In this document: positions 1 to 64,000 of the stretch, in pieces | Layout of the letters: each line of letters opens with the position of its first letter | Position numbering within the stretch: position 1 is the stretch's first letter | Assembly: GCF_011045215.1 (NCBI RefSeq) | Contig: NZ_CP049201.1 | DNA: 64,000 nucleotides | Reading direction: 5' to 3' (one strand) | Source of the DNA: Escherichia coli | GTDB lineage: Bacteria; Pseudomonadota; Gammaproteobacteria; Enterobacterales; Enterobacteriaceae | Translations under genes and position numbers: made by a program | Notes under the pieces: model-generated | Database searches by the model: none | Told to the model about the DNA's origin: nothing | Seen by the model: only the letters and a program-made list of their open reading frames with translations

Positions 1-642
1 AGGACCCAGGAGTGGGTAACGCAGGGGCTTTCCGAAGCGGGTTATGTCATTGATGCCGTTTCTGATGGCAGAGATGGGCTTTATCTTGCGCTGAAGGATG
101 ATTATGCATTGATCATTCTGGATATTATGCTTCCGGGTATGGATGGCTGGCAGATCTTACAAACGTTAAGAACAGCAAAGCAAACCCCTGTTATTTGCCT
201 TACTGCAAGGGATTCTGTCGATGACAGAGTCAGAGGGCTGGATAGTGGAGCAAATGATTATCTGGTAAAACCTTTTTCATTTTCTGAGTTGCTGGCAAGG
301 GTTCGGGCACAATTAAGGCAACATCACGCTTTGAATTCAACATTAGAAATCAGTGGCTTAAGAATGGACTCTGTAAGTCAAAGTGTGAGCAGGGACAATA
401 TCAGTATTACACTGACGCGCAAGGAGTTTCAGTTACTTTGGCTACTGGCCTCCAGAGCTGGCGAAATTATACCCAGAACGGTTATTGCGAGTGAAATTTG
501 GGGAATCAACTTTGATAGTGATACCAATACGGTGGATGTCGCCATTCGCAGGCTCCGCGCAAAAGTTGATGATCCTTTTCCTGAAAAGCTAATCGCCACA
601 ATCCGGGGGATGGGCTATTCATTCGTAGCGGTAAAAAAATAA
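1..642 (+). CDS. hprR: Two-component response regulator HprR/YedW (OmpR family), 5'-partial at window edge
   Basis: Open frame runs from position 1; receiver domain and winged-helix C-terminus; directly followed by the sensor kinase gene with overlapping stop/start. Confidence 0.85.
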   Translation, partial: RTQEWVTQGLSEAGYVIDAVSDGRDGLYLALKDDYALIILDIMLPGMDGWQILQTLRTAKQTPVICLTARDSVDDRVRGLDSGANDYLVKPFSFSELLARVRAQLRQHHALNSTLEISGLRMDSVSQSVSRDNISITLTRKEFQLLWLLASRAGEIIPRTVIASEIWGINFDSDTNTVDVAIRRLRAKVDDPFPEKLIATIRGMGYSFVAVKK

Positions 643-2000
643 TGAAAAGATTATCTATAACCGTCCGTTTAACCTTGCTTTTTATATTGCTGCTGTCTGT
701 TGCTGGCGCTGGAATTGTCTGGACTCTCTATAATGGCCTGGCAAGTGAGTTGAAATGGCGCGATGATACAACACTCATTAACCGGACAGCACAGATCAAG
801 CAGTTGTTAATTGATGGGGTAAATCCAGATACGTTACCTGTATACTTTAACCGGATGATGGATGTTAGTCAGGATATCTTGATCATTCATGGTGATGGCA
901 TCAATAAAATTGTTAACCGGACAAATGTCAGTGATGACATGTTAAATAACATACCTGCTAGTGAGACAATCAGCGCAGCTGGCATTTACAGAAGCATTAT
1001 TAATGATACTGAGATTGATGCTTTACGAATTAATATTGATGAAGTTTCGCCATCATTAACGGTTACTGTGGCTAAATTGGCTTCAGCCAGACATAACATG
1101 CTTGAACAGTATAAAATTAATAGCATTATAATTTGCATTGTCGCCATTGTACTTTGCTCAGTATTAAGTCCGCTGTTAATCAGAACGGGATTACGAGAGA
1201 TCAAAAAGTTGAGTGGTGTAACGGAAGCGCTGAATTATAACGATAGCCGGGAGCCTGTTGAGGTTAGCGCATTACCGAGAGAACTAAAACCTCTTGGGCA
1301 GGCGTTGAATAAAATGCATCATGCTTTAGTCAAAGATTTTGAGCGTCTAAGTCAATTTGCTGACGATCTCGCTCATGAACTTAGAACGCCCATTAATGCA
1401 TTACTGGGTCAGAATCAGGTTACGCTCAGTCAAACCAGAAGTATCGCTGAATATCAAAAAACAATTGCCGGTAACATTGAAGAGCTGGAAAATATTTCGC
1501 GGTTAACAGAGAACATACTGTTTCTTGCCCGGGCAGATAAAAACAATGTTTTGGTGAAACTGGACTCGCTTTCTCTCAATAAGGAAGTCGAAAATTTGTT
1601 GGATTATCTTGAATACCTTTCAGACGAGAAAGAGATTTGCTTTAAGGTCGAGTGCAATCAGCAAATCTTTGCGGATAAAATTTTACTGCAACGAATGTTA
1701 TCGAATCTTATTGTTAATGCCATTAGATATTCACCAGAAAAATCGCGTATTCATATAACCAGTTTTCTTGATACCAACGGCTATCTTAATATTGATGTCG
1801 CCAGTCCTGGAACGAAAATTCATGAGCCTGAAAAACTCTTCCGTAGATTTTGGCGGGGAGATAATTCGCGTCATTCCGTAGGTCAGGGACTTGGTCTTTC
1901 TTTAGTCAAAGCGATTGCCGAATTACATGGGGGAAGTGCTACGTATCACTATCTCAATAAGCATAATGTGTTCCGGATTATGTTACCGCAAAGAAATTAA
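642..2000 (+). CDS. hprS: Sensor histidine kinase HprS/YedV
   Basis: 452 aa; N-terminal TM segments, H-box HELRTPINAL, HATPase motifs; coupled to upstream regulator. Confidence 0.88.
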   Translation: MKRLSITVRLTLLFILLLSVAGAGIVWTLYNGLASELKWRDDTTLINRTAQIKQLLIDGVNPDTLPVYFNRMMDVSQDILIIHGDGINKIVNRTNVSDDMLNNIPASETISAAGIYRSIINDTEIDALRINIDEVSPSLTVTVAKLASARHNMLEQYKINSIIICIVAIVLCSVLSPLLIRTGLREIKKLSGVTEALNYNDSREPVEVSALPRELKPLGQALNKMHHALVKDFERLSQFADDLAHELRTPINALLGQNQVTLSQTRSIAEYQKTIAGNIEELENISRLTENILFLARADKNNVLVKLDSLSLNKEVENLLDYLEYLSDEKEICFKVECNQQIFADKILLQRMLSNLIVNAIRYSPEKSRIHITSFLDTNGYLNIDVASPGTKIHEPEKLFRRFWRGDNSRHSVGQGLGLSLVKAIAELHGGSATYHYLNKHNVFRIMLPQRN

Positions 2001-2040
2001 CATAGGGCTTCAGTACGCCATAAATCAACCATGAAAAAAC

Positions 2041-2075
2041 GCAGCCACGTCGTGAGTATTAACGTGGCTGCGATT
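2041..2075. terminator. Hairpin between convergent hprS and hchA (gcagccacg...cgtggctgc)
   Basis: Inverted repeat directly after hprS stop in a convergent intergenic region. Confidence 0.5.
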
Positions 2076-2107
2076 GATTATGCGTTTACATTCAAACGTA
2101 ACAGGGA

Positions 2108-2959
2108 TTAATCCGCATAAGCTGCCAGCATTTCCTGCGCCGCCAGTTTACCCAACGCATTCGCTGCGAAAGGACTGTCGCCGGTGAGAACTTTACGGTC
2201 CTTATGTACTCGCCCGGTGATGTCGTCATTAATAATGTTCATGCCCATTTTCTTCAGCTCTTCGCCGAAGTACCAGGTGAGATGACCCGGCATATAGCCT
2301 ATCTCTGGCGTTTGTTTGTCTGCGGCGTCTGGGAATGCGCAAATGGAATAACCATTCAGTGGGTTATCGCCGTGGCGAAGCGCCAGAAAAGCCGCCGGGC
2401 CGTGGCAAAGGGAGATAACAAAACGGTCATTTTTGATTGCCCACTGCAAAGCAGCAGCTACGTCCTGGCTTTCTGGTAAACCAATAAGTGCGCCATGACC
2501 ACCAGGAACAAAGATTGCTGCATATTCGCTATCAGCGTTGAGGCTGGCGACAACATCCGCGAGTTTCTTCGGATTGCGGAACAACGATTTATGCTGCTCA
2601 AAGAATGGCATTACTTTTTCATCTTTGTGCGGCATAGCCCAGTATTCAAACTTGGTCATCAGACCGGAAATGGTCGCCACTTCGAATTCGAAACCTGCAG
2701 CATGGAGATGATACAACGGCAGCAACGTTTCAATCGGATGGTTACCGGTCGAGAACAGTTTTCCGTTATCGGTTGGCAAATAACGTTCGTCCGCGGCGAT
2801 CACCAGAATTTTATGCTTACCGCGATACGGTTTTGGATAGTCCACGCCATCAAGATCAGAGACGGGACTGGTATATTGGCTAAGCGAATATTCTGAAGGG
2901 AAGAATGCATTATCTTCAGCAATATCGACCTGCGGATTTTTACTTGTTTGAACAGTCAT
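2108..2959 (-). CDS. hchA: Hsp31 / glyoxalase III (DJ-1/PfpI family)
   Basis: 283 aa; MTVQTSKNPQVD N-terminus and DJ-1-type catalytic Cys context; conserved position. Confidence 0.93.
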   Translation of the reverse strand: MTVQTSKNPQVDIAEDNAFFPSEYSLSQYTSPVSDLDGVDYPKPYRGKHKILVIAADERYLPTDNGKLFSTGNHPIETLLPLYHLHAAGFEFEVATISGLMTKFEYWAMPHKDEKVMPFFEQHKSLFRNPKKLADVVASLNADSEYAAIFVPGGHGALIGLPESQDVAAALQWAIKNDRFVISLCHGPAAFLALRHGDNPLNGYSICAFPDAADKQTPEIGYMPGHLTWYFGEELKKMGMNIINDDITGRVHKDRKVLTGDSPFAANALGKLAAQEMLAAYAD

Positions 2960-3549
2960 AGTGTATTCCTTATTGTTGCTTAGTTAGGGTAGTCACTATA
3001 TTTGCGACTGAGCTGGTCGCTATTTTTAACCAGTCTGGAAAATTGAGTCAATATATCGAAAGCGGTAGTCGGCGGGTGTAAGTATGTAATGATGATGCTG
3101 CACTGGTGTTGAATATTATTCACGCCAAATTTTCCTTATTGAGCAACGTCGTCGCAAGTGGCCTCAATGATTTTAGACCATTATCAAAGGTACGGGGCGG
3201 CGGGGAGAGATTTAGTGCTGTGAAATATTGTGGTACTGATGAATATTTATATCGCGGATTGGTAGAGAAAAGATTATTTCATGCACTATTTTTGCAAATA
3301 TTTCTATATGGGAAGCGTGTTTGTTACGGATTAATTCATAAAGAAATGCATTTGGGTGTTGGTTTGAAGAGTCGCTGGTTGATGTTATTGTGCCAGGAGG
3401 GGCAGGGTAAGGTGCTGTATCGATATGCATTGGCAATTGCGTGTGCCGCAGATGGAGATGAAATGCCAATAAAAAAGCCTGAATTCGATGAGGGACGAAC
3501 TCAGGCTAGTGTTTAGTTTTACAGTAACACGCCGCAGCACGTTGGCTGA

Positions 3550-4713
3550 TTAGAACTGGTAGACTAAGCCCACACCAACAACGTCATCTGTTGCGATGCC
3601 ATTGTTGTCATAGAAATCGTCATCTTTATCCAACAAGTTTATTTTATAGTCAACATATGTTGAGAAGTTCTTATTGAAATAGTAGGTCGCTCCAATTTCA
3701 ACATAGTTGACCAGATCCTGATCAACATACTCTTGATGACCATTGTTGTTATAGTCGTTACCGCCGAGGTCTTTGCCTTTTGAATAAACATATGCAAGAG
3801 ATGGGCGCAGACCAAAATCGAACTGATACTGTGCTACAGCTTCAACGTTCTGGGTTTTATTTGCGATACCCACATTACCATATGGTGTCATATTGCGGGT
3901 TTCAGCATACATCATTGCAAGATAAACATTGTTGGCGTCGTATTTTGCACCAAATGTCCATGCTTCAGCTGTATCACCACCAGCAAATTTGCTGTATTCA
4001 TTGTAGTGATACCCGCCAAGAGCTACTTGAGAATTGGTACGGTCAGAGTTTGAGTAAGCGGCACCTAAGCTCAAACCGAAGTCAAAGTCATATGAAGTGG
4101 AAAGACCAAAACCATCACCGTTCTGGAAGCGAACGTCTTCGTGACCATTTTTAGTACCTTCTTGATCTTCTCCTGCATTGCTGCCTTCGTTGTTACCTTG
4201 ATACTGCAATGCAAAGTTCAGACCTTCCACCAGACCGAAGAAATCACTATTGCGGTAAGTAGCTACCCCATTTGCACGGCCTGCCATGAAGTTATCAGTC
4301 CAGGTATAGGAGTCGCCGCCGAATACAGGAAGCATATCTGTCCAGGCTTCAACGTCGTAAATCACACCATAGTTACGACCATAGTCAAAGGAGCCCATCT
4401 CGCCGAACTTCAGACCTGCAAAAGCAAGTTTGACATAAGTATTATCAGAACCTTCAGTGTCGCTAGCCTTTGTTTTGGTCAGTGCTTGACCATAACCAGT
4501 TAACTGATCTGTAATTTGGGTCTCACCTTTGAAGCCTAACTCGATGATAGTTTCATCGCCGTCATCGCCAGGGTTATCGGAAAAAGTATGACGAGCATCA
4601 ACTTTTCCGTACAGATCCAGTTTATTGCCATTTTTATTATAAATTTCAGCCGCATTTGCTGCGCCAGCAACTAATAACGCCGGGACCAGCATTGCCAGAA
4701 CTTTTCTTTTCAT
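3550..4713 (-). CDS. OmpC/OmpF-family outer membrane porin (yedS-like), apparently intact
   Basis: Start taken at internal ATG 4713 ([21 protein letters not shown] signal peptide); 387 aa; C-terminal ...VGLVYQF; AT-rich promoter region upstream. Confidence 0.85.
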
Positions 4714-5279
4714 TATGTATTCCCTTGTGATTATAATCTTCATGAATATATCAATAAGTGCCGTTATCCAAAAAAAAAGCACATTTGGATACTATTCTAT
4801 GAAGTTCATTTTATTTTAAAGATTACATGTAACAAATGTATTTAAAAGATTTCAAAATGCTTCTAATCTATTTAATATAATTCAGAATTATGAATTCTAA
4901 ATATAAACATTCATGAAAATTATAAATGTATATCAATATATTATGAGTTGAATGGAAAGATAGGGAGTATCAATGATTGTTGCGCCAAACGGCAGGCGTG
5001 ATCACGCGCACATTAATGAAGGTATAAAAAAAGCCGGCATCATGCCGGCCCAAAAAATATAAACAAGACGATAAAAGGCTAATAACGGGGTTATCATGAC
5101 ACAGAAATCAAAAAAGGTATAATTGTATTCAGTGCTAATATATTGTTTGGGTGAATTAATAAAACTATTACCAAGGATATAAATAAATCTTTATTGCTGT
5201 TTTTCCAGTAATTATTGCCGTTGCGCAAAATTTATCTATTTGTTCAAAAAATGATTGAGTCTCGACTGGCTCATCCAAT

Positions 5280-5645
5280 GTGGAAAAATGTGACTTTTAT
5301 CACATAATAGTACTAAGTCTGAATTTTCCGGGTTATCTCAAAATGGAATACGGTTCGACAAAGATGGAAGAGAGACTCTCTCGCAGCCCTGGCGGCAAAT
5401 TGGCTTTGTGGGCTTTCTATACATGGTGTGGCTATTTCGTCTGGGCAATGGCGCGTTACATCTGGGTGATGAGCCGGATCCCCGATGCCCCCGTGTCGGG
5501 ATTTGAAAGCGATTTAGGCTCTACCGCGGGAAAGTGGTTAGGGGCACTGGTCGGATTTTTATTTATGGCTCTGGTCGGGGCATTGTTAGGCAGCATTGCC
5601 TGGTACACCCGACCTCGTCCCGCACGTAGCAGACGCTATGAATAA
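5280..5645 (+). CDS. yedR: Small inner membrane protein (YedR-like)
   Basis: 121 aa ORF with two hydrophobic segments in the conserved position before yedJ; start codon uncertain. Confidence 0.6.
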   Translation: MEKCDFYHIIVLSLNFPGYLKMEYGSTKMEERLSRSPGGKLALWAFYTWCGYFVWAMARYIWVMSRIPDAPVSGFESDLGSTAGKWLGALVGFLFMALVGALLGSIAWYTRPRPARSRRYE

Positions 5646-5684
5646 AAACTGCTAAGGTGGCGACTCTTTGGCAACGGAGCGCGT

Positions 5685-6380
5685 ATGGACTTACAACACT
5701 GGCAGGCACAGTTCGAAAACTGGTTGAAAAACCATCATCAGCACCAGGACGCGGCCCATGACGTGTGTCATTTTCGCCGCGTCTGGGCTACGGCACAGAA
5801 GCTGGCGGCAGATGACGATGTCGATATGCTGGTGATTTTAACCGCCTGTTATTTTCACGATATTGTGAGCCTGGCGAAAAATCATCCGCAAAGGCAGCGT
5901 TCTTCAATCCTGGCGGCAGAAGAGACGCGTCGCCTGCTCCGTGAAGAGTTCGAGCAATTTCCGGCGGAGAAAATCGAGGCCGTTTGTCATGCCATTGCCG
6001 CTCACAGTTTCAGCGCGCAAATCGCCCCCTTAACAACGGAAGCTAAAATCGTCCAGGATGCGGATCGGCTGGAAGCCCTGGGGGCGATTGGCCTGGCGCG
6101 CGTGTTTGCCGTTTCAGGGGCATTGGGCGTGGCGCTGTTTGATGGTGAAGATCCGTTCGCACAGCATCGCCCGCTTGATGATAAACGCTACGCGCTGGAT
6201 CATTTCCAGACTAAGTTGCTGAAGCTACCGCAAACCATGCAAACCGCAAGAGGCAAGCAGCTGGCGCAGCACAACGCGCATTTTTTAGTCGAGTTTATGG
6301 CGAAGCTCAGTGCCGAACTGGCGGGGGAGAATGAAGGTGTCGATCACAAGGTGATAGATGCGTTTTCACCCGCGGGATAA
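5685..6380 (+). CDS. yedJ: HD-domain phosphohydrolase YedJ
   Basis: 231 aa; HD motif (CYFHDI); conserved position upstream of dcm. Confidence 0.88.
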
Positions 6381-6446
6381 GCGCGTGGCCCTAAATGGCT
6401 GTAATTATGTTAACCTGTCGGCCATCTCAGATGGCCGGTTAAATCT

Positions 6447-7865
6447 ATGCAGGAAAATATATCAGTAACCGATTCATACAGCACCGGGAATGCCGCACAG
6501 GCAATGCTGGAGAAACTGCTGCAAATTTATGATGTTAAAACGCTGGTGGCGCAGCTTAATGGTGTGGGTGAGAATCACTGGAGCGCGGCAATTTTAAAAC
6601 GTGCGCTGGCGAATGACTCGGCATGGCACCGTTTAAGTGAGAAAGAGTTCGCCCATCTGCAAACGTTGTTACCCAAACCACCGGCACATCATCCGCATTA
6701 TGCGTTTCGCTTTATCGATCTATTTGCCGGAATTGGCGGCATCCGTCGCGGTTTTGAATCGATTGGCGGACAATGCGTGTTTACCAGCGAATGGAACAAA
6801 CATGCGGTACGCACTTATAAAGCCAACCATTATTGCGATCCGGCGACGCATCATTTTAATGAAGATATCCGCGATATCACCCTCAGCCATAAAGAAGGCG
6901 TGAGTGATGAGGCGGTGGCGGAACATATTCGTCAACACATTCCTGAACACGATGTTTTACTGGCCGGTTTCCCTTGTCAGCCATTTTCGCTGGCTGGCGT
7001 ATCGAAAAAGAACTCGCTCGGGCGGGCGCACGGTTTTGCCTGCGATACTCAGGGCACGCTGTTCTTTGATGTGGTGCGCATTATCGACGCGCGTCGTCCG
7101 GCGATGTTTGTGCTCGAAAACGTCAAAAACCTGAAAAGCCACGACCAGGGTAAAACGTTCCGCATCATCATGCAGACGCTGGACGAACTGGGCTATGACG
7201 TGGCTGATGCAGAAGATAACGGGCCGGACGATCCGAAAATCATCGATGGTAAACATTTTCTGCCGCAGCACCGTGAACGCATCGTGCTGGTGGGTTTTCG
7301 TCGCGATCTTAATCTGAAAGCCGATTTTACTCTGCGTGATATCAGCGAATGTTTCCCTGCACAGCGAGTGACGCTGGCGCAGCTGTTGGACCCGATGGTC
7401 GAGGCGAAATATATCCTGACGCCGGTGCTGTGGAAGTACCTCTATCGATATGCGAAAAAACATCAGGCGCGCGGTAACGGCTTCGGTTATGGAATGGTTT
7501 ATCCGAACAATCCGCAAAGCGTCACGCGTACGCTGTCTGCGCGTTATTACAAAGATGGCGCGGAAATTTTAATCGATCGCGGCTGGGATATGGCCAAAGG
7601 TGAGAAAGACTTTGACGATCCGCTGAATCAGCAACATCGTCCACGTCGGTTAACGCCTCGGGAATGCGCGCGCTTAATGGGTTTTGAAGCGCCGGGAGAA
7701 GCGAAATTCCGCATTCCGGTTTCGGACACTCAGGCCTATCGCCAGTTCGGTAACTCGGTGGTCGTGCCGGTCTTTGCCGCGGTGGCAAAACTGCTTGAGC
7801 CAAAAATCAAACAGGCGGTGGCGTTGCGTCAGCAAGAGGCACAACATGGCCGACGTTCACGATAA
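6447..7865 (+). CDS. dcm: DNA cytosine-5 methyltransferase Dcm (CCWGG)
   Basis: 472 aa; FAGIGG SAM motif, PCQ catalytic motif, ENV motif. Confidence 0.95.
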
Positions 7866-8316
7866 GGCCACTCGCAGCAAAAATATGCGCGCGATTGCCA
7901 CGCGTGATACGGCGATTGAGAAGCGCCTCGCCAGTCTGTTAACCGGGCAGGGCCTGGCGTTTCGCGTTCAGGACGCCAGTCTGCCCGGTCGCCCGGATTT
8001 TGTCGTTGATGAATATCGCTGCGTGATATTTACCCATGGCTGCTTCTGGCATCATCATCACTGCTATCTGTTTAAAGTGCCTGCGACTCGAACCGAGTTC
8101 TGGCTGGAGAAGATAGGTAAAAATGTTGAACGCGATCGCCGCGATATCAGTCGTTTGCAGGAACTCGGCTGGCGCGTACTGATTGTCTGGGAGTGTGCAT
8201 TACGTGGGCGCGAGAAGCTGACGGATGAAGCGCTTACCGAGCGTCTGGAAGAGTGGATCTGCGGCGAAGGTGCCAGCGCGCAGATCGACACGCAGGGGAT
8301 TCATTTACTCGCTTGA
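7846..8316 (+). CDS. vsr: Very-short-patch repair endonuclease Vsr
   Basis: Start at ATG 7846 ([17 protein letters not shown]...), 156 aa; overlaps the 3' end of dcm in another frame, the classical dcm-vsr arrangement. Confidence 0.93.
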
Positions 8317-9225
8317 TGCGTCCTGAATCACTGGCGCAACTACGGGTTTTGCCGGGAAGAGATATTTTCCCAACGTGACCAGTACCACCGCGAAGACAAT
8401 TACGCCGAGCGCCAGCCATTCAATCTTCGACAGCGTTTCTCCGCCCAGTCCCGTACCCAGCAAGACCGCGACCACCGGGTTAACGTAGGCGTAGCTGGTG
8501 GCGAGAGCCGGACTGACGTTGCGGATTAAATACATATAAGCGTTAATGGCGATAATCGAACCAAACAGCGCCAGATAGCCGACCGCAAGGAAGCCTGAAA
8601 GGGAAGGGAGTGCCGTCAGTTTTTCACCTGCAATCATCGACGCGATCATTAACACCACGCCTGCCGCCAGCATCTCAATCGCACCCGCCATCATCCCTAC
8701 AGGTAAGGTAATGCGCGAGCCATAAACCGAGCCAAACGCCCAGCTAATCGAGCCGATTAAAATCAGAATCGCGCCCCACGGATTGCCGCTTAAATTTCCA
8801 CCGCTATTGAGCATGATGATTCCGGCAAGCCCAATGGCGATACCCACCCATTCCAGTTTGCGCGTTTTAATGCCAAACAGGCGGCTGAAGCACAGGGTAA
8901 AGAGGGGCACGGTTGCAACCACAACGGCGGCGATGCCGGAAGGAACATTTTGATGCTCGGCAACCGTCACCATGCCATTACCGACAGCCAGCAATAACAG
9001 GCCAATCACCGCGGCATTGAGCAGCGGACGTAGCGGGGGGAGTTTGTGTCCGCGCAGTAGCAAAAATGCCAGCAATAAAATACCGGCTGCCAGGAATCGA
9101 ACGCCCGCCATCATTAACGGAGGCCAGCTTTCCACGCCAATCCGAATGACAAAATAGGTTGAGCCCCAAATGATATACAACGCAAACAGCGCGCCAAAAA
9201 GCGGTAACAACTGGCGGAAACGCAT
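8305..9225 (-). CDS. yedA: EamA/DMT-family inner membrane transporter YedA
   Basis: 306 aa, ~10 TM segments, duplicated EamA domains. Confidence 0.88.
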   Translation of the reverse strand: MRFRQLLPLFGALFALYIIWGSTYFVIRIGVESWPPLMMAGVRFLAAGILLLAFLLLRGHKLPPLRPLLNAAVIGLLLLAVGNGMVTVAEHQNVPSGIAAVVVATVPLFTLCFSRLFGIKTRKLEWVGIAIGLAGIIMLNSGGNLSGNPWGAILILIGSISWAFGSVYGSRITLPVGMMAGAIEMLAAGVVLMIASMIAGEKLTALPSLSGFLAVGYLALFGSIIAINAYMYLIRNVSPALATSYAYVNPVVAVLLGTGLGGETLSKIEWLALGVIVFAVVLVTLGKYLFPAKPVVAPVIQDASSE

Positions 9226-9397
9226 AATCCCTCACGGTGGAAATAAAAAGGTGGTTCATAGTAAACGTGAAAATCATTCTGCTGGCGAGAGATATAATTG
9301 CACTTGATTGTTAAAAAAATGTTGACCTGTGAAGCAAGTATCAGAGCTGCCGTTTTTGCTTCATACTTACACCCTTCAACAATAAAAATGAGAGGGA

Positions 9398-10315
9398 ATG
9401 CTTTTGGCCGGGAGTAGTTTACTGACGTTGCTCGATGATATCGCCACACTGCTGGACGATATCTCCGTGATGGGCAAACTGGCGGCGAAGAAAACCGCCG
9501 GTGTATTAGGGGATGACTTATCGCTCAATGCGCAACAAGTTTCAGGCGTGCGGGCCAACCGGGAACTTCCCGTGGTCTGGGGCGTGGCGAAAGGATCGCT
9601 GATTAATAAAGTGATTCTGGTGCCGCTGGCGCTGATCATCAGTGCGTTTATCCCGTGGGCGATTACGCCTCTGTTGATGATTGGTGGCGCGTTTCTCTGC
9701 TTTGAAGGAGTAGAGAAAGTGCTGCATATGCTGGAGGCGCGTAAACATAAAGAAGATCCGGCGCAGAGCCAGCAGCGTCTGGAGAAGCTGGCGGCGCAGG
9801 ATCCGCTGAAGTTTGAAAAGGACAAAATAAAAGGGGCGATTCGTACCGATTTTATATTGTCTGCCGAAATCGTCGCCATCACGCTGGGGATTGTGGCCGA
9901 AGCGCCGTTGCTTAATCAGGTGCTGGTGCTTTCAGGCATCGCGCTGGTAGTGACCGTGGGCGTCTACGGTCTGGTAGGGGTTATCGTTAAGATTGATGAC
10001 CTGGGGTATTGGCTGGCGGAAAAATCCAGCGCGCTGATGCAGGCATTAGGTAAAGGGTTATTGATCATTGCGCCCTGGCTGATGAAAGCGTTATCGATTG
10101 TCGGCACGCTGGCGATGTTCCTCGTCGGCGGTGGGATTGTGGTACATGGAATTGCGCCGCTGCATCACGCCATTGAACATTTCGCCGGGCAGCAAAGTGC
10201 AGTGGTGGCGATGATATTACCGACTGTTTTAAATCTGATTCTTGGATTTATCATCGGCGGCATCGTGGTGCTGGGAGTGAAAGCCGTAGCGAAAATACGC
10301 GGTCAGGCACATTAA
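9398..10315 (+). CDS. yedI: DUF808 inner membrane protein YedI
   Basis: 305 aa polytopic membrane protein in conserved position. Confidence 0.85.
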
Positions 10316-10393
10316 TACTCGCACAGGCTATTATGCAAAATTCGCCATCTTCAACTAAGGTGAACAAGTTTCACTCGAAAAAAGGAGGCGAGT

Positions 10394-10576
10394 ATGAGCT
10401 TTATGGTTAGCGAGGAAGTTACGGTTAAAGAGGGCGGCCCGCGGATGATTGTCACTGGATACTCCAGCGGTATGGTTGAGTGTCGTTGGTATGACGGTTA
10501 CGGGGTCAAGCGGGAAGCTTTTCATGAAACCGAGCTTGTTCCGGGGGAGGGGAGTCGTTCTGCGGAAGAAGTTTGA
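10394..10576 (+). CDS. yodC: Small protein YodC
   Basis: 60 aa; GGAGG RBS upstream; palindromic hairpin downstream (10596-10628). Confidence 0.8.
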   Translation: MSFMVSEEVTVKEGGPRMIVTGYSSGMVECRWYDGYGVKREAFHETELVPGEGSRSAEEV

Positions 10577-10746
10577 AAGGGTATCATTAACACCAGGCCG
10601 GATCACATCCGGCCTGGTGTGCCAATGCCTGCAATGAATGATAGTCGCGTCTTATCATGCCACCATTATAAAATTATCGCTGTTTTGCGGTACGCTATCG
10701 CCAGGTTATGCCAGAATCATAAAAAAGCAGGTTGGGAGTCGTCAGG

Positions 10747-13261
<2,515 letters not shown>

Positions 13262-13440
13262 TTACCAGGATGATTCTCAAAACAGCACAAATAATCAAAG
13301 ATGATTTTTTCGGGAGCGATCCCGTTGACGCCAGAGCCACCAAGGGGTGACGCACGTCACATTTCTATTCATAAGTAGCGTTAATCATTCATATCGCGAA
13401 TATTTTCTTGTCAGCGAAAAAAATTGCGGATAAGGTGATG

Positions 13441-13527
13441 AACACATCAGATTTCCTGGTGTAACGAATTTTTTAAGTGCTTCTTGCTTAAGCAAGTTTC
13501 ATCCCGCCCCCCTCAGGGTCGGGATTT
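13441..13527 (+). ncRNA. dsrA: DsrA small regulatory RNA (Hfq-dependent; rpoS activator / hns repressor)
   Basis: Sequence AACACATCAGATTTCCTGGTGTAACGAATTTTTTAAGTGCTTCTTGCTTAAGCAAGTTTC... matches DsrA as I recall it; ends in GC-rich hairpin plus T-run; lies between yedP and yodD. Confidence 0.85.
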
Positions 13528-13540
13528 TTTTATTGTGCAT

Positions 13541-13771
13541 TCAACGATTCACTTCAGAGACGCTGAAGTCATGAATATCCAGTTCGAAGGCATCCGCCAA
13601 TTCACGCCATGTATGATATTCACGTCCATCGACGCTAACGTGTTCAGAATCGTTCTGGCTGCGATGAACTATTTCATTGATCGCCGCCAGCAGGGCATCG
13701 ACATCGACGCTGACCTCACGTTTTGCGGTATCGCTGTACTCTTTTGCGGTTTTCATCATCTTTCCTCGCAA
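13541..13771 (-). CDS. yodD: Stress-induced small protein YodD
   Basis: 76 aa ORF in conserved position; true start may be an internal Met. Confidence 0.75.
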   Translation of the reverse strand: MRGKMMKTAKEYSDTAKREVSVDVDALLAAINEIVHRSQNDSEHVSVDGREYHTWRELADAFELDIHDFSVSEVNR

Positions 13772-13828
13772 CCGTTACTCTGTTGTTGCCGCCAGTCGTT
13801 AAGTCCGCCTGGCATCTCTTAAGTATAG

Positions 13829-14107
<279 letters not shown>

Positions 14108-14150
14108 TCTTATTCAGCCTGACTGGTGGGAAACCACCAGTCAGAATGTG

Positions 14151-14774
14151 TTAGCGCATGTTGACAAAAATACCATTAGTCACATTATCCGTCAGTCGGA
14201 CGACATGGTAGATAACCTGTTTATTATGCGTTTTGATCTTACGTTTAATATTACCTTTATGCGATGAAACGGTCTTGGCTTTGATATTCATTTGGTCAGA
14301 GATTTGAATGGTTCCCTGACCTGCCATCCACATTCGCAACATACTCGATTCGGTTCGGCTCAATGATAACGTCGGCATATTTAAAAAAGAGGTTATCGTT
14401 GTCTCTTTTTTCAGAATATCGCCAAGGATATCGTCGAGAGATTCCGGTTTAATCGATTTAGAACTTATCAATAAATTTTTTCTGACCAATAGATATTCAT
14501 CAAAATGAACATTGGCAATTGCCATAAAAACGATAAATAACGTATTGGGATGTTGATTAATGATGTGCTTGATGTGCTGACTGTTAGAAGCATCATGGAT
14601 GAAACAGTCCTCATTAATAAACACCACTGAAGGGCGCTGTGAATCACAAGCTATGGCAAGGTCATCAACGGTTTCAATGTCGTTGATTTCTCTTTTTTTA
14701 ACCCCTCTACTCAACAGATACCCGGTTAAACCTAGTCGGGTGTAACTACATAAATCCATAATAATCGTTGACAT
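14151..14774 (-). CDS. rcsA: Capsule synthesis co-activator RcsA (LuxR-type HTH)
   Basis: 207 aa with C-terminal LuxR/FixJ HTH; AT-rich upstream region. Confidence 0.92.
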
Positions 14775-15063
14775 GGCATACCCTCACTCAATGCGTAACG
14801 ATAATTCCCCTTACCTGAATATTTCATCATGACTAAACGGAACAACATGGGTCACCTAATGCGCCACTCTCGCGATTTTTCAGGCGGACTTACTATCCCG
14901 TAAAGTGTTGTATAATTTGCCTGGAATTGTCTTAAAGTAAAGTAAATGTTGCGATATGTGAGTGAGCTTAAAACAAATATTTCGCCACAGGAGTACCCTG
15001 GAAGATGTTCGCAGGTATTATTTTTCGGATAATCCTTAGGATAACATGATAAACGTTACGGAA

Positions 15064-15849
15064 TTATATTAATGGCAATTCACTAATAATATCAGCCAGC
15101 AAATTAAAAATTTCACTGAATAAATGTTCGCAAAAAGGCGCAATTAACGGCATTAATGCCGCCATTAAAGAGATACCGACAGTCAGAGTTAATGGAAATC
15201 CAATAACAAAAATGGATAATTGCGGGGCCATACGATTCAGTAAACCTAATGCCAGATTCAGGGTCAGCAGCAGAGTAATGAGCGGTAACGCCAGCATCAG
15301 CCCGTTAAGGAAAATCAAACTCCCCGCTTTGGTGAGTGCCAGAAACGCATTGCTGTTCAACGGTTTGCCACCAATTGGCAGGGTGTGAAAGGTATCGACC
15401 AGCAGTGAAATCAACCATAAATGACCGTTAAATGTCAGGAACAGCAGTAACGCCAGCATATCCATGATACGCGCTAAAACGGGCATATTGAGATGGCTGG
15501 CTGGATCGACAAAAGTCGCAAATGACAGCCCCATTTGCAGACCGATAATTTCGCCAGCGGTTCGCACAGCGGCAAAGGCAAATTGCATGGTAAAACCAAG
15601 CGCAACGCCGATCAGGATCTGCTGCACGGCCAGCCACAGAGCAAAGAACGAAAAAACAGGAACATCGTTGGCAGGTAATGATGGGGCAATAGCGAACGTG
15701 ATCATCATTGCCAGACCCAGTTTTACCCGTTTCGGCACGCTGCGTTCGCTCAGAATTGGCGCGGTAGAAATGAGCGCCAGCACGCGCAGTAACGGCCAGA
15801 AGTAGAGGCTTAACCAGGAAAGCCATTGATCGCTTGTCACCTGCATCAT
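15064..15849 (-). CDS. fliR: Flagellar export apparatus protein FliR
   Basis: 261 aa polytopic membrane protein, last gene of fliL operon. Confidence 0.93.
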
Positions 15850-15857
15850 TGTACGGG

Positions 15858-16127
15858 CTACCCGATGATATACGGCAGGTTAGTGAACAAGGTGCGGACG
15901 TAATCCAGCAACAGATTGAGCATCCACGGTCCGGCAATAATAATGGCAATAAATACGGCGATGATTTTTGGTATAAACGACAGCGTCATTTCGTTGATCT
16001 GTGTGGCGGCCTGCAAAATACTGATGATAAGGCCCGTGACCAGCGCCACCAGCAACAGCGGGGCAGCTAGTGCCAGCGCGACTTTCATCGCTTCAGTCCC
16101 CATCATCATGACCGATTCAGGTGTCAT
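15858..16127 (-). CDS. fliQ: Flagellar export apparatus protein FliQ
   Basis: 89 aa, two TM segments. Confidence 0.93.
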
Positions 16128-16136
16128 TTTGCCTCT

Positions 16137-16874
16137 CTAGCTGTAAAAGCTCTGCGCCAGCGAACCGACCAGCAATTGCCAACCATCCACCAGTACAAAC
16201 AGCATCAGTTTAAAGGGCAGAGCAATGGTGGCGGGGGGGACCATCATCATCCCCAATGCCATCAACACGCTGGCAATCACCAGGTCGATAATCAAAAAAG
16301 GGATGAAAATCGTGAAGCCTATCTGAAATGCAGTTTTCAACTCGCTGGTCACGTAGGCCGGGAGCAAAATGCGCATCGGCACGGCTTCAGGTCCCTGCAA
16401 CGGGCCGGTATTCGCCAGTCTGGCAAACAACCCTAAATCCGCCTCACGGGTCTGACGCAGCATAAACTCACGCAGCGGCTGCGCCCCTTTTTCCAGCGCC
16501 TCCTGCATTGATATTTTCTCTTCGCTGAATGGCTGGTACGCATCGACATAAATTTTATCGATCACCGGCGACATAATAAAAAAGGTCAAAAACAGCGCCA
16601 GTCCCAGCAATACCTGGTTAGGTGGCGCGGAGGGCGTTCCCAGCGCGTTACGCAATAAACCAAAAACAATAATGATGCGGGTGAAACTGGTCATCATTAG
16701 TAAAATTGCCGGAATAAACGTCAACGAGGTGATGAACACCAGCGTCTGCACCGGGAGCGACCAGCTTTGTCCACCGCCAGGCAGCGGCTGGCTGGTGATA
16801 CCCGGCAGTTGCGCGAAGGCGAGGGGCGTAACCAGACAGAGAAGGACAGGTGCGACAGACAACAAACGACGCAT
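16137..16874 (-). CDS. fliP: Flagellar export apparatus protein FliP
   Basis: 245 aa with signal peptide and conserved FliP core. Confidence 0.93.
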
Positions 16875-17242
16875 CAGGATCTCCCGCTACGCTTAAGCAA
16901 GTTTTTCATGACCGACTGAAAATCGGTCTGCGGTATCTCTTCCGTTGGTGCTGAAGGGGGAAGTTTATGCAGCAGATTGATTTGCCCTGCGGTAACGCCG
17001 AGCACCAGCCGTGCATCTTCCACATCGACCACCACGACCCGTTCACGCGCGCCCAGCGAAGTACTGGCACTAATTTTCAGACCGTTAACGCCAGTGCGTT
17101 TAGGGGCAAATCCCAGCCGTTTTACCAGCCAGGCAGCAGCGAGGATCAGGGCAATAATGGCGATGAGTGCGCTGCTCACCTGCAGCAGTGGCGCAGCAGA
17201 AACCGGCGCGGAAGATTGCACAGTAGCGTGGTTATTCATCAC
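16874..17242 (-). CDS. fliO: Flagellar protein FliO
   Basis: 122 aa, single TM; between fliN and fliP. Confidence 0.88.
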
Positions 17243-17655
17243 TAACGGCTCAGGCGGCGCATTCGCTCAGACGGAGTAATGATATCGGTGATCCGCACGC
17301 CATATTTATCGGCAACGACCACCACTTCGCCCTGGGCAATTAAATAACCGTTGATCAGAATATCCAGTGGTTCGCCCGCCAGACCGTCCAGCGCCACGAC
17401 GGACCCTTGCGTCAGACGCAACAGCTCTTTGATGGTCATCCGCGTACGGCCCAGCTCGACGGTCAGCTTGACCGGAATATCCATTATCAGGTCGATATCC
17501 TGCAACGTTCCGCTGACATCACCACCGCCAAATTGCTGGAACACCGCGTCGGCAGCGCTTTTGCTGCTGGTTGATTTTTGTTCGCTCAACGCTTCAGCCC
17601 ACAGATCGTCCATTGCGCCGTTGTTGTCATCGGCCGGATTATTCATGTCACTCAT
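17242..17655 (-). CDS. fliN: Flagellar motor switch protein FliN
   Basis: 137 aa, SpoA domain. Confidence 0.93.
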   Translation of the reverse strand: MSDMNNPADDNNGAMDDLWAEALSEQKSTSSKSAADAVFQQFGGGDVSGTLQDIDLIMDIPVKLTVELGRTRMTIKELLRLTQGSVVALDGLAGEPLDILINGYLIAQGEVVVVADKYGVRITDIITPSERMRRLSR

Positions 17656-18656
17656 TTGGGCTGTTCCTCGTTCAGAGAATTTAAAATCGGGTTAATCAAA
17701 TGTTCTATCCGTAACGCATACTGACCGTTGAGAGTGCCGTACTGACTGGTCAGCACCGGGACGCCGTCAACATGGGCGATGATGCGATCGGGTTTTTCTA
17801 TCGGCAGGACGTCGCCGGGTTTCAGTTTTAAAATCTGCGACAGGCGTAGCGAGATATCGGCAAAGTTGGCGACCAGCTCCAGCTGTGAATGCTGCACCTG
17901 GCGCACCAGGTTATCGCGCCAGTTCTGATCTTCATTACGCGAGTTTTCCAGCGGCGGGTTAACCAACAATTCCCGTAGCGGCTCGATCATGCTGAATGGC
18001 AGACAGATATTAAATTCGCCGGTCAGGTTGCCAATCTCCACATGGAACGGCGTGTTAACCACAATGTCGTTCGGCGAGGTGGTGATATTGGTAAATTTCA
18101 CCTGCATTTCCGAACGCACGTACTCAACTTCCAGCGGATTAATCGCCTTCCAGGCGTCGCTATAGCCTTCAAGCGCCAGCTTTAACATGCGGTTGATGAC
18201 GCGCTGTTCGGTATGGGTAAACTCGCGACCTTCCACTTTGGTCGGGAAGCGTCCATCGCCGCCAAACAGGTTATCCACGGCGATAAACACCAGACTCGGT
18301 GAAAACACCACCAGCCCTGTGCCGCGCAGCGGTTTCAGATGGATAAGGTTCAGGTTGGTCGGCACCGGCAGGTTGCGGGCAAATTCATGGTACGGCTGAA
18401 TGCGGATGGCCCCGACGGTTATATCCGGGCTACGACGCAGCAGGTTGAACAGCCCCATACGAAAATGGCGGGCAAAGCGCTCATTAATGATTTCCAGCGC
18501 CTGCAAACGTTCGCGCACAACCCGTCGTTGGGTATTCGGATCGTACGGACGAATGTCACTTTCGCCGCTAACACTGGCTGTCGGTTCGTCTTTGACTTCG
18601 CTGTCACCATTCAACAGCGCATCAATTTCAGCTTGAGAAAGAATACTATCGCCCAT
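17652..18656 (-). CDS. fliM: Flagellar motor switch protein FliM
   Basis: Start at ATG 18656 (MGDSILSQAEIDALL), 334 aa; upstream extension in ORF track is not coding. Confidence 0.93.
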   Translation of the reverse strand: MGDSILSQAEIDALLNGDSEVKDEPTASVSGESDIRPYDPNTQRRVVRERLQALEIINERFARHFRMGLFNLLRRSPDITVGAIRIQPYHEFARNLPVPTNLNLIHLKPLRGTGLVVFSPSLVFIAVDNLFGGDGRFPTKVEGREFTHTEQRVINRMLKLALEGYSDAWKAINPLEVEYVRSEMQVKFTNITTSPNDIVVNTPFHVEIGNLTGEFNICLPFSMIEPLRELLVNPPLENSRNEDQNWRDNLVRQVQHSQLELVANFADISLRLSQILKLKPGDVLPIEKPDRIIAHVDGVPVLTSQYGTLNGQYALRIEHLINPILNSLNEEQPK

Positions 18657-18660
18657 GTCG

Positions 18661-19125
18661 TTATCGCAGAATAAAAGCGGTATACAGCACGTCGGTGACA
18701 TCCTGTTTCGGTTGCCCGGCAACAAGCGGGGTGGAAAGCGTGGTTTTAATCTCGGCAATCAGGTTTTTCTTGCCTTCTTCTGTCGCCAGTACGGCAGCAT
18801 CCTGACGCGAAAACAGTAACAGCAAACGGCTACGGACTTCCGGCAAATACTCACTCAGCCGCGAGCGGGTAGCTTCATCTTTCAGGCGCAGGGTTATGCC
18901 GATATAAAGTACGCGATCTGCATCGCCCAGATTGACCGTAAAGGTATCCAGCGCATAGAAGACCGGGGAGGGCACGACGCGTTGCTGCGCTTTGTCGTCA
19001 GCGGCAACCTGATGCGAATGCCAGTAGCTGTAACCTGCGCTGGCACAGGCCGCGAGGGTAATGAATACCAGAATCGGGATCCAAAGCGATCGCTTGCTTT
19101 TCTTGCTTATCGCGTAATCAGTCAT
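18661..19125 (-). CDS. fliL: Flagellar basal-body-associated protein FliL
   Basis: 154 aa, single TM. Confidence 0.92.
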
Positions 19126-19229
19126 GTGTTGCGGTCTTCCTGTGTCGCTACTGCTTATCGGCTAATTATCCTGCGTCTTGAGCGCAACAAAGCGGGGAAA
19201 AGACGCGGATTACGGTGCTACCTCTGACG

Positions 19230-20357
19230 TTAGGCGAAAATATCAACGCCGCTGTTGCCTGTTACGCGCCCTTGTATAGAGACGGGAACCGGAAGCGTAT
19301 CGTCGTCTTCCCCCGCCAGAGGTTCATGGTTTACTGTGCGTTGGCTTTGCTGTTGTTGGGAAGCGGCCTGCTGCTGACCACTAAAGCTTTCGCCACTGAT
19401 GTTGCTTTGCCCTAACTGAATGCCACTTTCGGCCAGCTGCGTACGCAGTACCGGAAGCGCTGCTTCCAGCGCGGCGCGTACATGCTGATGCGGTGAAACC
19501 ATCTGGATTTGTGCCTGGTTATCATCCACTTTGAGAGAGATTTGCACTTCACCTAAATCCTGCGGGTGCAGACGCAACTCTGCACTTTGTTGCCCCTGGC
19601 GGGTGAATAGCGAAATATGCTGGCTTAATGATTGTTGCCATTCGTGAGAACCCAGCGGTGCACTCAAAACAGGCGCGGCGACGGTGGGCAGTGGCTGTGT
19701 CTGGTGTGGAGTAATTAGCGGGCTGGCGGCAGCGGTCACCGGTGACGGTGTGCTGATGACTTCCGCTTTACTCTGGGCTTCTGCTACCAGCGGTGTTAAT
19801 GGCTGAGCTGGCGTGCCGGGGGCATCATCAGGCTGTGCTGTTGTGAGTTGCGCAGAAGTCAGTTTTGTGAAGAGCGTTGGTTTCTCTGCCGGTAACACGG
19901 TTGACGGCACATTAGTCACTTTGGGCGTATTGTCAAAACCCGGCAACATCGCAAAAAGGGCGCTCAGGCTTGCGGTGACGTCTTCATTCAGATCATCCGC
20001 TTTTTCGTCTTTTGTCGTATTTTTGTCAGCCACCGCAGCCAACGTCATCGTCTGAGCGGTGGTTAACGGTGTTGATGTGGATTGTTCGTCGTTGATGACA
20101 GGCAGTGTTTCATCCACGGGGATCAGTAAATCCGCTTGTTGCGCGTCGGCAAGAATATCGCTGATCAGCGGCTCGCCTTTTGTCGTGGGCTTATCTGTTG
20201 CCACCAGCAACTGGGGGGCCGCTTTGTCGGTAGTTGTCTCGCCTGCTAATGCTTCGCTCAACAACGCGAGAAAATCTTGTGCAGCATCGCTGGCTTTGCC
20301 GCCAGGCAATGTGGTGGTGTCAACGTCGGCGGTAATTAAGGGCGCTAAGCGAATCAT
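19230..20357 (-). CDS. fliK: Flagellar hook-length control protein FliK
   Basis: 375 aa, Pro/Gln/Thr-rich central region. Confidence 0.92.
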
Positions 20358-20797
20358 TCAGGTTTCCTCATGGCGGCGCGCTGGGCGAACTCATCCATCT
20401 TTTTCTGATCGAGGCGGTTTTCTGCAAGCAGTGCCGCCGTGGATTGCCGTTCCTGCAGTGTCTGCCAGGCCTGCAAACGTTGTTTCTTTTCTCGCCAGCT
20501 GTTCAGGGCAATGTCAACTTTCTGCGTCCACTGATTAAGTTGCTGGCGATGCTGAGTAATGGCTTTTTCCAGCGTCTGGATAAACTGCTGATAGTTGATC
20601 CAGCGGTTGCTGGTCATCCCGGCACTCATATCGCTGTTGAGGTTATTGCGATATTCATTCTGATAATCGATCAGCATTTTGAGCTGTTCTTCCGCCTGCT
20701 GACACCCGCGACGCATTTCACCCAGCTGGCGCGCGGCATCCTCTACCTCTTTTTCTGCCAGATCTTTCAGGGTCGCCAGCGCGCCATGTTCTGCCAT
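20354..20797 (-). CDS. fliJ: Flagellar export chaperone FliJ
   Basis: 147 aa coiled-coil protein. Confidence 0.92.
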
Positions 20798-20815
20798 CTG
20801 CCGTTATCTCCTGGG

Positions 20816-22188
20816 TTATGACACTGTCGGGAAAATACGCTCCAGCCCCTGGAGAGACGCTTCCCAGTCCGCGCGTTCAAAAATGCCTTGTTGCAAATAG
20901 CCCTCCAGCTGCGGCCACAGGGCGATGGCTTTGTCGAGCATCGGATCGCTGCCTTTGGCATACGCGCCGACGCTAACCAGATCGCGGTTACGCTGAAAAC
21001 TCGACAACAGCTGTTTGAAGGTGCGCACTCGCGCGTAATGTTGCTCACTGATCAACGCCGTCATTGCGCGGCTGATCGACGCTTCAATATCGATAGCCGG
21101 ATAGTGCCCGGCTTCCGCCAGTCGGCGAGACAGCACAATGTGACCGTCGAGGATTGCCCGCGCAGAGTCGGCAATGGGGTCCTGCTGGTCATCGCCTTCA
21201 GTGAGCACGGTATAAAATGCAGTAATCGATCCGCCGCCGCTAATGCCATTTCCGGCACGCTCGACCAGTGCCGGTAATTTGGCAAACACCGACGGGGGAT
21301 AACCTTTAGTGGCGGGTGGTTCGCCAATCGCCAGCGCAATTTCACGCTGGGCCATCGCGTAGCGGGTGAGGGAGTCCATAATCAGCAACACATGCTGACC
21401 ACGATCGCGAAAATCTTCGGCAATGCGCGTGGCATAGGCGGCACCCTGCATTCGCAGGAGAGGAGAAACATCCGCCGGAGCGGCAATCACCACGGAGCGT
21501 GCACGCCCTTCGGCACCGAGGATATTCTCAATAAAATCTTTTACTTCGCGTCCGCGTTCACCAATCAAACCCACGACAATGACATCGGCGCGGGTGTAAC
21601 GTGCCATCATCCCCAGCAGCACACTTTTACCAACGCCGGACCCGGCAAACAGTCCCATACGCTGCCCACGCCCAACGGTAAGCAGGGCATTGATTGGGCG
21701 CACGCCGGTGTCCAGCACATGTTCAATCGGTGTACGTTGCAACGGGTTAAATGGCGGGGTAATCAGCGCACCGGTTTCCGTCGTATCGGGGGAGGGCAGG
21801 CCATCGAGCGGCTTACCGCTGCCGTCCAGAACGCGACCTAATAACGCCGGACCGAGCGGCAACTGCTTGCCGCTTTGCAGTCCTTCAGCCGAAATGTTTT
21901 TGGCATAAACCCGCGCGCCGGGCAGGACACCTTCGACTTCCTCCAGCGGCATTAAAAACAGCCGTTGACCGTTAAAGCCAACGACTTCGCTTTCTACTTC
22001 GTGCGTTTCGCTGCCGTTCTGGCGTTCAATGACACAGGTTGCGCCGAGCGGCAATTGTAATCCGGTGGCTTCCAGCACCAGCCCGGTAGCGCGGGTTAAT
22101 CGCCCATAGCGACGTACCGCAGGCAACTGCGCCATTTTGGCTTCAAAGTTATCCAGCGTGGTTAGCCAGCGAGTCAGGCGCGTGGTCA

Positions 22189-22189
<1 letters not shown>
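20816..22189 (-). CDS. fliI: Flagellum-specific ATPase FliI
   Basis: 457 aa; Walker A GSGVGKS; F1-ATPase-like. Confidence 0.95.
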
Positions 22190-25514
<3,325 letters not shown>

Positions 25515-25728
25515 CGCGCACCTCGTGGCTGATTATGGACGGCGTTATTGGCAAAGTGGAACAAGACTCACTCCCGGGTCAGCAAACTCGAAAAATTGAC
25601 GCTCCCATTATTTGTGCTTTCGTTTTTTTCTATCCGCCAATAAACCCGTTTTTTTGTTGTTATTTAGCGCCTTTGTCTTATTGACTTACTGGTAGGCTTT
25701 GCTACCAGAAATTATCCGGGAGACGAGA

Positions 25729-26043
25729 ATGTCAGCGATACAGGGGATTGAAGGGGTTATCAGCCAGTTACAGGCTACGGCGATGAGTGCGCGTGCGCAG
25801 GAATCACTGCCGCAACCGACCATTAGTTTTGCCGGGCAGCTGCACGCCGCGCTCGATCGCATTAGTGATACACAAACAGCTGCCCGCACGCAGGCAGAAA
25901 AATTCACTCTCGGTGAACCCGGCGTGGCGTTAAACGATGTGATGACCGATATGCAAAAAGCCTCAGTTTCTATGCAAATGGGGATTCAGGTGCGTAATAA
26001 GCTGGTGGCGGCGTATCAGGAAGTGATGAGCATGCAGGTGTAG
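25729..26043 (+). CDS. fliE: Flagellar hook-basal body protein FliE
   Basis: Start at ATG 25729 ([10 protein letters not shown]), 104 aa; divergent from fliF. Confidence 0.93.
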
Positions 26044-26376
26044 GTTTTGTAACCTGTTGGTAATTACTTCCAATCTCACCGCTTGGGGCATGGATGGGGC
26101 AAACTCACTCAATTTCTGGTTTAAAATGGATACCTGATCCTGAACGTTTTCTGCCATCCACGATCCGTAAACGCGATAACATGTTTTGTCTTCGCTTTGC
26201 TCATAGGAAGAGTGAACTCTTTTGTTAGCCTGGGGTTCCTTCTGATCATTATTGTTCCTGCCTTTATCTCTTGCCACGCCAGAGCCCCCTGGATACACAT
26301 ACACCAGGATGAAAACGGTGAGTTGTGTTCAAACTGTAGTACAATTCTCTCCAGTATGAACAGGAAAGAATATGCT

Positions 26377-26709
26377 ATGAACCCTTATATTTATCTTGGT
26401 GGCGCAATACTTGCAGAGGTCATTGGTACAACCTTAATGAAGTTTTCAGAGGGGTTTACACGGTTATGGCCCTCTGTTGGCACAATTATTTGCTATTGTG
26501 CATCATTTTGGTTATTAGCTCAGACACTGGCTTATATACCTACAGGGATTGCTTATGCTATCTGGTCAGGAGTCGGTATCGTTCTGATTAGTTTGCTTTC
26601 CTGGGGATTTTTTGGCCAACGACTGGACCTGCCAGCCATCATAGGCATGATGTTGATTTGTGCCGGTGTGTTAGTCATTAACTTGTTGTCACGAAGCGCA
26701 CCGCATTAA
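26377..26709 (+). CDS. emrE: Small multidrug resistance (SMR) efflux protein EmrE
   Basis: 110 aa (MNPYIYLGGAILAEVIGTTLMKFSEGF...), conserved Glu14 context; AGGAAAG RBS; upstream part of ORF-track entry not coding. Confidence 0.9.
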   Translation: MNPYIYLGGAILAEVIGTTLMKFSEGFTRLWPSVGTIICYCASFWLLAQTLAYIPTGIAYAIWSGVGIVLISLLSWGFFGQRLDLPAIIGMMLICAGVLVINLLSRSAPH

Positions 26710-26877
26710 AAAATAATCATCCTTGAGATAACAGGAATCTGATTTGTGCATATTATGGCTAATGTTCGGGGCAACTTTATAATTATGATTGCATTTGCGC
26801 GATCATTGCGCCTTTATGCATAATGAGATCAATGCACATCAAATAAAATAACGATAGGTCACAACAAAGAGGTTTTT

Positions 26878-27429
26878 ATGAAAAAACTTATCGTTTCAAG
26901 TGTATTGGCATTCATAACATTTTCTGCGCAGGCCGCAGCATTTCAGGTCACTAGTAATGAAATAAAAACAGGAGAGCAACTTACAACGTCTCATGTATTT
27001 TCTGGATTTGGGTGTGAGGGGGGTAATACATCGCCCTCATTAACCTGGTCTGGTGCTCCAGAAGGCACCAAAAGCTTTGCCGTAACTGTGTATGATCCAG
27101 ATGCGCCTACAGGCAGCGGATGGTGGCACTGGACTGTTGCTAATATTCCAGCAACGGTAACATATTTGCCCGCTGATGCAGGAAGACGTGATGGTACAAA
27201 ACTTCCGACTGGTGCTGTCCAAGGCCGAAATGATTTTGGCTATGCGGGATTTGGTGGAGCATGTCCTCCCAAAGGAGATAAACCCCATCATTACCAGTTT
27301 AAAATATGGGCTCTAAAAACTGATAAGATTCCTGTGGATTCTAATTCCAGCGGAGCGTTAGTTGGTTATATGCTTAATGCCAATAAAATTGCAACCGCTG
27401 AGATAATACCCGTTTATGAGGTAAAGTAG
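26878..27429 (+). CDS. Periplasmic PEBP/YbhB-YbcL family protein (YbcL-like)
   Basis: 183 aa with signal peptide; PEBP-like motifs (DPDAP, HYQF); in K-12 the homolog sits in DLP12 next to emrE. Confidence 0.8.
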   Translation: MKKLIVSSVLAFITFSAQAAAFQVTSNEIKTGEQLTTSHVFSGFGCEGGNTSPSLTWSGAPEGTKSFAVTVYDPDAPTGSGWWHWTVANIPATVTYLPADAGRRDGTKLPTGAVQGRNDFGYAGFGGACPPKGDKPHHYQFKIWALKTDKIPVDSNSSGALVGYMLNANKIATAEIIPVYEVK

Positions 27430-27438
27430 GATAAGAGT

Positions 27439-28236
27439 ATGCTGGCAAAAGATAGGACTAACCTAAAGATTGAAGAAATACGGATGCATAAACATCATGA
27501 GATTCACAGGGTTAAGCCTCTTATGCCAGCTTTATGTCGTATCCGTCAGGGAAAAAAAGTTATCAATTGGGAGACGCATAGTCTAACTGTTGATAATAAT
27601 CAGATAATATTATTTCCCTGTGGATATGAATTTTATATTGCGAATTACCCAGAAGCAGGTCTTTATCTTGCAGAAATGCTTTATTATCCCATTGATCTAA
27701 TTGAAAAGTTCCAAAATCTTTATGCGATAACCGATCAAATTCGTAACACGACAGGTTTCTGCTTACCTCAGAATCCCGAGTTAATATATTGTTGGGAGCA
27801 ACTAAAAACATCTATTTCCCGAGGCTTCTCAACGCAAATTCAGGAACACTTAGCAATGGGCGTTCTACTTTCATTAGGAGCACATCATGTTAATTGTTTA
27901 CTTTTATCAGATAGTAAACAATCATTAACAAGTCGTTGTTATAACCTAATGCTATCCGAACCTGGAACAAAATGGACAGCAAACAAGGTAGCGAGATATC
28001 TCTACATTTCTGTTTCCACATTGCATCGCCGTCTGGCAAGCGAGGGAGTAAGTTTTCAAAGTATATTGGACGACGTGAGGTTAAATAATGCGTTGTCTGC
28101 TATACAAACGACAGTAAAACCCATCAGCGAGATTGCCAGGGAAAATGGTTACAAGTGTCCTTCTCGTTTTACTGAAAGGTTCCATAATCGTTTTAAGATA
28201 ACACCAAGAGAGCTAAGAAAAGCGTCCAGAGAGTAA
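27439..28236 (+). CDS. AraC-family transcriptional regulator (YbcM-like)
   Basis: C-terminal AraC-type HTH; true start may be internal ATG at 27484. Confidence 0.78.
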
Positions 28237-29363
28237 AAGTATTTTATGAAGGAGCAACAGCATCGATTTTTATTTTGGAAAATAAATACGGCATACTCAA
28301 CCTATTGGAGCCTGAACAATCCGGTGACTTCTGCGCTAATCGGGGACGTTTATAAGCACATATAATTGATACTATCTTCCTCCATCACAATTTCAGAAAT
28401 GCACGTGTGATTTTTTTGCATCCGGCGTTTGGACTATGTGGAGTTCAAGAGTGGGAAAGTTACAAGAGGTTGAGGGGATAATTAAAGGGATGCTTATGAC
28501 ATTAGATATCCGGATAGGTACGGATATCGTTGTTATTAAATCTAGTTTATACGTTAAGATGCAGCTACAGCAGAAATTGCCACTGTTAATTTTTTCATCG
28601 TGAGCCCTTTTATTTTAACTATTATTTAAAAATGATGTCACTGCACTACAAATATTCATCCAATCAATGAGATTATTTCAAGATGTAAGTTTTAGTTTCT
28701 CATTTAAATTGTGAAGTAGATCCCTATCTTTATCTGAACTGTTTCTATTGCACACAATGCATGACTATTTTGTGAACGAATATAAATTTGGTAGTTAAAT
28801 TATATTAAAGGTTGTTATTTATGATTGACTCATGATTTATTTATTTAATTTAAATAGCCTAGAAATAACCATGGAAATTATTTGCATGATGTTTGTTTAG
28901 ATTTATTAATGTAATTGAGGTGGTTTTATTTAATACGCAATATAGCGCCGCTTGATATTAGTTCTATTTTTTTTGCGTAAGATAGATGAGACAAACTGAG
29001 ACGCATAATGGTTTGCAAGGCTCTAATACTTTGATGTTGAGGATGTGATGGGGCATGTACGGGGCATAGTACAATGATGTCCATGCTGGTGTAGATAATC
29101 TCCAGGCTTATCCGGTGCGCCGTAAAACCCCGTCCTTCAGGGCAGGGATATAAGGCGCGGTTTTCCACCTAACCAGGTGTTTGCTGTTGTTCAATGTATT
29201 GGCGCACCTCCGCAGCTACTGGCAAAATAGCCAGCACTCCACAAAACGCCTTTGTAGTAATACCTGACTGCAATATCTGGTCGATCTCGTCGCAGTAACC
29301 TACCCGATACGCCTTTGAGGCTGTTTACCAGACTGGATATCGCCAGTTTGGGAGGATAGTTAA

Positions 29364-29579
29364 TTAACAAACGTGATCTGGTTCGCCATCCATTTCAACC
29401 AGTTCAGCTTCAAAATCAGCACATACCTTTGAAAAGTAAGTGCGTAGTTTTTCTGTCGCGTCATGGTCAAAAATCTGGCGTCGGTATCTGGTGACAAAGA
29501 CCAGGTGAACATGCATCAGGAAAACACAATGCCTTCCACGCCGGATATCGGTTTCTTTTTTCACAGACCAAAGTATCAT
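29364..29579 (-). pseudogene. tnpA: IS200/IS605 Y1 transposase TnpA fragment (3'-truncated just before the HuH motif)
   Basis: 71 aa: ...HVHLVFVTRYRRQ... ends ...GEPDHVC-stop where HuH (HVHLL) is expected; full TnpA is ~140-150 aa. Confidence 0.65.
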
Positions 29580-29586
29580 TTGGCCT

Positions 29587-30795
29587 GTGAAACGACTACA
29601 GGCATTTAAATTCCAGTTAAGACCCGGTGGTCAACAGGAGCGTGAAATGAGGCGCTTCGCAGGCGCATGTCGTTTCGTTTTCAATCGTGCTCTGGCACGT
29701 CAGAATGAGAATCATGAGGCCGGTAATAAATACATCCCTTACGGGAAAATGGCTTCCTGGCTGGTTGAGTGGAAAAATGCCACTGAAACGCAATGGCTTA
29801 AAGATGCCCCGTCACAGCCATTGCAACAGTCACTGAAAGACCTTGAGCGGGCTTACAAAAACTTCTTCCGGAAGCGGGCTGCTTTTCCCCGATTCAAAAA
29901 GCGGGGACAGAATGATGCATTCCGCTACCCGCAGGGCGTTAAGCTCGATCAGGAAAACAGTCGTATTTTTCTGCCGAAACTTGGCTGGATGCGCTACCGG
30001 AATAGCCGTCAGGTCACGGGTGTTGTGAAAAATGTCACTGTCAGCCAGTCCTGCGGTAAGTGGTACATCAGTATTCAGACTGAAAATGAAGTATCAACTC
30101 CGGTTCACCCTTCAGCATTAATGGTCGGACTGGATGCTGGCGTGGCTAAACTCGCCACGCTGTCAGATGGCACAGTCTTTGGGCCTGTAAACAGTTTTCA
30201 GAAAAACCAGAAGACGCTGGCGAGACTTCAGCGACAGTTAAGCCGCAAGGTCAAATTCAGCAACAACTGGCAGAAGCAGAAACGCAAAATACAGCGACTG
30301 CATTCCTGTATCGCAAATATCCGCAGGGACTACCTTCACAAAGTCACAACGACCGTCAGCAAAAACCACGCAATGATAGTCATTGAGGATTTGAAGGTCA
30401 GCAACATGTCAAAGTCAGCAGCGGGTACGGTCAGCCAGCCGGGGCGCAATGTCCGGGCAAAATCAGGTTTAAACCGTTCGATACTGGATCAGAGCTGGTA
30501 TGAAATGCGCCGCCAGCTTGAGTACAAGCAGCTCTGGCGTGGCGGTCAGGTGCTTGCTGTTCCGCCAGCGTACACAAGCCAGCGTTGCGCGTGCTGTGGT
30601 CATACAGCGAAAGAAAATCGCCTGTCACAAAGTAAATTCAGATGCCAGGCATGTGGATATACAGCGAACGCTGATGTAAATGGCGCTCGTAACATTTTAG
30701 CGGCGGGGCACGCCGTTCTTGCCTGTGGAGAGATGGTGCAGTCAGGCCGCCCGTTGAAGCAGGAACCCACCGAAATGATTCAGGCGACAGCCTGA
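29587..30795 (+). CDS. tnpB: TnpB (OrfB_IS605; RuvC-like RNA-guided endonuclease family)
   Basis: 402 aa; RuvC-I GLDAGV, Ruv[10 protein letters not shown], Zn-ribbon CxxC...CxxC (QRCACCGH...RCQACGY), Ruv[14 protein letters not shown]. Confidence 0.9.
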
Positions 30796-30846
30796 ACGTA
30801 GCAGGGATCCTCGTCCTTCAGAGCGTGGAGGATGTCAACAAACAGG

Positions 30847-31506
30847 TTAAATTAACTCCGCGCCCTGGTTTTTGACATTACCTACCGCGCGCGATACCGG
30901 GTGCCAGGTGAACTGGTTTGCTGGCACACATCCACTGGTAGCAATTTCTGAGGCTTCTTTACCGCCAACCTCTTGCCGCATCCATTCCCGTGCAGCTTCT
31001 GGCGACAGAACCAGCGGGCGGCGGTCATGAATATCTACCAGACCTTGATCTGCCGCCGCAGTGACGATCAAAAATCCTTCGGCTTCGTCACCACGCTCAA
31101 ATGGTGTGCTTCCTATCGCGGCCATAAAAACAGGTTTTCCGTCAGTACGATAGATAAAATAAGGCTGCTTTTTGTCGCCTTCTTTTTTCCACTCAAACCA
31201 GCCATCGGCAAAACAGATTGCCCGACCGTGTTGCCAGAGCGGTTTAAACATGCGACTGGTTGCGGCAGTTTCTACGCGGGCGTTAATCAGCGGCGGTTTA
31301 TCCCACCATCCGGGAGCATATCCCCAGAAAACCGGATCCAGATGAAGGTGTTCATCACGTTCACTGAGCAGAAGAACTTTGGTTCCCGGCGCGACGTTGT
31401 ATCTGCCAATGGGTTCGGGATCGTAGGGAATATCGCGTTCAATATCTTCCGCGAGAAGCGCAAGGTAATCTTCACGCGTTTGGGATTGGGCAAAGCGTCC
31501 ACACAT
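30847..31506 (-). CDS. yedK: SOS-response-associated peptidase (SRAP) YedK, abasic-site processing protein
   Basis: 219 aa starting MCGRFAQ (catalytic Cys2). Confidence 0.9.
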   Translation of the reverse strand: MCGRFAQSQTREDYLALLAEDIERDIPYDPEPIGRYNVAPGTKVLLLSERDEHLHLDPVFWGYAPGWWDKPPLINARVETAATSRMFKPLWQHGRAICFADGWFEWKKEGDKKQPYFIYRTDGKPVFMAAIGSTPFERGDEAEGFLIVTAAADQGLVDIHDRRPLVLSPEAAREWMRQEVGGKEASEIATSGCVPANQFTWHPVSRAVGNVKNQGAELI

Positions 31507-31612
31507 AGAAACCTCCTGAGATCATACTGAAAAGAATAGGAGAGGGGGCGGGTAAAATCTATGTGTCAGAGGCAACGATGTTCCCGCTGTGGGCCACAGC
31601 GGGAATGAGGGA

Positions 31613-31846
31613 TTACTTCTGAATTAAATAACGAATGGTCGGCCCGTCTTGCTGAATATCCAGCACCGTATAGCCGTGATTACGCGCATCCAGTGGAATA
31701 TTATTGATCGACTGTGGACAGTCGCTCACCACTTCCAGGATCTCACCTTTTTTTAACTGCGGCATCGCCTCAAGGGTTGCGACTGCCGGATAAGGGCAGG
31801 GTTCACCCACCATATCAAGACGGTAATCAGGAATGATATTTTTCAT
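31613..31846 (-). CDS. yedF: TusA-like sulfurtransferase YedF
   Basis: 77 aa with CPxP motif (EPCPYP). Confidence 0.9.
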   Translation of the reverse strand: MKNIIPDYRLDMVGEPCPYPAVATLEAMPQLKKGEILEVVSDCPQSINNIPLDARNHGYTVLDIQQDGPTIRYLIQK

Positions 31847-33048
31847 GCGATCTCCTTAGCAGTCTGCGGTGCCGCACGGCGGAAGAAGCGTTTTTCCCAG
31901 CCGATAATCAACATCAGCGCAGTAAACAACAGCAAATATGTCACCAGCAGGCCACCCATCGGGCCAAAGGTTTTCAGCAGGTTTATTTTGTCCCAGTCGG
32001 TGGCCAGCGCTGGAGCGAAATCATCCCAGTAATACGCCAGAATCGTTGAGCCGATCACATTGCCCAGACCGACCCACCAGTAGTGCACCTGGCCTTCTAC
32101 CGCGCGGTACATCCAGCCGGTTTCGCAGCCGCCAGCCAGCACGATGCCAAAACCAAACAGTAAACCACCAATTACCGCGTTTGGTCCCGCCCACATGATT
32201 TTGGGTTCAACGCCTAACTGTACGTAACTGAAGATCCCGATGGCACTCACCGCCATACCGATAATGATTGCTTTCGCCATATGAGTACGTCCGGTGATCC
32301 ACATATCGCGGAACGCCGAAGTAAAGCAGATTTGCGCACGTTCAATCAGTAAACCAAAGCCGACGCCAAACAGCATTGCCAGCCCCAGTTTGGGTTGGTT
32401 CATCGCCGTGAGCAGCGCCCAGCCCAGCATGCCGAAAAAGACCAGCATCCCGAGACGAAAACGACGTCGCGCCTGATCCGGTTTTTGCGTCAGCGGTGAG
32501 GCGGCAGAAACTTTCTGCATTTTCACGGGAATACGGAAGATGGGCAGCAGGGTAAAGCGCGCGCCAAACCATGAACCAATGGCAGTGGCGATGGCAAAGA
32601 ACCAGGCATGCAGCGAGAACTGAGGAATACCGGTAAAGAACGCCGCCAGGTTACAGCCCATTGCCAGACGCGCGCCAAAACCGGCGATAATGCCGCCAAT
32701 GATGGCCTGCATAATGCGGATACGGCTGCGCGGCATTCGCAGTTTGACATTGTTGGCCCACAGCGCTGCGGCAAAGCAGCCGCCAAACATACCGAGGATC
32801 ATCATCCCGTCGATGCGGGTTAATGGCGATCCTTCCAGATGGATAATTTTAAAGTAACCCCACTCTTCAGCATGGACGCCGAACAGTTGCAGGAGCTGGC
32901 CGCCCCAACGGGTAAATTCACCCGTGACAGCCCAAAAGGTGCCAGTAATGCCAAAATAGTAAGTGGAGAGAATACCCGCCGCGATGACCGCGGGGATGGG
33001 CGCCCAGAATTTAATCAACCAGGCGTGTTTGAATTGCTGCCATGACAT
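31843..33048 (-). CDS. yedE: YedE/YeeE-family inner membrane transporter (selenium/sulfur compound uptake)
   Basis: 401 aa polytopic membrane protein overlapping yedF start. Confidence 0.9.
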   Translation of the reverse strand: MSWQQFKHAWLIKFWAPIPAVIAAGILSTYYFGITGTFWAVTGEFTRWGGQLLQLFGVHAEEWGYFKIIHLEGSPLTRIDGMMILGMFGGCFAAALWANNVKLRMPRSRIRIMQAIIGGIIAGFGARLAMGCNLAAFFTGIPQFSLHAWFFAIATAIGSWFGARFTLLPIFRIPVKMQKVSAASPLTQKPDQARRRFRLGMLVFFGMLGWALLTAMNQPKLGLAMLFGVGFGLLIERAQICFTSAFRDMWITGRTHMAKAIIIGMAVSAIGIFSYVQLGVEPKIMWAGPNAVIGGLLFGFGIVLAGGCETGWMYRAVEGQVHYWWVGLGNVIGSTILAYYWDDFAPALATDWDKINLLKTFGPMGGLLVTYLLLFTALMLIIGWEKRFFRRAAPQTAKEIA

Positions 33049-33231
33049 GAATGTAGCCTCTGAACTCAGAAGGTTTGAAACAAGAGTCGCGAATCATACA
33101 CCATGCAAATTTATTTTCGGGGTAATAATTCACAAAAATAATAGTTAGATCAAATTTCTCTCTGAACCTGGAAAGGCTGGCGACATCAGGGCTTTAATGC
33201 CACAATCCTCTTTTCTTCTCATGCAGGACGA

Positions 33232-33648
33232 ATGATGAAAAAACTCGCAATTGCAGGCGCGCTCATGTTGCTGGCGGGCTGTGCCGAAGTCGAAAACTAT
33301 AACAATGTCGTGAAAACCCCCGCGCCGGACTGGCTGGCGGGCTACTGGCAGACCAAAGGGCCGCAACGTGCGCTGGTCAGCCCGGAAGCGATAGGCAGCC
33401 TGATTGTCACTAAAGAGGGCGATACCCTGGATTGCCGTCAGTGGCAGCGGGTGATTGCTGTGCCGGGCAAGTTGACATTGATGTCTGATGATCTCACTAA
33501 CGTTACCGTAAAACGTGAGCTGTACGAGGTTGAGCGTGACGGTAACACCATTGAGTACGATGGTATGACGATGGAGCGTGTGGATCGCCCGACGGCAGAG
33601 TGTGCCGCCGCGCTGGATAAAGCGCCGTTACCGACGCCACTGCCGTAA
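33232..33648 (+). CDS. yedD: Lipoprotein YedD
   Basis: 138 aa; lipobox LLAGC. Confidence 0.85.
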   Translation: MMKKLAIAGALMLLAGCAEVENYNNVVKTPAPDWLAGYWQTKGPQRALVSPEAIGSLIVTKEGDTLDCRQWQRVIAVPGKLTLMSDDLTNVTVKRELYEVERDGNTIEYDGMTMERVDRPTAECAAALDKAPLPTPLP

Positions 33649-33651
33649 TGA

Positions 33652-33672
33652 AATCTCCCCGGCTTGCTGCCG
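33652..33672. terminator. Hairpin between convergent yedD and amyA (ccccggc..gccgggg)
   Basis: Inverted repeat immediately after yedD stop. Confidence 0.45.
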
Positions 33673-33681
33673 GGGATGAAT

Positions 33682-35169
33682 TTAAATCACCTCTTCGATA
33701 ACCCACACGCTAACGCTGCCGCCGTTGCAAAAGAAGGTCGCTTCGCCGTTTTCGTCGGTTACTACACTCTCTTGCCGGTTCCCAAGAAAATCACGCCAGG
33801 TTTTATTGCCGTAATTCTCTCCCAGATGAATGGTTTTTTCGCCATCATCCCCGTTCGACATGACCACCACGCAGCCGGGATATTCGTCAGTGCCACTGCG
33901 GCTAAAGGCAATGCAGTTCGGATGGTCGAAAAATAACGTCTGTACACCGTGGGCGAAACGCTGACGGGCGAGAATTAACTCATCAAGCTGTTCGATTATT
34001 GGCATATCTATCGGATAGGTTTGCCCGTCACCACCGACATCTTCGTAATGCGCACCGTAGAGGTCCGGATAGAATACCGAAGGAACGCCATTTTCCCGCA
34101 ACAAAATTAAGGCGTACGCCAGCGGTTTAAACCACGGTTCGACCGGCGCTTCGAGGGCTTGCAACGGTTGGGTGTCATGGTTGGCAACGAGGGTTACGGC
34201 GTGAAAAGGATCGGCTTCCACCAGCGTCCCAGTGAAAATCTGCGTCATGTCGTAGTCGCGTCCCATGCGCGATGCTTCATGGAATTTCATCTGCAGCGGC
34301 GCATCAAACAGCATGGTTTTGCCTTCCACCTGATCAATATACGTTTGCAGTTTATCGACTTCATGCGACCAGTACTCTGCCACAATAAACAGCGGCTTTG
34401 GCGCAACTTCCTGTACGTGTTCGATCCACTCTTTATAAAACCACGCCGGAATATGTTTGACCGCATCAAGACGAAAACCGTCGCATTGTGTTTGTTCCAT
34501 CACCCAGCGCGCCCAGTATTTAATCTCTTCCGTCACGGCATGATTGCGGAAATCGATATTCTCACCCATCAGATAATCGAAATTACCTAATTCATCATCA
34601 ACCTGATCGTTCCAGCCTTCGCCGGTGTAGTCGTTAACAATTTTAAATATGCCATCTTCATCAGGGTTTTCGATATGGTCGATACCGCTAAAACATTTGA
34701 AATCCCAGATAAACTGTGAGTATTGCCCGGCACGGGCGGGGAAGGTGTAACGCGTCCAGCCTTCGCACTCAATGATTTCTTCATCAATTTGCGTACGGTC
34801 GTCAGCATTTACACGCTGCACGCGAATAGCTTCTTTTTCATCCGCGCCCATTTTGTGGTTGACTACCACGTCCAACAGCACCGCAATGTCATTACGTTTC
34901 AGGGCGTCAATGGCGGCCAGCAGTTGTACTTTATCGCCATATTTAGTAGGGATGCTGCCTTTCTGATCAAACTCACCTAAATCAAATAAATCATAGGAGT
35001 CGTAGCCGACCGAATACCCGCCCGATGCGCCTTTATAGGCGGGCGGCAACCAGACCATATTGATACCAATATCATTAAAACCGTCGGCGCGCTCGGCCAG
35101 TTCAGGCCAGAGCTTACCGCCTTCCGGGTAATACCAGTGAAAACATTGTAACAGCGTGGGATTACGCAT
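33682..35169 (-). CDS. amyA: Cytoplasmic alpha-amylase AmyA (GH13)
   Basis: 495 aa; GH13 conserved regions ([12 protein letters not shown]). Confidence 0.93.
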
Positions 35170-35246
35170 TCTTCGACTCCATTCAAGGGGAACATTAGAA
35201 GCGTAGCCGTAATCGGATTATTCGCGAGCCATCGACTCATTCAGAT

Positions 35247-35612
35247 TCAAAAGAGGTTATCCTGCGGAGCCAGCACAAAGCCGCCCTGATCGCCATAGGC
35301 ACTTAACACCGATTTTTGCACCGATGACTGACCGACCAGTTTCGCCAGTTCATCCATCCGAATCTGTAATAACTGCTTTACCTTGCTTTCGTTGTCGAGA
35401 ATCAGGCGCAGCATCGGGCGGAGCTGCTCCTGCATCGTGGTGGACGGGTCTATTTCTTCAGTCAGATGTGCAATCTCCTGCACCGCATTCACATACGCCA
35501 TTTCGCTGGCGATGAGTTCGTCCCATTGTTCTTCCGTTGCCAGGCGTAACATGAGCTGGCTTTTTTCGACGAGTTGTTGCCAGGCGAAATACAAATGCGG
35601 TGCATGGTTCAT
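35247..35612 (-). CDS. fliT: Flagellar chaperone / FlhDC anti-activator FliT
   Basis: 121 aa, last gene of fliDST. Confidence 0.9.
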
Positions 35613-36022
35613 CAGACTGGGTCCTGAATCAAAGAAGGGGAGAGTAACGACTCTTTCCAGGCATCGGCAATATTGCGCATTAATGCTTCCACTTCTTCGA
35701 CTGCGGAGACATCGTTGCGTAAATTGGCTTGCAGCAAGCGCCTGACCATATAGCTATAAAGAGCAATCAAGTTTTGGGTTAATTCGTCTTTGCTCTCTTC
35801 ATCAAGACTCACCCGCAGTCCGTTCTCAATGATGTTGATCGCTTTTGACAAAGAGACGCCTTTGCCTTGCTGATTGTTGTCCTGCATAAACAGGCGCGCT
35901 CTAACCAGTGCGCTCAGCACTCCATCAAATAGCATGGTGACCAGCTGCTGCTGGCTGGCGCTCATTACGGCGCTTTCGACGCCAATTTGTGCATAGGCCT
36001 GGGTGCCTTTTGCCGCGTACAT
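35612..36022 (-). CDS. fliS: Flagellin-specific chaperone FliS
   Basis: 136 aa. Confidence 0.92.
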
Positions 36023-36046
36023 GACCTGTCTCCCGATGAATAATGA

Positions 36047-37453
36047 TTACTTGGAATTACTGTTGTTTTCGAACTGCTGCGTTAAGTAGCTGCTTGTGCT
36101 GTTTAACGAGGTCATTAAAACGTCCAGTTGGGTAAATTGTTCTTTGTAGCGCGCGACCTGCGCATCAATGCGATCGCTGGCGGCGTTGTAGTCTTTAGTT
36201 AATTTATTCAGGGTCTTACTAACGCCATCGGTAGCGGCTTTAATAATGCCCGTTGTCGAAAGCCAACTGGTCAGGTTGCTGCCGATGGTGGTCGTGATGC
36301 CGGTTTTTTTACCATCGCCAACAATCAATGCACCTACGCCGCTGGCATCTTTTTTCAGTGCAGCGGTGAGTTTGTCGGCATCCAGTTCCAGTTTGCCATC
36401 GCTGGGATCGGTCGTGATATCAATCTGCGCCAACGTTTTATAGCTGGAAGAACTGACGGTATTACTCAGCATCGATTTCAACTGCGTCTGAATCGTCCGC
36501 AGCGTGGAGTCGCCGAGCAGTGCGCCATTGCTAGAACTCTGGCTATCAGCTCCTGCATCTACGGCGGTGTATTTGGTCAGGCTGCTGAAGGTATCTATTA
36601 GCGAGTTATAGGCATTCACCCAGTCTTTAATCGCCGTTTGCGCTTTGGAGGTGTCCTGAGTGATGGTCAGCGTCTGGTTGCCCGTGGTGACATCGTTCAG
36701 GTTCAGGGTGATGTTTTCCAGCGCGTCGCTGATGGTGTTGCTGCTGTTCTCAATGGCGACGTTGTTGACCGTCAGCTGCGCATTCTGGGCGGCGACCGAG
36801 ACTTCCATGCCGTTGCTGCTGGCACTGGCGTCATAGCCCATAAAACTTTGTAGCGCATCATCACCGCTGACCGAGAGTGTCATCGCATTGTCAAGGCCGG
36901 TGTCATTTGATGTGACTGACAGACGATATTCACCGTTACCCACGTTAATGATGCTCGCACTTACGCCCGCTTTTGCGTTGTTGATGGCATCACGGATCCC
37001 GCTTAACGACGAGTTAGCCGCGCTGATATCAATGGTAATCGGATCTTTGTCGCCGCCTTGTTGAATGGTGAGTTTACTGTCGCTGGTGGCGATCGCCGTT
37101 TTCGTCTCGTCTCTGGTGGTGCGCGTGGTCAGGGTTTGCGCCTGCGCCAGATGGGTGACGCTGATGGTGTATTTCCCGGCGATAGCGTTTCCCGCAGTGG
37201 TGGCACTGAACGCGGTGGTGCTGCTGGTGGTGCTGGTGGCGGAAAAAAGATCAGCTTTAGACAATGCAGTATTGGCGGTCTGGAAAGTCGTCAGCGCGCT
37301 TTTCAGCGTACCGTAGGCGCTAAGTTTAGCGGTAAACGACGATTGCTGATTTGATATAGGGGTTAGCGTCGCTTTTTGCGCGGCGGTGAGGCTATCGAGG
37401 ATTGAACTTAAATCCAGACCTGACCCGACTCCCAGCGATGAAATACTTGCCAT
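36047..37453 (-). CDS. fliD: Flagellar filament cap protein FliD
   Basis: 468 aa. Confidence 0.93.
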   Translation of the reverse strand: MASISSLGVGSGLDLSSILDSLTAAQKATLTPISNQQSSFTAKLSAYGTLKSALTTFQTANTALSKADLFSATSTTSSTTAFSATTAGNAIAGKYTISVTHLAQAQTLTTRTTRDETKTAIATSDSKLTIQQGGDKDPITIDISAANSSLSGIRDAINNAKAGVSASIINVGNGEYRLSVTSNDTGLDNAMTLSVSGDDALQSFMGYDASASSNGMEVSVAAQNAQLTVNNVAIENSSNTISDALENITLNLNDVTTGNQTLTITQDTSKAQTAIKDWVNAYNSLIDTFSSLTKYTAVDAGADSQSSSNGALLGDSTLRTIQTQLKSMLSNTVSSSSYKTLAQIDITTDPSDGKLELDADKLTAALKKDASGVGALIVGDGKKTGITTTIGSNLTSWLSTTGIIKAATDGVSKTLNKLTKDYNAASDRIDAQVARYKEQFTQLDVLMTSLNSTSSYLTQQFENNSNSK

Positions 37454-37486
37454 GCGATTTCCTTTTATCTTTCGACACGTAAAACG

Positions 37487-37514
37487 AATACCGGGGTTAT
37501 CGGCCTGAATTGCG
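37487..37514 (-). promoter_or_regulatory. Sigma-28 (FliA) class 3 promoter of fliD
   Basis: Minus-strand reads TAAACTTT-N11-GCCGATAA, matching sigma-28 consensus TAAAGTTT-N11-GCCGATAA. Confidence 0.75.
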
Positions 37515-37615
37515 CAAAGTTTACGTTTAATTGTTTTTTTTAATAGCGGGAATAAGGGGCAGAGAAAAGAGTATTTCGGCGACTAACAAAAAATGGCTGT
37601 TTGTGAAAAAAATTC

Positions 37616-37642
37616 TAAAGGTTGTTTTACGACAGACGATAA
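37616..37642 (+). promoter_or_regulatory. Sigma-28 (FliA) class 3 promoter of fliC
   Basis: TAAAGGTT-N11-GACGATAA upstream of fliC start. Confidence 0.7.
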
Positions 37643-37718
37643 CAGGGTTGACGGCGATTGAGCCGACGGGTGGAAACCCAATACGTAATCAACGACTTGC
37701 AATATAGGATAACGAATC

Positions 37719-39536
37719 ATGGCACAAGTCATTAATACCAACAGCCTCTCGCTGATCACTCAAAATAATATCAACAAGAACCAGTCTGCGCTGTCGAGTT
37801 CTATCGAGCGTCTGTCTTCTGGCTTGCGTATTAACAGCGCGAAGGATGACGCAGCGGGTCAGGCGATTGCTAACCGTTTCACCTCTAACATTAAAGGCCT
37901 GACTCAGGCTGCACGTAACGCTAACGATGGTATCTCTCTGGCGCAGACCACTGAAGGCGCACTGTCTGAGATTAACAACAACTTACAACGTGTGCGTGAG
38001 TTGACTGTACAGGCGACCACCGGTACTAACTCTGATTCTGACCTGGCTTCTATTCAGGACGAAATCAAATCCCGTTTGTCTGAAATTGACCGCGTATCCG
38101 GGCAGACCCAGTTCAACGGCGTGAACGTATTGTCTAAAGATGGCTCCCTGAAAATTCAGGTTGGCGCAAATGATGGTCAGACTATCTCTATCGACCTGAA
38201 GAAAATTGACTCTGATACTCTGGGTTTGAATGGTTTCAACGTTAATGGTTCTGGTACCATTGCAAACAAAGCGGCCACAATCAGTGACTTGACTGCTCAG
38301 AAAGCCGTTGACAACGGTAATGGTACTTATAAAGTTACAACTAGCAACGCTGCACTTACTGCATCTCAGGCATTAAGTAAGCTGAGTGATGGCGATACTG
38401 TAGATATTGCAACCTATGCTGGTGGTACAAGTTCAACAGTTAGTTATAAATACGACGCAGATGCAGGTAACTTCAGTTATAACAATACTGCAAACAAAAC
38501 AAGTGCTGCGGCTGGAACTCTGGCAGATACTCTTCTCCCGGCAGCTGGCCAGACTAAAACCGGTACTTACAAGGCTGCTACTGGTGATGTTAACTTTAAT
38601 GTTGACGCAACTGGTAATCTGACAATTGGCGGACAGCAAGCCTACCTGACTACTGATGGTAACCTTACAACAAACAACTCCGGTGGTGCGGCTACTGCAA
38701 CTCTTAAAGAGCTGTTTACTCTTGCTGGCGATGGTAAATCTCTGGGGAACGGCGGTACTGCTACCGTTACTCTGGATAATACTACGTATAATTTCAAAGC
38801 TGCTGCGGACGTTACTGATGGTGCTGGTGTCATCGCTGCTGCTGGTGTAACTTATACAGCCACTGTTTCTAAAGATGTCATTCTGGCACAACTGCAATCT
38901 GCAAGTCAGGCAGCAGCAACCGCTACCGACGGTGATACTGTCGCAACGATCAACTATAAATCTGGTGTCATGATCGGTTCCGCTACCTTTACCAATGGTA
39001 AAGGTACTGCCGATGGTATGACTTCTGGTACAACTCCAGTCGTAGCTACAGGTGCTAAAGCTGTATATGTTGATGGCAACAATGAACTGACTTCCACTGC
39101 ATCTTACGATACGACTTACTCTGTCAACGCAGATACAGGCGCAGTAAAAGTGGTATCAGGTACTGGTACTGGTAAATTTGAAGCTGTTGCTGGTGCGGAT
39201 GCTTATGTAAGCAAAGATGGCAAATTAACGACAGAAACCACCAGTGCAGGCACTGCAACCAAAGATCCTTTGGCTGCCCTGGATGCTGCTATCAGCTCCA
39301 TCGACAAATTCCGTTCCTCCCTGGGTGCTATCCAGAACCGTCTGGATTCCGCAGTCACCAACCTGAACAACACCACTACTAACCTGTCTGAAGCGCAGTC
39401 CCGTATTCAGGACGCCGACTATGCGACCGAAGTGTCCAATATGTCGAAAGCGCAGATCATCCAGCAGGCCGGTAACTCCGTGTTGGCAAAAGCTAACCAG
39501 GTACCGCAGCAGGTTCTGTCTCTGCTGCAGGGTTAA
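37719..39536 (+). CDS. fliC: Flagellin FliC (605 aa, long variable central domain)
   Basis: Conserved N-terminus MAQVINTNSLSLITQNNINKNQSALSSSIERLSSGLRINSAKDDAAGQAIANRF and C-terminus ...QVPQQVLSLLQG; Thr/Ala/Gly-rich central region. Confidence 0.95.
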   Translation: MAQVINTNSLSLITQNNINKNQSALSSSIERLSSGLRINSAKDDAAGQAIANRFTSNIKGLTQAARNANDGISLAQTTEGALSEINNNLQRVRELTVQATTGTNSDSDLASIQDEIKSRLSEIDRVSGQTQFNGVNVLSKDGSLKIQVGANDGQTISIDLKKIDSDTLGLNGFNVNGSGTIANKAATISDLTAQKAVDNGNGTYKVTTSNAALTASQALSKLSDGDTVDIATYAGGTSSTVSYKYDADAGNFSYNNTANKTSAAAGTLADTLLPAAGQTKTGTYKAATGDVNFNVDATGNLTIGGQQAYLTTDGNLTTNNSGGAATATLKELFTLAGDGKSLGNGGTATVTLDNTTYNFKAAADVTDGAGVIAAAGVTYTATVSKDVILAQLQSASQAAATATDGDTVATINYKSGVMIGSATFTNGKGTADGMTSGTTPVVATGAKAVYVDGNNELTSTASYDTTYSVNADTGAVKVVSGTGTGKFEAVAGADAYVSKDGKLTTETTSAGTATKDPLAALDAAISSIDKFRSSLGAIQNRLDSAVTNLNNTTTNLSEAQSRIQDADYATEVSNMSKAQIIQQAGNSVLAKANQVPQQVLSLLQG

Positions 39537-39580
39537 TCGTTGTAACCTGATTAACTGAGACTGACGGCAACGCCAAATTG

Positions 39581-39678
<98 letters not shown>

Positions 39679-39710
39679 AACATGAATGGTAATTTGTCAG
39701 CAACGTGCTT

Positions 39711-39735
39711 CCCCGCCACCGGCGGGGTTTTTTCT
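39711..39735 (+). terminator. Rho-independent terminator downstream of fliC
   Basis: ccccgccaccggcgggg hairpin followed by T-run. Confidence 0.6.
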
Positions 39736-39855
39736 GCCTGGAATTTACCGGTAACCCCCAAATAACCCCTCATTTCACCCACTAATCGTCCGATTAAAAA
39801 CCCTGCAGAAACGGATAATCATGCCGATAACTCATATAACGCAGGGCTGTTTATC

Positions 39856-40575
39856 GTGAATTCACTCTATACCGCTGAAGGTGTAATGGATAAACACTCG
39901 CTGTGGCAGCGTTATGTCCCGCTGGTGCGTCACGAAGCATTGCGCCTGCAGGTTCGACTGCCCGCGAGCGTGGAACTTGACGATCTGCTACAGGCGGGCG
40001 GCATTGGGTTACTTAATGCCGTCGAACGCTATGACGCCCTACAAGGAACGGCATTTACAACTTACGCAGTGCAGCGTATCCGTGGCGCTATGCTGGATGA
40101 ACTTCGCAGCCGTGACTGGGTGCCGCGCAGCGTGCGACGCAACGCGCGTGAAGTGGCACAGGCAATAGGGCAACTGGAGCAGGAACTTGGCCGCAACGCC
40201 ACGGAAACTGAGGTAGCGGAACGTTTAGGGATCGATATTGCCGATTATCGCCAAATGTTGCTCGACACCAATAACAGCCAGCTCTTCTCCTACGATGAGT
40301 GGCGCGAAGAGCACGGCGATAGCATCGAACTGGTTACTGATGATCATCAGCGAGAAAACCCGCTACAACAACTGCTGGACAGTAATCTGCGCCAGCGGGT
40401 GATGGAAGCTATCGAAACGTTGCCGGAGCGCGAAAAACTGGTATTAACCCTCTATTACCAGGAAGAGCTGAATCTCAAAGAGATTGGTGCAGTGCTGGAG
40501 GTCGGGGAATCGCGGGTCAGTCAGTTACACAGCCAGGCTATTAAACGGTTACGCACTAAACTGGGTAAGTTATAA
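39856..40575 (+). CDS. fliA: Flagellar sigma factor sigma-28 FliA
   Basis: 239 aa; sigma-70 regions 2 and 4. Confidence 0.95.
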   Translation: MNSLYTAEGVMDKHSLWQRYVPLVRHEALRLQVRLPASVELDDLLQAGGIGLLNAVERYDALQGTAFTTYAVQRIRGAMLDELRSRDWVPRSVRRNAREVAQAIGQLEQELGRNATETEVAERLGIDIADYRQMLLDTNNSQLFSYDEWREEHGDSIELVTDDHQRENPLQQLLDSNLRQRVMEAIETLPEREKLVLTLYYQEELNLKEIGAVLEVGESRVSQLHSQAIKRLRTKLGKL

Positions 40576-40620
40576 CGTCAGTAAATGCCGCACTTTAACT
40601 TTGACTACCAGGAGTTCTTA

Positions 40621-41172
40621 ATGATGGTGCAGCACCTGAAAAGACGGCCATTAAGCCGCTATCTTAAAGACTTTAAACACAGCCAGACCCATTGCGCGCA
40701 TTGCCGTAAATTACTCGATCGCATTACCTTAGTTCGCGACGGCAAAATAGTGAATAAAATCGAGATTTCCCGCCTGGACACGCTGCTTGATGAAAATGGC
40801 TGGCAAACGGAACAAAAATCATGGGCGGCATTGTGCCGATTTTGCGGTGATTTACATTGCAAAACGCAGAGTGATTTTTTCGATATTATCGGCTTTAAGC
40901 AATTTCTTTTTGAGCAAACTGAAATGAGCCCAGGTACGGTGCGTGAATATGTCGTTCGTCTGCGCCGTTTGGGGAATCATCTACACGAGCAAAATATTTC
41001 CCTCGATCAGCTGCAGGACGGTTTCCTTGATGAAATCCTCGCCCCGTGGCTGCCCACCACCAGCACCAACAATTACCGCATCGCATTACGGAAGTATCAA
41101 CACTATCAGCGCCAAACCTGTACCGGACTTGTGCAGAAATCCTCCAGCCAGCCTGCTTCTGATATATATTAA
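40621..41172 (+). CDS. fliZ: Regulator FliZ
   Basis: Start at ATG 40621 (MMVQHLKRRPLSRYLKDF), 183 aa. Confidence 0.9.
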   Translation: MMVQHLKRRPLSRYLKDFKHSQTHCAHCRKLLDRITLVRDGKIVNKIEISRLDTLLDENGWQTEQKSWAALCRFCGDLHCKTQSDFFDIIGFKQFLFEQTEMSPGTVREYVVRLRRLGNHLHEQNISLDQLQDGFLDEILAPWLPTTSTNNYRIALRKYQHYQRQTCTGLVQKSSSQPASDIY

Positions 41173-41259
41173 ATAAGAATAAGATGTAGCGGAGTTGTTT
41201 TTGTGTTTACAAACAATGGCTCTACACTGCAAACAGACATAACAACATTCGGGGTGAAT

Positions 41260-43151
<1,892 letters not shown>

Positions 43152-43165
43152 CTCCGGGAACGCTC

Positions 43166-43834
43166 ATGCAAGAAAGTATACAACTGGTTATTGATTCCTT
43201 GCCGTTCCTGCTGAAAGGGGCTGGGTATACGCTGCAACTCAGTATCGGCGGCATGTTTTTTGGCTTACTGCTCGGGTTTATTCTCGCGCTGATGCGCCTG
43301 TCGCCAATCTGGCCCGTGCGCTGGCTGGCGCGTTTTTATATCTCTATTTTTCGTGGTACACCGCTCATCGCACAACTGTTTATGATCTATTACGGCCTGC
43401 CGCAGTTTGGTATCGAATTAGATCCCATTCCGTCAGCAATGATTGGTCTGTCGCTCAACACTGCCGCCTATGCCGCCGAAACACTGCGCGCCGCCATTTC
43501 TTCTATTGATAAAGGTCAGTGGGAAGCAGCTGCCAGTATTGGTATGACGCCGTGGCAGACCATGCGTCGCGCGATTTTGCCACAGGCGGCGCGGGTGGCG
43601 TTGCCGCCGCTGTCGAACAGCTTTATCAGCCTGGTAAAAGATACGTCGCTGGCCGCGACAATCCAGGTGCCGGAGCTGTTCCGTCAGGCGCAGTTGATTA
43701 CCTCGCGCACGCTAGAGGTGTTCACCATGTACCTGGCGGCTTCGCTCATCTACTGGATCATGGCGACAGTATTATCGACGTTGCAGAACCATTTTGAGAA
43801 TCAACTTAATCGCCAGGAGAGAGAACCAAAATGA
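43166..43834 (+). CDS. tcyL: Cystine ABC transporter permease TcyL (YecS)
   Basis: 222 aa; polar amino-acid ABC permease. Confidence 0.9.
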   Translation: MQESIQLVIDSLPFLLKGAGYTLQLSIGGMFFGLLLGFILALMRLSPIWPVRWLARFYISIFRGTPLIAQLFMIYYGLPQFGIELDPIPSAMIGLSLNTAAYAAETLRAAISSIDKGQWEAAASIGMTPWQTMRRAILPQAARVALPPLSNSFISLVKDTSLAATIQVPELFRQAQLITSRTLEVFTMYLAASLIYWIMATVLSTLQNHFENQLNRQEREPK

Positions 43835-44583
43835 GTGCCATTGAAGTTAAGAACCTGGTGAAAAAATTTCACGGTCAGACGGTGCTGCACGGTATCGACC
43901 TTGAGGTAAAGCCTGGCGAAGTGGTGGCAATTATCGGTCCGAGTGGTTCCGGCAAAACCACGTTGCTACGCAGCATAAATCTGCTGGAACAACCCGAAGC
44001 GGGAACGATCACCGTTGGCGATATCACTATTGATACTGCACGTTCATTAAGTCAGCAAAAATCGCTGATTCGCCAGTTGCGTCAGCACGTCGGGTTTGTC
44101 TTCCAGAACTTTAATTTGTTTCCGCATCGTACGGTGCTGGAAAACATTATTGAAGGGCCGGTGATCGTCAAAGGCGAACCGAAAGAAGAGGCCACGGCGC
44201 GCGCTCGCGAGCTACTGGCGAAAGTTGGGCTGGCCGGTAAAGAAACCAGCTATCCACGTCGTTTGTCTGGCGGTCAACAGCAACGTGTTGCGATTGCACG
44301 TGCGCTGGCAATGCGTCCTGAGGTGATTTTGTTTGACGAGCCAACGTCGGCGCTGGATCCAGAGCTGGTGGGCGAAGTCCTGAACACCATCCGTCAGCTG
44401 GCGCAGGAAAAGCGCACGATGGTGATTGTGACGCACGAAATGAGCTTTGCCCGGGATGTTGCGGACCGGGCGATCTTTATGGACCAGGGGCGGATAGTCG
44501 AGCAGGGGGCCGCAAAAGCGTTATTTGCCGATCCCGAGCAGCCTCGCACCCGCCAGTTCCTCGAGAAGTTTCTGCTGCAATAA
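43831..44583 (+). CDS. tcyN: Cystine ABC transporter ATP-binding protein TcyN (YecC)
   Basis: 250 aa; Walker A GPSGSGKTT, signature LSGGQQQRVAIARAL, Walker B ILFDEPTSALD. Confidence 0.93.
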   Translation: MSAIEVKNLVKKFHGQTVLHGIDLEVKPGEVVAIIGPSGSGKTTLLRSINLLEQPEAGTITVGDITIDTARSLSQQKSLIRQLRQHVGFVFQNFNLFPHRTVLENIIEGPVIVKGEPKEEATARARELLAKVGLAGKETSYPRRLSGGQQQRVAIARALAMRPEVILFDEPTSALDPELVGEVLNTIRQLAQEKRTMVIVTHEMSFARDVADRAIFMDQGRIVEQGAAKALFADPEQPRTRQFLEKFLLQ

Positions 44584-44589
44584 TAAGAA

Positions 44590-44626
44590 AAAATCAGCCC
44601 CGACGATTCGACAGTCGGGGCGGAAC
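44590..44626 (+). terminator. Rho-independent terminator after tcyN
   Basis: ccccgacgattcgacagtcgggg hairpin. Confidence 0.55.
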
Positions 44627-44812
44627 GCCATTTCAAGCCTGATAAAACTGCTTAACAAATCAGCATAACTCATTAATAACATAAGAGAATGTGATGGCTT
44701 GCAAAAGTAATTCATTGCCTGAATAATATAAATTATATATAAATCTTATTTATGTGATAGTTTGAATTATCATTATAAATGATACTCACTCTCAGGGGCG
44801 TTGCGGTTTACT

Positions 44813-45535
44813 ATGCAGGATACGGATTTTTTCAGCTGGCGTCGCACGATGCTGTTGCGTTTTCAGAGGATGGAGGCCGCAGAAGAGGTCTACCATGAAA
44901 TAGAGCTTCAGGCTCAGCTGCTGGAGTACGATTACTATTCGTTATGTGTTCGCCACCCGGTACCATTCACTCGACCTAAAGTGGCTTTCTACACCAATTA
45001 CCCTGAGGCGTGGGTTAGTTATTATCAGGCAAAAAACTTTCTCGCAATTGATCCGGTACTGAACCCTGAAAACTTTAGTCAGGGCCATCTAATGTGGAAT
45101 GATGACTTATTCAACGAAGCACAGCCGTTATGGGAAGCCGCGCGCGCACATGGTTTACGCCGCGGTGTCACTCAGTATTTAATGCTGCCAAACCGGGCGC
45201 TGGGCTTTTTGTCCTTTTCCCGTTGCAGCGCGCGCGAAATACCCATTCTTAGTGATGAACTGCAATTAAAAATGCAGTTACTGGTGCGCGAAAGTCTGAT
45301 GGCTCTGATGCGTTTAAATGATGAAATAGTGATGACGCCAGAGATGAATTTCAGCAAGCGCGAAAAAGAAATTCTGAGGTGGACGGCGGAAGGGAAGACA
45401 TCAGCAGAGATAGCGATGATTTTGTCAATCTCTGAGAATACGGTCAATTTCCACCAGAAAAACATGCAGAAAAAAATTAATGCACCAAATAAGACCCAGG
45501 TTGCCTGTTACGCGGCCGCTACTGGCTTAATTTGA
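44813..45535 (+). CDS. sdiA: LuxR-family quorum-sensing regulator SdiA
   Basis: Start at ATG 44813 (MQDTDFFSWRRTMLLRFQRM), 240 aa; C-terminal LuxR HTH. Confidence 0.93.
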   Translation: MQDTDFFSWRRTMLLRFQRMEAAEEVYHEIELQAQLLEYDYYSLCVRHPVPFTRPKVAFYTNYPEAWVSYYQAKNFLAIDPVLNPENFSQGHLMWNDDLFNEAQPLWEAARAHGLRRGVTQYLMLPNRALGFLSFSRCSAREIPILSDELQLKMQLLVRESLMALMRLNDEIVMTPEMNFSKREKEILRWTAEGKTSAEIAMILSISENTVNFHQKNMQKKINAPNKTQVACYAAATGLI

Positions 45536-45564
45536 TCTCTTTTCTGTCCTGCGTGCCAGATGCA

Positions 45565-45600
45565 AAAACCGGCTGAAAGGCACGCTATCAGCCGGTTTTA
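45565..45600. terminator. Bidirectional hairpin terminator between sdiA and yecF
   Basis: aaaaccggctga...tcagccggtttt palindrome between convergent genes. Confidence 0.65.
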
Positions 45601-45602
45601 TA

Positions 45603-45827
45603 TTACTGACGGTAGGCTTGTTTAATTTGCTTAACCGTTTTGGAAAATACTGCAGCCTGGGTTTCGTCTTCGATCAGCGCAAGCTGTTTTTCCATCTTTA
45701 ACATCACGCGGCCCGCGTCAGCTTGTCCCATCGCCTGCAGCATCAGCGTCAGCATCGCTTTCAGGCAGGAGACTTCATTTGCCAGTTCTTGATTATTCTC
45801 GGCAGTAGAAAAATCAGGCGTACTCAT
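45603..45827 (-). CDS. yecF: Small protein YecF
   Basis: 74 aa; conserved position. Confidence 0.85.
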
Positions 45828-46285
45828 TTATTTTCCTCGTCATGTTGCAATGAAAATTTGCGGTGAAAAATGTTAAGGCGGCGGAGTATACCATAAGCTT
45901 TGCTAAAAATAGCAGTGGTTGTTTTTTGAGCGTGTCGTCAACGGTGCTATTAAATGCGTTAATATAATGACCAATAAATATTTTTATCATGAATGTTTTT
46001 TGCCCGTATTGTTCGGGTTAATTAATGTTACATATTCAGCGGGCTGATTTTCATTTTTGCTGAATAAAGGTAATTTTTGTCACATTTCGTCGCAGGGCTT
46101 ACTGTGAAACGATCCGGTAAGCCGTTGGTGACGGGCGTGACCATAACTGTGGACAATCGAATTGACAAAAACGAGAGAAAAATCGAATACCCACCATTTT
46201 TAACGTTTCAAAGTTGCAATAAAAACCGCTAATATACGAATGACTAACTATCAGTAGCGTTATCCCTATTTCTGGAGATATTCCT

Positions 46286-46942
46286 TTGATCAACGTTCTA
46301 CTTGTTGATGACCACGAACTGGTGCGCGCAGGGATACGACGCATTCTGGAAGATATAAAGGGTATAAAAGTCGTCGGTGAGGCATCGTGCGGTGAAGACG
46401 CCGTTAAGTGGTGCCGGGCAAATGCCGTTGACGTGGTGCTAATGGACATGAGTATGCCGGGCATTGGCGGTCTTGAGGCGACGCGTAAAATCGCGCGTTC
46501 CACAGCTGATGTAAAAATCATCATGCTTACCGTCCATACAGAAAACCCTTTACCAGCGAAAGTCATGCAGGCCGGTGCTGCGGGCTACCTCAGCAAAGGC
46601 GCGGCTCCGCAGGAAGTCGTGAGTGCGATCCGTTCTGTCTATTCTGGGCAGCGTTACATTGCTTCTGACATCGCTCAACAAATGGCATTAAGCCAGATCG
46701 AACCAGAAAAAACAGAAAGCCCATTTGCCAGTTTGTCTGAACGTGAATTGCAGATTATGCTGATGATCACCAAGGGCCAGAAGGTCAATGAGATCTCAGA
46801 ACAGCTCAATCTCAGTCCGAAAACGGTGAACAGCTACCGCTATCGTATGTTCAGCAAACTAAACATTCATGGCGATGTTGAGCTGACTCACCTGGCAATT
46901 CGCCATGGTCTGTGTAATGCGGAGACATTATCAAGTCAGTGA
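46286..46942 (+). CDS. uvrY: Response regulator UvrY (BarA partner; LuxR/FixJ family)
   Basis: 218 aa ([19 protein letters not shown]...); apparent TTG start preceded by GGAGAT. Confidence 0.92.
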
Positions 46943-48771
46943 GTGATCAGTTTGACGCAAAAGCGTTTTTAAAAACCGTAACCAGCCAGCCTGGCGTTTA
47001 TCGCATGTACGATGCTGGTGGTACGGTTATCTATGTCGGCAAAGCGAAAGACCTGAAAAAACGGCTTTCCAGCTATTTCCGTAGCAACCTCGCTTCGCGC
47101 AAAACCGAAGCGCTGGTCGCCCAGATCCAGCAAATTGATGTAACGGTTACTCATACAGAAACCGAAGCGCTGTTGCTGGAACACAACTACATCAAACTCT
47201 ATCAGCCGCGTTACAACGTTTTGCTACGCGATGATAAATCATATCCTTTTATCTTCCTGAGTGGCGATACCCACCCGCGTCTGGCGATGCATCGTGGTGC
47301 AAAGCATGCCAAAGGTGAATATTTCGGCCCGTTCCCGAATGGCTATGCCGTACGTGAAACACTGGCGCTACTGCAAAAGATTTTCCCCATTCGCCAGTGC
47401 GAAAATAGTGTTTATCGCAATCGCTCGCGTCCATGTCTGCAATATCAGATAGGGCGCTGTCTGGGACCGTGCGTTGAAGGACTGGTGAGTGAAGAAGAAT
47501 ACGCTCAGCAGGTCGAGTATGTGCGCCTGTTTTTGTCTGGCAAAGATGATCAGGTGCTTACGCAACTGATTAGCCGTATGGAAACTGCCAGTCAGAATCT
47601 GGAGTTTGAAGAAGCGGCACGTATTCGCGACCAAATTCAGGCGGTGCGACGCGTCACCGAAAAACAGTTTGTTTCCAATACCGGCGACGACCTTGACGTT
47701 ATTGGTGTGGCGTTCGATGCGGGCATGGCTTGTGTCCACGTATTGTTCATTCGTCAGGGCAAAGTGCTTGGCAGCCGCAGCTATTTCCCGAAAGTGCCTG
47801 GCGGTACGGAACTGAGCGAGGTGGTGGAAACCTTCGTAGGACAGTTCTATTTACAAGGCAGCCAGATGCGCACCTTACCGGGTGAGATCCTGCTCGATTT
47901 TAATCTTAGCGATAAAACGCTGCTCGCCGATTCCCTTTCAGAACTGGCGGGACGCAAGATTAATGTTCAAACCAAACCTCGCGGCGATAGGGCGCGTTAT
48001 CTGAAACTCGCGCGCACCAATGCGGCGACGGCCTTAACCAGCAAACTTTCGCAGCAATCTACCGTTCACCAGCGGCTTACAGCACTTGCCAGCGTGTTGA
48101 AATTGCCGGAAGTGAAGCGGATGGAGTGCTTTGACATCAGCCATACCATGGGTGAACAAACCGTCGCTTCCTGTGTGGTGTTTGATGCTAACGGCCCGCT
48201 GCGTGCGGAGTATCGGCGCTATAACATTACTGGCATCACGCCGGGCGATGATTATGCGGCGATGAATCAGGTGCTGCGTCGGCGTTATGGTAAAGCCATC
48301 GACGACAGTAAGATCCCGGATGTGATACTTATCGACGGCGGCAAAGGCCAGCTTGTGCAGGCGAAAAATGTCTTCGCCGAACTGGATGTCTCATGGGATA
48401 AAAATCATCCGCTGCTACTTGGCGTTGCCAAAGGAGCAGATCGTAAGGCTGGGCTGGAAACGCTGTTCTTTGAGCCGGAAGGTGAGGGATTCAGTTTGCC
48501 GCCAGATTCTCCCGCGCTGCATGTTATCCAGCATATTCGCGATGAATCACATGATCACGCGATTGGCGGGCACCGTAAAAAACGGGCGAAGGTCAAAAAT
48601 ACCAGTTCCCTGGAAACCATTGAAGGCGTCGGGCCAAAACGCCGGCAAATGTTGTTGAAATATATGGGCGGTTTGCAAGGTTTACGTAACGCCAGCGTCG
48701 AGGAAATTGCAAAAGTGCCGGGTATTTCGCAAGGTCTGGCAGAAAAGATCTTCTGGTCGTTGAAACATTGA
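46939..48771 (+). CDS. uvrC: Excinuclease ABC subunit C UvrC
   Basis: 610 aa; GIY-YIG N-terminal domain, C-terminal HhH; start overlaps uvrY stop. Confidence 0.95.
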
Positions 48772-48827
48772 TGTCTCTGTAGCAACATAGGGGTAATCTT
48801 ACTGACAACAGATAGTTACCCGTCATT

Positions 48828-49376
48828 ATGCAATTTAATATCCCTACGTTGCTTACACTGTTCCGTGTCATCCTTATCCCATTCTTTGTATTGGTCTTTT
48901 ATCTGCCTGTCACCTGGTCGCCGTTTGCCGCCGCGCTCATTTTCTGCGTCGCGGCGGTGACTGACTGGTTCGATGGTTTTCTGGCACGCCGCTGGAACCA
49001 GAGTACCCGGTTTGGTGCTTTCCTTGACCCTGTAGCAGATAAAGTTCTCGTGGCTATCGCCATGGTGCTGGTAACCGAGCATTACCACAGCTGGTGGGTG
49101 ACCTTACCGGCGGCAACGATGATCGCCCGTGAAATTATTATTTCTGCGCTACGCGAATGGATGGCGGAGTTGGGTAAACGCAGTAGCGTGGCTGTCTCCT
49201 GGATTGGGAAAGTGAAAACCACTGCCCAGATGGTGGCGTTGGCATGGCTGCTGTGGCGTCCGAACATTTGGGTTGAGTACGCCGGTATTGCACTTTTCTT
49301 TGTGGCTGCGGTACTGACTCTGTGGTCAATGTTGCAATATTTGAGCGCTGCGCGTGCAGATTTGCTTGATCAGTGA
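48828..49376 (+). CDS. pgsA: CDP-diacylglycerol--glycerol-3-phosphate 3-phosphatidyltransferase PgsA
   Basis: 182 aa; CDP-alcohol phosphatidyltransferase motif (DWFDGFLAR...). Confidence 0.93.
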
Positions 49377-49527
49377 TCGTTTCGGCGCAATTTTCAGCAA
49401 ACGATCAAAAGTGGTGAAAAATATCGTTGACTCATCGCGCCAGGTAAGTAGAATGCAACGCATCGAACGGCGGCACTGATTGCCAGACGATAATAAAATC
49501 AAGTGATTAACTGATTGCTTGATGAAT

Positions 49528-49603
<76 letters not shown>

Positions 49604-49656
49604 GTTTAAAAGGCATCGGCGTCAGCGGATGTCTGGCTGAAAGGCCTGAAGAATTT

Positions 49657-49730
49657 GGCGCGTTAACAAAGCGGTTATGTAGCGGATTGCAAATCCGTCT
49701 AGTCCGGTTCGACTCCGGAACGCGCCTCCA
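49657..49730 (+). tRNA. cysT: tRNA-Cys (anticodon GCA)
   Basis: GGCGCGTTAACAAAGCGG...GATTGCAAATCC...CGCGCCTCCA. Confidence 0.92.
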
Positions 49731-49742
49731 CTTTCTTCCCGA

Positions 49743-49829
49743 GCCCGGATGGTGGAATCGGTAGACACAAGGGATTTAAAATCCCTCGGCGTTCGCGCTG
49801 TGCGGGTTCAAGTCCCGCTCCGGGTACCA
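49743..49829 (+). tRNA. leuZ: tRNA-Leu (anticodon TAA), long variable arm
   Basis: GCCCGGATGGTGGAATCGGTAGACACAAGGGATTTAAAATCCC...CCGGGTACCA. Confidence 0.92.
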
Positions 49830-49865
49830 TGGGAAAGATAAGAATAAAATCAAAGCAATAAGCAG

Positions 49866-49897
49866 TGTCGTGAAACCACCTTCGGGTGGTTTTTTTG
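49866..49897 (+). terminator. Rho-independent terminator of the tRNA operon
   Basis: aaaccaccttcgggtggttttttt. Confidence 0.7.
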
Positions 49898-49998
49898 TAT
49901 TTGTATTTTGAGCAATGGCGGTAGAGTGGCGGTGGTGTGGCGATATGCAGAAACAACAATGGTAGTGCACGTGCTGTTTAAGCTCTAAGGATGAAGCA

Positions 49999-50190
49999 GA
50001 ATTCTCCTGCAGCTCCTCCGTATTTCGCATAGTGAACCAAGACTTCGGTTAAACAAAATTTTTCTGGGATTTTTCCACTCGACTTCATTTTTCCTCCAGT
50101 CATCCACCAAAGGTACCTGCGCTAATCTATCTTTTTTAATCTGACAACATCCTGAGAAAAGGCAAATTCGTCAGATTTACTGTTTTTTCT
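49999..50190 (-). repeat. Degenerate hok/sok-like element lacking the hok ORF (paralogous to 50860-51230)
   Basis: Direct, ~70-75% similar blocks (ctccgtatttcgcatagtgaacc / cttcggttaaaca / ccaaaggtacctgcgctaatctatc / aggcaaattcgtcagatt) shared with the hok locus flanks; the ~120 bp carrying the hok CDS is absent. Confidence 0.55.
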
Positions 50191-50370
50191 ACTGCTTCGA
50201 ATGCCGATGTCTGCAGTACTGATAAGAGCTCTATCTCTTTGATATAGATCTTTTATTTGATGAATTGCTCGACATATTATCGTTATGACACCTTCTTGTT
50301 AAAGGTGTTGTACTCCACATCTCGATTTTATGATGTGGGTTATGATTGGTTAGTAATAGAGTGTATCGGT

Positions 50371-50652
50371 ATGCGATGTGGTTTATTAATGGCAATCTGC
50401 TTTTGTTTGGTATCTTTTAGTGGGTATGCAGCAACAGGAAAGTCTGATGTTCAGATCAAGAAAGAAATAATTAAAGAATCCATTGAATCATATCCAGGCA
50501 ATTGTGCGTGTCCTTATAATCATGCAAGGAATGGTAGTAGGTGTGGTGGACGCAGTGCATATAGCCGTACTGGAGGGTATGATGTGGTATGTTATGAGAG
50601 TGATGTTACTGATGAAATGATCCGGCAATGGAAGCAGGAGAATGCTGATTAA
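50371..50652 (+). CDS. Hypothetical small secreted Cys-rich protein
   Basis: ORF 50257..50652; likely start at ATG 50371 (MRCGLLMAICFCLVSFSGYAA signal-like N-terminus), ~70-aa mature part with four Cys; AT-rich; strong terminator downstream; family not recognised. Confidence 0.5.
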   Translation: MRCGLLMAICFCLVSFSGYAATGKSDVQIKKEIIKESIESYPGNCACPYNHARNGSRCGGRSAYSRTGGYDVVCYESDVTDEMIRQWKQENAD

Positions 50653-50730
50653 TTACTTTTGACTGGTTTGTTTTGCGAGCATTATGTGTGTTGTTAACGG
50701 TACCCTAGCTAAGTGAGAGTTCCAAAATAA

Positions 50731-50762
50731 AACCCGCAGTTTTTACGCTGCGGGTTTTATTG
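50731..50762 (+). terminator. Rho-independent terminator
   Basis: aaaacccgcagtttttacgctgcgggttttattgttt. Confidence 0.75.
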
Positions 50763-50843
50763 TTTCTGTCGATGGGATAGGGTGCCACTTCGGCCAGCCT
50801 TGGCAACCGATTGACGGGGGATTACTCCCCCGTCGCGGTTTCC

Positions 50844-50984
50844 TTACTGCTTACACTGTAAGAACGCCGCAAACTCCGCTCCCCAGAAGCTCATCCGTAT
50901 TTCACACAGCGAACCGTGCAGCATCCAGATGATGAGGATTACCGTCACGCAGAACGTGATGGCCGTAAGCGATTTTTGCGACAT
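50844..50984 (-). CDS. hok: Hok/Gef-family type I toxin (46 aa), below the ORF-track length cutoff
   Basis: Minus-strand translation MSQKSLTAITFCVTVILIIWMLHGSLCEIRMSFWGAEFAAFLQCKQ: single TM helix plus the Hok signature SLCEIR and AAFL tail (HokA-like). Confidence 0.8.
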   Translation of the reverse strand: MSQKSLTAITFCVTVILIIWMLHGSLCEIRMSFWGAEFAAFLQCKQ

Positions 50985-51165
50985 AGCGCTTGCTCCTTTT
51001 TAGGGGAGGCGCTAACCTATCACTTGCTAAGGTTAGATGGTTAGGGCCTCGGTTAAACAGGGATGTTTTCCGGGGCCTTTCCACATCTGGCCTTCGGGCA
51101 TACCCTCCGACCATCAGCCGAAAGGCACCCGCGCGTAATCTATCGTTTTTTTGTTGCTTCGGCAA
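50902..51165 (-). other. mok-like overlapping reading frame / hok mRNA leader; sok antisense RNA expected on + strand within ~51040-51120
   Basis: 87-codon frame overlapping the hok start in another frame, the arrangement of mok in hok/sok loci; sok position inferred, not demonstrated. Confidence 0.45.
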
Positions 51166-51174
51166 TTCTGCTCG

Positions 51175-51435
51175 TTAATTCTGAGGTAAAGGCAAACTCA
51201 TCTGATTGTTTCCCCTGTGTGACGTTGGCAGTTCATGCCACGGGATACCTTCTGAAGATCGAACGCCTGAGGTGTGTTTCGATGTGAATTTATGGAAAGC
51301 TTCCAGTGTTGAGAAGCATACGCCGCATTCCAGGTTGTTACACTGGTAATACTTTTGTCGGACGGTGTTTGAATCATTTTCCGGACGACTTGTGCGGATA
51401 CGGGCAGATGCGCCACAAAGCGGACAACGGAACAT
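51175..51435 (-). CDS. ogr: Ogr/Delta-family zinc-finger late transcription activator
   Basis: MFRCPLCG...ARIRTSR...YYQCNNLECG Cys4 pattern typical of P2 Ogr; AGGGAGG RBS. Confidence 0.85.
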   Translation of the reverse strand: MFRCPLCGASARIRTSRPENDSNTVRQKYYQCNNLECGVCFSTLEAFHKFTSKHTSGVRSSEGIPWHELPTSHRGNNQMSLPLPQN

Positions 51436-51611
51436 AGCAACCTCCCTTTAGGTGGTGCTATTCTAAATTTCATCAATGCAGATTCCAACTCCTTCCCACT
51501 TTAAGCGAAGGATGGTGATAAAGTCAGAAGATGTTAGATGAAATCTAAACGGGCGATAAGTTTTCCAATATTTGAATAACAACGTGGCAGGATTTTTGTT
51601 TATCAATTATC

Positions 51612-51629
51612 TTACACTTTTAAGTGTAA
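51612..51629. promoter_or_regulatory. Perfect palindrome TTACACTTTTAAGTGTAA (candidate operator) upstream of the cargo gene
   Basis: 8-bp inverted arms around a 2-bp centre, ~25-40 bp upstream of the cargo ORF start. Confidence 0.4.
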
Positions 51630-51654
51630 TAAATTTGTTAGTGATGACAATATT

Positions 51655-53077
51655 GTGAGAGGAGATTATCAATTGAAGATGGCAAAAAATAACAATGATA
51701 AAATGCGGGCAAAGTATAGGCCGTTCATAAATATATGGGAACATCTTCCTTCTGAGTTCAATGAACTCATCAAGACGTTAATGGTGCTGATACGGCAAGG
51801 GGAAAATGTGGGAGCTCAGCAAAGGGAGCTTGATTCCATCGAAAACTTCAAACACCTGTTAAGTGGATGGAAGCGGGCGCAAAGGATCATAGCTGATGAA
51901 CTCATTATCAGGCTTTCTCAAATCAAGGATCTGGAGTTAGAAAAGAATTGTGCCCATTCAAAAAAGGACTATGAAACAAAGAAGAAGTGTATACGCAATA
52001 TTGAAAGGACTAGACTAGAAATTAGGATTTTACGTAGGTGCATTGATTCAATTGTATGGGCGATATTCCGCAATGAACACTCGTCTATAAGACGTTTACC
52101 TATAAATAGAAATACTGACAATCTGACAATATTTAATATACATGATTCAATGGTGGTAGCAGATGAAATCAATGCTGATCCGATGGCTATAGCTGTTATC
52201 ACTGATATTACTACGTTTGTACATACTGGTGATTTACTTGCGTTAATACCTCAGCAAGGCATAACTTTAATTGAAATAAAAAGTGGTAAGAAAAATATAG
52301 AGTTTTCAAAGGCGGCTATGTTCTCAGTGCAAAGTAAATGTCTTCATTTTGATGAGATTTATAGAAAAGACCTTGATAAAAATGACTTGAAACACTATGA
52401 CAGAGCTAAGCGTCAACTTAAAAGAGCTCAAAATGTGATAGATGTCATTGAGACTGGTAAGGGATTTGATAACTTTTTTCAGTCTCAAGTAACAATTCAT
52501 GACAGAGATTTTTGTCCCGATTTTTATACAGATAAGATTATTGAGCTTTGGTATGAGATATATAACGGTAAAACTTGGGCGATTACTGACATTAATGATT
52601 GTTTATTCCTTGGGGCATATATTAATTCTAATATGGGTTTTTGCGGTTTTAATGGATGGATGGAGGTATCTAGAATATCGGGGAGAGTGGTTTAATATTC
52701 TTGATAGCTTTTCAGATGCTTTATCACGTCCATTTTTTAGTTTGAACCTACCTGATAAATTGCTTCTGGATATCATTAATGGCAATCTAATTGTTGTGCT
52801 GTGTTTCGATCATCGTCGTTTCGTAGAAAGAGCAAATAAAAAATACCCCGGGATTTATGAGTTATTGGATTTTCCATCTCCGAAGATTAATCCTATGAGT
52901 ATGCTTTCCATCAATGGGAAGGGGGTAGTTTCTAGTGTTGATGGACAGAGTGTTTTTATTGGAAATGGTTACGAAACTCGGATTATTTTTGATCAGCAAT
53001 ATCCAGATAGTCTGATTAAGTGGTCATACCATATGAGTGATCTCAAAAAAATATTGATAAAAAAAAGCGTAAAATGA
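51655..53077 (+). pseudogene. AT-rich prophage cargo gene of unknown family, apparently frameshifted (~470 aa if merged); PD-(D/E)xK-like motif
   Basis: ORFs 51655..52695 (frame 1) and 52499..53077 (frame 2) overlap; both have protein-like sequence outside the overlap; frame switch needed near the G-run at 52678-52690; motif VITDI...TGDLLAL...LIEIKSGKK. Confidence 0.55.
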
Positions 53078-53272
53078 AAAAGGAAACGCAAAGAAAAATA
53101 AAAGAGAAAAGAAAACGTAGCAGAAAACAATGCTTAAACTAACACATCTAATGCTTTAATTTGCTTTACTGTTACAATGTCCGCTTACTGGTACAGGGCG
53201 GACTGCCATATTAGATTTGGTTCTATCTCGTAAGAGTGGCCGTTCAGGTCTGCACTAATACATCTGAATGGT

Positions 53273-54382
53273 TCACTCTGTTTCTGCTATCCATTCCGGG
53301 ATTTTTGCTTCAAGCTCAAGCTGCGTGGTAAAGCCGCTGTTATCAATGGTGTGCTCGGCTTTTGCAATAATCCAGTCCTGATTATCAATCTCGCTTTTAA
53401 ATCCTGTTACCGTGCCATGCATTTCGGGGTAGAGTTCTGCGCGTCCGCGTGCCAGTGTGATGGAGAATGATGCGGCTCCGCGTTGTAGTTGTTGCCACTT
53501 TGCCGCCGCTGCGCGTCTTGCTGCCTGCTCGTTCTGATAAGTCTTGCGTAACACAAACACATTGCCTTCCGCGCCTTCCATATAATCACCTTCACGGCTG
53601 CTGCTTTTCTCTTTTTTCGGTTTTGGCGGTTTGCGGCGTTTCACGCTGACTTTTTTCTTTTTCCCGTAATTAAGATCAAGCCAGTAAGCGCGTACCCCCG
53701 TATACGCCTCGCGGTCAGCAATGCGGAACTGATGGCGATCGCCGCTGCTGCGTGTGATGGCGAACGAGGGCAACGGCTGGCCCTGTGCGTTCACGCCACC
53801 GCCGGGCATGATGAATAACAGATTACCGCTTTTTACCGTGGTGATTGCGCCCAGCATTTCCGCCATGCGCGTAAGGAAGGACATGTCACTTTCTTCGGTC
53901 TGGTCGGCGTGGTCGATTTCGATATCCATCAGCATTTCGCTGATTTGCGGTTTCAGACCGTACCGATGAGCGATGGCGGATACCACACGCTCAACGGTCA
54001 CATCATGCCAGGACATCTCACGTTTAACGTTAAATTCATCCCGAAAATCTGCGCTTCTGGCTGAAACAGTCAGCCTGTCCGGCGGTCCTTCGTGTGCGAT
54101 TTCATCAACAATGTAAGAGCCTTTTTCTGTCAGCGGTTCGCCTTTCCAGCCAATGAGAACCGTCAGGCGCGCGCCCCGTGGCGGTAGCCGCAACTGACCA
54201 TCCGCATCATCCAGCGTGATGGTGAGCTGGTCTGCCTCAAATCCCCGGTTGTCGGTCAGCGACAGGCTCATCAGGCGCTCTGCCACGCCGGACAGCGTTT
54301 TACCCTCCGCGAGAATATCAAAATCCGGCATTTTTACGGGGTCTGTGCCCTGACTGAGCAATTGCATGGTGGTGTCGGTCAT
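53273..54382 (-). CDS. P2 gpD-like tail protein (late control gene D homolog)
   Basis: Start at ATG 54382 (MTDTTMQLLSQ...) with GGGAGGG RBS; 369 aa; gpD-like. Confidence 0.8.
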   Translation of the reverse strand: MTDTTMQLLSQGTDPVKMPDFDILAEGKTLSGVAERLMSLSLTDNRGFEADQLTITLDDADGQLRLPPRGARLTVLIGWKGEPLTEKGSYIVDEIAHEGPPDRLTVSARSADFRDEFNVKREMSWHDVTVERVVSAIAHRYGLKPQISEMLMDIEIDHADQTEESDMSFLTRMAEMLGAITTVKSGNLLFIMPGGGVNAQGQPLPSFAITRSSGDRHQFRIADREAYTGVRAYWLDLNYGKKKKVSVKRRKPPKPKKEKSSSREGDYMEGAEGNVFVLRKTYQNEQAARRAAAAKWQQLQRGAASFSITLARGRAELYPEMHGTVTGFKSEIDNQDWIIAKAEHTIDNSGFTTQLELEAKIPEWIAETE

Positions 54383-54539
54383 CTGTTCCCTCCCTGTGCG
54401 GCATGGTCGCATGTGCGTGCGGAGGGGGTTACTGCTTTTTGTTGTCGCCGGGTCGGGAGAACGGCGCAGGGGTGAGATTACGCGCGTGGTGGGTGATGAT
54501 TGTTGCCGAATCATTTAACGGATACAAGGGGCTGAAGCT

Positions 54540-55724
54540 ATGAGTGAAACTCGTTTTCATGGTGCCCGTGTTACGGAAAATACCGACCTGGTAACAGCGA
54601 TTAACGATGTTGATTCCAGCGTTATCGGTATCGTGGCAACGGCGGATGATGCGGACGCGAAGCTGTTCCCGCTGAACAAGCCCACACTGCTGACCCGCGT
54701 CAATGACGTGCTGGGAAAATGCGGGACAACGGGGACGCTTTATCGTGCGCTTAAGGCCATCGCAGACCAGGTGAGCACAAAGGTGATCGTCGTTCGCGTG
54801 GCTGAACACAAAGAAGAAGACGGAAAAACGCAGGATCAACTGGTTATCGGTGGTTCTGAATCTGACGGCAGCTATACGGGGATGTATGCGCTGCTTGTTG
54901 CAGAGCAGGATGAAAGCATCGGATACCGTCCGCGTATTCTGGCCGCGCCGGAGCTGGACACGGAGGCGGTAACAAAATCCCTGTGCGTGATTGCGGGTAA
55001 ACTGCGCGCGTTTGTGTATGCCTCATGTCACGGCTGTAACACGATGGCTGAGGCGATTACCTACCGCCAGAAATTCAACGAACGTGAGGTGATGCTCTTA
55101 TGGCCGGACTTCATCGCCTACAACCCGAAAAGTGGCAAAAACGAAACGTTCCCCGCGCCTGCCTATGCGTGCGGCCTTCGTGCGTACATTGACCATGAGC
55201 AGGGATGGCACAAATCACTGTCCAACGTTCCGGTTAAAAATGTGCTGGGGATGTCGAGGCATGTGTTCTGGTCGTTGCAGGCCGAAGACAGCGATGCCAA
55301 CAGCCTCAACAACAAAGAAATCACGACCATTATTCGTCGCAACGGGTTCCGCTTCTGGGGCAACCGCACACCGGAAACGAACGCCTACATCTTTGAGGTG
55401 TATACCCGAACCGCACAGGTGCTGGCTGATTCAATTGCGGAAGCGCAGTTTGAAACCATCGACAGTCCATTAACACCCGCGAACGTGAAGGATGTTATCA
55501 GTGCCATCAGGGCAAAACTGGATTCGCTGGTTACTGCCGGGAAACTGATAGGCGCGGAGTGCTGGTATGACGTGGTGGATAACAGCACCACGGATTTACG
55601 TCAGGGACGTGTGCGTATTCGCTACAAATATACGCCCGTTCCGCCACTGGAAGACATGGAGCTTTACCAGACGTTTACTGATGAATACTTTGAACCCGCA
55701 TTTGCGGTGCTGGGAGGTGCCTGA
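54540..55724 (+). CDS. P2 FI-like contractile tail sheath protein
   Basis: 394 aa; blocks shared with P2 FI (FPLNKP, LRAF, WPDF, EQGWHK.LSNV, IRRNGFRFWGNRT, YTPVPPLE). Confidence 0.9.
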   Translation: MSETRFHGARVTENTDLVTAINDVDSSVIGIVATADDADAKLFPLNKPTLLTRVNDVLGKCGTTGTLYRALKAIADQVSTKVIVVRVAEHKEEDGKTQDQLVIGGSESDGSYTGMYALLVAEQDESIGYRPRILAAPELDTEAVTKSLCVIAGKLRAFVYASCHGCNTMAEAITYRQKFNEREVMLLWPDFIAYNPKSGKNETFPAPAYACGLRAYIDHEQGWHKSLSNVPVKNVLGMSRHVFWSLQAEDSDANSLNNKEITTIIRRNGFRFWGNRTPETNAYIFEVYTRTAQVLADSIAEAQFETIDSPLTPANVKDVISAIRAKLDSLVTAGKLIGAECWYDVVDNSTTDLRQGRVRIRYKYTPVPPLEDMELYQTFTDEYFEPAFAVLGGA

Positions 55725-56236
55725 TGGCTGTGCCAAAACATCTTCGCTTTTTTACGCTGTTTGTGGATGGTGAAAACGAAGTGGGTAAGGTGACGTCCGT
55801 CACTCTGCCTAAGCTGACGCGCAAAACCGACAGCTACCGGGGTGGCGGCATGATGGGTGCGGTAAGTATTGATCTCGGTCTGGACGACTCCGCGCTTGAT
55901 GCGAGCTTTGTCATGGGGGGCGCAGTTCGTGAGCTGTTCCTTAAGTATGGCGGCACGATTGACGGCACGCTGCTGCGTTTTGCGGGTGAATACTACACCG
56001 ATGCAGAAAGCGACCTGTATGAAGTCGAAATGCGCGGACGTGTGACGGAAATTGATATGGGGGAAGCCAAACAGGGCGAAGCCACATCACACACTTACGC
56101 CATTAAAAACACCTACTACAAGCTGAGTGTTAACGATCGCCCGTTGTGGGAGATTGACCTGCTGAACTTCATTTACCGGAAGGACGGCAAGGACATTGTG
56201 CCCGATCGCATCCGTTCCGCGCTTGGGCTTGGCTGA
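55724..56236 (+). CDS. P2 FII-like tail tube protein
   Basis: 170 aa directly after sheath gene. Confidence 0.85.
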   Translation: MAVPKHLRFFTLFVDGENEVGKVTSVTLPKLTRKTDSYRGGGMMGAVSIDLGLDDSALDASFVMGGAVRELFLKYGGTIDGTLLRFAGEYYTDAESDLYEVEMRGRVTEIDMGEAKQGEATSHTYAIKNTYYKLSVNDRPLWEIDLLNFIYRKDGKDIVPDRIRSALGLG

Positions 56237-56290
56237 TAAGTAATATGCAGGCGGCGCAGTGCGTCGCCTCTGACTGAAAGGAGTTTCCTG

Positions 56291-56656
56291 ATGAAAGAGA
56301 CGAAAAACATCGATACCGAAAACACGGTAGTTACTGACACTGTGAAAGAAACCAGTGAGCGTGGCGTAAAACTTACCCAACCAATTGAGCGAGGCGGCGA
56401 AAAAATCACGTATGTGGAGATCACCGGGGCTATTGAGCAGGCTGGATCTCTGCGAGATTTGTCGCTGTCTGATGTGCTGAATCTGAAAGCGGAATCCATG
56501 TTTACGCTGCTGTCACGCGTGACATCACCGCGACTGGATGAAGTGACGATCAAAAAAATGGCATCCCGTGACTTTATTCAGTTATGTGTGGTTGCCGTAA
56601 ATTTTTTGAGCGGTGCGGACTCTGGCGGGAAGAACGAACAGGCGACGGAAGCCTGA
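56291..56656 (+). CDS. P2 gpE-like tail assembly chaperone (E; E+E' by -1 frameshift)
   Basis: 121 aa; followed by overlapping E' frame 56584..56820. Confidence 0.8.
   Translation: MKETKNIDTENTVVTDTVKETSERGVKLTQPIERGGEKITYVEITGAIEQAGSLRDLSLSDVLNLKAESMFTLLSRVTSPRLDEVTIKKMASRDFIQLCVVAVNFLSGADSGGKNEQATEA
56602..56608 (+). promoter_or_regulatory. Programmed -1 ribosomal frameshift slippery site (T TTT TTG) for E+E' fusion
   Basis: Heptamer TTTTTTG inside gpE where the E' frame (56584..56820) opens; conserved recoding in P2-like tail chaperones. Confidence 0.7.
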
Positions 56657-56770
56657 TCACGGTTGTGTGCTTTGAGCACATAGAAGACTTTGTGGCGGAT
56701 ATTGCCGCCATTTTTAACTGGTCGCCCGCCGAAATCTTCATGATGACGCCCGGCGAAGTGGTTAGCTGGC

Positions 56771-59614
56771 GTGAGCGGGCGGCACTTCGCAGCGGGAATG
56801 CAGACAATGAAGACTCTTGATATCCGGGTCGCTTTCAGCGCCGTTGACAGGCTGACCCGGCCTGCCGAAAACGCCCGCCGCCTGATGGGGCAGTTTGGTG
56901 ACTCCATCCAGCGAACGCAGGGGGCGATCAAAAATCTCGAGCGTCAGGCGCGTTCATTTGAGCGCGCCCGTGACGCTGTCAGTAAAGCGGATGCTGGCAT
57001 ATTGAAAGCACGACGCCAGCTTAACGCCCTTAATCAGTTACAACGCACGGGTACAGTGCTCAGCGAAAAACAACAAAAGCTGATGCAGCAGTTAAGCACC
57101 CGGCTTGAACGCCTGAATGAATCGCGCACACGTGAAATTCAGAAAATGCGGGAGCTTGGCGGAGAGCTGAAACGCCACGGCATTTCCCTGACAGGCAGCG
57201 ATAACACCATCCAGCAGGCCATCAGACGCACCGAACAGTACAACAACCAGCTTGAACGCGAACGGCAGGCGCTTGCGCGTGTAACGCGGGCGCGTGAGCG
57301 GTATTCGCGCGCGCAGGAAACCGCGGGAAAACTGAAAACAGGTGGTGCGCTGGCAATTGGTGCGGCAGCGGCTGGCGGCTATGCTGCCGGGCGTTTTTTG
57401 CAGCCTGCGATCGGGTTCGGCAAAGAGATGTCCCGCGTTCAGGCACTGACGCGAATCGACAAAAACAGCCCGCAGTTTAAGGCGCTGCGTGAGCAGGCGT
57501 TAAAACTTGGCTCTGAAACACAGTTTACTGCGAGTGATGCCGCCAGTGGGCAGAGCTTTCTGGCAATGGCTGGTTTTACTCCGCAGTCCATTCAGGCCGC
57601 ATTGCCCGGTGTTCTTAATATGGCGCTGGCAGGTGGCGTCGAACTCGGCGAGACGGCTGATATAGGCTCCAATATCCTCACACAGTTCAACCTGACAGCC
57701 GATCAAATGGGCCGTGTTGGCGATACGCTGACAGCAGCATTCACCCGGACCAATACTGATTTACGCGCGCTGGGCGAAACCATGAAGTATACCGGTCCGG
57801 TTGCCGCAAAACTTGGTATCAGTCTTGAAGAAGCGGCAGCCATGGCCGGGATGCTTGCCAATAATGGTCTTCGTGGAAGCGATGCTGGTACGGCCATTCG
57901 CGCAAGTCTGTCCCGCCTTGCATCACCGCCAAAAGCTGCGGCTGATGCGCTGAAAGAGCTGGGGGTGTCAGTTGCTGACGCCAGAGGCAAAATGCGCCCG
58001 ATGGAGGATGTGCAGCTTGATCTCTACAAGGCGACACAAAAATACGCACAGGTGGACCAGGTTTCCTTCTTCAAGGACATCGCCGGAGAAGAGGCGTTCG
58101 TTGGTTTGCAGACGCTTGTTGCGGCGTCTGGTTCAGGAGAGCTGCAAAAACTGACCAGAGAATTGCAGGGGGCAAGGGGAGAGGCCGATCGCGTTGCAAA
58201 AGTAATGGCCGATAATCTTGATGGGGACCTGAAAAATCTCGACAGCGCATGGGAAGGTCTTCGTATTCGCATCAGTGATCTGGTTGACGGTCCGCTGCGT
58301 TCTGTCACGCAGTGGCTCACGCGGGGGCTTGAAAAAATCACCTCGCTGGCGCAGGCCCATCCGGTACTGACGCGCCAGCTACTGATAGCAGGCGGTGCGT
58401 TGCTGGCAATGACTGTAACGATTGGCTCGTTGTCGCTGGTTATTGGGGGGCTTTACGGGAAGCTGGCTACCTTGCGTCTTGGTTTTGACATTCTTACCCG
58501 GTCAATGAATGTCGTCAGGGTGTTGCCTGCGCTGTGGGGAATGGTGACGGGTTCCGTTTCTTTACTGGGAGGCGCTATCGGGGCGCTGTTCAGTCCGGTT
58601 GGTCTTATCGTGGCTGCGCTTGCCGGAGCTGCCGTTCTTATCTGGAAATACTGGGATCCCATCAGGGCATTTTTTGCAGGGGTGTTCAGCGGGATTATGG
58701 AAAGGCTGACCCCGTTGCGCGAAACCTTTGAACGGTTTGGTCCTGTTTTTGACGCAATCGGAAGCGGGATCAGCCAGGTGTTTAACTGGTTTAAATTGCT
58801 GCTGTCACCGATGGAGTCCAGCAAGGAAACGCTGGATAAATGCACCAGTGCTGGCGAGGTATTCGGTAACGTTCTTGGTGGCGCGTTACAGCTTGTTCTG
58901 ACGCCTGCAAAAATGCTGCTGGATACGCTGGCGTGGATACTTGAAAAACTCGGTGTGCTTCCGGATGAGGCGGAAAGGGCGCGTAAGAAAATCGAAGACG
59001 CACAGCGTGCGGCCATTCTTCAGGACAAGGTTGCCTTGCTTCAGGGGGATCTGGCGAAAATCAATCCGCCGAAGCCTGTGGAAAATGGCAATGGCACCGG
59101 AGGTGATAAACCCAAAGACAACAAACCGCTCACAGACAGCAATACCGGGACGCTACGCAGACTCAGCAAAATTGCTGATAACACAGGTAAGCTGGTTGAT
59201 GAGACGAAAAAACGCATTGGCCCCGGCGATATTGTCTTTAAGAACCTGCCCCGCGCACTTGCTGTTCGTGGGGAGTGGCAGGAGCGGAAGATTGCGCAGG
59301 TCAGTAAGCCTGCCCCCGCAATTAATATCACACCTGTGGTCCCGGCTCCGCTGCCTCCGACGCTGGTCCCTGTTGTTGCGGCCAGCTCCCGCCCGGTGGC
59401 GGAGTCCATACGATCTCCAGTGGCATCAGTTCCTGCAACTTCCCGTAACCGGGAGCCTGTTGCCTCCGGATTTGGCGGTGAAATTCATGTTCATCTGCAT
59501 AACGTTGTTACGCAGAATCCCCGCGAACTGGCGAAACTGGTCGGCGAAATGGTCAGTGCAGAAATGGAACGGCGCGCCCGTGCCAGGCGTGGCAGTTTTT
59601 ACGATAAAGATTGA
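56771..59614 (+). CDS. P2 gpT-like tail tape measure protein
   Basis: 947 aa, coiled-coil N-terminal part and hydrophobic Gly-rich central segments. Confidence 0.88.
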   Translation: MSGRHFAAGMQTMKTLDIRVAFSAVDRLTRPAENARRLMGQFGDSIQRTQGAIKNLERQARSFERARDAVSKADAGILKARRQLNALNQLQRTGTVLSEKQQKLMQQLSTRLERLNESRTREIQKMRELGGELKRHGISLTGSDNTIQQAIRRTEQYNNQLERERQALARVTRARERYSRAQETAGKLKTGGALAIGAAAAGGYAAGRFLQPAIGFGKEMSRVQALTRIDKNSPQFKALREQALKLGSETQFTASDAASGQSFLAMAGFTPQSIQAALPGVLNMALAGGVELGETADIGSNILTQFNLTADQMGRVGDTLTAAFTRTNTDLRALGETMKYTGPVAAKLGISLEEAAAMAGMLANNGLRGSDAGTAIRASLSRLASPPKAAADALKELGVSVADARGKMRPMEDVQLDLYKATQKYAQVDQVSFFKDIAGEEAFVGLQTLVAASGSGELQKLTRELQGARGEADRVAKVMADNLDGDLKNLDSAWEGLRIRISDLVDGPLRSVTQWLTRGLEKITSLAQAHPVLTRQLLIAGGALLAMTVTIGSLSLVIGGLYGKLATLRLGFDILTRSMNVVRVLPALWGMVTGSVSLLGGAIGALFSPVGLIVAALAGAAVLIWKYWDPIRAFFAGVFSGIMERLTPLRETFERFGPVFDAIGSGISQVFNWFKLLLSPMESSKETLDKCTSAGEVFGNVLGGALQLVLTPAKMLLDTLAWILEKLGVLPDEAERARKKIEDAQRAAILQDKVALLQGDLAKINPPKPVENGNGTGGDKPKDNKPLTDSNTGTLRRLSKIADNTGKLVDETKKRIGPGDIVFKNLPRALAVRGEWQERKIAQVSKPAPAINITPVVPAPLPPTLVPVVAASSRPVAESIRSPVASVPATSRNREPVASGFGGEIHVHLHNVVTQNPRELAKLVGEMVSAEMERRARARRGSFYDKD

Positions 59615-59620
59615 GGAGTC

Positions 59621-60115
59621 ATGGCCATGATGATGATCTATGGCATGTTTGTTTTTGAGCTGCGCACACTGCCACATCAGCAGTTACAGCAAAACAAAAG
59701 CTGGCGGCATGTGAAAAATGAACGCGTTAACCGTTCAGCAAGCTGGCAGTATATCGGTGCAGGTGATGATCGCATCGTTCTTTCCGGCGTGCTTTATCCT
59801 GAAATTACAGGTGGTGAAGTGTCGCTGTCGCTGCTGACCACGCAGGCATATACAGGGCGGCCCTGGCCTCTGATTGATGGTGTCGGGCAGATTTACGGCA
59901 TGTATGTCCTGACCGGAACGAATACGACCCGCTCCGAGTTTGATCGCTACGGTAAGGCGAAAAAAATAGAATTTTCACTGACCCTTGAACGCTGTGATGA
60001 GGATTTGCGGGAGCGCCTGCAATCCTCATCGTTCAGCGATATGCTGTCCGGCTTCAAAGATAAGGTGACATCATCCCTTAACAGCGCGGCCAGTTCAGTT
60101 AAAGGACTGTTCTGA
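59621..60115 (+). CDS. P2 gpU-like tail protein
   Basis: 164 aa directly after tape measure gene. Confidence 0.8.
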   Translation: MAMMMIYGMFVFELRTLPHQQLQQNKSWRHVKNERVNRSASWQYIGAGDDRIVLSGVLYPEITGGEVSLSLLTTQAYTGRPWPLIDGVGQIYGMYVLTGTNTTRSEFDRYGKAKKIEFSLTLERCDEDLRERLQSSSFSDMLSGFKDKVTSSLNSAASSVKGLF

Positions 60116-60211
60116 TTTTACATTGCCGCCGATACCCTCATATTGGGTAATGGGCGGCTTGTTGTTATATAATATATCGTAGGTCCTGATAAAACTGTTG
60201 AGGTTTCTACT

Positions 60212-61450
60212 TTATAAAGAATTGCTACTTTCTAATTCTGGGTTTCTGGATCTATTTTTACAACCTAAATCCGAGTGGTAATTCGGTATATCGTTTGTCA
60301 AATCTTGTTTGATAGCATTAATTAAGATCATTATGTCGAATTTATGCATATCGTCGCCCCCTTCAGACCTTAGATGTTCGGATGTGGTGAGTTGAGTCGC
60401 TAATTTGCTGTTTGGCCCCCACACAATATTGTTTTCGAATTTTCCTTCATGCATTCTGTTATTATATATACAGTATTGTCTAATGTTTAATCCACTGGCT
60501 AAATGTACAATAGCAGTATCTACAGTTATAACAAAATCAGCATGGCGAACCAATGCAAATGAACATCCGGCATCAGAAAATGGAGATAGAGACACATTAT
60601 CCAATCCATTGTGATTAATCTGTTCTCCCATATTAAAAACTATTGTGTGATATCCCTTAAGGTTATTAAGGTAAGCTAGTACTTTGTTTATCTGTTCATC
60701 AGATAATGTTCTGCTATTCTGAGAACCATAAGGGTTAAATATAACTAATTTTTTGTTTTTCTTCCTGAATTCATTTGCAACAATATTTGCTGGTTCATAT
60801 ATTTTGTTGTCAAAATTAAGCGCTGCAGCATAATTATTATTTTTTATCTTTAGTAAAGATAAAACTTTTTTCATTCTTTCAGATGTGTGAATGGAACGAT
60901 TATCGATTATATTTGTATCAAAAATAGTTACGGCAGGATGATTAAAACAGATAGAGTGTTTAGGTCTAAGTAAATGTAGTGTTTGCAATCTGGTTATCGC
61001 TGTGTTATCAAAATTTGAGAAGTCAACAACAAGATCTACATTCAGTTTTTTTATCTTTGCTTTTAGTTCGTTAAATTTATTTTTCTCGTAAGATATAAAG
61101 GCATCCACGCCAACAATATCAGTAAAGAGGAATGATACTCTTGAAGGTGCTATCACATATACCACCATACCGGATTTTTGAAGTTGTTTAATAAACCCTG
61201 AGGTAACGATGCCGTCACCAATGGCTTGCATGTGCATGAAAATGCACACTGTTTTATAACTATCCGGCTGTAATGATGTTTTCCTTCTGTATCGCATTTT
61301 TAGAAATGCCAGTCTGGCCTTCGTCTTTATCTTTTTTGTTTTAATATTTCGCTCTCTGTTAAGCTGTTTTAATGATGAAATAACATTCATAATGGTACCC
61401 TGAAAATCCAAATCACACATGTCATCCGAAATGAGCAGGATACTATACAA
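60212..61450 (-). CDS. Glycosyltransferase family 9 (ADP-heptose:LPS heptosyltransferase-like) cargo gene, AT-rich
   Basis: 412 aa; GT9-like N-terminal motif CIFMHMQAIGDGIVTSGFIKQL and C-terminal HADFVITVDTAIVHLASGLNIRQYCIY; sits between tail-fibre-assembly G and tail genes (Z/fun position); start may be internal. Confidence 0.7.
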   Translation of the reverse strand: MYSILLISDDMCDLDFQGTIMNVISSLKQLNRERNIKTKKIKTKARLAFLKMRYRRKTSLQPDSYKTVCIFMHMQAIGDGIVTSGFIKQLQKSGMVVYVIAPSRVSFLFTDIVGVDAFISYEKNKFNELKAKIKKLNVDLVVDFSNFDNTAITRLQTLHLLRPKHSICFNHPAVTIFDTNIIDNRSIHTSERMKKVLSLLKIKNNNYAAALNFDNKIYEPANIVANEFRKKNKKLVIFNPYGSQNSRTLSDEQINKVLAYLNNLKGYHTIVFNMGEQINHNGLDNVSLSPFSDAGCSFALVRHADFVITVDTAIVHLASGLNIRQYCIYNNRMHEGKFENNIVWGPNSKLATQLTTSEHLRSEGGDDMHKFDIMILINAIKQDLTNDIPNYHSDLGCKNRSRNPELESSNSL

Positions 61451-61484
61451 AAAACTGGACTACAATGGTTTGAAATGAAAGCCT

Positions 61485-62084
61485 TTATGCTTGTTTACTC
61501 CTTGATTCCACTGGGGAAGCAGGCCACTCAATATCCGGTGCTCTTGATGTATCAACACGGTTCAGCAGCACTCGATACTTCTTCCATGCCACCAGTAACG
61601 ATGTTTCTTCCTCTGTTGCAATATTCAAATCTACGGCATCTTGAAGTGGCGAAATATGCTCACTGGCTACCTGCATGAGGCTGTTTTTTGTTTCTTCCGC
61701 CTCCCGTATCCGGAACACTTTTTCTGCTTCTGCATCTTTCACCCACGTTGTGCCGTTCCACTTCTGAAACTCCCCTTCCGGGGATAACCAGGTGACATTT
61801 TCCGGTAATGGACCGAGTTCAGAAATAAATAACGCGCCCCCTGATGCCACGTCATAAACCGTTTTACCACGATGATCTTCAACGAGATGCCAGGACGTCT
61901 TATCACTGTTGAAAATAGCCACGAAGCCAGCTGGAATATCTGGCGGAGAAATATCAGTACTATTTGCAGGTAGACCTGTATGAGGTGGAATGTATGCATC
62001 ACCTTCACCAATAAATTCATTGGTTCCGACCAGCAGATTATAAATTTTTATGGTTCGTGGTTGTTCACTCATTCTGAATGCCAT
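61485..62084 (-). CDS. Tail fibre assembly protein (P2 gpG/Tfa-like)
   Basis: 199 aa; start overlaps stop of tail fibre gene. Confidence 0.85.
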
Positions 62085-63259
62085 TATGCAAGCCTCACAA
62101 TATAGTTAAATGCGATGTTTTTTACGGTGTTTTCCGCGTTGCCATAAGCGGCAATGGTAATGGTGTGTGTGTGCGAACCAATAGCGAGCGTATGTGTATG
62201 CGCACCTATTGCTACTGTGTGAGTATGAGCTCCTGCGCTTAATACGCGATTACTTGCTGTCTTGCTTGTGTTAGTTGCATGCATTCCACCACCGGTACCG
62301 GGAGTTTCTGCGTATGCTGAAGTATTGTTGTAAGCAAAGTTGTGTGTATGTGCTCCGGTGTTATTTGTGGATTTAGTTCCGTAATCAAACGACGATGTGG
62401 TTTTCGTCCCCAAATCCGTACTGGATGCGCTGGCGCTGTGGGTGTGCGATTTAATGCCGTCCTGTTCCTGAGACAATACGGCTCGACCACTGGCTGGTTT
62501 GCCCTTAATCGTCCAGCCACGCATATCAGGGATCACGCCTGACGGATAAGCGGCTGCAAGTTTCGGGTATGCAGATTTGTCAAAAGTCTGCCCCTGCATC
62601 AGGGCATAACCAGACGGAACGGTATCTGATGGCCACGGGATTGGTGCGCCAGGCGGATAAAACTGCTCTGATGGCGTATAGAGTGAATAAACTGTACCGT
62701 CCGTTAACCCTTCCGGCTTATTAGCAGAATATGCTGGTGACGTATGAATCGTCACGCTGGCATTACTGGTATAATCCCATTGAATATTTACACCAGTCGC
62801 ATAATTTCCGATTGCAACGTAAATATCGTAAGTATCACCAGATGTATTGACCCAGGCAAAATTTGTAAACCCTGTCGATGTGCGCTGCCATAAAGCACCA
62901 GTAATCCCCTTCGGATTACCATTACCTGCACGCAAAACAAGTTCAGATATACCTGCCTGTTGAGGTGAACCGACGTTATATCCAGCCCCACCAATCAACG
63001 TAATTGAAACAACAGAACTCGCCTGCGGCATGGTTACCGTTGCTAATTTGAACCAACCAGCACCACCGCTAAATGACATAGTTGTTGAGTTAAGCGTACC
63101 AATATCTTTCGGTGTCAGTGTTATATCCGCTGAAAGCGCCTTACCATTCACCTTACGGGCAGAAGGTACGGTCTGGCAAGAGCCGCCCGGCAAACGTCCT
63201 GGCATCAGTCTGCGCTTTACTTTAAGCGCAATGTATTGCTCGGTTGCTACATCCCGCAC
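62084..63259 (-). CDS. Tail fibre protein, C-terminal part of gpH-like protein (5'-truncated, fused at a deletion junction)
   Basis: C-terminal repeats [30 protein letters not shown] typical of enterobacterial phage tail fibres; N-terminal ~35 aa of the ORF is antisense read-through of the portal fragment. Confidence 0.7.
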
Positions 63260-64000
63260 CCGCTGCTTTCCCGGCAGGATTTCTCGGCGCTGGCGCTGGA
63301 CTGGTTTGTGTTCGGTAACGCATTCCTTGAGCTTCGGAGCAATATGCTCGGCGAACCACTTAAATTACGGCACGCACTGGCGAAATACATGCGACGCGGA
63401 AGCGATCTTGAATCATGGTGGTATGTGCAGGATGGCAAGGACGCGTTTCAGTTTCGCCCTGGCAAAGTGTGCCACCTGATGAATCCGGACATTAACCAGG
63501 AAATTTACGGCATGCCGGAATATCTTGGAGCATTACTCTCGGCCAGCCTGTCTCATTCGGCGGACATGTTCAGAAAACTGTATTACGACAACGGATCCCA
63601 CGCCGGGTGCATCATCTACATCGGTGCAGCGCAGGTAAACCGCGAAAGCATGGACTCCCTGAAAGAAACGTTACAGGGTGCGCGTGGTGGTGGTGCGTTT
63701 AAAAACGTGCTCATCCACGCGCCCAACGGGGGCAAAGAGGGGGTGCAAATTTTGCCGTTCCAGCAGATCACCGCAAAGGATGAGTTCATGAATGTTAAGG
63801 CGGCATCCCGTGATGATGTGCTGGCTGCGCACCGCGTTCCGCCGCAACTGATGGGGGCGATGCCGGGCGAAAAAAGTGCGTTTGGTGATGTGGAGAAGGC
63901 CGCGCGGGTTTACGCAATTAACGAGCTGATGCCCGTCATGGAGGCTATGAAGCACATCAATGACTGGCTTGGCGAAGAGGTGATCCGCTTTAACCCTTAC
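63248..64000 (+). pseudogene. Portal protein (P2 gpQ-like) fragment, 5'-truncated, runs off window end
   Basis: Frame-2 translation open to window end: ...[15 protein letters not shown]...FMNVKAASRDDVLAAHRVPPQLMGAMPGEKSAFGDVEKAARVYAINELMPVMEAM...; portal-like RVPPQLMG motif; not in ORF track because it has no stop in window. Confidence 0.65.

Follow-up and report, generated by a model that had tools for sequence, protein, structure and literature searches.

The left part of a P2-family prophage with a large internal deletion next to leuZ in Escherichia coli

The E. coli chromosomal stretch of 64,000 nucleotides analysed here (the window) carries the left part of a P2-family prophage at 49775-64000, which is located between leuZ and yecA; the int/C/cox/A side would fall past position 64000. 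We assign it, with a probability of about 0.9, to a P88-like temperate myovirus (Peduoviridae, Xuanwuvirus/Gemsvirus type) that is distant from P2, sits at leuZ and has undergone one internal deletion. The tail genes FI-U run opposite to D and G/H, and this is the native architecture of the P88-like group and not a rearrangement that happened here. The anatomy of the element, the deletion junction, the att repeat and the family layout were all directly observed, and the leuZ element is an ordinary defective prophage.

Integration site and retained genes

A sequence-only reading of this DNA had placed a P2-family prophage next to leuZ, which is borne out with glyW-cysT-leuZ at 49528-49829. The prophage starts inside leuZ with attL (49775..49898, plus strand), a 124-bp att repeat that consists of 55 nt of the leuZ 3' end and 69 bp downstream and includes a terminator hairpin (49872-49893), and phage-specific DNA follows from 49899 on. 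This attL has a 100% identical second copy in E. coli A17, where it lies by int/yecA at the opposite end of the leuZ prophage, and in strain PapM-32-1, which has an empty site, yecA directly follows leuZ. Site-specific recombination into the leuZ 3' end would have led to the integration of a P88-like phage, with the att sequence being duplicated upon integration. The att-proximal arm of this leuZ-type prophage (49899..50723, 40% GC) is common to A17 but absent from P88, to which homology begins only at 50724. It contains a 93-codon ORF on the plus strand (50371-50652) with a signal-peptide-like N-terminus, for which no meaningful Pfam match and no PADLOC-DB family was found. A weak similarity between 50003-50177 of this arm and the hok/ogr end further inward was seen in a self-comparison.

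Gene identities were assigned using PHROG matches and tblastn searches against P88 and P2, which confirmed the P2-like gene content on the strands described before. From the att side inward, the first gene on the minus strand is a hok/gef-family toxin gene (50844..50984), which is intact with 46 codons as judged from its translation and possesses a SLCEIR motif; its counterparts in A17, P88 and TH9F11 are annotated as Hok/Gef or MokW-like. An Rfam search gave no Sok or hok RNA family at gathering score. The late-gene activator ogr (51175..51435, minus strand, 86 codons, phrog_603, E 4.7e-15) is also intact and encodes a zinc-finger protein identical to that of A17, with 95% identity to P88 and 41.5% to P2 Ogr. 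The VgrG-like tail/late control gene D (53273..54382, minus strand, 369 codons, phrog_52, E 1e-166) is intact as well, and its product shows 96% full-length identity to P88 D, compared with 48% to P2 D.

The earlier description of an intact sheath/tube/tape-measure module held true, and U is likewise intact, as is D. On the plus strand the tail sheath gene FI (54540..55724, 394 codons, phrog_23, E 1e-127) and the tail tube gene FII (55724..56236, 170 codons, phrog_55) encode proteins that are 99.5% and 100% identical to those of P88, respectively. They are followed by E (56291-56656, phrog_103), whose extended form E+E' covers 56291..56820, as the E' frame is open to 56820 and can be entered by a -1 frameshift at the slippery T TTT TTG (56602-56608); the annotation of P2 has this T6G device as well. 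The tape measure gene T (56807..59614, plus strand, 935 codons, phrog_28) is intact and its product 93.4% identical to that of P88 over 935 aa, and U (59621..60115, plus strand, 164 codons, phrog_76) encodes a tail protein 100% identical to its P88 counterpart. Back on the minus strand there is an intact gene G for the tail-fibre assembly protein (61485..62084, 199 codons, phrog_105, E 8e-98), inside which an Rfam IS009 match was observed. The hallmarks of the P2 family, namely Ogr, D, FI, FII, E/E' with its -1 frameshift, T, U and the portal Q, are thus all represented.

Two cargo genes had also been described, and this stood for one of them only. The intact one is a putative GT9-like glycosyltransferase gene in the accessory slot between U and G (60212..61390, minus strand, 392 codons, 33.5% GC, phrog_36326). 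The similarity of its product to Pfam PF01075 is weak (E 1.9e-4, 104 residues only) and its NCBIfam RfaQ score is 22 bits against a cut-off of 467, and RefSeq annotates the gene as 'glycosyltransferase family 9 protein' in 48 of the 5,426 E. coli genomes. Homologues from Providencia are found just behind the tail-fibre assembly genes of unrelated prophages. The other cargo, at 51655-53077, turned out in the alignment with A17 to be one disrupted gene of ~487 codons with two frameshifts, located in the ogr-D slot (51679..53143, plus strand, 35% GC). Compared with the intact 487-codon gene of A17 (1695/1700 identical, 2 gaps), an additional G at ~52689 and the loss of one base in an A-run at ~53045 split the reading frame into ORFs of 346 and 192 codons. 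The family of this gene is uncharacterised, with homologues consistently of ~485 aa, and no match was obtained in PADLOC, PHROG, Pfam, NCBIfam or PDB; PADLOC-DB gave zero families for the GT9-like protein too. Two indels in this 1.5-kb gene and none in ~8.5 kb of phage genes are an uneven distribution for neutral decay, which may come from homopolymer-prone AT-rich sequence, selection or sequencing error.

The deletion junction between H and Q

The large internal deletion that had been claimed to fuse a fragment of H to a fragment of Q was confirmed by comparison with A17, as the intervening genes of this intact relative are absent. Both genes are 5'-truncated, which agrees with the earlier view that neither is full length. 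From the tail-fibre gene H the C-terminal 361 codons remain (H', 62084..63169, minus strand) and the N-terminal 342 codons are deleted, and H' matches residues 343-703 of H from strain TH9F11 (703 aa) with 98.6% identity. From the portal gene Q the part starting at codon 62 of 349 remains (Q', 63167..64000, plus strand) and runs to the window end, its frame having no in-frame stops and no start codon and reaching its stop ~30 nt past the window end. Q' shows 97.6-98.3% nucleotide identity to the portal genes of A17, P88 and 500465-2. Using a three-way comparison with both A17 parental sites, we placed the junction at 63165..63169 and not at ~63248-63259 as suggested before: 62340-63169 of the window aligns to the 3' part of A17 H and 63165-63795 to A17 Q from nucleotide 182, both sides having the 5-bp microhomology GGTAC in common. 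The 391-codon ORF ending at 63259 is the H fragment, whose frame continues into antisense Q for 30 codons.

Relative to the intact leuZ prophage of A17, 11,374 bp (A17 coordinates) are missing, and with them the 5' half of H, the genes I, J, W, V, S and R, the lysis genes, X, L, M, N, O and P and the first 61 codons of Q. One illegitimate recombination event joining GGTAC in H to GGTAC in Q would remove these ~11.4 kb after integration, and we infer integration and later deletion as the order of events. No such junction occurs in the 5,426 complete E. coli genomes or in the GTDB representatives. Since hok, ogr, D, FI, FII, E/E', T, U, G and the GT9-like gene are intact, a recent deletion is suggested.

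Illegitimate recombination between two separate P88-like prophages, with Q' derived from the other one, would be a different route to the same junction, and we regard it as improbable. E. coli genomes often carry several copies, at as many as 3-4 places in one genome, the local orientation would come out the same if two oppositely oriented copies had undergone an inversion, and the best matches of the two junction sides differ slightly. However, order and orientation are exactly as predicted if the collinear A17-type map underwent a simple internal deletion, which is one event and needs no second element, and mosaic best matches are normal in these phages. Even less likely is that the junction and/or the frameshifts in the cargo gene are assembly or sequencing artefacts and that the prophage of this strain is intact. 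One of the frameshifts does lie in an A7/A8 homopolymer and the junction is unique among the 5,426 genomes, but a 5-bp overlap could not drive an assembler mis-join, clean phage sequence of high identity flanks the junction on both sides right up to it, and related prophages show independent internal deletions, for example the I'-N' fusion in TH9F11.

Orientation of the FI-U block and capacity for particles

Because FI-U lie on the strand opposite to D and G/H, the sequence-only reading had proposed an inversion of this block, which is refuted as an event in this element: the same layout is standard in a known group of intact phages. The annotated order in P88 is H and G (plus), an invertase segment, U-T-E-FII-FI (minus), D (plus), hok and ogr, and phage 500465-2, the apparently complete A17 leuZ prophage and a Raoultella prophage have the P88 gene order, A17 and 500465-2 also sharing the strands. 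The element likewise has H and G on one strand, FI-U convergent to them, D divergent from FI, and ogr and hok on the far side of D. An uninterrupted D|FI junction occurs in 1,354 of the 5,426 complete E. coli genomes and likewise in 13 phage records (P88 and 12 others). The proposed breakpoints correspond to the native D/FI intergenic region (54383..54539) and to the edge of the variable accessory-gene slot. Late promoters are presumed to lie in this divergent intergenic region, in which no strict TGT-N12-ACA site was found.

That a P2-ordered prophage underwent, besides the deletion, the FI-U inversion in its own strain, with breakpoints in 54383-54539 and 60116-60211, is accordingly very improbable. 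P2 has H, G, FI, FII, E, T, U, D and ogr on one strand, so the block does look inverted against P2, but the arrangement is present in the functional P88, in no fewer than seven further phage genomes, in the complete A17 prophage and a quarter of the complete E. coli genomes. Moreover, a search for inverted repeats linking the two breakpoint intervals found none, and the proteins are 93-100% identical to those of P88 and only 32-48% to those of P2. From the occurrence across the P88 group and the closeness to P88 it follows that any inversion relative to P2 is older than the P88-like lineage.

The deleted P88-like prophage would produce neither phage nor tailocin particles, as the remnant is without head building, packaging, lysis and baseplate assembly. 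Compared with an intact prophage, it lacks the head, terminase, lysis and baseplate genes and has only truncated H and Q; compared with an R-type tailocin, it has lost V, W, J, I, R, S, X and the lysis genes, and its fibre is truncated. Although the seven tail genes (~6.9 kb) are all intact and the E/E' frameshift site is conserved, it is equally hard to believe that D-FI-FII-E-T-U were kept by selection as a domesticated contractile tailocin-like device, with the baseplate genes (V, W, J, I), the tail completion genes (R, S, X) and the lysis cassette all missing, with a truncated tail fibre and with a near-identity to P88 that fits recent loss better than long-term maintenance.

Comparison with known phages and prophages

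The closest phages are P88 (Xuanwuvirus P88, NC_026014) and 500465-2 with 93-97% nucleotide identity from D to U; the ICTV genus level is ~70% whole-genome identity, and the figures here (D-U 93-97%, Q' 98%) refer to parts of the genome only. Further relatives of P88 are P884B11, PhiR44_2, Shae_phiSM and Chuche. P88 has been induced from a lysogen and is plaque-forming (PMC5285337). With the P88 group the element shares the order and orientation of ogr, D, FI-U and G/H, the position of hok by ogr and the E/E' frameshift device, and with P88 itself 93-100% protein identity for ogr, D, FI, FII, E, T and U and a portal gene identity in the range given above. In contrast to the element, P88 is complete, with head, terminase, lysis and baseplate genes present. 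It carries a DNA invertase and an alternative tail-fibre segment in the U-G slot, which in the window is occupied by the GT9-like gene, it is without a gene between ogr and D, and its att arm is different, the homology ending at 50724 of the window.

The A17 prophage (NZ_CP028757, ~2859-2895 kb, leuZ-yecA) is integrated at the same site, shares the 124-bp att repeat and is 97.5% identical over 49001-60151 of the window, including the accessory gene of the ogr-D slot, which in A17 is an intact 487-codon ORF, unlike the copy in the window. It is apparently complete, with the full H-to-Q interval and the early region through to int, and it differs by a small 'transferase' gene in the U-G slot and by a tail-fibre C-terminus with 84% aa identity. 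The defective P88-like prophage of E. coli TH9F11 (NZ_CP054191) shows 95.3% identity over 53255-63169 of the window, from D to the 3' part of H and including FI-U, the GT9-like gene and G. It is likewise internally deleted, but it adjoins ihfA and its deletion is an independent one (I'-N' fusion) that left H, P and Q complete.

P2 (Peduovirus P2, NC_001895) has the same families for Ogr, D, FI, FII, E/E' with the T6G slip, T, U, G and Q. The element does not belong to Peduovirus (P2 sensu stricto), from whose co-directional F operon the strands of FI-U differ: in P2, FI-FII-E-T-U-D form a single operon that is co-directional with H-G (and V-W-J-I). P2 is also without hok and integrates at non-tRNA sites, and protein identity to the window is 32-48%. 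As in P2, where accessory genes such as fun(Z), orf30 and old/tin occupy fixed slots (PMC9122126), the accessory genes of the leuZ prophage are located in such slots.

Integration site and internal deletion

The 49 kb upstream of the prophage consist of ordinary E. coli chromosome, in which the fli genes are followed by sdiA, uvrY, uvrC and pgsA, with an identity of up to 99.6% to complete E. coli genomes, and the tRNA genes glyW, cysT and leuZ were located by ARAGORN at 49528–49829. This host part also contains the Rfam sRNA genes rseX, DsrA and ES036 (CssrF) at 5026–5115, 13441–13527 and 39601–39642, as well as a TnpB gene of the IS200/IS605 type near fliC, within 25–42 kb. From 49.9 kb on the composition is mosaic, with two islands of 33–35% GC amid approximately 54% GC. 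In another strain the site is empty and yecA directly follows leuZ. As reference we used E. coli A17, which carries an apparently complete P88-like prophage between leuZ and yecA. The 124-bp stretch 49775–49898, made up of the last 55 nt of leuZ and 69 bp downstream including the terminator, has a perfect second copy in the A17 prophage, at its int/yecA end; this stretch is the att repeat, with phage DNA from 49899. The adjoining arm (49899–50723) is common to A17 and absent from P88, and holds a 93-codon ORF for which a Pfam search gave no meaningful match. A weak direct similarity between 50003–50177 and 50880–51207 (80–87% over blocks of 30–36 bp, E 4e-5) links this arm with the hok/ogr end and is perhaps what is left of an older, degenerate prophage end.

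According to blastn, 49001–60151 is collinear with the A17 prophage (97.5%), while 62340–63169 corresponds to the 3' part of the A17 tail-fibre gene H and 63165–63795 to the A17 portal gene Q from nucleotide 182. The motif GGTAC is common to both parental sequences and present as a single copy at 63165–63169. The sequence-only reading had proposed a deletion fusing fragments of H and Q, and with the A17 alignment and the shared GGTAC this deletion is upheld and mapped to the base. In A17 coordinates the missing DNA amounts to 11,374 bp, which on the A17 map comprises the 5' half of H together with I, J, W, V, S and R, the lysis genes (lysC, a spanin/DUF2570 gene, endolysin and holin), and X, L, M, N, O and P, as well as codons 1–61 of Q. 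The remaining fibre fragment H' (62084–63169, minus strand) represents residues 343–703 of a 703-aa fibre and is 98.6% identical to that of E. coli TH9F11, and the portal fragment Q' is in frame from 63167 (plus strand), free of stops to the window end and devoid of a start codon. The 391-codon ORF ending at 63259 is a tail-fibre ORF as first read, but its end is a read-through of H' over 30 codons antisense to Q, and ORF boundaries place the junction about 90 bp off.

Most likely, the prophage would have integrated at leuZ and then suffered a single microhomology-mediated deletion. An exchange between two prophages would look identical locally, but takes more assumptions than a simple internal deletion, and an assembly artefact at the junction is unlikely, as the overlap is only 5 bp. 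The H'–Q' junction is absent from 5,426 complete E. coli genomes and from the GTDB representative genomes. In TH9F11 a defective P88-like prophage adjoining ihfA (L004 15647–16621) shows its own, different internal deletion, in which tail protein I' is fused to the capsid gene N', and thus such prophage decay is recurrent. The late genes that remain, about 8.5 kb, are intact, suggesting that the deletion is recent. As all genes for heads, packaging, lysis and baseplate are missing, the remnant cannot yield phage or tailocin particles, and judging from the P2 map G and H' would also have lost the operon promoter upstream of V. We also considered a tailocin or domesticated tail module and rejected it, since the baseplate and lysis genes are missing.

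In many public contigs (L017–L020, ~9640–10687) the P88-like portal is called as two ORFs of 72–80 aa and 228 aa. The latter equals the window from 63344 onwards, extended past the window end, and has a 9-residue C-terminus conserved in P88, A17 and TH9F11. This 228-aa Q' ORF is on record only in other prophages, whose portal gene is split and preceded by a complete P gene; exact look-ups of the H' read-through ORF, from either of two candidate starts, and of the longest Q' ORF gave no match. The split calls suggest that a break or a sequencing problem recurs around portal codons 70–120.

Gene order in the P88 group

PHROG searches and tblastn agree with the gene list and strands of the sequence-only reading, H' and Q' included: ogr (51175–51435) and D (53273–54382) are on the minus strand, FI (54540–55724), FII (55724–56236), E (56291–56656), T (56807–59614) and U (59621–60115) on the plus strand, and G (61485–62084) again on the minus strand. 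A hok/gef gene (50844–50984, minus strand, 46 codons) is intact, and the programmed -1 frameshift of E/E' is kept, with the slippery T TTT TTG at 56602–56608 and the -1 frame open to 56820. In the D/FI intergenic region a strict match to the Ogr-type TGT-N12-ACA is absent, and the whole region contains five such sites against 3.7 expected by chance, so that we make no promoter claim. G and the 3' part of H (61522–63091) are about 90% identical to lambdoid stf/tfa genes, for example of ev099, mEp332 and JL22, a likeness that fits what is known of fibre tips being swapped among phage families. A full-length match to the Rfam family IS009 (61543–61741, minus strand, 188 bits versus a gathering score of 117) lies wholly within the tail-fibre assembly gene G, so that what this 'sRNA' family marks here is coding sequence of the prophage.

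Over D to U the closest phages in a megablast search of phage genomes are P88 (Xuanwuvirus), 500465-2 (Gemsvirus), PhiR44_2, P884B11, Shae_phiSM and Chuche (92–97%), and the proteins of the window are 93–100% identical to those of P88 but only 32–48% to those of P2. P88 is a functional, plaque-forming phage induced from E. coli K88 (PMC5285337). Its annotated map reads H and G (+), an alternative fibre segment with a DNA invertase, U, T, E', E, FII and FI (-), D (+), hok, ogr, att and int, which when flipped is exactly the arrangement of the window; the same arrangement occurs in 500465-2, A17, TH9F11 and one Raoultella prophage. P2, by contrast, has its F operon (FI to U, followed by D) in the same direction as H–G, and from this difference an inversion of the FI–U block had been proposed. 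These data refute an inversion peculiar to this element: the order is the standard layout of the P88 group, no inverted repeats join the suggested breakpoint intervals 54383–54539 and 60116–60211, and a 601-bp D|FI probe (the 157-bp intergenic region flanked by the 5' ends of D and FI) is contiguous in 13 phage records and 1,354 of the 5,426 complete E. coli genomes. By these comparisons P2 is the wrong family member as template for gene order in P88-like prophages, so that no inversion should be annotated here; if the block was ever inverted relative to P2, this would be an old feature of the lineage.

Accessory genes in the ogr–D and U–G slots

Between ogr and D the A17 prophage carries a gene of 35% GC encoding a 487-aa protein. 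Its counterpart in the window (51679–53143) is interrupted by two frameshifts, an additional G at ~52689 and an A-run shorter by one A at ~53045, and reads as two ORFs of 346 and 192 codons. Homologues of consistently ~485 aa and 33–74% identity were found in Serratia, Dickeya, Yersinia, Raoultella, Morganella, Aeromonas, Enterobacter and Pseudomonas. The solitary gene occupies at least three slots of P2-family prophages: in E. coli it lies at ogr–D, in Raoultella between U and the tail fibre, and in a P2-ordered Enterobacter prophage at S–V, the orf30 slot. It is also present in a Dickeya integrase island beside Fic and PDDEXK_4 genes and in further small islands (loci beyond the window: L006 6001–7458, L016 6001–7500 and L014 6001–7458). 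Searches of PADLOC, PHROGs, NCBIfam, Pfam (with the single sequence and with 24 members) and, by sequence profile, the PDB gave no match. The literature searched mentions neither WP_038820202, the intact A17 protein of this family, nor WP_001100987, which stands for the family of the GT9-like gene described below. Confident AlphaFold models of the family have no significant structural neighbour, the full-length model (pLDDT 89) giving only coiled-coil or helical matches. D176, D185, E199 and K201 are invariant and resemble a PD-(D/E)xK motif, a likeness in sequence that is only a lead.

The U–G slot is occupied by the invertase segment in P88, by a small 'transferase' in A17 and by a GT9-like gene in the window and TH9F11. 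This gene (60212–61390, 392 codons, 33.5% GC) is intact and present in 48 of the 5,426 E. coli genomes; its RefSeq label is glycosyltransferase family 9, for which profile support is weak. Homologues in Providencia (L012 7001–8104 and L013 7001–8107), one of them beside a GT2 gene, directly follow the genes for tail-fibre assembly in Mu-like and E217-like prophages. With this position recurring in three unrelated myovirus backbones, the gene looks like a recurrent tail-fibre-adjacent conversion gene, and it is a reasonable inference that its putative product modifies a surface glycan or receptor.

In summary, the element belongs to a well-known group and is an ordinary defective prophage, in itself of little importance, as E. 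coli commonly carries P2-family prophages that are defective, and internal deletions recur among them. The useful outcome lies in the corrected inversion call and junction position, and open biology is found only in the two accessory slots. Tentatively, and with the odds somewhat against it, the ogr–D family might be a new single-gene system against phages or mobile elements that is inactivated in the window and, separately, the GT9-like gene a receptor-modifying superinfection-exclusion gene. An uncharacterised mobile gene family in one slot and a tail-fibre-adjacent glycosyltransferase in the other are both cheap test cases for phage exclusion, and such slots of P2-family prophages are a known location of anti-phage genes (PMC9122126; bioRxiv 10.64898/2026.02.27.708500).

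Follow-up and report, generated by a model that had tools for sequence, protein, structure and literature searches.

A probable HokW-type hok/sok relic at the ogr/att end of a P2-like prophage downstream of leuZ in Escherichia coli

Results

The leuZ junction and the adjoining prophage end

The window analysed is a 64,000-nt stretch of an E. coli chromosome (NZ_CP049201.1), which contains rseX, dsrA and the glyW-cysT-leuZ tRNA operon (49528-49826); the features of its prophage end are listed in Table 1. The sequence was that of K-12 MG1655 through ...GGTGGTTTTTTTGT (~49898) and divergent beyond, and the prophage/host junction was therefore set at ~49898/49899, where the K-12 homology stops. 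Inward from the junction the order is the relic studied here (49985-50190, sense on the minus strand), a hypothetical ORF with a signal peptide, hok, ogr, a pair of ORFs without a family, and gpD with the tail genes, which begin at 53273 in the ORF map. The presence of ogr/Delta, gpD and tail genes beside the att junction identifies the segment as a P2-like (Peduoviridae) prophage, seen here at its right end.

Table 1. Features of the leuZ-proximal prophage end (window coordinates)
Feature	Position	Strand	Basis or remarks
3'ETS-leuZ and terminator (host)	49827-49898	+	MG1655 annotation, terminator scan
Direct repeats TGGCGGT / TGGCGGT / TGGCGAT, exact 11-bp spacing	49916-49944		Read from the sequence
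C-terminal hok codon relic (GSLCEIR...), equivalent to ~hok 50858-50915	49985-50038	-	Alignments
Deletion junction, 127 nt missing (hok 50916-51042)	50038-50039	-	Alignments
hok 5' leader relic	50039-50131	-	Alignments; BLAST match to the hokW leader in Stx phages
Block matching the last ~7 ogr codons (51188-51207)	50157-50177	-	Alignments, 17/20 identical
Signal-peptide, Cys-rich hypothetical ORF, 93 aa (moron)	50371-50652	+	ORF list; RefSeq 'hypothetical protein'
Stem-loop terminator, hypothetical ORF/hok interval	50726-50761		Scan reads + strand; also 3' of the hok mRNA on -
Intact HokW-type hok mRNA gene	50770-51130	-	361-nt mRNA
hok ORF, 46-aa product	50844-50984	-	Pfam HOK_GEF 30.1 bits (cut-off 22)
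Predicted Sok promoter and Sok RNA	50990-51092	+	Boxes conserved in P88 and L079
Predicted hok promoter TTGCCG-17-TAGATT	51137-51165	-	Permissive scan; 6 nt upstream of the mRNA 5' end
ogr (P2 late-gene activator), right prophage end	51175-51435	-	Pfam Ogr_Delta 52.5 bits

In RefSeq, the near-identical region of strain S1 is annotated as hypothetical protein, Hok-Gef and ogr, that of ETEC-2264 as ogr followed by 'phage late control D', tail sheath and tail tube, and the same three annotations occur in O157. In O157:H7, hok and ogr have been removed by IS30 and the relic is retained. Because Sp13 is the sole P2-like prophage of O157 Sakai (Asadulghani et al., PMC2669165), the O157 copy is presumed to lie at the Sp13 end.

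The relic occupies the stretch ~90-290 bp into the prophage, counted from the host junction at the ogr/att end. The TGGCGGT-type repeats lie outside it, 18-46 nt inside the prophage; repeats 1 and 3 were invariant in the three allele groups described below and the middle one is TGGCGAT in O157 and ETEC-2264. These repeats are candidate integrase arm-type sites of a P2-like phage that integrates at the leuZ terminator.

The hypothetical ORF matched phrog_27544 (for which no function is known) and was without a Pfam family in the profile search. It has its own terminator and recurs beside hokW-type loci in P2-like prophages at the att sites leuZ and copA; with homologs at 55-74% in other phage contigs, it is a widespread moron. 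Between ogr and gpD, two overlapping ORFs (346 and 192 aa; 51655-53077, + strand) had no Pfam, PHROG or PADLOC matches. A fragment of this region is annotated 'restriction endonuclease' in strain S1, and the pair is possibly a defence-type moron, either frameshifted or novel. At 61543-61741 (- strand), Rfam IS009 was matched with 187.7 bits inside an ORF of the prophage tail-gene region, and this 'sRNA' family appears to be P2-like prophage coding sequence.

An intact HokW-type locus beside ogr

The product of the hok ORF scored above the Pfam cut-off for the Hok/Gef toxins (Table 1) and matched phrog_251 ('MokW-like host killing'). The hok mRNA, whose 5' end was taken as the start of the Rfam model match (51130), was predicted to fold at -157 kcal/mol (z -5.8 relative to shuffles) with its 5' and 3' ends closed: in the predicted fold the 5' segment GGGUGCCUUUCGGCU pairs with the 3' segment GGCCGAAGUGGCACCC in a 15-bp, tac/fbi-like closure, the architecture described for the hok mRNA (PMC9841398). 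The predicted Sok promoter consists of TTGCTC (50990-50995) and TAACCT (51013-51018) with a spacing of 17. The predicted Sok RNA (~51025-51092, ~65 nt) has a single-stranded 5' tail followed by a GGGCCUCGG...CCGGGGCC hairpin; it folds at -35.2 kcal/mol (z -5.5) and has the same architecture as SokB and SokC. The annotated 5' ends of K-12 SokB, SokC and SokE lie 44-49 nt upstream of the hok AUG, in agreement with the predicted Sok. In the intact copy, the assignments of the Sok promoter and of both RNA start sites (Sok and hok) are thus putative, made by homology and position.

The Rfam sok model (RF01794) matched 50996-51130 (- strand) with 40.7 bits, below its gathering score of 59, so that phage hokW-type loci of this kind escape Rfam at the curated threshold. 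RF01794 is modelled on the hok-sense leader and not on the antisense RNA.

The DNA of the locus was 93% identical to that of phage P88 (over hok-ogr) and other Peduoviridae, and 81.5% identical to the hokW locus of Stx2 phages; hok lies beside ogr likewise in P88 and Gemsvirus. Judged by its homologies and predicted RNAs, the neighbour of the relic is a bona fide HokW-type hok/sok locus.

A second, incomplete copy in direct orientation

Alignment of 49985-50195 with 50850-51215 (MAFFT and a gapped aligner) gave a single collinear, same-strand alignment in which 139/211 relic positions were identical to the hok locus. The main gap was of 127 nt, hok coordinates 50916-51042 being absent between relic positions 50038 and 50039; smaller gaps were of 4, 2, 16, 1 and 27 nt. 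The two copies are ~690 nt apart, with an offset of ~0.9-1.0 kb. The local alignment score was 49, as against 18.2 ± 2.1 (maximum 27) for 200 shuffles and 18.9 ± 2.6 (maximum 28) for ~300 random window segments, that is, more than 11 sd above either background. Default BLAST joined the relic and its neighbour through one 36-nt piece only. BLAST of either copy found no further copy of relic or hok in the whole window, and the similarity is therefore not that of a dispersed repeat family. The initial annotation had described a second copy of the element in direct orientation, on the strength of four sequence blocks, and had the two copies bracket a small secreted-protein ORF. All four blocks were present where they had been placed, the direct orientation held, and the 93-aa signal-peptide ORF does lie between the copies.

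Collinear homology across leader and coding parts, z scores of 12-22 against four HokW-type loci (see below) and the kept GSLCEIR codons place the relic in the hok/sok family by descent. The last ~20 hok codons persist at its distal end, where GSLCEIR is readable and the codons downstream are frameshifted by the 4-nt gap; the ORF at 49985..50110(-) ends ...GSLCEIRRSCRRILLHP. The 127-nt gap comprises 58 nt of leader followed by the start codon (hok ATG at 50984) and the first 23 codons, with the whole membrane/TM helix. The lost part of the leader holds the hok SD, the predicted Sok promoter (50990-51018) and the first ~15 nt of Sok; given where the K-12 SokB, SokC and SokE RNAs start relative to the hok AUG, the equivalent of the Sok 5' end falls in the gap. 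On the other side of the junction the relic keeps what is left of the Sok-hairpin region (50039-50085), which corresponds to the 3' two-thirds of Sok and has decayed, the tac-like mRNA 5' end (AGGTACCTTTGG) and the hok -10 box (TAGATT, 50129->50124), the -35 box being lost in a gap.

The earlier account, in which ~120 bp carrying the toxin ORF were missing and only leader/sok-like and 3' sequences remained, thus needs redrawing in two respects. A large gap and the loss of coding ability are evident, but the missing stretch takes in leader as well and spares the last ~20 codons; leader and Sok 3' hairpin region are indeed kept, but the supposed 3' part consists of those C-terminal codons. A clear counterpart of the true hok 3' UTR (fbi, terminator) was not found in the alignments.

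Assignment of the ogr-like block (50157-50177) to the relic is ambiguous, because a copA-site prophage without the relic (L005) shares homology with the window from ~50165 onward, that is, from inside this block, where the hypothetical-ORF module starts. Upstream of the block, no Ogr similarity beyond the last ~7 codons was found at the protein level.

Features of a working hok/sok locus are absent from the relic

None of the testable defining features of a working hok/sok locus was found in the relic. The Hok/Gef toxin ORF (PF01848) lacks its SD, ATG and first 23 codons and is frameshifted in the rest; the equivalent of the Sok promoter and the Sok 5' tail fall in the deleted 127 nt; the hok promoter is without its -35 box and the mRNA without a structure signal; and the overlapping mok frame survives as a remnant (…PRKILFNRSL) fused to the hok frame. 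This fusion, created by the deletion, is a 41-aa junction ORF in the window allele, without a Pfam family and broken by a 1-nt indel in the O157 allele.

The sense strand of the relic folded with z -0.38, compared with -5.8 for the intact hok mRNA. A tac/fbi-like pairing of 50110-50124 with 49915-49945, seen in the MFE fold, was rejected as indistinguishable from chance at this z. The Sok-hairpin remnant folded at -6.2 kcal/mol (z +0.95), and 165/200 shuffles folded as well.

A strict promoter scan returned nothing on the relic; since neither promoter of the intact locus was detected by it, a permissive scan served as control. At a threshold of at least 8/12 matches, the permissive scan, which recovers P_hok in the intact copy, found no sense-strand promoter in the relic. 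It gave one weak + strand match (CTGACA-16-CAAATT, 50141-50168), and no + strand promoter was found upstream of the Sok-hairpin remnant in the scans. Rfam searches at gathering and permissive thresholds gave no match on the relic, the sok model being found only on the intact copy.

With the Sok promoter gone and the hairpin remnant folding no better than shuffles, a Sok-like antisense RNA is not expected from the relic. The relic may still be transcribed on either strand, for example by read-through from the leuZ operon, which is very active, or from the weak match at 50141-50168.

Relatives of the relic

The relic aligned with z = 12-22 to HokW-type loci, namely its window neighbour and those of phage P88, a second E. 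coli prophage (CP131) and the Stx phages (hokW). It showed no relationship to K-12 hokA, hokB, hokC, hokE or sokX (z ~0-2), and BLAST of the relic region against 50,697 phage records found hokW-locus leaders only. In the leader, the relic was 64.6% identical to its neighbour, 68.8% to P88 and CP131 and 64.6% to Stx-phage hokW, whereas these HokW-type loci were 80-96% identical to one another; by score, the relic aligned better with P88 than with its own neighbour. Since it is about equally distant from all HokW-type loci, the relic is most plausibly what remains of a separate hokW-type lineage, and not a recent duplicate of the locus next to it.

What similarity remains is concentrated on functional elements: the -10 box and the start of the mRNA, the leader, the stem of the Sok hairpin and the GSLCEIR codons. 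This distribution suggests that the ancestor had accumulated most of its divergence as an independent, working locus before it suffered the deletion.

In the copA-site prophage L005, the hypothetical-ORF module immediately abuts P2-type arm repeats (GTCCACAT x2), and the relic is absent. As the homology of L005 to the window begins within the ogr-like block, this arrangement suggests that a module of hypothetical ORF, hok and ogr was recombined into a leuZ-integrating phage that already owned an ogr-hok end. A second att core between the relic and the hypothetical ORF, which would be a sign of tandem prophages, was not found in the window.

Distribution and divergence of the alleles

The relic was matched in ~645/5426 complete E. 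coli genomes (~12%), including O157:H7, in three allele groups of 99%, ~92% and ~86% identity. Among the 40 matches listed of the 645, all but two partial ones were single pieces of 328-331 nt. RefSeq annotates nothing under any match.

The same deletion junction was found in O157, in ETEC-2264, in the 40 E. coli matches listed, in 26 IMG/VR contigs and in a Citrobacter MAG. The latter was the sole match in a scan for a relic-specific 21-mer of the GTDB representatives (one genome per species), an exact-pattern scan of a kind that can miss diverged copies. An intact ancestral copy, which the initial annotation had suggested looking for in other strains, was absent from all three sets: none of the 40 listed E. 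coli matches, none of the 26 IMG/VR orthologs and none of the GTDB representatives carried an intact ortholog. As the junction is shared across allele groups, IMG/VR contigs and the Citrobacter MAG, the deletion is old.

Between the window and ETEC-2264, the intact hok ORF was 100% identical (141/141), the hypothetical ORF 96.1%, ogr 95.8% and the hok leader 90.5%. The relic as a whole was 86.8% identical, with indels, and its coding remnant (49985-50038), at 80%, was the most divergent segment. Positions of the relic identical to hok varied among alleles about as often as the others (15.8% vs 19.4%; Fisher p = 0.56), so that the blocks quoted in the initial annotation are not being maintained now. 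The evolution of the relic shows no sign of constraint and fits a pseudogene.

The hok ORF (50844-50984) was identical at 141/141 positions to L003 4912-5052, in a prophage allele whose leader, ogr and hypothetical ORF differ by 4-10%; this reflects either an unusually strong conservation of the toxin CDS or recent exchange. In E. coli EC7 (NZ_CP060963.1; L004 4001-8155), an IS1 interrupts the relic after ~155 nt and brings a tet(B)/tetR/tetC resistance module directly beside leuZ.

Discussion

A probable pseudogene with a history of its own

The relic is, very probably, a non-functional HokW-type hok/sok pseudogene at the ogr/att end of a P2-like prophage downstream of leuZ. Its ancestor would have been a separate, functional hokW-type locus beside ogr, as in P88-like phages. 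Mosaic recombination between P2-like phages may then have added a second module of hypothetical ORF, hok and ogr, giving tandem hok loci, and the older locus would have been silenced by one deletion that removed antitoxin promoter and toxin translation start together. Loss of Sok expression alone was shown to be lethal for R1 hok (PMC9841398), and the same may have applied to the ancestor of the relic, had the Sok promoter been lost on its own. What is left would be an inert scar that is inherited with the prophage end and, in O157:H7, outlives the intact hok. One point counts against this reading: the same relic length and junction are kept across alleles that differ by up to 14%, and 200 useless bp might have been expected to vanish sooner from a size-limited phage genome.

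In the initial annotation the element was a degenerate paralog. Its direct orientation and the loss of toxin coding bear this out, but the leader distances do not make it a decayed duplicate of the adjacent copy. That it is nevertheless a recent tandem duplicate of the neighbouring hok, which decayed fast once inactivated, is unlikely; such a duplicate would be functionless as well, and only the origin would differ. Direct orientation and close spacing are what a tandem duplication would give, the block in common with the 3' end of ogr fits a local event, and pseudogenes outpace functional copies, which possibly inflates the distance. Against this, the relic leader is no closer to the neighbour than to hokW, and further from it than from P88 and CP131; the alignment score is higher with P88; and similarity concentrated on functional elements is the pattern expected from divergence while both copies worked, these blocks not being protected within the relic lineage itself.

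A more elaborate history, of addiction-module replacement, is quite improbable. A P2-like phage would have acquired, by mosaic recombination, a second hok/sok that did not cross-react, the resident one could then be lost only by one deletion across both the Sok promoter and the hok translation start, and the scars were perhaps drawn into att-arm spacing or moron regulation. If this were true, the relic and the orphan-sok copy of phage contig L079 would mark the ogr-att corner of P2-like phages as a hotspot of hok/sok turnover.

Co-option of the relic as an attachment-site arm, in which it would persist as spacing or a platform for integrase, IHF or Cox, is very unlikely. At 90-290 bp from the host/prophage junction it lies within the reach of P2-type attP arms, its junction is unchanged in all allele groups, and O157:H7 has kept it though the intact hok is gone. 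However, its alleles are separated by indels and by more divergence than the flanking arm shows, a poor fit with phased protein-binding sites; the sole obvious phased repeats (49916-49944) are outside it; a scan found no IHF consensus in it; and the copA-site prophage has its arm-type repeats beside the hypothetical-ORF module and no relic.

The idea that a Sok-like antisense or decoy RNA is still made and cross-talks with the neighbouring hok/sok is extremely doubtful; the initial annotation had asked whether an antisense sok-like RNA is still produced. Some 45 nt homologous to the 3' part of Sok persist, orphan Sok genes exist (K-12 sokX and the partial copy of L079), and read-through from leuZ would run in the Sok direction. 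But the Sok promoter and 5' recognition tail lie inside the deletion, the hairpin remnant is matched by most shuffles, identity to the neighbour's Sok region is only ~65-70%, and the Sok-homologous positions are without selective constraint. Chromosomal Sok RNAs, moreover, failed to inhibit R1 hok (PMC9841398), and in O157:H7 the relic persists with no neighbouring hok to regulate.

Finally, that the similarity is due to chance, or that both blocks stem from an unrelated dispersed repeat, has next to no probability: single blocks are short (13-26 nt) and default BLAST connects the copies poorly, but the collinear score, the z of 12-22 against independent hokW-type loci, the Hok motif GSLCEIR preserved in frame and a window without other copies refute this reading.

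The preferred reading thus remains that of a separate hokW-type lineage disarmed by deletion. The element is an unannotated pseudogene relic, an ordinary scar and not a working element, and it leaves the current understanding of hok/sok biology unchanged. No description of a hok relic at leuZ or in Sp13 turned up in a literature search. The value of the element lies first in annotation: in ~12% of complete E. coli genomes, a hok pseudogene stands unannotated beside leuZ, and readers of sequence alone or hok/sok scanners could take it for an orphan antitoxin or a second TA locus. The element also illustrates cleanly how a type I TA system is disarmed in nature in one step, antitoxin promoter and toxin start going together, and is a data point for the ogr-att corner of P2-like phages as a place where hok loci and morons gather by mosaic exchange.

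Comparison with known hok/sok loci

The relic's only significant relatives are hokW-sokW of the Stx2 prophage Sp5, which experiments have shown to be a type I TA system (PMC8621323), and the 'MokW-like host killing' loci beside ogr, compared here in the P2-like phages P88/Xuanwuvirus and Gemsvirus 500465-2. It shares with the hokW-type loci the blocks of the leader, the -10 box together with the start of the mRNA and the codons for GSLCEIR, and like the hok copies of P2 phages it lies between ogr-type sequence and the att site. Unlike them, it is without Sok promoter, toxin start, TM helix, -35 box and fold-back structure, and it is ~30-35% diverged from all hokW-type loci compared.

Hok/sok loci that no longer work are also found in K-12, and hokA, hokC, hokE and sokX are of the same kind as the relic in this respect. 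In the K-12 annotations, IS elements abut hokA, hokC and hokE (IS150/IS186), and sokX is an RNA gene without a hok. The K-12 loci are reportedly inactive through IS insertion, point mutation or rearrangement, as Pedersen and Gerdes are said to have described in 1999. The relic has no detectable sequence relationship to them (z ~0-2) and differs in how it was inactivated, by an internal deletion of antitoxin promoter and toxin start and not by IS insertion; unlike the K-12 loci, it is borne on a prophage and unannotated in RefSeq.

A parallel in setting is the IMG/VR phage contig L079 (IMGVR_UViG_2757320577_000005), in which positions 1-1460 hold a homolog of the hypothetical ORF followed by three hok-type loci. 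The first (289-~520) is 'sok-only', with a Sok promoter (TTGCTC-17-TATCCT), an intact Sok hairpin and a hok promoter, its hok ORF being cut directly after the ATG; the second is a full HokW-type locus (662-802), and a third Hok gene lies within 1150-1452. L079 thus shares the neighbourhood of the relic, with the hypothetical-ORF homolog and hokW-type loci, and has an extra incomplete copy as well, so that incomplete hok copies recur at this corner of P2-like phages. Its partial copy is the mirror image of the relic, in that the Sok promoter is kept there and lost here, and is plausibly an orphan antitoxin.

What the first reader, a model, noticed from the sequence alone, without database searches (positions are those of the whole stretch)
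50257..50762. AT-rich orphan ORF for a small secreted Cys-rich protein between the two hok-like elements
ORF with a signal-peptide-like N-terminus (MRCGLLMAICFCLVSFSGYAA) and a ~70-aa mature region with four cysteines (…YPGNCACPYNHARNGSRCGGRSAYSRTGGYDVVCYESDVTDEMIRQWKQENAD), followed by a strong intrinsic terminator (50731-50762). It lies in the island between leuZ and the prophage and has low GC. I do not recognise the family.
Basis: partly seen in the sequence, partly recalled or inferred. Interest (0 to 1): 0.45.

Follow-up and report, generated by a model that had tools for sequence, protein, structure and literature searches.

The report
Prophage gene for small exported protein
This is a real, conserved gene carried as cargo at the edge of a P2-like prophage in E. 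coli; it encodes an 8-kDa exported, cysteine-bridged protein of a large family that nobody has characterised, and whose relatives sit next to, or are fused to, secreted DNA-cutting enzymes.

Summary

It is not between leuZ and the prophage. In a 99.6%-identical strain, a 124-bp att repeat places it inside the P2-like prophage, in a variable slot next to attL. Sakai annotates it as ECs_2649 within prophage Sp13, and Salmonella has an ortholog at the same place.

The new lead is an association with nucleases. In 13 of 85 distinct contexts, an exported nuclease of one of four unrelated families lies nearby (six within 100 nt on the same strand). Three family representatives are fused to SNase, and about 18 to peptidoglycan-binding domains. 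My best guess (about 0.4) is an extracytoplasmic polyanion- or nucleic-acid-binding module that works with periplasmic nucleases. Nothing has been tested experimentally.

The parts
49743..49829 (+). tRNA-Leu (leuZ, anticodon TAA), the integration target
   Evidence: ARAGORN; Rfam tRNA.
49775..49898 (.). attL: left copy of a 124-bp direct repeat (3' half of leuZ plus its terminator) that bounds the P2-like prophage. attR lies beyond the end of the window.
   Evidence: A 100%-identical 124-bp repeat lies at L004 279-402 and 36782-36905 in strain 14EC001. That strain is 99.6% identical to the window over 49700-54600. Window coordinates were obtained by offset and checked against the sequence.
49975..50200 (-). 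Degenerate hok/sok-like remnant. It keeps the C-terminal half of Hok (..GSLCEIR..) with a frameshift, lacks the transmembrane half, and shows patchy similarity to the sok/mok leader.
   Evidence: ORF translations; blastn patches; pairwise alignment with the intact locus. The boundaries are approximate.
50371..50652 (+). CDS of the 93-aa precursor, including the stop codon. This is the gene in question (= WP_071589622.1 family, UniProt A0A6D0M0N0, Sakai ECs_2649 allele).
   Evidence: purifying selection.
50371..50430 (+). Predicted Sec signal peptide MRCGLLMAICFCLVSFSGYA, with cleavage after G-Y-A by the -3/-1 rule
   Evidence: Sequence inspection. Hydropathy is 2.3 over residues 4-17, and 174 of 181 single-domain relatives have a hydrophobic segment before the domain. 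No SignalP was available.
50431..50649 (+). Mature 73-aa protein (8.1 kDa, pI 5.8). It has an N-terminal helix, a loop-rich core YPGNCACPYNHARNGSRCGGRSAYSRTGGYDVVCY with four conserved Cys (C45, C47, C58, C74 of the precursor), and a C-terminal helix.
   Evidence: Alignments; AlphaFold model with pLDDT 86.8 and pTM 0.73; mean core net charge of +3.8 across the family.
50726..50761 (.). Intrinsic terminator hairpin: a 15-bp stem flanked by an A run and a T run. It could terminate both the gene (+) and the convergent hok transcript (-).
   Evidence: The bidirectional use is inferred from the flanking A/T runs. Similarity to phage P88/Chuche DNA starts here, at window 50724-50776.
50844..50984 (-). 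Intact hok/gef-family toxin gene (46 aa), the neighbour on the prophage side
   Evidence: PGAP 'Hok/Gef family protein' in strains 14EC001 and E2865. The sok-like RNA region at 50996-51130 scores 40.7 bits, below Rfam gathering.
51175..51435 (-). ogr/delta-like zinc-finger late activator of the P2-like prophage
   Evidence: 93-94% DNA identity to phages P88, Chuche and Xuanwuvirus.

Best explanation
The gene encodes a Sec-exported protein of about 8 kDa, probably held together by two disulfides. It is carried as a self-contained cargo ('moron') cassette in the variable slot between attL and hok/ogr of a P2-like (P88/Xuanwuvirus-type) prophage integrated in leuZ. The protein is one copy of a widespread, uncharacterised extracytoplasmic domain with the signature YPGNC-x-CPYN-x3-NGS-x-CG-x-RSAYS-x3-GG-x5-CY.

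I infer that the domain is a small binding module for an anionic polymer in the cell envelope, most likely nucleic acid. It would work alongside periplasmic or secreted non-specific nucleases. In the lysogen it would act on DNA that reaches the periplasm, as a barrier to incoming DNA, possibly together with the host's own periplasmic EndA.

Shown here: the gene, its conservation, the export signal, its prophage location, and the family-wide fusions and gene neighbourhoods. Inferred: disulfide formation, the ligand, and the physiological role.
For: Gene reality and selection.

Inside the prophage: the att repeat, the Sakai Sp13 annotation, and the same position in Salmonella.

Variable cargo slot: related isolated phages share hok and ogr at 93-94% identity but lack this gene. 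Phage Chuche carries a com/mom-type methyltransferase in that slot.

Export: a signal peptide here, and a hydrophobic N-terminus in 174 of 181 single-domain relatives.

Binding-module behaviour:
- Tandem duplications (P0121, P0123, P0128, P0241).
- Among 50 long relatives, fusions to SH3_3 (15), PG_binding_1 (3) and SNase (3, in both domain orders).
- An Excalibur-like stretch seen by eye in the fusion protein P0155.

Nuclease link:
- 13 of 85 distinct family contexts have an exported-type nuclease gene in the locus, and 6 have one within 100 nt on the same strand.
- Four unrelated families are involved, confirmed by Pfam or NCBIfam: SNase, Endonuclease_NS, Endonuclease I and PLD/NucT. Gaps are as small as 1-8 nt.
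- In related viral contigs L057, L065, L071 and L073, close homologues of the protein keep their position while the nuclease family is swapped. This points to a link through the substrate or process rather than through one enzyme fold.
- In L057 and L065 the gene directly follows a gene with a weak, sub-cutoff S24-type match (NCBIfam E about 1e-5; GDSMxPT-like motif by eye in L057). If that is a prophage repressor, it suggests expression in the lysogen.

Charge: the conserved core is basic (mean net charge +3.8, sd 0.9, over 35 residues) with invariant Arg, Tyr and Ser and nearly invariant Asn.
Against: - There is no direct evidence of nucleic-acid binding, and the predicted fold resembles no known DNA-binding fold.
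- About 85% of contexts have no nuclease nearby. This includes the present prophage and the conserved Acinetobacter locus downstream of cysDN.
- Fusions to peptidoglycan-binding domains outnumber fusions to nucleases, which fits a cell-wall ligand equally well.
- The whole mature E. coli protein is slightly acidic (pI 5.8).
- The background frequency of nuclease genes was estimated from general knowledge, not measured.
- No sigma-70 consensus promoter was found upstream on the + strand.
- No expression data could be found.
Confidence: 0.4

Rival explanations
1. The domain is a cell-envelope anchor. It binds peptidoglycan or another envelope polymer and serves to retain itself or its partners, including nucleases, at the cell wall. 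The free-standing prophage version would modify the envelope of the lysogen, for example by masking a receptor or protecting peptidoglycan from phage or host hydrolases.
For: - The most frequent fusion partners are peptidoglycan-binding domains: SH3_3 in 15 and PG_binding_1 in 3 of 50 long relatives.
- Phage lipoprotein relatives carry the core motif at the end of a membrane-anchored protein (phrog_14503 'membrane associated protein').
- The basic core could bind peptidoglycan or LPS anions.
Against: - Known wall-binding domains are usually fused to an effector rather than to a second wall binder.
- Separately encoded nucleases would not be anchored unless the protein also bound them.
- This does not explain why four different nuclease families are its operon neighbours.
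Confidence: 0.2
2. The protein is a periplasmic regulator or inhibitor of nucleases. It would keep exported nucleases inactive in transit, or blunt host periplasmic nucleases.
For: - Tight, sometimes translationally coupled pairing with nuclease genes, with gaps of 1-8 nt. This arrangement resembles toxin-immunity pairs.
Against: - The partners belong to four structurally unrelated nuclease families, which is unlikely for a protein inhibitor.
- Covalent fusions to SNase occur in both orders.
- The periplasm holds no DNA of the cell's own to protect.
- The core is basic, so it is not a DNA mimic.
- Most family members have no nuclease nearby.
Confidence: 0.1
3. The four cysteines form a metal site or a redox-active CxC centre. 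The protein would be a periplasmic metal-binding or thiol-disulfide protein.
For: - Cys45, Cys58 and Cys74 are invariant and Cys47 nearly so, and they include a CxC pair.
- The domain co-occurs with the Ca-binding Excalibur domain. Excalibur is a Pfam hit in one neighbouring protein, and there is an Excalibur-like stretch by eye in the fusion protein P0155.
Against: - No conserved His, Asp or Glu ligands apart from one Asp.
- In the oxidising periplasm, four Cys are expected to form structural disulfides.
- The phage lipoprotein relatives keep only two of the four Cys yet retain the CG-x-RSAYSRPGG core. The conserved function therefore seems to lie in the basic loop rather than in a Cys4 site.
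Confidence: 0.08
4. It is a secreted toxin, bacteriocin or virulence factor. Some database entries for relatives are labelled 'hemolysin'.
For: - Small, exported, Cys-rich and prophage-borne.
- A few AFDB relatives are named 'Hemolysin' or 'Exported protein'.
Against: - No immunity or export partner is conserved next to it.
- The family is common in non-pathogenic soil and water bacteria.
- The 'hemolysin' labels are unreviewed, and no Pfam or NCBIfam toxin model matches.
Confidence: 0.05
5. It is a decaying or non-functional ORF that is simply carried along with the prophage.
For: - It sits next to a degenerate hok remnant.
- No consensus promoter was found and the Shine-Dalgarno is weak.
- There is no published expression evidence.
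Against: - The frame is intact in hundreds of genomes.
- dN/dS is 0.17, and there is strong conservation against Salmonella despite saturated synonymous sites.
- Three Cys and about ten other positions are invariant, and the fourth Cys nearly so, across distant taxa.
Confidence: 0.03

Closest known systems
PHROG phrog_27544 (unknown function), with distant relatives phrog_14503 ('membrane associated protein', moron category) and phrog_3117
   Same: Direct profile match over residues 13-93 (E = 1.6e-59). The core residues 37-70 match the other two PHROGs (E about 1e-6 to 1e-7).
   Different: These PHROGs carry no tested function, so membership names the protein but does not explain it.
Excalibur domain (Pfam PF05901): a small extracellular Cys-containing accessory domain often fused to staphylococcal-type nucleases (from my own knowledge of the family)
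   Same: A small, exported accessory module found alone, repeated, or fused to SNase. One neighbouring protein contains Excalibur, and the fusion protein P0155 has an Excalibur-like stretch by eye.
   Different: There is no sequence match. The acidic DxDxDGxxCE calcium loop is absent. The conserved core here is basic, so a calcium-binding role is unlikely.
ComEA-type periplasmic DNA-binding proteins of competent bacteria (from my own knowledge)
   Same: The proposed mode of action: a small exported protein that binds DNA in the periplasm.
   Different: ComEA uses helix-hairpin-helix motifs. There is no sequence or fold similarity here. DNA binding by this family is untested.
Lysogenic-conversion 'morons' of temperate phages, such as P2 old, tin and Z/fun, or lambda rexAB expressed with cI (from my own knowledge)
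   Same: An AT-rich, self-terminated cassette inside an att-bounded prophage, absent from close phage relatives, in a slot that holds other cargo elsewhere. In other phage contigs, homologues directly follow a gene with a weak S24-type match.
   Different: The slot (attL to hok/ogr) is not one of the classical P2 cargo sites. The product is periplasmic, whereas Old, Tin and Rex act in the cytoplasm or inner membrane. No exclusion phenotype is known.
Pfam DUF3761 and DUF2282, labels attached to a few relatives in UniProt/AFDB
   Same: Small exported Cys-containing bacterial proteins. Some family members carry these names in AFDB.
   Different: Neither Pfam model matches this protein, even at E <= 10. 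The labels appear to be loose automatic annotation.

Membership tests
PHROG phrog_27544 | Significant full-length match to the family profile HMM | tested here: met
   E = 1.6e-59, 199 bits, residues 13-93 against profile positions 1-81 of 81.
Sec-exported (periplasmic) protein | N-terminal signal peptide with a positive n-region, a hydrophobic h-region and small residues at -3/-1 | tested here: met
   M-R, then 14 hydrophobic residues (hydropathy 2.3), then G-Y-A before the cleavage site. 174 of 181 single-domain relatives have an equivalent hydrophobic segment. This was a heuristic test; SignalP was not available.
Sec-exported (periplasmic) protein | Experimentally shown export and signal-peptide cleavage | not testable with these tools
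   This needs PhoA fusions, fractionation or N-terminal sequencing.
Lipoprotein | Lipobox [LVI][ASTVI][GAS]C at the end of the signal peptide | tested here: not met
   The Cys residues in the signal peptide (C3, C10, C12) are not preceded by a lipobox and are not conserved in relatives.
Prophage moron / cargo cassette | Lies inside the att-bounded prophage | tested here: met
   A 124-bp perfect repeat bounds the element in strain 14EC001, which is 99.6% identical over 49700-54600. The gene lies between attL and hok/ogr. attR is outside the window. Sakai places the gene in Sp13.
Prophage moron / cargo cassette | Absent from closely related phages, with a variable slot | tested here: met
   P88, Chuche and Xuanwuvirus share hok and ogr at 93-94% identity, but similarity stops at window 50724-50776. 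tblastn against 50,697 phage records finds nothing. Chuche has com/mom-type genes in the slot.
Prophage moron / cargo cassette | Own promoter and terminator; atypical base composition | tested here: inconclusive
   The terminator is strong and GC is 36-42% against about 52%. No sigma-70 consensus promoter was found upstream on the + strand.
Pfam DUF3761 / DUF2282 | Match to the Pfam HMM | tested here: not met
   The Pfam-A scan returned only a sub-threshold Sclerostin hit (E = 0.009). DUF3761 and DUF2282 did not appear even at E <= 10.
Excalibur calcium-binding domain | Pfam PF05901 match; acidic DxDxDGxxCE loop | tested here: not met
   There is no Pfam hit. The conserved core has no acidic residues and a net charge of +3.8.
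Hok/Gef toxin | Single-pass membrane peptide of about 50 aa with the Hok motif; Pfam PF01848 | tested here: not met
   There is no Pfam hit. The protein is unrelated to the neighbouring hok.
Known disulfide-rich folds in the PDB (e.g. Kazal-type inhibitors, zinc ribbons) | Structural similarity of the model to a solved structure | tested here: not met
Anti-phage defence systems (PADLOC) | Match to a PADLOC model | tested here: not met
   0 families at E <= 1.
Nuclease-associated extracytoplasmic nucleic-acid-binding module (proposed here) | Recurrent fusion to, or operon pairing with, exported nucleases | tested here: met
   There are 3 SNase fusions. 13 of 85 contexts have SNase, Endonuclease_NS, Endonuclease I or PLD-NucT genes nearby, 6 of them within 100 nt on the same strand. 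This holds for the family, not for this E. coli locus, which has no nuclease neighbour.
Nuclease-associated extracytoplasmic nucleic-acid-binding module (proposed here) | Direct binding of DNA or RNA | not testable with these tools
   This needs EMSA or fluorescence anisotropy with purified oxidised protein.

The most novel reading that the evidence does not exclude
The family is a previously unrecognised periplasmic DNA-handling factor. Temperate phages, plasmids and chromosomes would deploy it, alone or paired with interchangeable periplasmic nucleases (SNase, Endonuclease_NS, EndA-like, NucT-like), as a barrier that captures and destroys DNA entering the periplasm by phage injection, conjugation or transformation. 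The E. coli/Salmonella P2-like prophage version would then be a lysogen-expressed exclusion factor that co-opts the host's EndA.
Probability: 0.15. Interest if true: 0.7.

Novelty: new variant of a known kind. Interest (0 to 1): 0.42.

Why it matters
About 15% of complete E. coli genomes carry this gene, including O157:H7 Sakai (ECs_2649). It is annotated only as 'hypothetical protein'. It represents a family of more than 2,000 sequence clusters with no Pfam model, no solved structure and a predicted fold without relatives.

The family-wide link to four unrelated exported nucleases and to wall-binding domains gives a first testable handle on its function. If it is a periplasmic nucleic-acid-binding or DNA-entry-barrier factor, it would add a new component to prophage-encoded protection of lysogens and to the biology of extracellular and periplasmic nucleases. 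If it is only a wall-binding tag, it is still a new small domain worth a Pfam entry. For this window, the practical results are the corrected gene start and the corrected prophage boundary.

Tried and rejected
- Pfam-A returned only a sub-threshold Sclerostin hit (E = 0.009). I regard this as a Cys-rich composition artefact.
- NCBIfam and PADLOC returned nothing.
- The PDB sequence-profile search returned nothing.
- tblastn against 50,697 deposited phage genomes found no match.
- Literature searches found nothing relevant. I searched accession numbers, ECs2649, DUF3761, motif strings, 'leuZ P2-like prophage', and secreted-nuclease partner proteins.
- I looked for a universally conserved neighbour and found none. 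Contexts differ between lineages.
- The conserved Acinetobacter position downstream of cysDN gave no functional clue that I could support.
- Kazal-like, zinc-ribbon or His-Me-finger readings of the Cys pattern are rejected. There is no profile or fold match, and no conserved His, Asp or Glu.
- The 130/131-aa reading from ATG 50260 or TTG 50257, used by some metagenome gene callers, is rejected because the extension is not conserved.
- The Rfam Thr_leader sub-threshold hits at 50694-50780 are just the terminator hairpin.

Full report
**What is there.** The window is E. coli chromosome: uvrC, pgsA, then glyW-cysT-leuZ (49528-49829), followed by phage genes. The longest ORF at the finding runs 50257-50652 (TTG start, 131 aa).

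PGAP annotates a 93-aa CDS starting at the internal ATG (window 50371) as 'hypothetical protein' in other strains. I favour that start for three reasons:
- The 37-38 upstream codons are unrelated to what precedes the Salmonella ortholog.
- Throughout the family, the conserved domain is preceded directly by a signal peptide.
- Salmonella has a GAGG Shine-Dalgarno 9 nt before the equivalent ATG. The E. coli one is weak.

The precursor begins M-R, followed by 14 hydrophobic residues and G-Y-A. The -3/-1 rule gives a 20-residue signal peptide and a 73-residue mature protein (8.1 kDa, pI 5.8). GC is 36-42% against about 52% around it. A 15-bp hairpin with a T tail at 50726-50761 folds at -26.1 kcal/mol, z = -5.5. 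Its flanking A and T runs suggest that it also serves the convergent hok transcript; that is an inference.

**It is a real gene under selection.**
- The DNA is present in 813 of 5,426 complete E. coli genomes, and 572 of them cover at least 80% of the 601-bp query.
- The exact protein is on record on 739 contigs. The commoner allele, identical to O157:H7 Sakai ECs_2649, is on at least 1,000.
- Between the two E. coli alleles there are 7 synonymous and 5 non-synonymous differences, giving dN/dS of 0.17.
- Against the Salmonella ortholog, synonymous sites are saturated (50 of 58) while dN is 0.39.

**Where it lies.** In strain 14EC001, which is 99.6% identical to the window over 49700-54600, a perfect 124-bp direct repeat occurs twice. 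The repeat comprises the 3' half of leuZ plus its terminator. One copy is at leuZ. The other is 36.5 kb away, just past a phage integrase next to yecA.

In window coordinates, attL is 49775-49898. attR lies beyond the window end. The gene is therefore inside the P2-like prophage, in the order: attL, degenerate hok/sok remnant (about 49975-50200), the gene, terminator, intact hok (50844-50984), ogr (51175-51435). The Sakai annotation agrees, with ECs_2649 inside 'prophage Sp13, P2-like'. Salmonella enterica has a 58-67% identical ortholog at the same place: pgsA, tRNAs, gene, hok, hok, ogr, gpD.

Isolated relatives (P88, Chuche, Xuanwuvirus P884B11) share hok and ogr at 93-94% DNA identity, but the similarity stops at window 50724-50776. 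The protein finds nothing by tblastn in 50,697 deposited phage genomes. Chuche has com/mom-type methyltransferase genes in the same slot. So the gene is variable cargo, a moron, in an att-proximal slot.

**It is not an orphan.**
- A word-indexed search gave 181 relatives, all unnamed.
- A profile of 72 mature domains, searched against 1.84 billion representatives, gave 2,279 hits at E <= 1e-3 and 1,430 at E <= 1e-10.
- GTDB genomes gave 199 confirmed hits in Enterobacterales, Acinetobacter, Aeromonas, Pseudomonas, Xanthomonas, Sphingomonas, Caulobacter, Geobacterales and others.
- IMG/VR gave 83 hits.
- The invariant or nearly invariant positions give the signature S-x3-YPGNC-x-CPYN-x2-RNGS-x-CG-x-RSAYS-x2-GG-x4-CY-x2-DV. 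Three of the four Cys are invariant and the fourth nearly so.
- No Pfam, NCBIfam, PADLOC or PDB sequence relative exists. The only named hit is PHROG phrog_27544, of unknown function.
- AlphaFold2 with the family alignment gives a confident model (pLDDT 86.8, pTM 0.73): an N-terminal helix, a loop-rich Cys core and a C-terminal helix.

**Clues to function.** Most members are single-domain and 85-135 aa long. 174 of 181 have a hydrophobic N-terminal segment.

Among the 50 longer representatives scanned, taken from the 147 new representatives in the top-150 list, the domain is fused to:
- bacterial SH3_3 (15 at E <= 0.001);
- PG_binding_1 (3);
- staphylococcal-type nuclease (3, with the nuclease on either side).

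Tandem duplications also occur. A set of phage lipoproteins ends in a truncated core, GNCQYDWQRDAAGNRCGRRSAYSRPGGY. These are the habits of an extracytoplasmic binding module.

Gene neighbourhoods add a specific lead. Pfam and NCBIfam confirm four unrelated families: SNase, Endonuclease_NS, Endonuclease I (deoxyribonuclease I, E = 1.7e-54) and PLD-type NucT-like. Gaps can be 1-8 nt.

In four related viral contigs, close homologues of the protein keep their place while the nuclease changes:
- L057: EndA-like.
- L065: NucT-like.
- L071: SNase upstream and NucT-like downstream.
- L073: Endonuclease_NS.

In L057 and L065 the gene directly follows a gene with a weak, sub-cutoff S24-type match (NCBIfam E about 1e-5; a GDSMxPT-like motif by eye in L057). 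If that gene is a prophage repressor, this suggests expression in the lysogen.

From general knowledge, a proteobacterial genome holds only a few such nuclease genes per several thousand. Six immediate neighbours in 85 contexts is therefore far above expectation. I did not measure the background. The conserved 35-residue core is basic (mean net charge +3.8, sd 0.9), whereas the flanking helices are neutral.

**Interpretation.** Partners from four different nuclease folds argue against a fold-specific inhibitor. They point instead to a link through the shared substrate or process. With the basic core, the tandem repeats and the covalent SNase fusions, the best-supported reading is a small exported module that binds an anionic polymer. 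Nucleic acid is the leading candidate, acting with periplasmic or secreted nucleases.

In this prophage the protein stands alone. If the reading is right, it would act on DNA reaching the periplasm of the lysogen, perhaps with host EndA. I put this at about 0.4.

The main rival, at about 0.2, is a cell-wall or envelope anchor, favoured by the more numerous SH3 and PG-binding fusions. Other readings are less likely, for the reasons given under the rivals: nuclease inhibitor, metal or redox protein, toxin ('hemolysin' labels on a few AFDB entries), or dead ORF.

Against my reading:
- About 85% of contexts, including this one, have no nuclease nearby.
- The fold resembles no known DNA binder.
- No promoter consensus was found.
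- No expression or functional data exist in the searchable literature.

**Comparison with known things.** In behaviour the domain most resembles accessory domains of secreted nucleases such as Excalibur. It lacks the acidic calcium loop and has no sequence match. In proposed action it resembles periplasmic DNA binders such as ComEA, without any similarity in sequence or fold. As a genetic element it is an ordinary prophage moron. By profile match it belongs to phrog_27544. It fails the tests for DUF3761/DUF2282, Excalibur, Hok, lipoprotein, PADLOC systems and known disulfide-rich folds.

**Verdict.** The gene is already in databases as a hypothetical protein, so the object itself is not new. 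The family is uncharacterised and structurally unplaced, and the nuclease association is a concrete, testable lead. Interest is moderate (0.42).

Noticed in passing
window 51655-53077 (+): AT-rich (30-36% GC) cargo between ogr and gpD is split here into a 346-aa and a 192-aa ORF. In strain 14EC001 the same DNA encodes one 487-aa 'hypothetical protein' (WP_038820202.1). The alignment has 2 gap positions in 1,501 bases, so the window copy looks frameshifted. There is no PADLOC match.
   Followed up: partly
window ~49975-50200 (-): A degenerate hok/sok locus lies directly inside attL. The C-terminal half of Hok (GSLCEIR...) is kept with a frameshift, the transmembrane half is missing, and there are patches of the sok/mok leader. 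Salmonella instead has a sok-like remnant downstream of the gene and two intact hok copies (L008 6340-7351).
   Followed up: partly
L175 (O157:H7 Sakai) 12107-13685: In Sakai prophage Sp13, an IS30 element sits where hok and ogr are in the window, directly next to ECs_2649. The gene has been retained while its phage neighbours were lost.
   Followed up: no
L057, L065, L071, L073 (IMG/VR contigs), around 5200-7700: In related viral contigs, the family gene is followed or preceded by interchangeable exported nucleases: EndA-like, PLD NucT-like, SNase plus NucT-like, and Endonuclease_NS. In L057 and L065 the gene upstream has a weak S24-type match. This looks like a swappable 'periplasmic nuclease' cargo module.
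   Followed up: partly
L055, L108, L117, L130, L144 (directly upstream of the family gene); L173 (downstream): A second small exported protein recurs next to the family gene in Sphingomonas, Sphingobium, Geobacterales and a viral contig. Its motif is VRGYxRxDGTYVxPHxxTNPNxTxxDNWSTxGNxNPxTG. No NCBIfam match was found.
   Followed up: partly
L111, L122, L127, L131, L134, L138, L146, L149, L153, L158, L159, L163, L165, L166, L169, L172: In 16 Acinetobacter genome loci, the family gene sits 130-150 nt downstream of cysD-cysN on the same strand, in a conserved chromosomal neighbourhood. I could not tell whether this reflects co-regulation.
   Followed up: no
L051, L113, L120, L124 (gene overlapping the stop codon of the family gene): A 93-aa single-pass membrane protein (MSKTLKISTFIQDVITIIVISAVIIIG...) overlaps the stop codon of the family gene by 4 nt in three Acinetobacter loci and one viral contig. 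It may be another partner.
   Followed up: no
L011-L013 (metagenome contigs): One family member (P0034, indexed in 210 collection blocks) lies on a MobA/MobL-type mobilisable element next to ThiF and JAB-domain genes. So the family also travels on plasmids.
   Followed up: no
window 50694-50780, both strands: Sub-threshold Rfam Thr_leader hits (27-29 bits against a gathering score of 55). These are just the terminator hairpin with its A/T flanks, not a leader.
   Followed up: yes

What the first reader, a model, noticed from the sequence alone, without database searches (positions are those of the whole stretch)
50800..51170. Intact hok/sok-type type I toxin-antitoxin locus next to the prophage end; toxin ORF missing from the ORF track
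Reverse-complement translation of 50844..50984 gives a 46-aa peptide MSQKSLTAITFCVTVILIIWMLHGSLCEIRMSFWGAEFAAFLQCKQ, with one TM helix and the Hok signature SLCEIR / AAFL (closest in my memory to HokA). A longer overlapping frame (50902..51165) covers its start as mok does. Chromosomal hok copies are often inactivated; this one appears intact and is not at any K-12 hok position.
Basis: partly seen in the sequence, partly recalled or inferred. Interest (0 to 1): 0.55.

Follow-up and report, generated by a model that had tools for sequence, protein, structure and literature searches.

The report
Prophage-borne hok/sok toxin-antitoxin cassette
The 46-residue gene is a real and apparently intact Hok membrane toxin with its antisense-RNA antidote, carried inside a P2-family prophage, but this exact peptide is already annotated and catalogued, so the finding is correct and ordinary.

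Summary
It matches Pfam HOK_GEF (E=4e-7) and PHROG 251 (E=2.5e-23). The leader matches Rfam RF01794 at E=8e-8, below that family's gathering score.

The peptide sits in a self-contained cassette of about 390 bp (51165..50780). The cassette has a promoter, a 5'-3' tac/fbi closing helix, a sequestered ribosome-binding site, a protective 3' hairpin and a predicted antisense Sok gene. The mRNA fold is kept in 69 alleles (93% of pairs against about 41% in shifted controls).

The cassette is not a chromosomal hok. It lies about 0.9 kb inside a P88-like (Xuanwuvirus, P2-family) prophage integrated in tRNA-Leu leuZ, directly downstream of ogr. About a third of complete E. coli genomes carry this cassette lineage, and RefSeq annotates it "Hok/Gef family protein". 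The exact peptide is entry 1628 of a 2025-26 Hok catalogue, and a one-residue variant was cloned and reported toxic there.

One correction: the "mok-like" frame is allele-specific. It occurs in 20 of 64 alleles, and its listed start lies upstream of the predicted transcription start.

Verdict: already known, low interest.

The parts
51160..51165 (-). hok promoter -35 box, TTGCCG
   Evidence: Read. TTGC is invariant in the 14-sequence alignment, and TTGCCG is found in 39 of 69 alleles. Sequence conservation of the cassette begins here. The strict consensus scan did not report it.
51137..51142 (-). hok promoter -10 box, TAGATT, 17-nt spacer
   Evidence: All 69 alleles fit TANNNT (TAGATT, TAAATT, TAGAAT, TACATT or TACAGT). 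It sits at -12..-7, the same position as the experimentally mapped TATGAT box of R1 hok (PMC9841398).
50780..51130 (-). full-length hok mRNA, from the predicted start (G at 51130) to the end of fbi. The true 3' end is not determined.
   Evidence: The Rfam RF01794 match starts at 51130. The minimum-energy fold closes the 5' end on the 3' end, -157 kcal/mol, z=-6.1. Pairs are kept in 92% of cells in 14 sequences and 92.7% in 69, against about 41% in shifted controls, with 20 and 29 pairs showing compensatory changes.
51116..51130 (-). tac element (mRNA nt 1-15), GGGUGCCUUUCGGCU
   Evidence: It pairs with fbi in the full-length fold and with nt 47-59 in the truncated fold. It is invariant in alignment A1.
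51072..51084 (-). ucb-like partner of tac in the truncated mRNA (nt 47-59)
   Evidence: Truncated-form fold. Paired in 99.9% of cells across 69 alleles, though the columns are nearly invariant. It corresponds to the first stem of the Rfam model.
51039..51050 (-). GAGGCCCUAACC (nt 81-92), positional counterpart of the R1 mok ribosome-binding site. Predicted to capture the anti-SD after 3' trimming.
   Evidence: pairs 81-92 with 114-125 form a standard pair in all but one of the cells counted across 69 alleles. Compared with the R1-type sequence. No start codon follows it here.
51025..51045 (-). variable Sok-recognition region of the leader (nt 86-106)
   Evidence: Entropy peak inside an otherwise conserved leader, with many distinct variants. 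Nt 99-112 pair with nt 320-333 of the 3' UTR, with 5 compensatory pairs.
51005..51014 (-). anti-SD (nt 117-126, AGCGCCUCCC)
   Evidence: It pairs with the SD/AUG region in the full-length fold. The helices are 99.8% and 92.4% paired in 69 alleles.
50993..50998 (-). hok Shine-Dalgarno sequence, AAGGAG
50844..50984 (-). hok coding sequence, 46 aa plus stop
   Evidence: The residues that the Hok logo shows as conserved are all present with the same spacing: M1, C12, T14, L26-C27-E28 and E37, plus C44 at the logo's Cys/Tyr position 48 (logo description). The identical peptide is on at least 1000 contigs.
50902..51114 (-). allele-specific mok-like frame (AUG 51114 or GUG 51084, to the stop at 50902)
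   Evidence: A read-through frame is absent in 8 of 14 relatives and 44 of 64 alleles.
50813..50834 (-). 3' stem-loop GACGGGGGAGUAAUCCCCCGUC, the predicted 3' end of the processed mRNA
   Evidence: It is 100% paired with 4 compensatory pairs in 14 sequences and 99.2% paired with 5 compensatory pairs in 69.
50798..50811 (-). 3'-UTR clamp (nt 320-333) that pairs with the Sok-target region in the full-length mRNA
50780..50795 (-). fbi element, GGCCGAAGUGGCACCC
   Evidence: 15-bp helix with tac, 91-95% paired, with changes on one side only (mostly G-U wobble) and some unpaired cells. Cassette conservation ends here.
50726..50761 (.). bidirectional terminator-like hairpin, part of the P88-type context and not of the mobile cassette
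   Evidence: It is shared with phage P88 but not with the lambdoid copies.
50990..51018 (+). predicted sok promoter: -35 TTGCTC (50990-50995), 17-nt spacer, -10 TAACCT (51013-51018)
   Evidence: TAACCT is found in 69 of 69 alleles and the spacer is 17 nt in 66 of 69. An R1-type locus has TTGCGC-17-TATCCT at the same position. It matches the sigma-70 consensus at only 6 of 12 positions and was not reported by the scan. This is an inference.
51025..51088 (+). predicted Sok antisense RNA, about 58-68 nt: a 5' single-stranded tail of 10-14 nt and a long hairpin (51043-51079)
   Evidence: Both ends are inferred and not mapped.
51175..51435 (-). ogr/Delta-type zinc-finger late activator, directly upstream of the cassette
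   Evidence: No terminator-like site lies between its stop codon (51175) and the hok -35 box.
49775..49898 (+). attL: 124-bp repeat covering leuZ nt 33-87, the 3'ETS-leuZ sRNA and 2 further nt
   Evidence: It is 100% identical to the far prophage end next to int/yecA in strain 14EC001. Colinearity with K-12 stops at 49898.

Best explanation
This is an intact hok/sok-type type I toxin-antitoxin cassette. Its toxin belongs to Hok '60%-identity cluster 72' and is HokA-like. It is a standard accessory module of a P88-like (Xuanwuvirus, P2-family) prophage integrated in leuZ.

Shown here:
- The toxin gene is a Hok-family member.
- A conserved unit of about 390 bp runs from a -35 box to the fbi element.
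- The mRNA fold closes its 5' end (tac) on its 3' end (fbi), sequesters the Shine-Dalgarno sequence with an upstream anti-SD, and clamps the antisense-target region with a 3'-UTR segment.
- The fold is maintained by compensatory changes across alleles.

Inferred mechanism:
1. The hok mRNA is made from TTGCCG-17-TAGATT and is stable but untranslatable.
2. 3' exonucleolytic trimming back to the hairpin at 50813-50834 removes fbi and the clamp.
3. tac then pairs with nt 47-59. This frees GAGGC (nt 81-85), which captures the anti-SD and exposes the hok ribosome-binding site.
4. The short-lived Sok RNA is transcribed from the opposite strand (about 51025 to 51088). It pairs with the now exposed leader, and the duplex is destroyed.
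5. When Sok synthesis stops, Hok is made and kills the cell through its action on the inner membrane (the preprint describes Hok as forming pores there).

Most likely role, the least certain part: a selfish stabilisation (addiction) module of the prophage. A contribution to lysis or to exclusion of other phages is also possible.
For: Identity.

RNA architecture: Rfam leader match; full-length fold with 5'-3' closure, z=-6.1; truncated fold with the tac stem and a freed SD; pair conservation and covariation.

Cassette limits and promoters.

Sok shape.

Prophage carriage: the att repeat and the K-12 empty site; the same ogr-hok arrangement at four other insertion sites plus a plasmid copy, and in phages P88, Chuche and Shae_phiSM.

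Toxicity of the lineage: the exact peptide is catalogue entry 1628. Cluster-72 peptides 72_1621 (V15A relative to this one) and 72_1589 were cloned. Only three other constructs of the 45 tested were non-toxic (bioRxiv 10.1101/2025.08.07.668861).

R1 mechanism used as the template: PMC9841398.
Against: - No transcript, transcription start or processing site was observed here.
- Neither promoter reaches the threshold of the consensus scan. The sok promoter matches the consensus at only 6 of 12 positions, and its invariance could reflect RNA-structure constraints on the other strand.
- The Rfam score is below the gathering threshold (40.7 against 59), and the NCBIfam scores are far below their cut-offs.
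- The helices specific to the truncated form are almost invariant, so they carry little covariation evidence.
- Without a conserved mok, how Sok blocks translation is not explained by the R1 model.
- The biological role is untested for any P2-family phage.
Confidence: 0.85

Rival explanations
1. In this allele, regulation follows the classical R1 scheme. A mok leader frame is translated from GUG 51084 (GAAGG lies 6 nt upstream) or from AUG 51114, hok translation is coupled to it, and Sok acts by blocking mok.
For: The frame is open from nt 17/47 through the hok start in this allele, and it has the same +1 register to hok as I recall for R1 mok (the R1 register is from my memory of the sequence, not from a tool result). 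The 3' tail of the predicted Sok would cover the GUG. In R1, mok translation is required (PMC9841398).
Against: A read-through frame is present in only 6 of 14 relatives and 20 of 64 unique alleles. That is close to the roughly 20% expected by chance for 33 stop-free codons. It is absent from phage P88 and from alleles that encode the identical Hok peptide. The AUG and GUG are each lost in some alleles.
Confidence: 0.25
2. The cassette's main role is not prophage addiction. It either helps lysis and phage release on induction, as reported for the unrelated hokW-sokW of Stx2 prophage Sp5, or it excludes superinfecting phages, as reported for R1 hok/sok against T4.
For: Sp5 hokW-sokW roughly doubles phage release after mitomycin C (PMC8621323). 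That paper also reports that a hok-sok system (the snippet does not name the plasmid; R1 is from my own knowledge) reduced T4 plating efficiency by 42% and plaque size by about 85%. hok sits directly downstream of the late activator ogr with no terminator between them. The cassette lies beside the variable cargo region.
Against: There is no experiment on this lineage. The preprint found no enrichment of hok near defence systems (section title). Sp5 HokW is a different, HokC/D-like peptide.
Confidence: 0.35
3. The locus is a decaying, non-functional hok copy, like several K-12 chromosomal hok loci.
For: Sub-threshold Rfam and NCBIfam scores, weak consensus promoters, and no conserved mok.
Against: The ORF, SD, both promoter boxes, tac/fbi and the 3' hairpin are intact and conserved. 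There is no IS element or frameshift. The identical peptide is on at least 1000 contigs. Of the 64 unique cassette alleles with a recognisable hok start, 61 encode a 46-aa ORF, one 47 aa, and two have altered C-termini; 5 further cassettes had no recognisable start. Compensatory changes maintain the fold. A one-residue variant is toxic.
Confidence: 0.06
4. The cassette is a chromosomal islet next to the prophage and not phage DNA.
For: It lies close to the prophage end, in a region of variable content.
Against: Colinearity with K-12 ends at 49898, about 880 bp before the cassette. The 124-bp att repeat brackets the cassette together with the prophage. Sequenced phage genomes P88, Chuche and Shae_phiSM contain it.
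Confidence: 0.02

Closest known systems
Hok 60%-identity cluster 72 of the Escalera-Maurer et al. catalogue (bioRxiv 10.1101/2025.08.07.668861)
   Same: The exact peptide is entry 1628. Entries 72_1621 (V15A) and 72_1589 (the allele found in Stx phages) were cloned for the toxicity assay and are not among the three non-toxic constructs.
   Different: Nothing at the protein level. That work did not analyse mok, Sok or the mRNA of this cluster, and in what I read it does not describe the ogr-adjacent position in P88-like prophages.
hok/sok (parB) of plasmid R1
   Same: Same order of elements: a TANNNT -10 box at -12..-7, a 5' tac paired to a 3' fbi, a tac/ucb stem in the truncated form, a GAGG box, an anti-SD/SD hairpin before hok, a protective 3' hairpin, and an antisense promoter with a 17-nt spacer at the same place.
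   Different: Hok is 46 aa here against 52 aa in R1. There is no start codon after the GAGG box and no conserved mok frame. The leader is about 30 nt shorter. The locus is phage-borne, not plasmid-borne. The Rfam score is below gathering.
HokA of E. coli K-12 (NCBIfam NF007290)
   Same: It is the best-scoring curated model (E=6e-9). Some sources name this peptide 'protein HokA'.
   Different: The score is 35.8 against a cut-off of 89, so it is not an ortholog. The genomic site is different, and K-12 has no insert at leuZ.
hokW-sokW of Stx2 prophage Sp5 (PMC8621323)
   Same: It is a phage-borne hok/sok that has been tested experimentally. It shares the name of the PHROG 251 label 'MokW-like host killing'.
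   Different: It is a different lineage. The cloning primers encode MKQQKAM...DYESEK, a 51-aa HokC/D-like peptide. The true relative of this locus in 933W-type phages is a separate 46-aa ORF beside lom, about 81% identical in DNA and unannotated in NC_000924.

Membership tests
Hok/Gef toxin family (Pfam PF01848) | Match to the family profile | tested here: met
   PF01848 E=4.3e-7, 29.9 bits, residues 7-44. PHROG 251 E=2.5e-23.
Hok/Gef toxin family (Pfam PF01848) | About 50 aa with one hydrophobic helix and the conserved C..T and LCE..E residues | tested here: met
   M1, C12, T14, L26-C27-E28, E37 and C44 have the same spacing as logo positions 1, 16, 18, 30-32, 41 and 48 (sequence, logo description).
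Hok/Gef toxin family (Pfam PF01848) | Toxic when expressed | not testable with these tools
   The V15A variant 72_1621 was cloned and is not among the three non-toxic constructs of the preprint.
hok/sok type I TA locus (R1 paradigm) | Long-range 5' tac / 3' fbi pairing that closes the full-length mRNA | tested here: met
   A 15-bp helix in the minimum-energy fold, 91-95% paired across alleles, with changes on one side only (mostly G-U wobble) and some unpaired cells.
hok/sok type I TA locus (R1 paradigm) | cis-encoded antisense Sok RNA with its own promoter in the leader | tested here: inconclusive
   TTGCTC-17-TAACCT lies at the position of R1's TTGCGC-17-TATCCT. The -10 box is invariant in 69 alleles, and the predicted RNA has a 5' tail plus a hairpin. 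The consensus scan reports no promoter, and no transcript data are available.
hok/sok type I TA locus (R1 paradigm) | Overlapping mok frame whose translation is needed for hok translation | tested here: not met
   The frame is open in this allele, but a read-through frame is present in only 20 of 64 unique alleles and 6 of 14 relatives.
hok/sok type I TA locus (R1 paradigm) | Rfam RF01794 covariance model at gathering score | tested here: not met
   40.7 bits against a gathering score of 59, although the whole model (1-157) is matched at E=8e-8. The model matches the hok-mRNA strand.
hok/sok type I TA locus (R1 paradigm) | 3' processing to a translatable truncated mRNA that Sok binds | not testable with these tools
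   Only predicted: the alternative fold of nt 1-322 frees the SD.
HokA ortholog (NCBIfam NF007290, equivalog) | Score at or above the curated cut-off | tested here: not met
   35.8 bits against 89.
Sp5/933W hokW-sokW | Same toxin sequence lineage | tested here: not met
   The primers in Table 2 of PMC8621323 encode MKQQKAM...DYESEK.
P88-like (Xuanwuvirus) prophage accessory module | Lies between the att repeats and is present in sequenced phage genomes at the same place, downstream of ogr | tested here: met

The most novel reading that the evidence does not exclude
In this widespread Hok lineage (cluster 72) the mok leader peptide has been lost, yet the cassette remains regulated. The former mok ribosome-binding site (GAGG, nt 81-84) would now act purely as an RNA element. 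After 3' trimming it captures the anti-SD and so frees the hok ribosome-binding site directly, and Sok acts without translational coupling. In parallel, the Sok-recognition stretch (nt 86-106) is hypervariable and co-varies with a 3'-UTR clamp. This would give each of the up to nine copies per genome its own private antidote.
Probability: 0.4. Interest if true: 0.35.

Novelty: already known. Interest (0 to 1): 0.12.

Why it matters
It matters little as a discovery. The gene is annotated in RefSeq, catalogued, and a one-residue variant has been reported toxic.

The check has three uses:
- It places the cassette correctly as cargo of a P2-family prophage and not as a chromosomal hok.
- It gives nucleotide-level coordinates for every predicted regulatory element.
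- It warns against two easy mistakes: equating this lineage with the published hokW-sokW, and assuming a mok frame because one happens to be open.

The absence of a conserved mok in a lineage found in about a third of E. coli genomes is a modest, testable point. It bears on how general the R1 model of hok control is.

Tried and rejected
1. I first took the roughly 81%-identical copies in Stx2 phages to be the published hokW-sokW of Sp5. I rejected this because the paper's primers encode a different, 51-aa HokC/D-like toxin. The 933W relative of this locus is a separate, unannotated 46-aa ORF beside lom.
2. My recollection that 'hokW' came from the P2-like phage W-phi found no support in any search and was dropped.
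3. The sigma-70 consensus scan found no promoter on either strand. The promoter calls therefore rest on conservation and on positional homology to R1 only.
4. I searched for a conserved leader ORF in any frame and found none. Stops fall at scattered distances from the SD.
5. Literature searches for this peptide sequence in main texts gave nothing. Searches linking P2-like phages with hok gave nothing specific.
6. The cargo ORF between ogr and gpD has no hit in NCBIfam, PADLOC, PHROGs or Pfam.
7. I did not run the large protein-database searches or structure prediction. The identity was already settled.

Full report
**Observation.** An AAGGAG ribosome-binding site lies 8 nt upstream. The overlapping 87-codon frame 50902..51165 also exists.

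**Is it a Hok?** Yes.
- Pfam HOK_GEF matches residues 7-44 at E=4.3e-7.
- PHROG 251 matches the full length at E=2.5e-23.
- The best NCBIfam model is the HokA equivalog (E=6e-9), but at 35.8 bits against a cut-off of 89, so the peptide is HokA-like and not HokA.
- The residues that a recent logo of 1264 Hok peptides shows as conserved (M1, C16, T18, L30, C31, E32, E41, and C/Y48) are all present with identical spacing (M1, C12, T14, L26, C27, E28, E37, C44).

**The RNA.** Rfam RF01794, named 'sok', matches 50996..51130 on the minus strand over the whole model. The score is E=8e-8 and 40.7 bits, below the gathering score of 59. The model is written in the sense of the hok mRNA leader, so this match marks the hok 5' end (GGGUGCC at 51130) and not Sok itself.

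The element coordinates are:
- hok promoter: a -35 TTGCCG (51165-51160) and a -10 TAGATT (51142-51137), 17 nt apart. The -10 box occupies -12..-7, as the experimentally mapped TATGAT box does in R1.
- Full-length fold: the 354-nt RNA from 51130 to 50777 folds at -157 kcal/mol, z=-6.1.
- tac/fbi helix: the first 15 nt (tac) pair with GGCCGAAGUGGCACCC at 50795-50780 (fbi).
- SD hairpin: the ribosome-binding site pairs with an upstream CCUCC.
- Clamp: leader nt 99-112 pair with 3'-UTR nt 320-333.
- Truncated fold: when the RNA is cut after the 3' hairpin (50813-50834) it refolds. tac pairs with nt 47-59, GAGGC (nt 81-85) takes the anti-SD, and the SD is left essentially open.

**Comparative support.** I aligned 14 relatives from different genomic contexts. 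I then aligned 69 unique cassettes recovered from IMG/VR with the invariant 5' 17-mer.
- The full-length structure is paired in 92.0% and 92.7% of cells, against about 41% when partners are slid by 1-3 columns.
- Pairs with compensatory changes number 20 and 29. They are concentrated in the 3' hairpin, the leader/3'-UTR clamp and two helices within the coding region.
- Conservation starts at the -35 box and stops right after fbi, with high entropy outside. The mobile unit is therefore the cassette of about 390 bp, promoter to fbi.
- Inside it, the most variable stretches are the loop of the Sok hairpin, nt 86-106 (the predicted Sok-recognition region) and the loop between the anti-SD and the SD.

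**Sok.** The opposite strand carries TTGCTC (50990-50995), a 17-nt spacer, then TAACCT (51013-51018).
- TAACCT is invariant in 69 of 69 alleles, and the spacer is 17 nt in 66 of 69.
- An R1-type plasmid locus that I fetched has TTGCGC-17-TATCCT at the same position.
- A transcript starting near 51025 would have a single-stranded 5' tail of 10-14 nt and a long hairpin (51043-51079). This resembles my recollection of R1 Sok (the R1 Sok structure was not checked with the tools).
- This remains an inference. The hexamers match the sigma-70 consensus at only 6 of 12 positions, the scan reports no promoter, and the invariance could come from RNA structure on the other strand.

**mok.** Inside the transcript, the frame could start at AUG 51114 or at GUG 51084.
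- Across relatives, a frame that reads through the hok start exists in 6 of 14 sequences and 20 of 64 unique alleles.
- It is absent from phage P88 and from alleles that encode the identical Hok peptide.
- The stops of upstream ORFs fall at scattered distances from the SD.
- The observed frequency is close to what an unconstrained stretch of 33 codons would give.
- The GAGG box that serves as the mok ribosome-binding site in R1 is conserved here, but no start codon follows it.

I conclude that mok is not a conserved part of this lineage. The preprint cited below states that it did not analyse Mok, because the frame is hard to predict.

**Where it sits.** The window is E. coli.
- glyW-cysT-leuZ lie at 49528-49829.
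- Colinearity with K-12 ends at 49898. In K-12, leuZ is followed by the 3'ETS-leuZ sRNA and then yecA.
- In strain 14EC001, which is 99.8% identical across this locus, the segment 49775..49898 is repeated perfectly (124 bp) at the far end of a prophage of about 35 kb, next to the integrase and yecA.
- The cassette is therefore 0.9-1.3 kb inside the left end of the prophage, directly downstream of ogr, with no terminator-like site between them.
- The same ogr-hok arrangement occurs in P88-like prophages at four other insertion sites (serS, flk, prpB, and leuZ again) and on one plasmid. It also occurs in the sequenced phages P88, Chuche, P884B11, 500465-2 and Citrobacter phage Shae_phiSM.
- More distant copies (74-82% DNA identity) lie in lambdoid prophages between lom or J and the tail-fibre genes, and in an island.
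- The cassette lineage is present in 1749 of 5426 complete E. coli genomes, with up to nine copies per genome. In every listed record whose match covers the whole cassette it is annotated 'Hok/Gef family protein'. The identical peptide is on at least 1000 contigs.

**Prior knowledge, and a correction.** I first equated the Stx-phage relatives with the published hokW-sokW of Sp5 (PMC8621323). That was wrong. The paper's primers encode MKQQKAM...DYESEK, a 51-aa HokC/D-like toxin. The relative of the present locus in 933W is a separate 46-aa ORF beside lom that the RefSeq record does not annotate.

The right reference is the Hok catalogue of Escalera-Maurer et al. (bioRxiv 10.1101/2025.08.07.668861).
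- The exact peptide is entry 1628.
- Its 60%-identity cluster 72 is flagged in the preprint's Table S2 with 'HAC', which I read as one of its 16 high-abundance clusters.
- Two members were cloned for the toxicity assay: 72_1621, which differs from this peptide by V15A, and 72_1589.
- Of the 45 constructs tested, only three others were non-toxic.
- The same work reports that hok is enriched about four-fold in prophages.

**Mechanism and role.** The molecular scheme in the best explanation combines what is shown with what is taken from R1.
- Shown here: family membership, the conserved fold, the two alternative conformations, and the cassette limits.
- Taken from R1 (PMC9841398): slow 3' trimming, Sok binding only to the trimmed form, and RNase III decay.
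- The step that differs from R1, direct release of the hok SD by an RNA relay without mok, is my prediction and is not demonstrated.

I favour prophage stabilisation as the role. The cassette behaves as a self-contained selfish unit that has moved between phage types, an island and a plasmid. A role in lysis or in exclusion of other phages cannot be separated from this with sequence alone.

**Verdict.** Interest is low. The only mildly new points are the lack of a conserved mok and the hypervariable Sok-target stretch that co-varies with the clamp.

Noticed in passing
window 51440-53270 (ORFs 51655-52695 and 52499-53077, + strand): A low-GC (33-36%) insert lies between ogr and the tail gene D, which are about 40 bp apart in most relatives. 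In strain 14EC001 the insert is one intact 487-aa orphan ORF. In the window that ORF is split by a +1 (G at 52689) and a -1 (at 53044) frameshift. It has no hit in Pfam, NCBIfam, PADLOC or PHROGs. It is found in only 20 of 5426 genomes, apparently the same ones that carry this exact hok allele (both searches return 20 genomes at 99% identity or more, and all 8 listed insert hits recur in the hok list). It may be a cargo or defence gene of unknown kind.
   Followed up: partly
window 49775-49898, and L002 15282-15405: The prophage attachment repeat is 124 bp. It contains the last 55 nt of leuZ plus the whole 3'ETS-leuZ regulatory sRNA, so lysogens carry a second copy of that sponge RNA sequence at the distal prophage end.
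   Followed up: partly
window 50371-50652 (+): A small ORF with a signal-peptide-like N-terminus and many cysteines (93 aa, phrog_27544, function unknown) lies in the variable segment between the hok cassette and attL. Other P88-like prophages carry Com plus a DNA methyltransferase, or TagO-like genes, at this place.
   Followed up: no
window 51025-51045 and 50798-50811 (mRNA nt 86-106 and 320-333): The predicted Sok-recognition stretch is the most variable part of the leader, with many alleles. It co-varies with a 3'-UTR segment that masks it in the full-length mRNA. This fits copy-specific antidotes in genomes with up to nine cassettes.
   Followed up: partly
Rfam RF01794, match at window 50996-51130 (-): The Rfam family named 'sok antitoxin' matches the strand of the hok mRNA leader. 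Its consensus begins with the tac sequence GGGUGC, so strand calls taken from this model point to hok and not to Sok.
   Followed up: yes
L137 (phage 933W, NC_000924, record 45428-45856): The 46-aa Hok ORF of this lineage lies between lom and the next gene of phage 933W. It is not annotated in the RefSeq phage record, although PGAP annotates it in the EDL933 chromosome.
   Followed up: yes
L139 (IncFII plasmid pMTY1886, R1-identical Hok): In this R1-type locus the upstream AUG after the GAGG box is in frame with hok (57 nt upstream), not in the overlapping mok register. PGAP annotates only a 33-aa fragment. This suggests the mok register varies even among R1-like loci.
   Followed up: no
window 53273-60115, and L003 (phage P88): The tail sheath-to-U gene block is on the opposite strand to D and ogr, unlike the colinear order I recall for phage P2 (not checked here). 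Phage P88 has the same arrangement, so it is the normal Xuanwuvirus gene order and not a rearrangement in this strain.
   Followed up: partly
window 61543-61741 (-), 5026-5115 (-), 13441-13527 (+), 39601-39642 (-): Other Rfam matches above gathering score: IS009 RNA (187.7 bits) inside the prophage tail-fibre region, and rseX, DsrA and ES036 in the chromosomal part.
   Followed up: no

Follow-up and report, generated by a model that had tools for sequence, protein, structure and literature searches.

A P2-like prophage of Escherichia coli carries, in an AT-rich insert, a broken copy of a gene whose intact form encodes a ~487-aa protein of an uncharacterised family. We consider it moderately likely that this family represents a single-gene candidate anti-phage defence nuclease, pseudogenised in the copy described here. 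The DNA analysed, referred to as the window, comprises 64,000 nucleotides of one strand of the E. coli contig NZ_CP049201.1 (assembly GCF_011045215.1). It contains E. coli-type chromosomal genes (uvrC, pgsA and the genes for tRNA-Gly/Cys/Leu at 49528-49829), after which comes the end of the P2-like prophage. The features of the locus are listed in Table 1.

The insert between ogr and gpD

Between the phage genes ogr and gpD, two overlapping open reading frames were found on the plus strand (51655..52695, 346 aa, and 52499..53077, 192 aa), and the GC content was 0.32-0.40 over 51450-53250 compared to 0.50-0.57 in gpD and the tail genes (flanks ~52%). Both the reading frames and the drop in GC content were present as the original prediction had described them, but the size of the insert, which had been put at 1.4 kb, had to be corrected to ~1.8 kb by comparison with an empty site. 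The insert begins just past the ribosome-binding site of ogr on the left and extends to the stop codon of gpD on the right. A query in which the ogr side and the gpD side were joined gave a contiguous match in ~760 E. coli genomes and, therefore, the junction is normally empty; only ~42 nt then separate gpD and ogr. The interval had been proposed as a place to look for variable cargo in other P2-like prophages and, indeed, besides the empty junctions of the ~760 genomes, at least two other strains were found to carry a different AT-rich cargo of ~1 kb at the same site, encoding an unrelated 221-aa protein. A megablast search of 5426 complete E. coli genomes with the 1837-bp interval yielded 16 full-length and 3 partial copies. 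The full-length copies are all located at the same locus and are 99.4-99.6% identical to the query. With somewhat more confidence than doubt, the region is best explained as a horizontally acquired single-gene cassette in the ogr/gpD junction of a P2-like prophage.

Table 1 Features of the ogr-gpD interval and its flanks. Positions are those of the window.
Feature	Position	Strand	Remarks
ogr/Delta zinc-finger late-gene activator (left flank)	51175..51435	-	PHROG 603; Pfam Ogr_Delta in identical loci
AT-rich cargo insert, ~1.8 kb, 35% GC	about 51467..53269		compared with the empty ogr/gpD junction of CP029981 (L015)
8-nt inverted repeat, TTACACTT-TT-AAGTGTAA	51612-51619 / 51622-51629		50-67 nt upstream of the ATG
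5' part of the disrupted gene	51673..52695	+	ends at a premature TAA, 52693-52695
Predicted catalytic segment, D176 ... G184-D185 ... E199-x-K201 (TDITTFVHTGD ... IEIKSG)	52204..52281	+	invariant alignment columns
1-nt insertion	52688..52689	+	GG here, G in intact alleles; aligned with L001/L002 and with nine frameshift-haplotype loci
3' part, C-terminal alpha/beta domain	52690..53077	+	+1 frame relative to the 5' part; early stop 53075-53077
Two poly-A tracts	53038..53059	+	53038-53044 is A7 here, A8 elsewhere; 53052-53059 is A8
Remnant of the Lys/Arg-rich C-terminal tail, out of frame here	53078..53142	+	ancestral stop TAA 53140-53142
gpD tail protein, late control D (right flank)	53273..54382	-	PHROG 52; Pfam Phage_GPD

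The inverted repeat upstream of the gene had been described as a perfect palindrome. The two 8-nt arms are indeed complementary, but the palindrome is not perfect since the TT centre is not self-complementary. Dinucleotide shuffling produced a repeat as good as this one in 31% of cases for the whole region and in 5% for the 243 nt upstream of the gene, and the repeat was absent upstream of the homologues in Raoultella, Enterobacter, Dickeya and Pseudomonas. Being at most marginally beyond chance and not kept in other genera, it was rejected as a conserved operator. It may overlap a promoter; a search of the region gave no Rfam family and no convincing promoter or terminator consensus.

The gene is disrupted by a one-nucleotide insertion

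The two reading frames had been read as one gene of ~470 aa, split by a frame change near 52678-52690. This is borne out by the intact RefSeq alleles of the locus in the 16 complete E. coli genomes, in which a single gene encodes a protein of 487 aa (WP_038820202.1) or 465 aa (WP_001107526.1). Alignment of the window (GAGTGGTTT) with the intact sequence (GAGTGTTT) of the loci L001 and L002 revealed one extra G at 52688/52689. The change point is thus inside the interval 52670-52695, as predicted, but not in the G-run to which it had been assigned: the extra G is part of a GG pair and not of the GGGG run at 52681-52684. The likely start codon of the gene is TTG 51673, with an AGGAG 8 nt upstream (51660-51664), or ATG 51679. 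The 5' part encodes an N-terminal helical hairpin, the predicted nuclease core and the beginning of the C-terminal domain, and its product is identical to public proteins of 338/340 aa that end with ...SRISGRVV. In the 3' part, the residues from FNILDSFSDALSRPFF... onward agree with the intact protein. The insertion truncates the protein after residue ~337, with loss of the C-terminal domain, and a second indel, found in the window only (A7 instead of A8 at 53038-53044), would remove the basic C-terminal tail by the loss of one nucleotide from a poly-A tract. This A7 tract, unique to the window, could be a homopolymer error. The lengths of both poly-A tracts vary among the E. coli copies, which gives rise to forms of 465, 479 or 487 aa. 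The 487-aa allele has the C-terminus ...KRKRSRKQCLN, and the basic tail is kept in Enterobacterales homologues.

Three origins of the frame change had been considered: a real mutation, a sequencing error and recoding. The truncated products, with lengths of 338 or 340 aa, and a fragment of 181 aa are on record for at least 35 assemblies of isolates and metagenomes. Nine frameshift loci share the G insertion of the window and the same five linked SNPs, three of which are coding and all of these synonymous. The same haplotype in at least 35 assemblies, together with the synonymous nature of its coding SNPs, indicates that the break is recent and inherited. It is extremely improbable that the split is no defect at all and stems from a sequencing or assembly error or from programmed +1 recoding to the full-length protein. 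A read error does not agree with an insertion that comes with five linked SNPs in at least 35 assemblies, obtained independently from isolates and metagenomes. For recoding it could be argued that skipping of the extra G at GTG-G-TTT would give back the exact wild-type sequence and that the zero-frame stop codon comes right after the extra G, but no shift occurs in the intact relatives, be they from E. coli or from any other genus, all of which are encoded in one frame, and inspection of the site revealed no RF2-type slippery or Shine-Dalgarno-stimulated motif. Of the three options only the real, inherited mutation stands, and the window copy is, by its sequence, a recently inactivated pseudogene. 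The commonest E. coli allele (465 aa) is without the tail and a sizeable share of the copies is frameshifted; since the gene is so often degraded in E. coli, selection for it in this species looks weak.

A conserved and widespread protein family

The gene belongs to a real, conserved, unnamed and widespread protein family. Between 34 and 48 clusters at 90% identity were found in Enterobacterales, Aeromonas and Pseudomonas, with proteins of ~460-500 aa that are all annotated as "hypothetical". An exhaustive phmmer search of 1.84 billion representatives gave 470 proteins at E <= 1e-3, typically of ~450 aa, and a Foldseek search gave 150 relatives in AFDB50 at E <= 1e-3, nearly all of them named "Uncharacterized protein". 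The AFDB50 relatives span Proteobacteria, Bacteroidota, Firmicutes, Myxococcota and one CPR bacterium. The intact protein had no match in Pfam, NCBIfam, PADLOC, PHROGs or the PDB sequences (searched with two profiles in the case of the PDB). None of 36 family members matched a nuclease family of Pfam, and neither the query nor 13 relatives gave a meaningful match to a defence model of PADLOC. A profile of the core alignment, run against a set of 5.8 billion proteins, found further unannotated members and no Pfam-annotated distant relatives. The extra N-terminal domain that is present in the Bacteroidota members was without a match in the PDB and NCBIfam, and a full-text literature search for the RefSeq accessions of the protein returned no paper. 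None of the systems newly named in a 2026 preprint on P2/P4 could be matched to the protein, the comparison being one of text descriptions.

Motif and predicted structure

The original prediction had pointed to the D...D...ExK spacing of a PD-(D/E)xK nuclease core. This motif is real: D176, D185, E199 and K201 are invariant in an alignment of 36 members with identities down to ~20%, as are W127, G203, R242, Q246 and P442. An AlphaFold2 model calculated from a 22-sequence alignment (pLDDT 87, pTM 0.85) starts with a long helical hairpin (residues ~53-129), which is followed by a core with the order helix 151-165, strands 171-174, 186-190 and 194-198, and helix 204-219. In the model, G184-D185 lies before strand 186-190, E199-x-K201 closes strand 194-198, and R242 and Q246 are carried by helices beyond the core strands. 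A second alpha/beta domain (~260-450), which is conserved, and a terminal basic helix (454-486), Lys/Arg-rich in Enterobacterales, complete the protein. In the canonical PD-(D/E)xK arrangement, an alpha-beta-beta-beta-alpha-beta core, the Asp opens strand 2 and the ExK is found in strand 3. The predicted structure agrees with this in the order of its elements and in the positions of D185 and E199/K201.

The structure prediction and structure comparison that had been proposed as a check returned a nuclease-like topology; the fold matches were weak. About 17 of the top 60 structural matches have the restriction-endonuclease fold, typically over ~70 residues at 13-17% identity. They comprise AF1548, VRR-NUC, DUF820, NucS, EcoRI, three Hjc resolvases and FAN1 as well as N.BspD6I, Can2, Cdn1, Upx, Hna and a RAP domain. 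Nucleotidyltransferases and class II aaRS-like proteins were matched at similar Z, probably reflecting the C-terminal alpha/beta domain, for which no clear neighbour among solved structures was seen. An hhalign comparison with a PDDEXK_4 neighbour protein from Dickeya was insignificant. An annotation as HEPN protein, taken from one AFDB entry, was rejected: a conserved Rx4-6H motif is not present, and H134 is not kept in distant members. The region from ~150 to 260 is likely to be a PD-(D/E)xK-type nuclease core, and the motif, the predicted topology and the weak fold matches together suggest nuclease activity.

A catalytically dead PD-(D/E)xK-like scaffold, or an accessory function other than defence, such as DNA repair or recombination, lysogenic conversion or a benefit to the phage, is a doubtful alternative, although the fold matches are weak. 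The full D/D/ExK/Q set is invariant over relatives of ~20% identity, which argues for catalysis.

Two known systems resemble the protein. Shedu (SduA, DUF4263) is likewise encoded by one gene, has regulatory or sensor regions without catalytic function on both sides of a PD-(D/E)xK core, is of similar size (~400-500 aa) and is found in defence islands and on mobile elements; it is the closest analogue for the probable mode of action of the gene. However, there is no sequence relationship: DUF4263 of Pfam was not matched, and the sole match of an SduA model (E 0.039) fell in one distant member, on an N-terminal stretch that is unrelated. Moreover, the nuclease is central here, with the helical hairpin before and the alpha/beta domain after it. 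The second system is Cap4/LmuA/HerA-associated DUF4297 (PF14130), which shares the PD-(D/E)xK effector domain of anti-phage systems, the overall size of ~450-490 aa and the combination of a nuclease with a second alpha/beta domain. The annotation of one AFDB50 relative, A0A1F9DCY9 (E 1.7e-15; TM 0.72, calculated for the entire core), includes a Cap4-like DNA endonuclease domain. PF14130 and the Cap4 and LmuA models of PADLOC matched neither the query nor 46 relatives, and none of the Cap4-type partners (CD-NTase, LmuB/SMC, HerA) was adjacent in at least 12 distinct genomic contexts.

Genomic contexts of the homologues

The E. coli gene is located in the ogr/gpD junction, homologues in Raoultella prophages between gpU and the tail fibre gene, and those of five loci in Enterobacter-type P2-like prophages between gpV and gpS. 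Another homologue adjoins the portal gene gpQ, which is the classical old/tin hotspot (PMC9122126). Others directly follow a P2-type integrase or another integrase, and in a Klebsiella prophage the homologue lies at the prophage end, immediately after AbiH. Further homologues were found on plasmids of Rahnella and Pantoea and in integrase-bounded islands of Dickeya, Myxococcota and a metagenome. In P2-like phages, family members occupy at least five different positions, and 28 viral contigs of IMG/VR contain a relative. Five of ten immediate neighbours matched PADLOC models (AbiH, DUF4238-Pers, PDC-S19, SoFic and PDC-S26), and Mrr_cat is present in the Myxococcota island. DUF4238 is an experimentally validated single-protein system that came from a P2 hotspot (PMC9122126). 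DNA-damage genes (UmuDC-like IMS, SRAP) are also among the neighbours of some homologues. A search for a conserved partner gene gave none, as the upstream neighbours vary by context (AbiH, an integrase, PDC-S19 or none); with no conserved partner across the contexts, the gene appears to act alone.

An opposite-strand, low-GC and nuclease-like gene inside a prophage had been taken as the profile of defence or abortive-infection cargo. The contexts agree with this: ~760 E. coli genomes have nothing inserted at the site and homologues occur in P2 hotspots and in defence islands, so that the family shows the sporadic distribution in mobile hotspots and islands, beside defence genes, that is generally seen with defence systems. 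Confident homology to a characterised phage structural or housekeeping protein was not found, nor was the gene found at unrelated non-mobile loci with a known function, and the model contains a predicted nuclease fold. In published surveys, these P2 positions are hotspots with abundant defence cargo, and for many of the unannotated genes an antiviral function has been predicted or demonstrated (10.1101/2024.10.15.618418; 10.64898/2026.02.27.708500). Like the accessory exclusion genes and other hotspot cargo of P2 (old, tin, Z/fun, DUF4238 and the PD-T4/PD-T7 systems), which are opposite-strand or autonomous low-GC morons, sporadic and swappable, the homologues lie in the gpA-gpQ, fibre-adjacent and int-adjacent hotspots (PMC9122126; 10.1101/2024.10.15.618418; 10.64898/2026.02.27.708500). 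The protein family is, however, related to none of the named genes, and ogr/gpD is not among the main hotspots described; by far the most P2-like prophages of E. coli have no insert there.

The same observations bear on other functions. For an accessory role outside defence, the DNA-damage genes beside some homologues could be cited, and hotspot cargo is not all defensive (10.1101/2024.10.15.618418; PMC9122126), but the repeated placement in defence hotspots and beside genes matching defence models argues against it, as does the dispensability of the gene for the prophage, evident from the empty site in ~760 genomes. It is highly unlikely that the gene encodes a selfish, free-standing homing-type endonuclease, which would cut empty sites in related phages and be copied in without benefit to the host. 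The predicted nuclease, its sporadic occurrence and AT-richness, the precise insertion between phage genes that are conserved and elsewhere have an empty site between them, and the tendency of each subfamily to its own site (ogr/gpD, gpU/fibre, gpV/gpS) would fit such an element. However, members of 450-490 aa with helical and C-terminal domains are unlike known homing endonucleases, and the E. coli protein, with 465-487 aa and three extra domains, is not of their compact size. Fold profiles of homing endonucleases (LAGLIDADG, GIY-YIG, HNH, His-Cys and EDxHD/PD-(D/E)xK) were not matched. Furthermore, there is no evident target for the members in non-phage integrase islands and on plasmids beside AbiH, DUF4238, SoFic and PDC genes, and the unrelated cargo at the same ogr/gpD site speaks for a hotspot of generic recombination and against site-specific homing.

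A solitary Type IV-like restriction nuclease, which would constitutively cleave DNA with phage-type base modifications and would be neither infection-triggered nor abortive, is an unlikely explanation, too. In its favour, the predicted nuclease is solitary, with no methyltransferase in any context, the conserved non-catalytic C-terminal domain could read DNA, and its carriers are prophages, the known exclusion genes of which are directed at T-even phages (PMC9122126).

Discussion

From the genomic context, that is by guilt by association, we infer a defence role for the family and the logic of its activation. The protein would be a stand-alone anti-phage nuclease carried by prophages and islands, to the benefit of the lysogen. 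As in Shedu, the non-catalytic domains may restrain the nuclease as long as no cue of infection is perceived; on such a cue, the putative Mg-dependent core would cut DNA, either that of the invader or, as in abortive infection, that of the cell as well. Against this reading as an anti-phage nuclease stand the missing matches to PADLOC defence models and to Pfam nuclease families, the insignificant comparison with the PDDEXK_4 protein, the frequent degradation of the gene in E. coli and the fact that many prophage morons are not defence genes.

For the genome analysed here the practical message is modest: the window copy should be annotated as one disrupted gene and not as two hypothetical proteins. 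Beyond this genome, P2-like prophages accept cargo at minor sites such as ogr/gpD and gpV/gpS, in addition to the two or three hotspots that are usually mined, and the family found there is fully missed by current annotation (Pfam, NCBIfam, PADLOC and PHROGs). Should the repaired gene prove protective against phages, the catalogue of defence systems would gain a new single-gene nuclease system of broad distribution, and a handle would be obtained on an alpha/beta domain without a close solved neighbour, which may be the sensor of infection.

Cargo at the ogr–gpD junction and flanking genes

An alternative cargo of ~1 kb with a GC content of 38% was found between ogr and gpD in NZ_CP027342.1 (L014, a comparison locus, 1934-2942) and in NZ_CP100906.1. 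It encodes a protein of 221 aa (WP_001057121.1) with a hydrophobic N-terminal helix, for which searches of PADLOC and NCBIfam gave no meaningful match. Since this second cargo differs from the nuclease-like gene, two or more alternative cargoes occur at the junction, which is thus a variable site of minor rank. Similar short motifs, ATTCTAA and ATCTGAA, are present at the two ends of the nuclease-like insert and may mark a recombination site. The insert, with its junction regions at 51436-51466 and 53262-53272, pushes ogr and gpD 1.8 kb apart and, therefore, any ogr promoter inside the 3′ end of gpD would be displaced, as would read-through from the late tail operon. This could affect late-gene activation of the prophage in the window.

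The tail module lies on the plus strand but both of its flanks are on the minus strand, and the module is, thus, inverted compared to the classical P2 order. The same layout was found in the Raoultella prophages L006-L009, so it is characteristic of the lineage rather than an artefact of assembly. Several RefSeq genomes in which the cargo gene is intact list gpD as a truncated 266-aa protein plus a pseudogene fragment (7838-8691 in the E. coli locus L001); in the window (53273-54382) and in the loci sharing its frameshift haplotype, gpD has the full 369 aa.

On the other side of ogr, the Hok/Gef-family gene and the sok match (40.7 bits; gathering score 59) together resemble a type I toxin-antitoxin module located at the end of the prophage. 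A second AT-rich patch (49950-50700, GC 0.37-0.40) is located between tRNA-Leu and the hok-like gene. It encodes the small Cys-rich protein, which had no match in PADLOC and NCBIfam; its gene may be a further cargo gene at the prophage end.

Features of the prophage and its ogr-side end (window coordinates)
Feature	Position	Strand	Remark
Small Cys-rich protein ORF	50257/50371..50652	+	93 aa annotated in relatives (WP_071589622.1)
Hok/Gef-family toxin ORF	50844..50984	-	just outside ogr
sok antitoxin RNA match	50996-51130	-	Rfam, sub-threshold
Tail module FI-FII-E-T-U	54540..60115	+	within 53273-63259
Fibre/baseplate genes	60212..63259	-	opposite side of tail module from gpD/ogr (also -)

Variants and relatives of the cargo protein

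The E. coli copies differ by one base in the poly-A tracts (53038-53044 and 53052-53059) of the region coding for the Lys-rich tail, giving products of 465, 479 and 487 aa. The allele recorded most often (80 contigs) is the 465-aa form, which lacks the tail. The length variation may reflect phase-variation-like switching or plain decay.

Some relatives (P0109, P0127 and P0130, about 670-680 aa; locus L011) carry an extra N-terminal domain of ~250 aa, starting GILAYGSLIDDPG, which had no match in Pfam, PDB and NCBIfam; it could represent an additional sensor or effector module. The ~50%-identical subfamily comprises 724 sequences of 463-465 aa. At the loci examined, all Klebsiella-type prophage ends (L025-L029, L036-L041, L050 and L051), its gene always follows an AbiH gene that lies on the same strand at a distance of 84-90 nt; the two may act jointly or may simply be inherited together.

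Follow-up and report, generated by a model that had tools for sequence, protein, structure and literature searches.

A probable two-way late promoter region between the divergent gpD and FI genes of P2-like prophages

The D/FI junction and the start codon of gpD

In phage P2 gpD is encoded by the last gene of the F operon, which reads FI-FII-E-E'-T-U-D. A P2-like prophage of Escherichia coli carries a module of the same gene content, but here FI-U is inverted relative to V-W-J-I-H-G and D-ogr, and D diverges from FI instead of ending the operon. This raises the question of whether the spacer between the two genes is the scar of a rearrangement that deprived gpD of its promoter, as a reading of the sequence alone had suggested, or a regulatory region that serves both genes. 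The analysed stretch of 64,000 nucleotides (the window, 64 kb) is E. coli chromosome with fli genes, uvrC and pgsA, followed by the genes for tRNA-Gly, tRNA-Cys and tRNA-Leu at 49528-49829; the prophage comes next and extends past the window end.

The divergence of gpD and FI across 157 bp, which the sequence-only reading had pointed out, is real and was confirmed by the sequence and by Pfam and PHROGs matches. gpD, the tail/baseplate hub protein (Pfam Phage_GPD, phrog_52), is encoded on the minus strand at 53273-54382, with 369 residues from an ATG linked to a Shine-Dalgarno (SD) sequence. FI, the tail sheath (Pfam Phage_sheath_1, Gp18_domIII_N and Phage_sheath_1C; phrog_23), lies on the plus strand at 54540-55724. 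The other genes of the block with an orientation opposite to that in P2 follow on the same strand at 55724-60115, namely FII (tube), E/E', T (tape measure) and U (Pfam Phage_tube, PhageMin_Tail and Phage_P2_GpU; phrog_103; annotation of strain 14EC001). As homologues of gpD, FI, FII, E, T and U were all identified by Pfam and PHROGs, the genes form a Peduoviridae contractile-tail module, and the region is 92-97% identical to classified Peduoviridae. D does not stand right after U on the same strand, as in the canonical F operon; U ends 5.7 kb from D and on the opposite strand.

The spacer, the proposed two-way late promoter region, occupies positions 54383-54539 and has a GC content of 58.6%. 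On its gpD side the plus strand reads ggtCATctgttCCCTCCCtgtgcgg (54377-54401), where CAT at 54380-54382 is the ATG of the minus-strand gpD ORF; on its FI side it reads caaggggctgaagctATGagtgaa (54525-54548), with the ATG of FI at 54540. The SD sequence of gpD, GGGAGGG (54388-54394 on the minus strand, plus-strand ccctccc), is located 5 nt upstream of the ATG, and relatives carry an equivalent SD sequence.

Read mechanically, the D ORF remains open as far as an ATG at 54514, and a gpD of 413 residues starting there would make the spacer mostly coding and reduce the true gap to 25 bp. The open frame, a 1242-bp form in the RefSeq record of phage 500465-2 and a 43-aa ORF at this place in phage P88 agree with such a start, which we nevertheless regard as extremely unlikely. 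No ribosome binding site precedes 54514, while a strong one precedes 54382. The N-terminus of gpD aligns from the short-start Met with gpD of KSP20, ST16-OXA48phi5.4, phiT5282H and P2, i.e. homologues in four other genera begin at the short position, and in many relatives the SD-linked ATG is the sole in-frame start candidate before a stop codon. Conservation in the spacer is block-wise, coinciding with the dyad and -10 boxes described below, and lacks a three-base coding periodicity; the public annotations, moreover, conflict with each other. Based on the strong ribosome binding site, the N-termini of the homologues and the sole start candidate in many relatives, the start at 54382 is the better call.

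The annotation of gpD is inconsistent across the clade. It has 413 aa (1242-bp form, RefSeq) in phage 500465-2, 366 aa in the P88 record, which also lists a separate 43-aa 'hypothetical protein' inside the spacer, and in the record of strain 14EC001 it appears as a 266-aa 'VgrG/Pvc8 family' protein plus a pseudogene fragment. The comparison fixes a start codon that has been annotated three ways in public records.

Distribution and age of the inverted FI-U block

The gpD-to-U segment is a single collinear piece shared, at 92-97% identity, with phages P88 (Xuanwuvirus), 500465-2, PhiR44_2, PhiSM, P884B11 and Chuche. The junction is identical in P88, PhiSM, 500465-2, P884B11 and Chuche (E. coli/Citrobacter), and the annotations of P88-type phages carry the same D(-)/FI(+) order. 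The same junction occurs in Serratia KSP20, in Klebsiella ST16-OXA48phi5.4 (Reipivirus) and in Enterobacter phiT5282H (Novemvirus); with KSP20 the arrangement is common, but the identity across the junction is only about 70%. The sequence-only reading had named a divergent D/FI order as the intact norm of homologous prophages as the observation that would speak against a breakpoint, and this order is the normal one in P88, 500465-2, PhiSM, KSP20, ST16-OXA48phi5.4 and phiT5282H. A 651-bp probe spanning the junction was found at nearly full length in 1354 of 5426 complete E. coli genomes. Among viral contigs gpD had 432 relatives; the best 80 of these 432 were all 98-100% identical and thus of no use for footprinting.

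A census with one genome per bacterial species yielded 80 loci, which were classed by tblastn with D, FI, FII and U. FI was divergent from D in all 41 loci with a gpD identity of 61-99%. These cover about 20 genera of Enterobacterales (Citrobacter, Trabulsiella, Edwardsiella, Serratia, Enterobacter, Pantoea, Erwinia, Kosakonia, Brenneria, Klebsiella, Raoultella, Yokenella, Providencia, Photorhabdus, Xenorhabdus, Hafnia, Rouxiella, Yersinia, Morganella and others). At a gpD identity of 54% or less, 37 of 38 loci had the P2 order, with U immediately before D in the same orientation, and the remaining one (L145) gave no U match. P2 and the outgroup phage phiCTX (Pseudomonas) likewise have a co-directional U-to-D order. 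Given the clean split in the census and this order in P2 and phiCTX, we take the FI-U inversion to be a single old event that defines the clade. The clade is P2-like (Peduoviridae) and includes P88/Xuanwuvirus, Gemsvirus, Reipivirus, Novemvirus and the KSP20 type, all with FI-FII-E-T-U inverted relative to P2. The proposed inversion therefore stands as far as the comparison with P2 and phiCTX is concerned, but not as a local or recent breakpoint, since it is clade-wide in 41 of 41 loci.

The last locus of the census (L129), in Providencia rettgeri RB151 (NZ_CP017671.1), is a degenerate copy. Its gpD is N-terminally truncated, with matches from residue 66, a U homologue lies directly upstream on the opposite strand, and FI and FII are missing; FI-T appears to have been lost from this locus by internal deletion.

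A local or recent inversion would make the spacer a breakpoint scar, leave gpD promoterless and render the prophage tail-defective. It would explain a gene order unlike that of P2, where D ends the F operon, and the window prophage does carry damaged cargo genes. We give this explanation next to no credence, as an identical junction is present in viable phages, in 1354 E. coli genomes and in 41 of 41 clade loci, as neither junction has inverted repeats and as the D-side promoter elements described below are conserved. The inverted-repeat check suggested by the sequence-only reading, 54383-54539 against 60116-60211, gave no repeat linking the junctions, and across 53000-61600 only short inverted or direct pairs at chance level were found, none of which joined both FI-U junctions. 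P88 is inducible and able to lyse many E. coli strains, and PhiSM shows spontaneous activity (PMC5285337, PMC6456863); hence, the essential gene D must be expressed in the divergent arrangement.

A programmed invertible segment of the Gin/Cin/Hin type was rejected, because flanking inverted repeats are missing and all 41 clade loci show one orientation. No invertase gene was found beside U within the window; the invertase of P88 serves a tail-fibre segment.

The divergent D/FI layout is the standard for a P2-like clade that is carried by roughly one in four complete E. coli genomes, and should not be scored as a rearrangement or defect when prophage intactness is called. The main value of the comparison is corrective and practical: the junction is not a rearrangement scar. 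Many annotated genomes already display the arrangement, and neither the promoter type nor the design with a shared site goes beyond textbook P2 biology. In the published literature on P88, Peduoviridae inversions and P2 late promoters, neither the FI-U inversion nor a D promoter was found described.

A conserved dyad flanked by mirror-symmetric -10-like elements

The published late-promoter element of P2 is TGT-N12-ACA (PMC3931495). The search for it that the sequence-only reading had called for gave no exact match in the spacer, but one site with a single mismatch, TGT-N12-AGA at 54443-54460 (TGTCGCCGGGTCGGGAGA). On a single sequence the element is uninformative, since the whole window holds 17 exact matches against 15.3 expected and none of them falls in the spacer. 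A one-mismatch site in a single spacer is likewise at chance level, as about 21 of 45 shuffled spacers have one, and the site therefore gains significance only from the comparison across genomes.

For this comparison 45 distinct orthologous D/FI spacers were used, with start codons set from tblastn frames and SD sequences. Their length is constrained to 140-166 bp, with a median of 153 bp. Exact TGT-N12-ACA is present in 23 of the 45, while 1.5 were expected and at most 6 were reached in 500 dinucleotide shuffles. With up to one mismatch the element is found in 41 of 45 spacers, and in nearly all cases it begins 56-76 bp away from the start codon of D. The remaining four spacers have GTTGTC-N10-CAGGCC (L096) or, in three Providencia species, GTTCTC-N10-GAGAAC. 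Anchored on the site, the spacers give the extended consensus GTTGTC-N10-GACAAC, which was drawn from the same alignment, so that the TGT-N12-ACA statistic alone is a priori. The left half is nearly invariant and forms the most conserved block of the spacer; the right half-site varies (GACAAC, CAGACC, GAGAAC), which makes the symmetry imperfect.

In the window the dyad GTTGTCgccgggtcggGAGAAC (54441-54462, centre 54451.5) has the form GTTGTC-N10-GAGAAC. It agrees with the extended dyad at 11 of 12 positions and is the only match with at most one mismatch in the 64-kb window. Its conservation and its form, the same as that of P2 activator sites, identify it as a candidate Ogr-type activator dyad shared by the two genes. 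Between the window and P88 the spacer has 2 differences in 157 bases, and both fall within the non-specific dyad centre.

In the three Providencia loci (L115, L116 and L127) both halves of the dyad are altered symmetrically, GTTCTC-N10-GAGAAC as compared to GTTGTC-N10-GACAAC. As both halves have changed in this way, the DNA specificity of the activator is suggested to have shifted in this sub-lineage.

The -10 elements were scored in a dyad-anchored alignment of 31 spacers that are less than 90% identical to each other. On the FI strand a hexamer gAxtAT stands out, with A2, A5 and T6 each in 27 of 31 spacers; on the D strand it is TGn plus aAxxAT, with A2 in 27, A5 in 23, T6 in 25 and the G of TGn in 24 of 31. 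Both hexamers are found 43.5-48.5 bp from the dyad centre, in mirror-image positions. In the window, GATGAT (54495-54500, plus strand) is the predicted -10 hexamer of pF, at the distance seen in P2 pO and pF, and TGcGACCAT (54403-54411, minus strand; hexamer GACCAT at 54403-54408) is the predicted extended -10 element of a promoter for gpD, pD. The predicted D leader is short, about 14-15 nt. The anchored alignment also shows a D-side box, CATGTGCGTGCG (54410-54421), the local form of a conserved CATGCGCGCGCG box that has no obvious counterpart in P2. Further conserved blocks on the FI side are a CGTG box and a GAACTCA box; in the anchored conservation profile GGGTGA (54470-54475, plus strand), in the pF -35 region, is the local form of a conserved gCGTGa box.

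A generic scan for sigma-70 promoters and terminators across 53000-55000 gave nothing in the spacer and no -35/-10 pair. This is to be expected of activator-dependent promoters lacking a -35 element, and does not count as positive evidence. Rfam, searched at gathering thresholds across 49000-64000, likewise gave nothing in the spacer; three tRNAs and IS009 were found elsewhere.

Hence, the late promoter that the sequence-only reading had placed here for the F operon appears to be present, with a conserved Ogr-type dyad and a -10-like hexamer at the P2 distance. The promoter loss it had proposed for gpD is contradicted by the D-side -10-like element, which is equally conserved and in the mirror position, and by the near-identical spacer of P88, a viable phage.

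Instead of serving the late activator, a dyad of this kind might have a structural role, as a hairpin in DNA or RNA or as a terminator, or might bind another regulator. Its inverted-repeat form and the Providencia version GTTCTC-N10-GAGAAC, which keeps the complementarity, are in line with this. In most genera, however, the right half changes (e.g. to CAGACC) with no compensation in the invariant left half, so that only some 3 of 6 pairs would form; neither transcribed strand has a T-run after the repeat, and Rfam at gathering thresholds reports nothing at the dyad. The dyad sequence also matches the annotated activator sites of P2. Taken together, we consider these alternatives very unlikely.

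The P2 genome provides the closest model. Its RefSeq record, which together with PMC3931495 is the source of the '-55' rule used here, annotates one 'activator binding site; pO, pP promoters' at 3057-3087, with mapped starts at 3016 (P) and 3127 (O). The pP/pO dyad is GTTGTG-N10-GCCATC with its centre at 3071.5, and the distance to this centre is 55.5 bp for both starts and 43.5-48.5 bp for the pO hexamer GAAACT. P2 pF has GTTGTG-N10-GCCAAC 53 bp upstream of GAAAAT. The annotated pP/pO and pF sites of P2 are also one mismatch away from the published element, with TGT-N12-CCA. In phage Smp131, pP' and pO' have been described on one shared TGT-N12-ACA (PMC3931495), and in the P/O spacer of a related prophage the same motif is seen as TTTTGTTGTA-N10-CAGAAC, followed by CGCGCG and TAATCT.

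The D/FI spacer shares with P2 pP/pO the divergent late units about 150 bp apart, a single partial dyad of the TGT-N12-ACA type, -10-like hexamers 43.5-48.5 bp from its centre on both sides, which would place the starts here at about 55.5 bp, the distance mapped in P2, the lack of a recognisable -35 element and a phage-encoded zinc-finger activator of the Ogr/Delta type. As the D/FI geometry equals that of the pP/pO design base for base, a minus-strand start near 54396 and a plus-strand start near 54507 are predicted. The genes served are different, D (and ogr) and the F operon here, the P/Q and O operons in P2, which has no promoter directly upstream of D, unlike the pD proposed here. With P2 pF the FI side has in common a dyad 51-53 bp upstream of GAxxAT and a leader of some 30 nt before FI.

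In summary of this evidence, the spacer is likely to be a conserved two-way late promoter of the P2-like clade, in which pF and 'pD' share one Ogr site. From the P2 family we infer that the Ogr homologue would bind the dyad late in infection; the mirror geometry and the pP/pO precedent suggest that bound Ogr would recruit RNA polymerase to both flanking -10 elements, with the dyad about 55 bp upstream of both divergent start points. The rightward pF (GATGAT, start near 54507) would then drive FI-FII-E-E'-T-U and the leftward pD (TGcGACCAT, read from 54411 to 54403, start near 54396) would drive gpD; in most relatives pD probably also reads into ogr, as P2 pF does. The sequence comparison shows the gene identities, the arrangement throughout the clade, the conserved dyad and the mirror-symmetric -10-like elements; Ogr binding, the Ogr dependence of both promoters and the exact start sites are expected from the P2 pattern. 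The dyad at 54441-54462, the -10 elements at 54403-54408 and 54495-54500 and the predicted starts near 54396 and 54507 provide a testable promoter map for the clade.

Extended -10 promoters can function without a -35 element or an activator, and the D-side TGn-type -10 element could act without the activator. Accordingly, only pF might depend on Ogr, with gpD transcribed from an activator-independent extended -10 promoter (TGcGACCAT) and its timing not strictly late. A TGn precedes the D-side hexamer in most relatives (G in 24 of 31), and of the two dyad halves the right one, on the FI side, varies more. However, the D hexamer keeps the exact mirror distance in nearly all genera, for which an independent promoter offers no reason, P2 pP/pO is a precedent for activation in two directions from a single site, and D is a structural tail gene required in step with FI-U. 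We therefore regard an activator-independent pD as unlikely, and favor the shared Ogr site.

How the shared site arose can be addressed more tentatively. An ancient inversion may have placed the palindromic Ogr site of pF beside the 5' end of gpD, where a mirror -10 element then evolved, so that reuse of the site created a fifth late promoter, pD; we see this as a serious possibility rather than as the probable course of events. On that reading, pD would drive a small D-ogr unit and thereby preserve the late positive feedback on the activator gene, and the symmetrical alteration of the two Providencia half-sites would be a sign of co-evolution with an altered activator specificity. The locus would then be a natural example of an inversion turning a one-way activator-dependent promoter into a two-way one, of use in phage engineering and in the annotation of Peduoviridae late operons.

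The activator gene and the prophage around the junction

The prophage encodes an Ogr/Delta-family zinc-finger late activator of 86 aa at 51175-51435 (minus strand), annotated as ogr/Delta-like in strain 14EC001. The ORF matches Pfam PF04606 (Ogr_Delta) with E = 4.8e-14 and 52.5 bits, the curated cut-off being 26.3, and has four Cys residues in a CX2C-X24-CX4C arrangement. In 38 of the 41 clade loci D is followed by ogr in the same orientation, across a gap of 40-105 bp, and the P2 record places a single terminator behind ogr that serves the ogr transcript as well as that of the F operon. In the window a cargo gene of about 1.5 kb is located between gpD and ogr on the opposite strand (51655-53143, plus strand). 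It is broken over three frames by 2 indels, encodes a 487-aa hypothetical protein in 14EC001 and has no match in Pfam or PHROGs. Given the short D-ogr gap in those 38 loci, the gene is an insertion, which distinguishes the window from the P88-type relatives.

Strain 14EC001 contains a 99.4%-identical copy, in which the whole element is visible. It starts with hok and ogr (-), cargo (+), D (-) and FI-FII-E-E'-T-U (+), continues with the tail-fibre assembly and fibre genes, I, J, W, V, S, R, the lysis genes, X, L, M, N and O (all -), and ends with P and Q (+). Compared to P2, the FI-U block alone is flipped; D and ogr are oriented like the other late genes.

The prophage adjoins tRNA-Leu(taa) at 49743-49829, the last gene of the Gly-Cys-Leu cluster, and a toxin gene of the hok/gef family is found at this prophage end (about 50845-50985). 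P88-type elements occupy other sites in other strains, e.g. 500465-2 near flk. In a related prophage outside the window (L003, 36493-36505), the S-like and V genes are only about 11 bp apart, at a point where P2 has orf30 and the pV activator site; owing to this short gap, the L003 lineage may do without a separate pV promoter.

At the other end of the FI-U block, at the junction of U with the tail-fibre-assembly gene, the window has a 412-aa ORF (60212-61450, minus strand) whose 341-aa core is phrog_36326 and which shows a weak match to Glyco_transf_9 (heptosyltransferase). This GT9-like gene replaces the DNA invertase and invertible fibre segment that P88 has at this point; ST16-OXA48phi5.4 carries DUF262 genes and 14EC001 nothing. 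To judge from these sequences, the junction looks like a hot spot for variable cargo. Rfam IS009 (RF02111) was found at 61543-61741 (minus strand), within the tail-fibre-assembly gene, with 187.7 bits, well above the gathering score.
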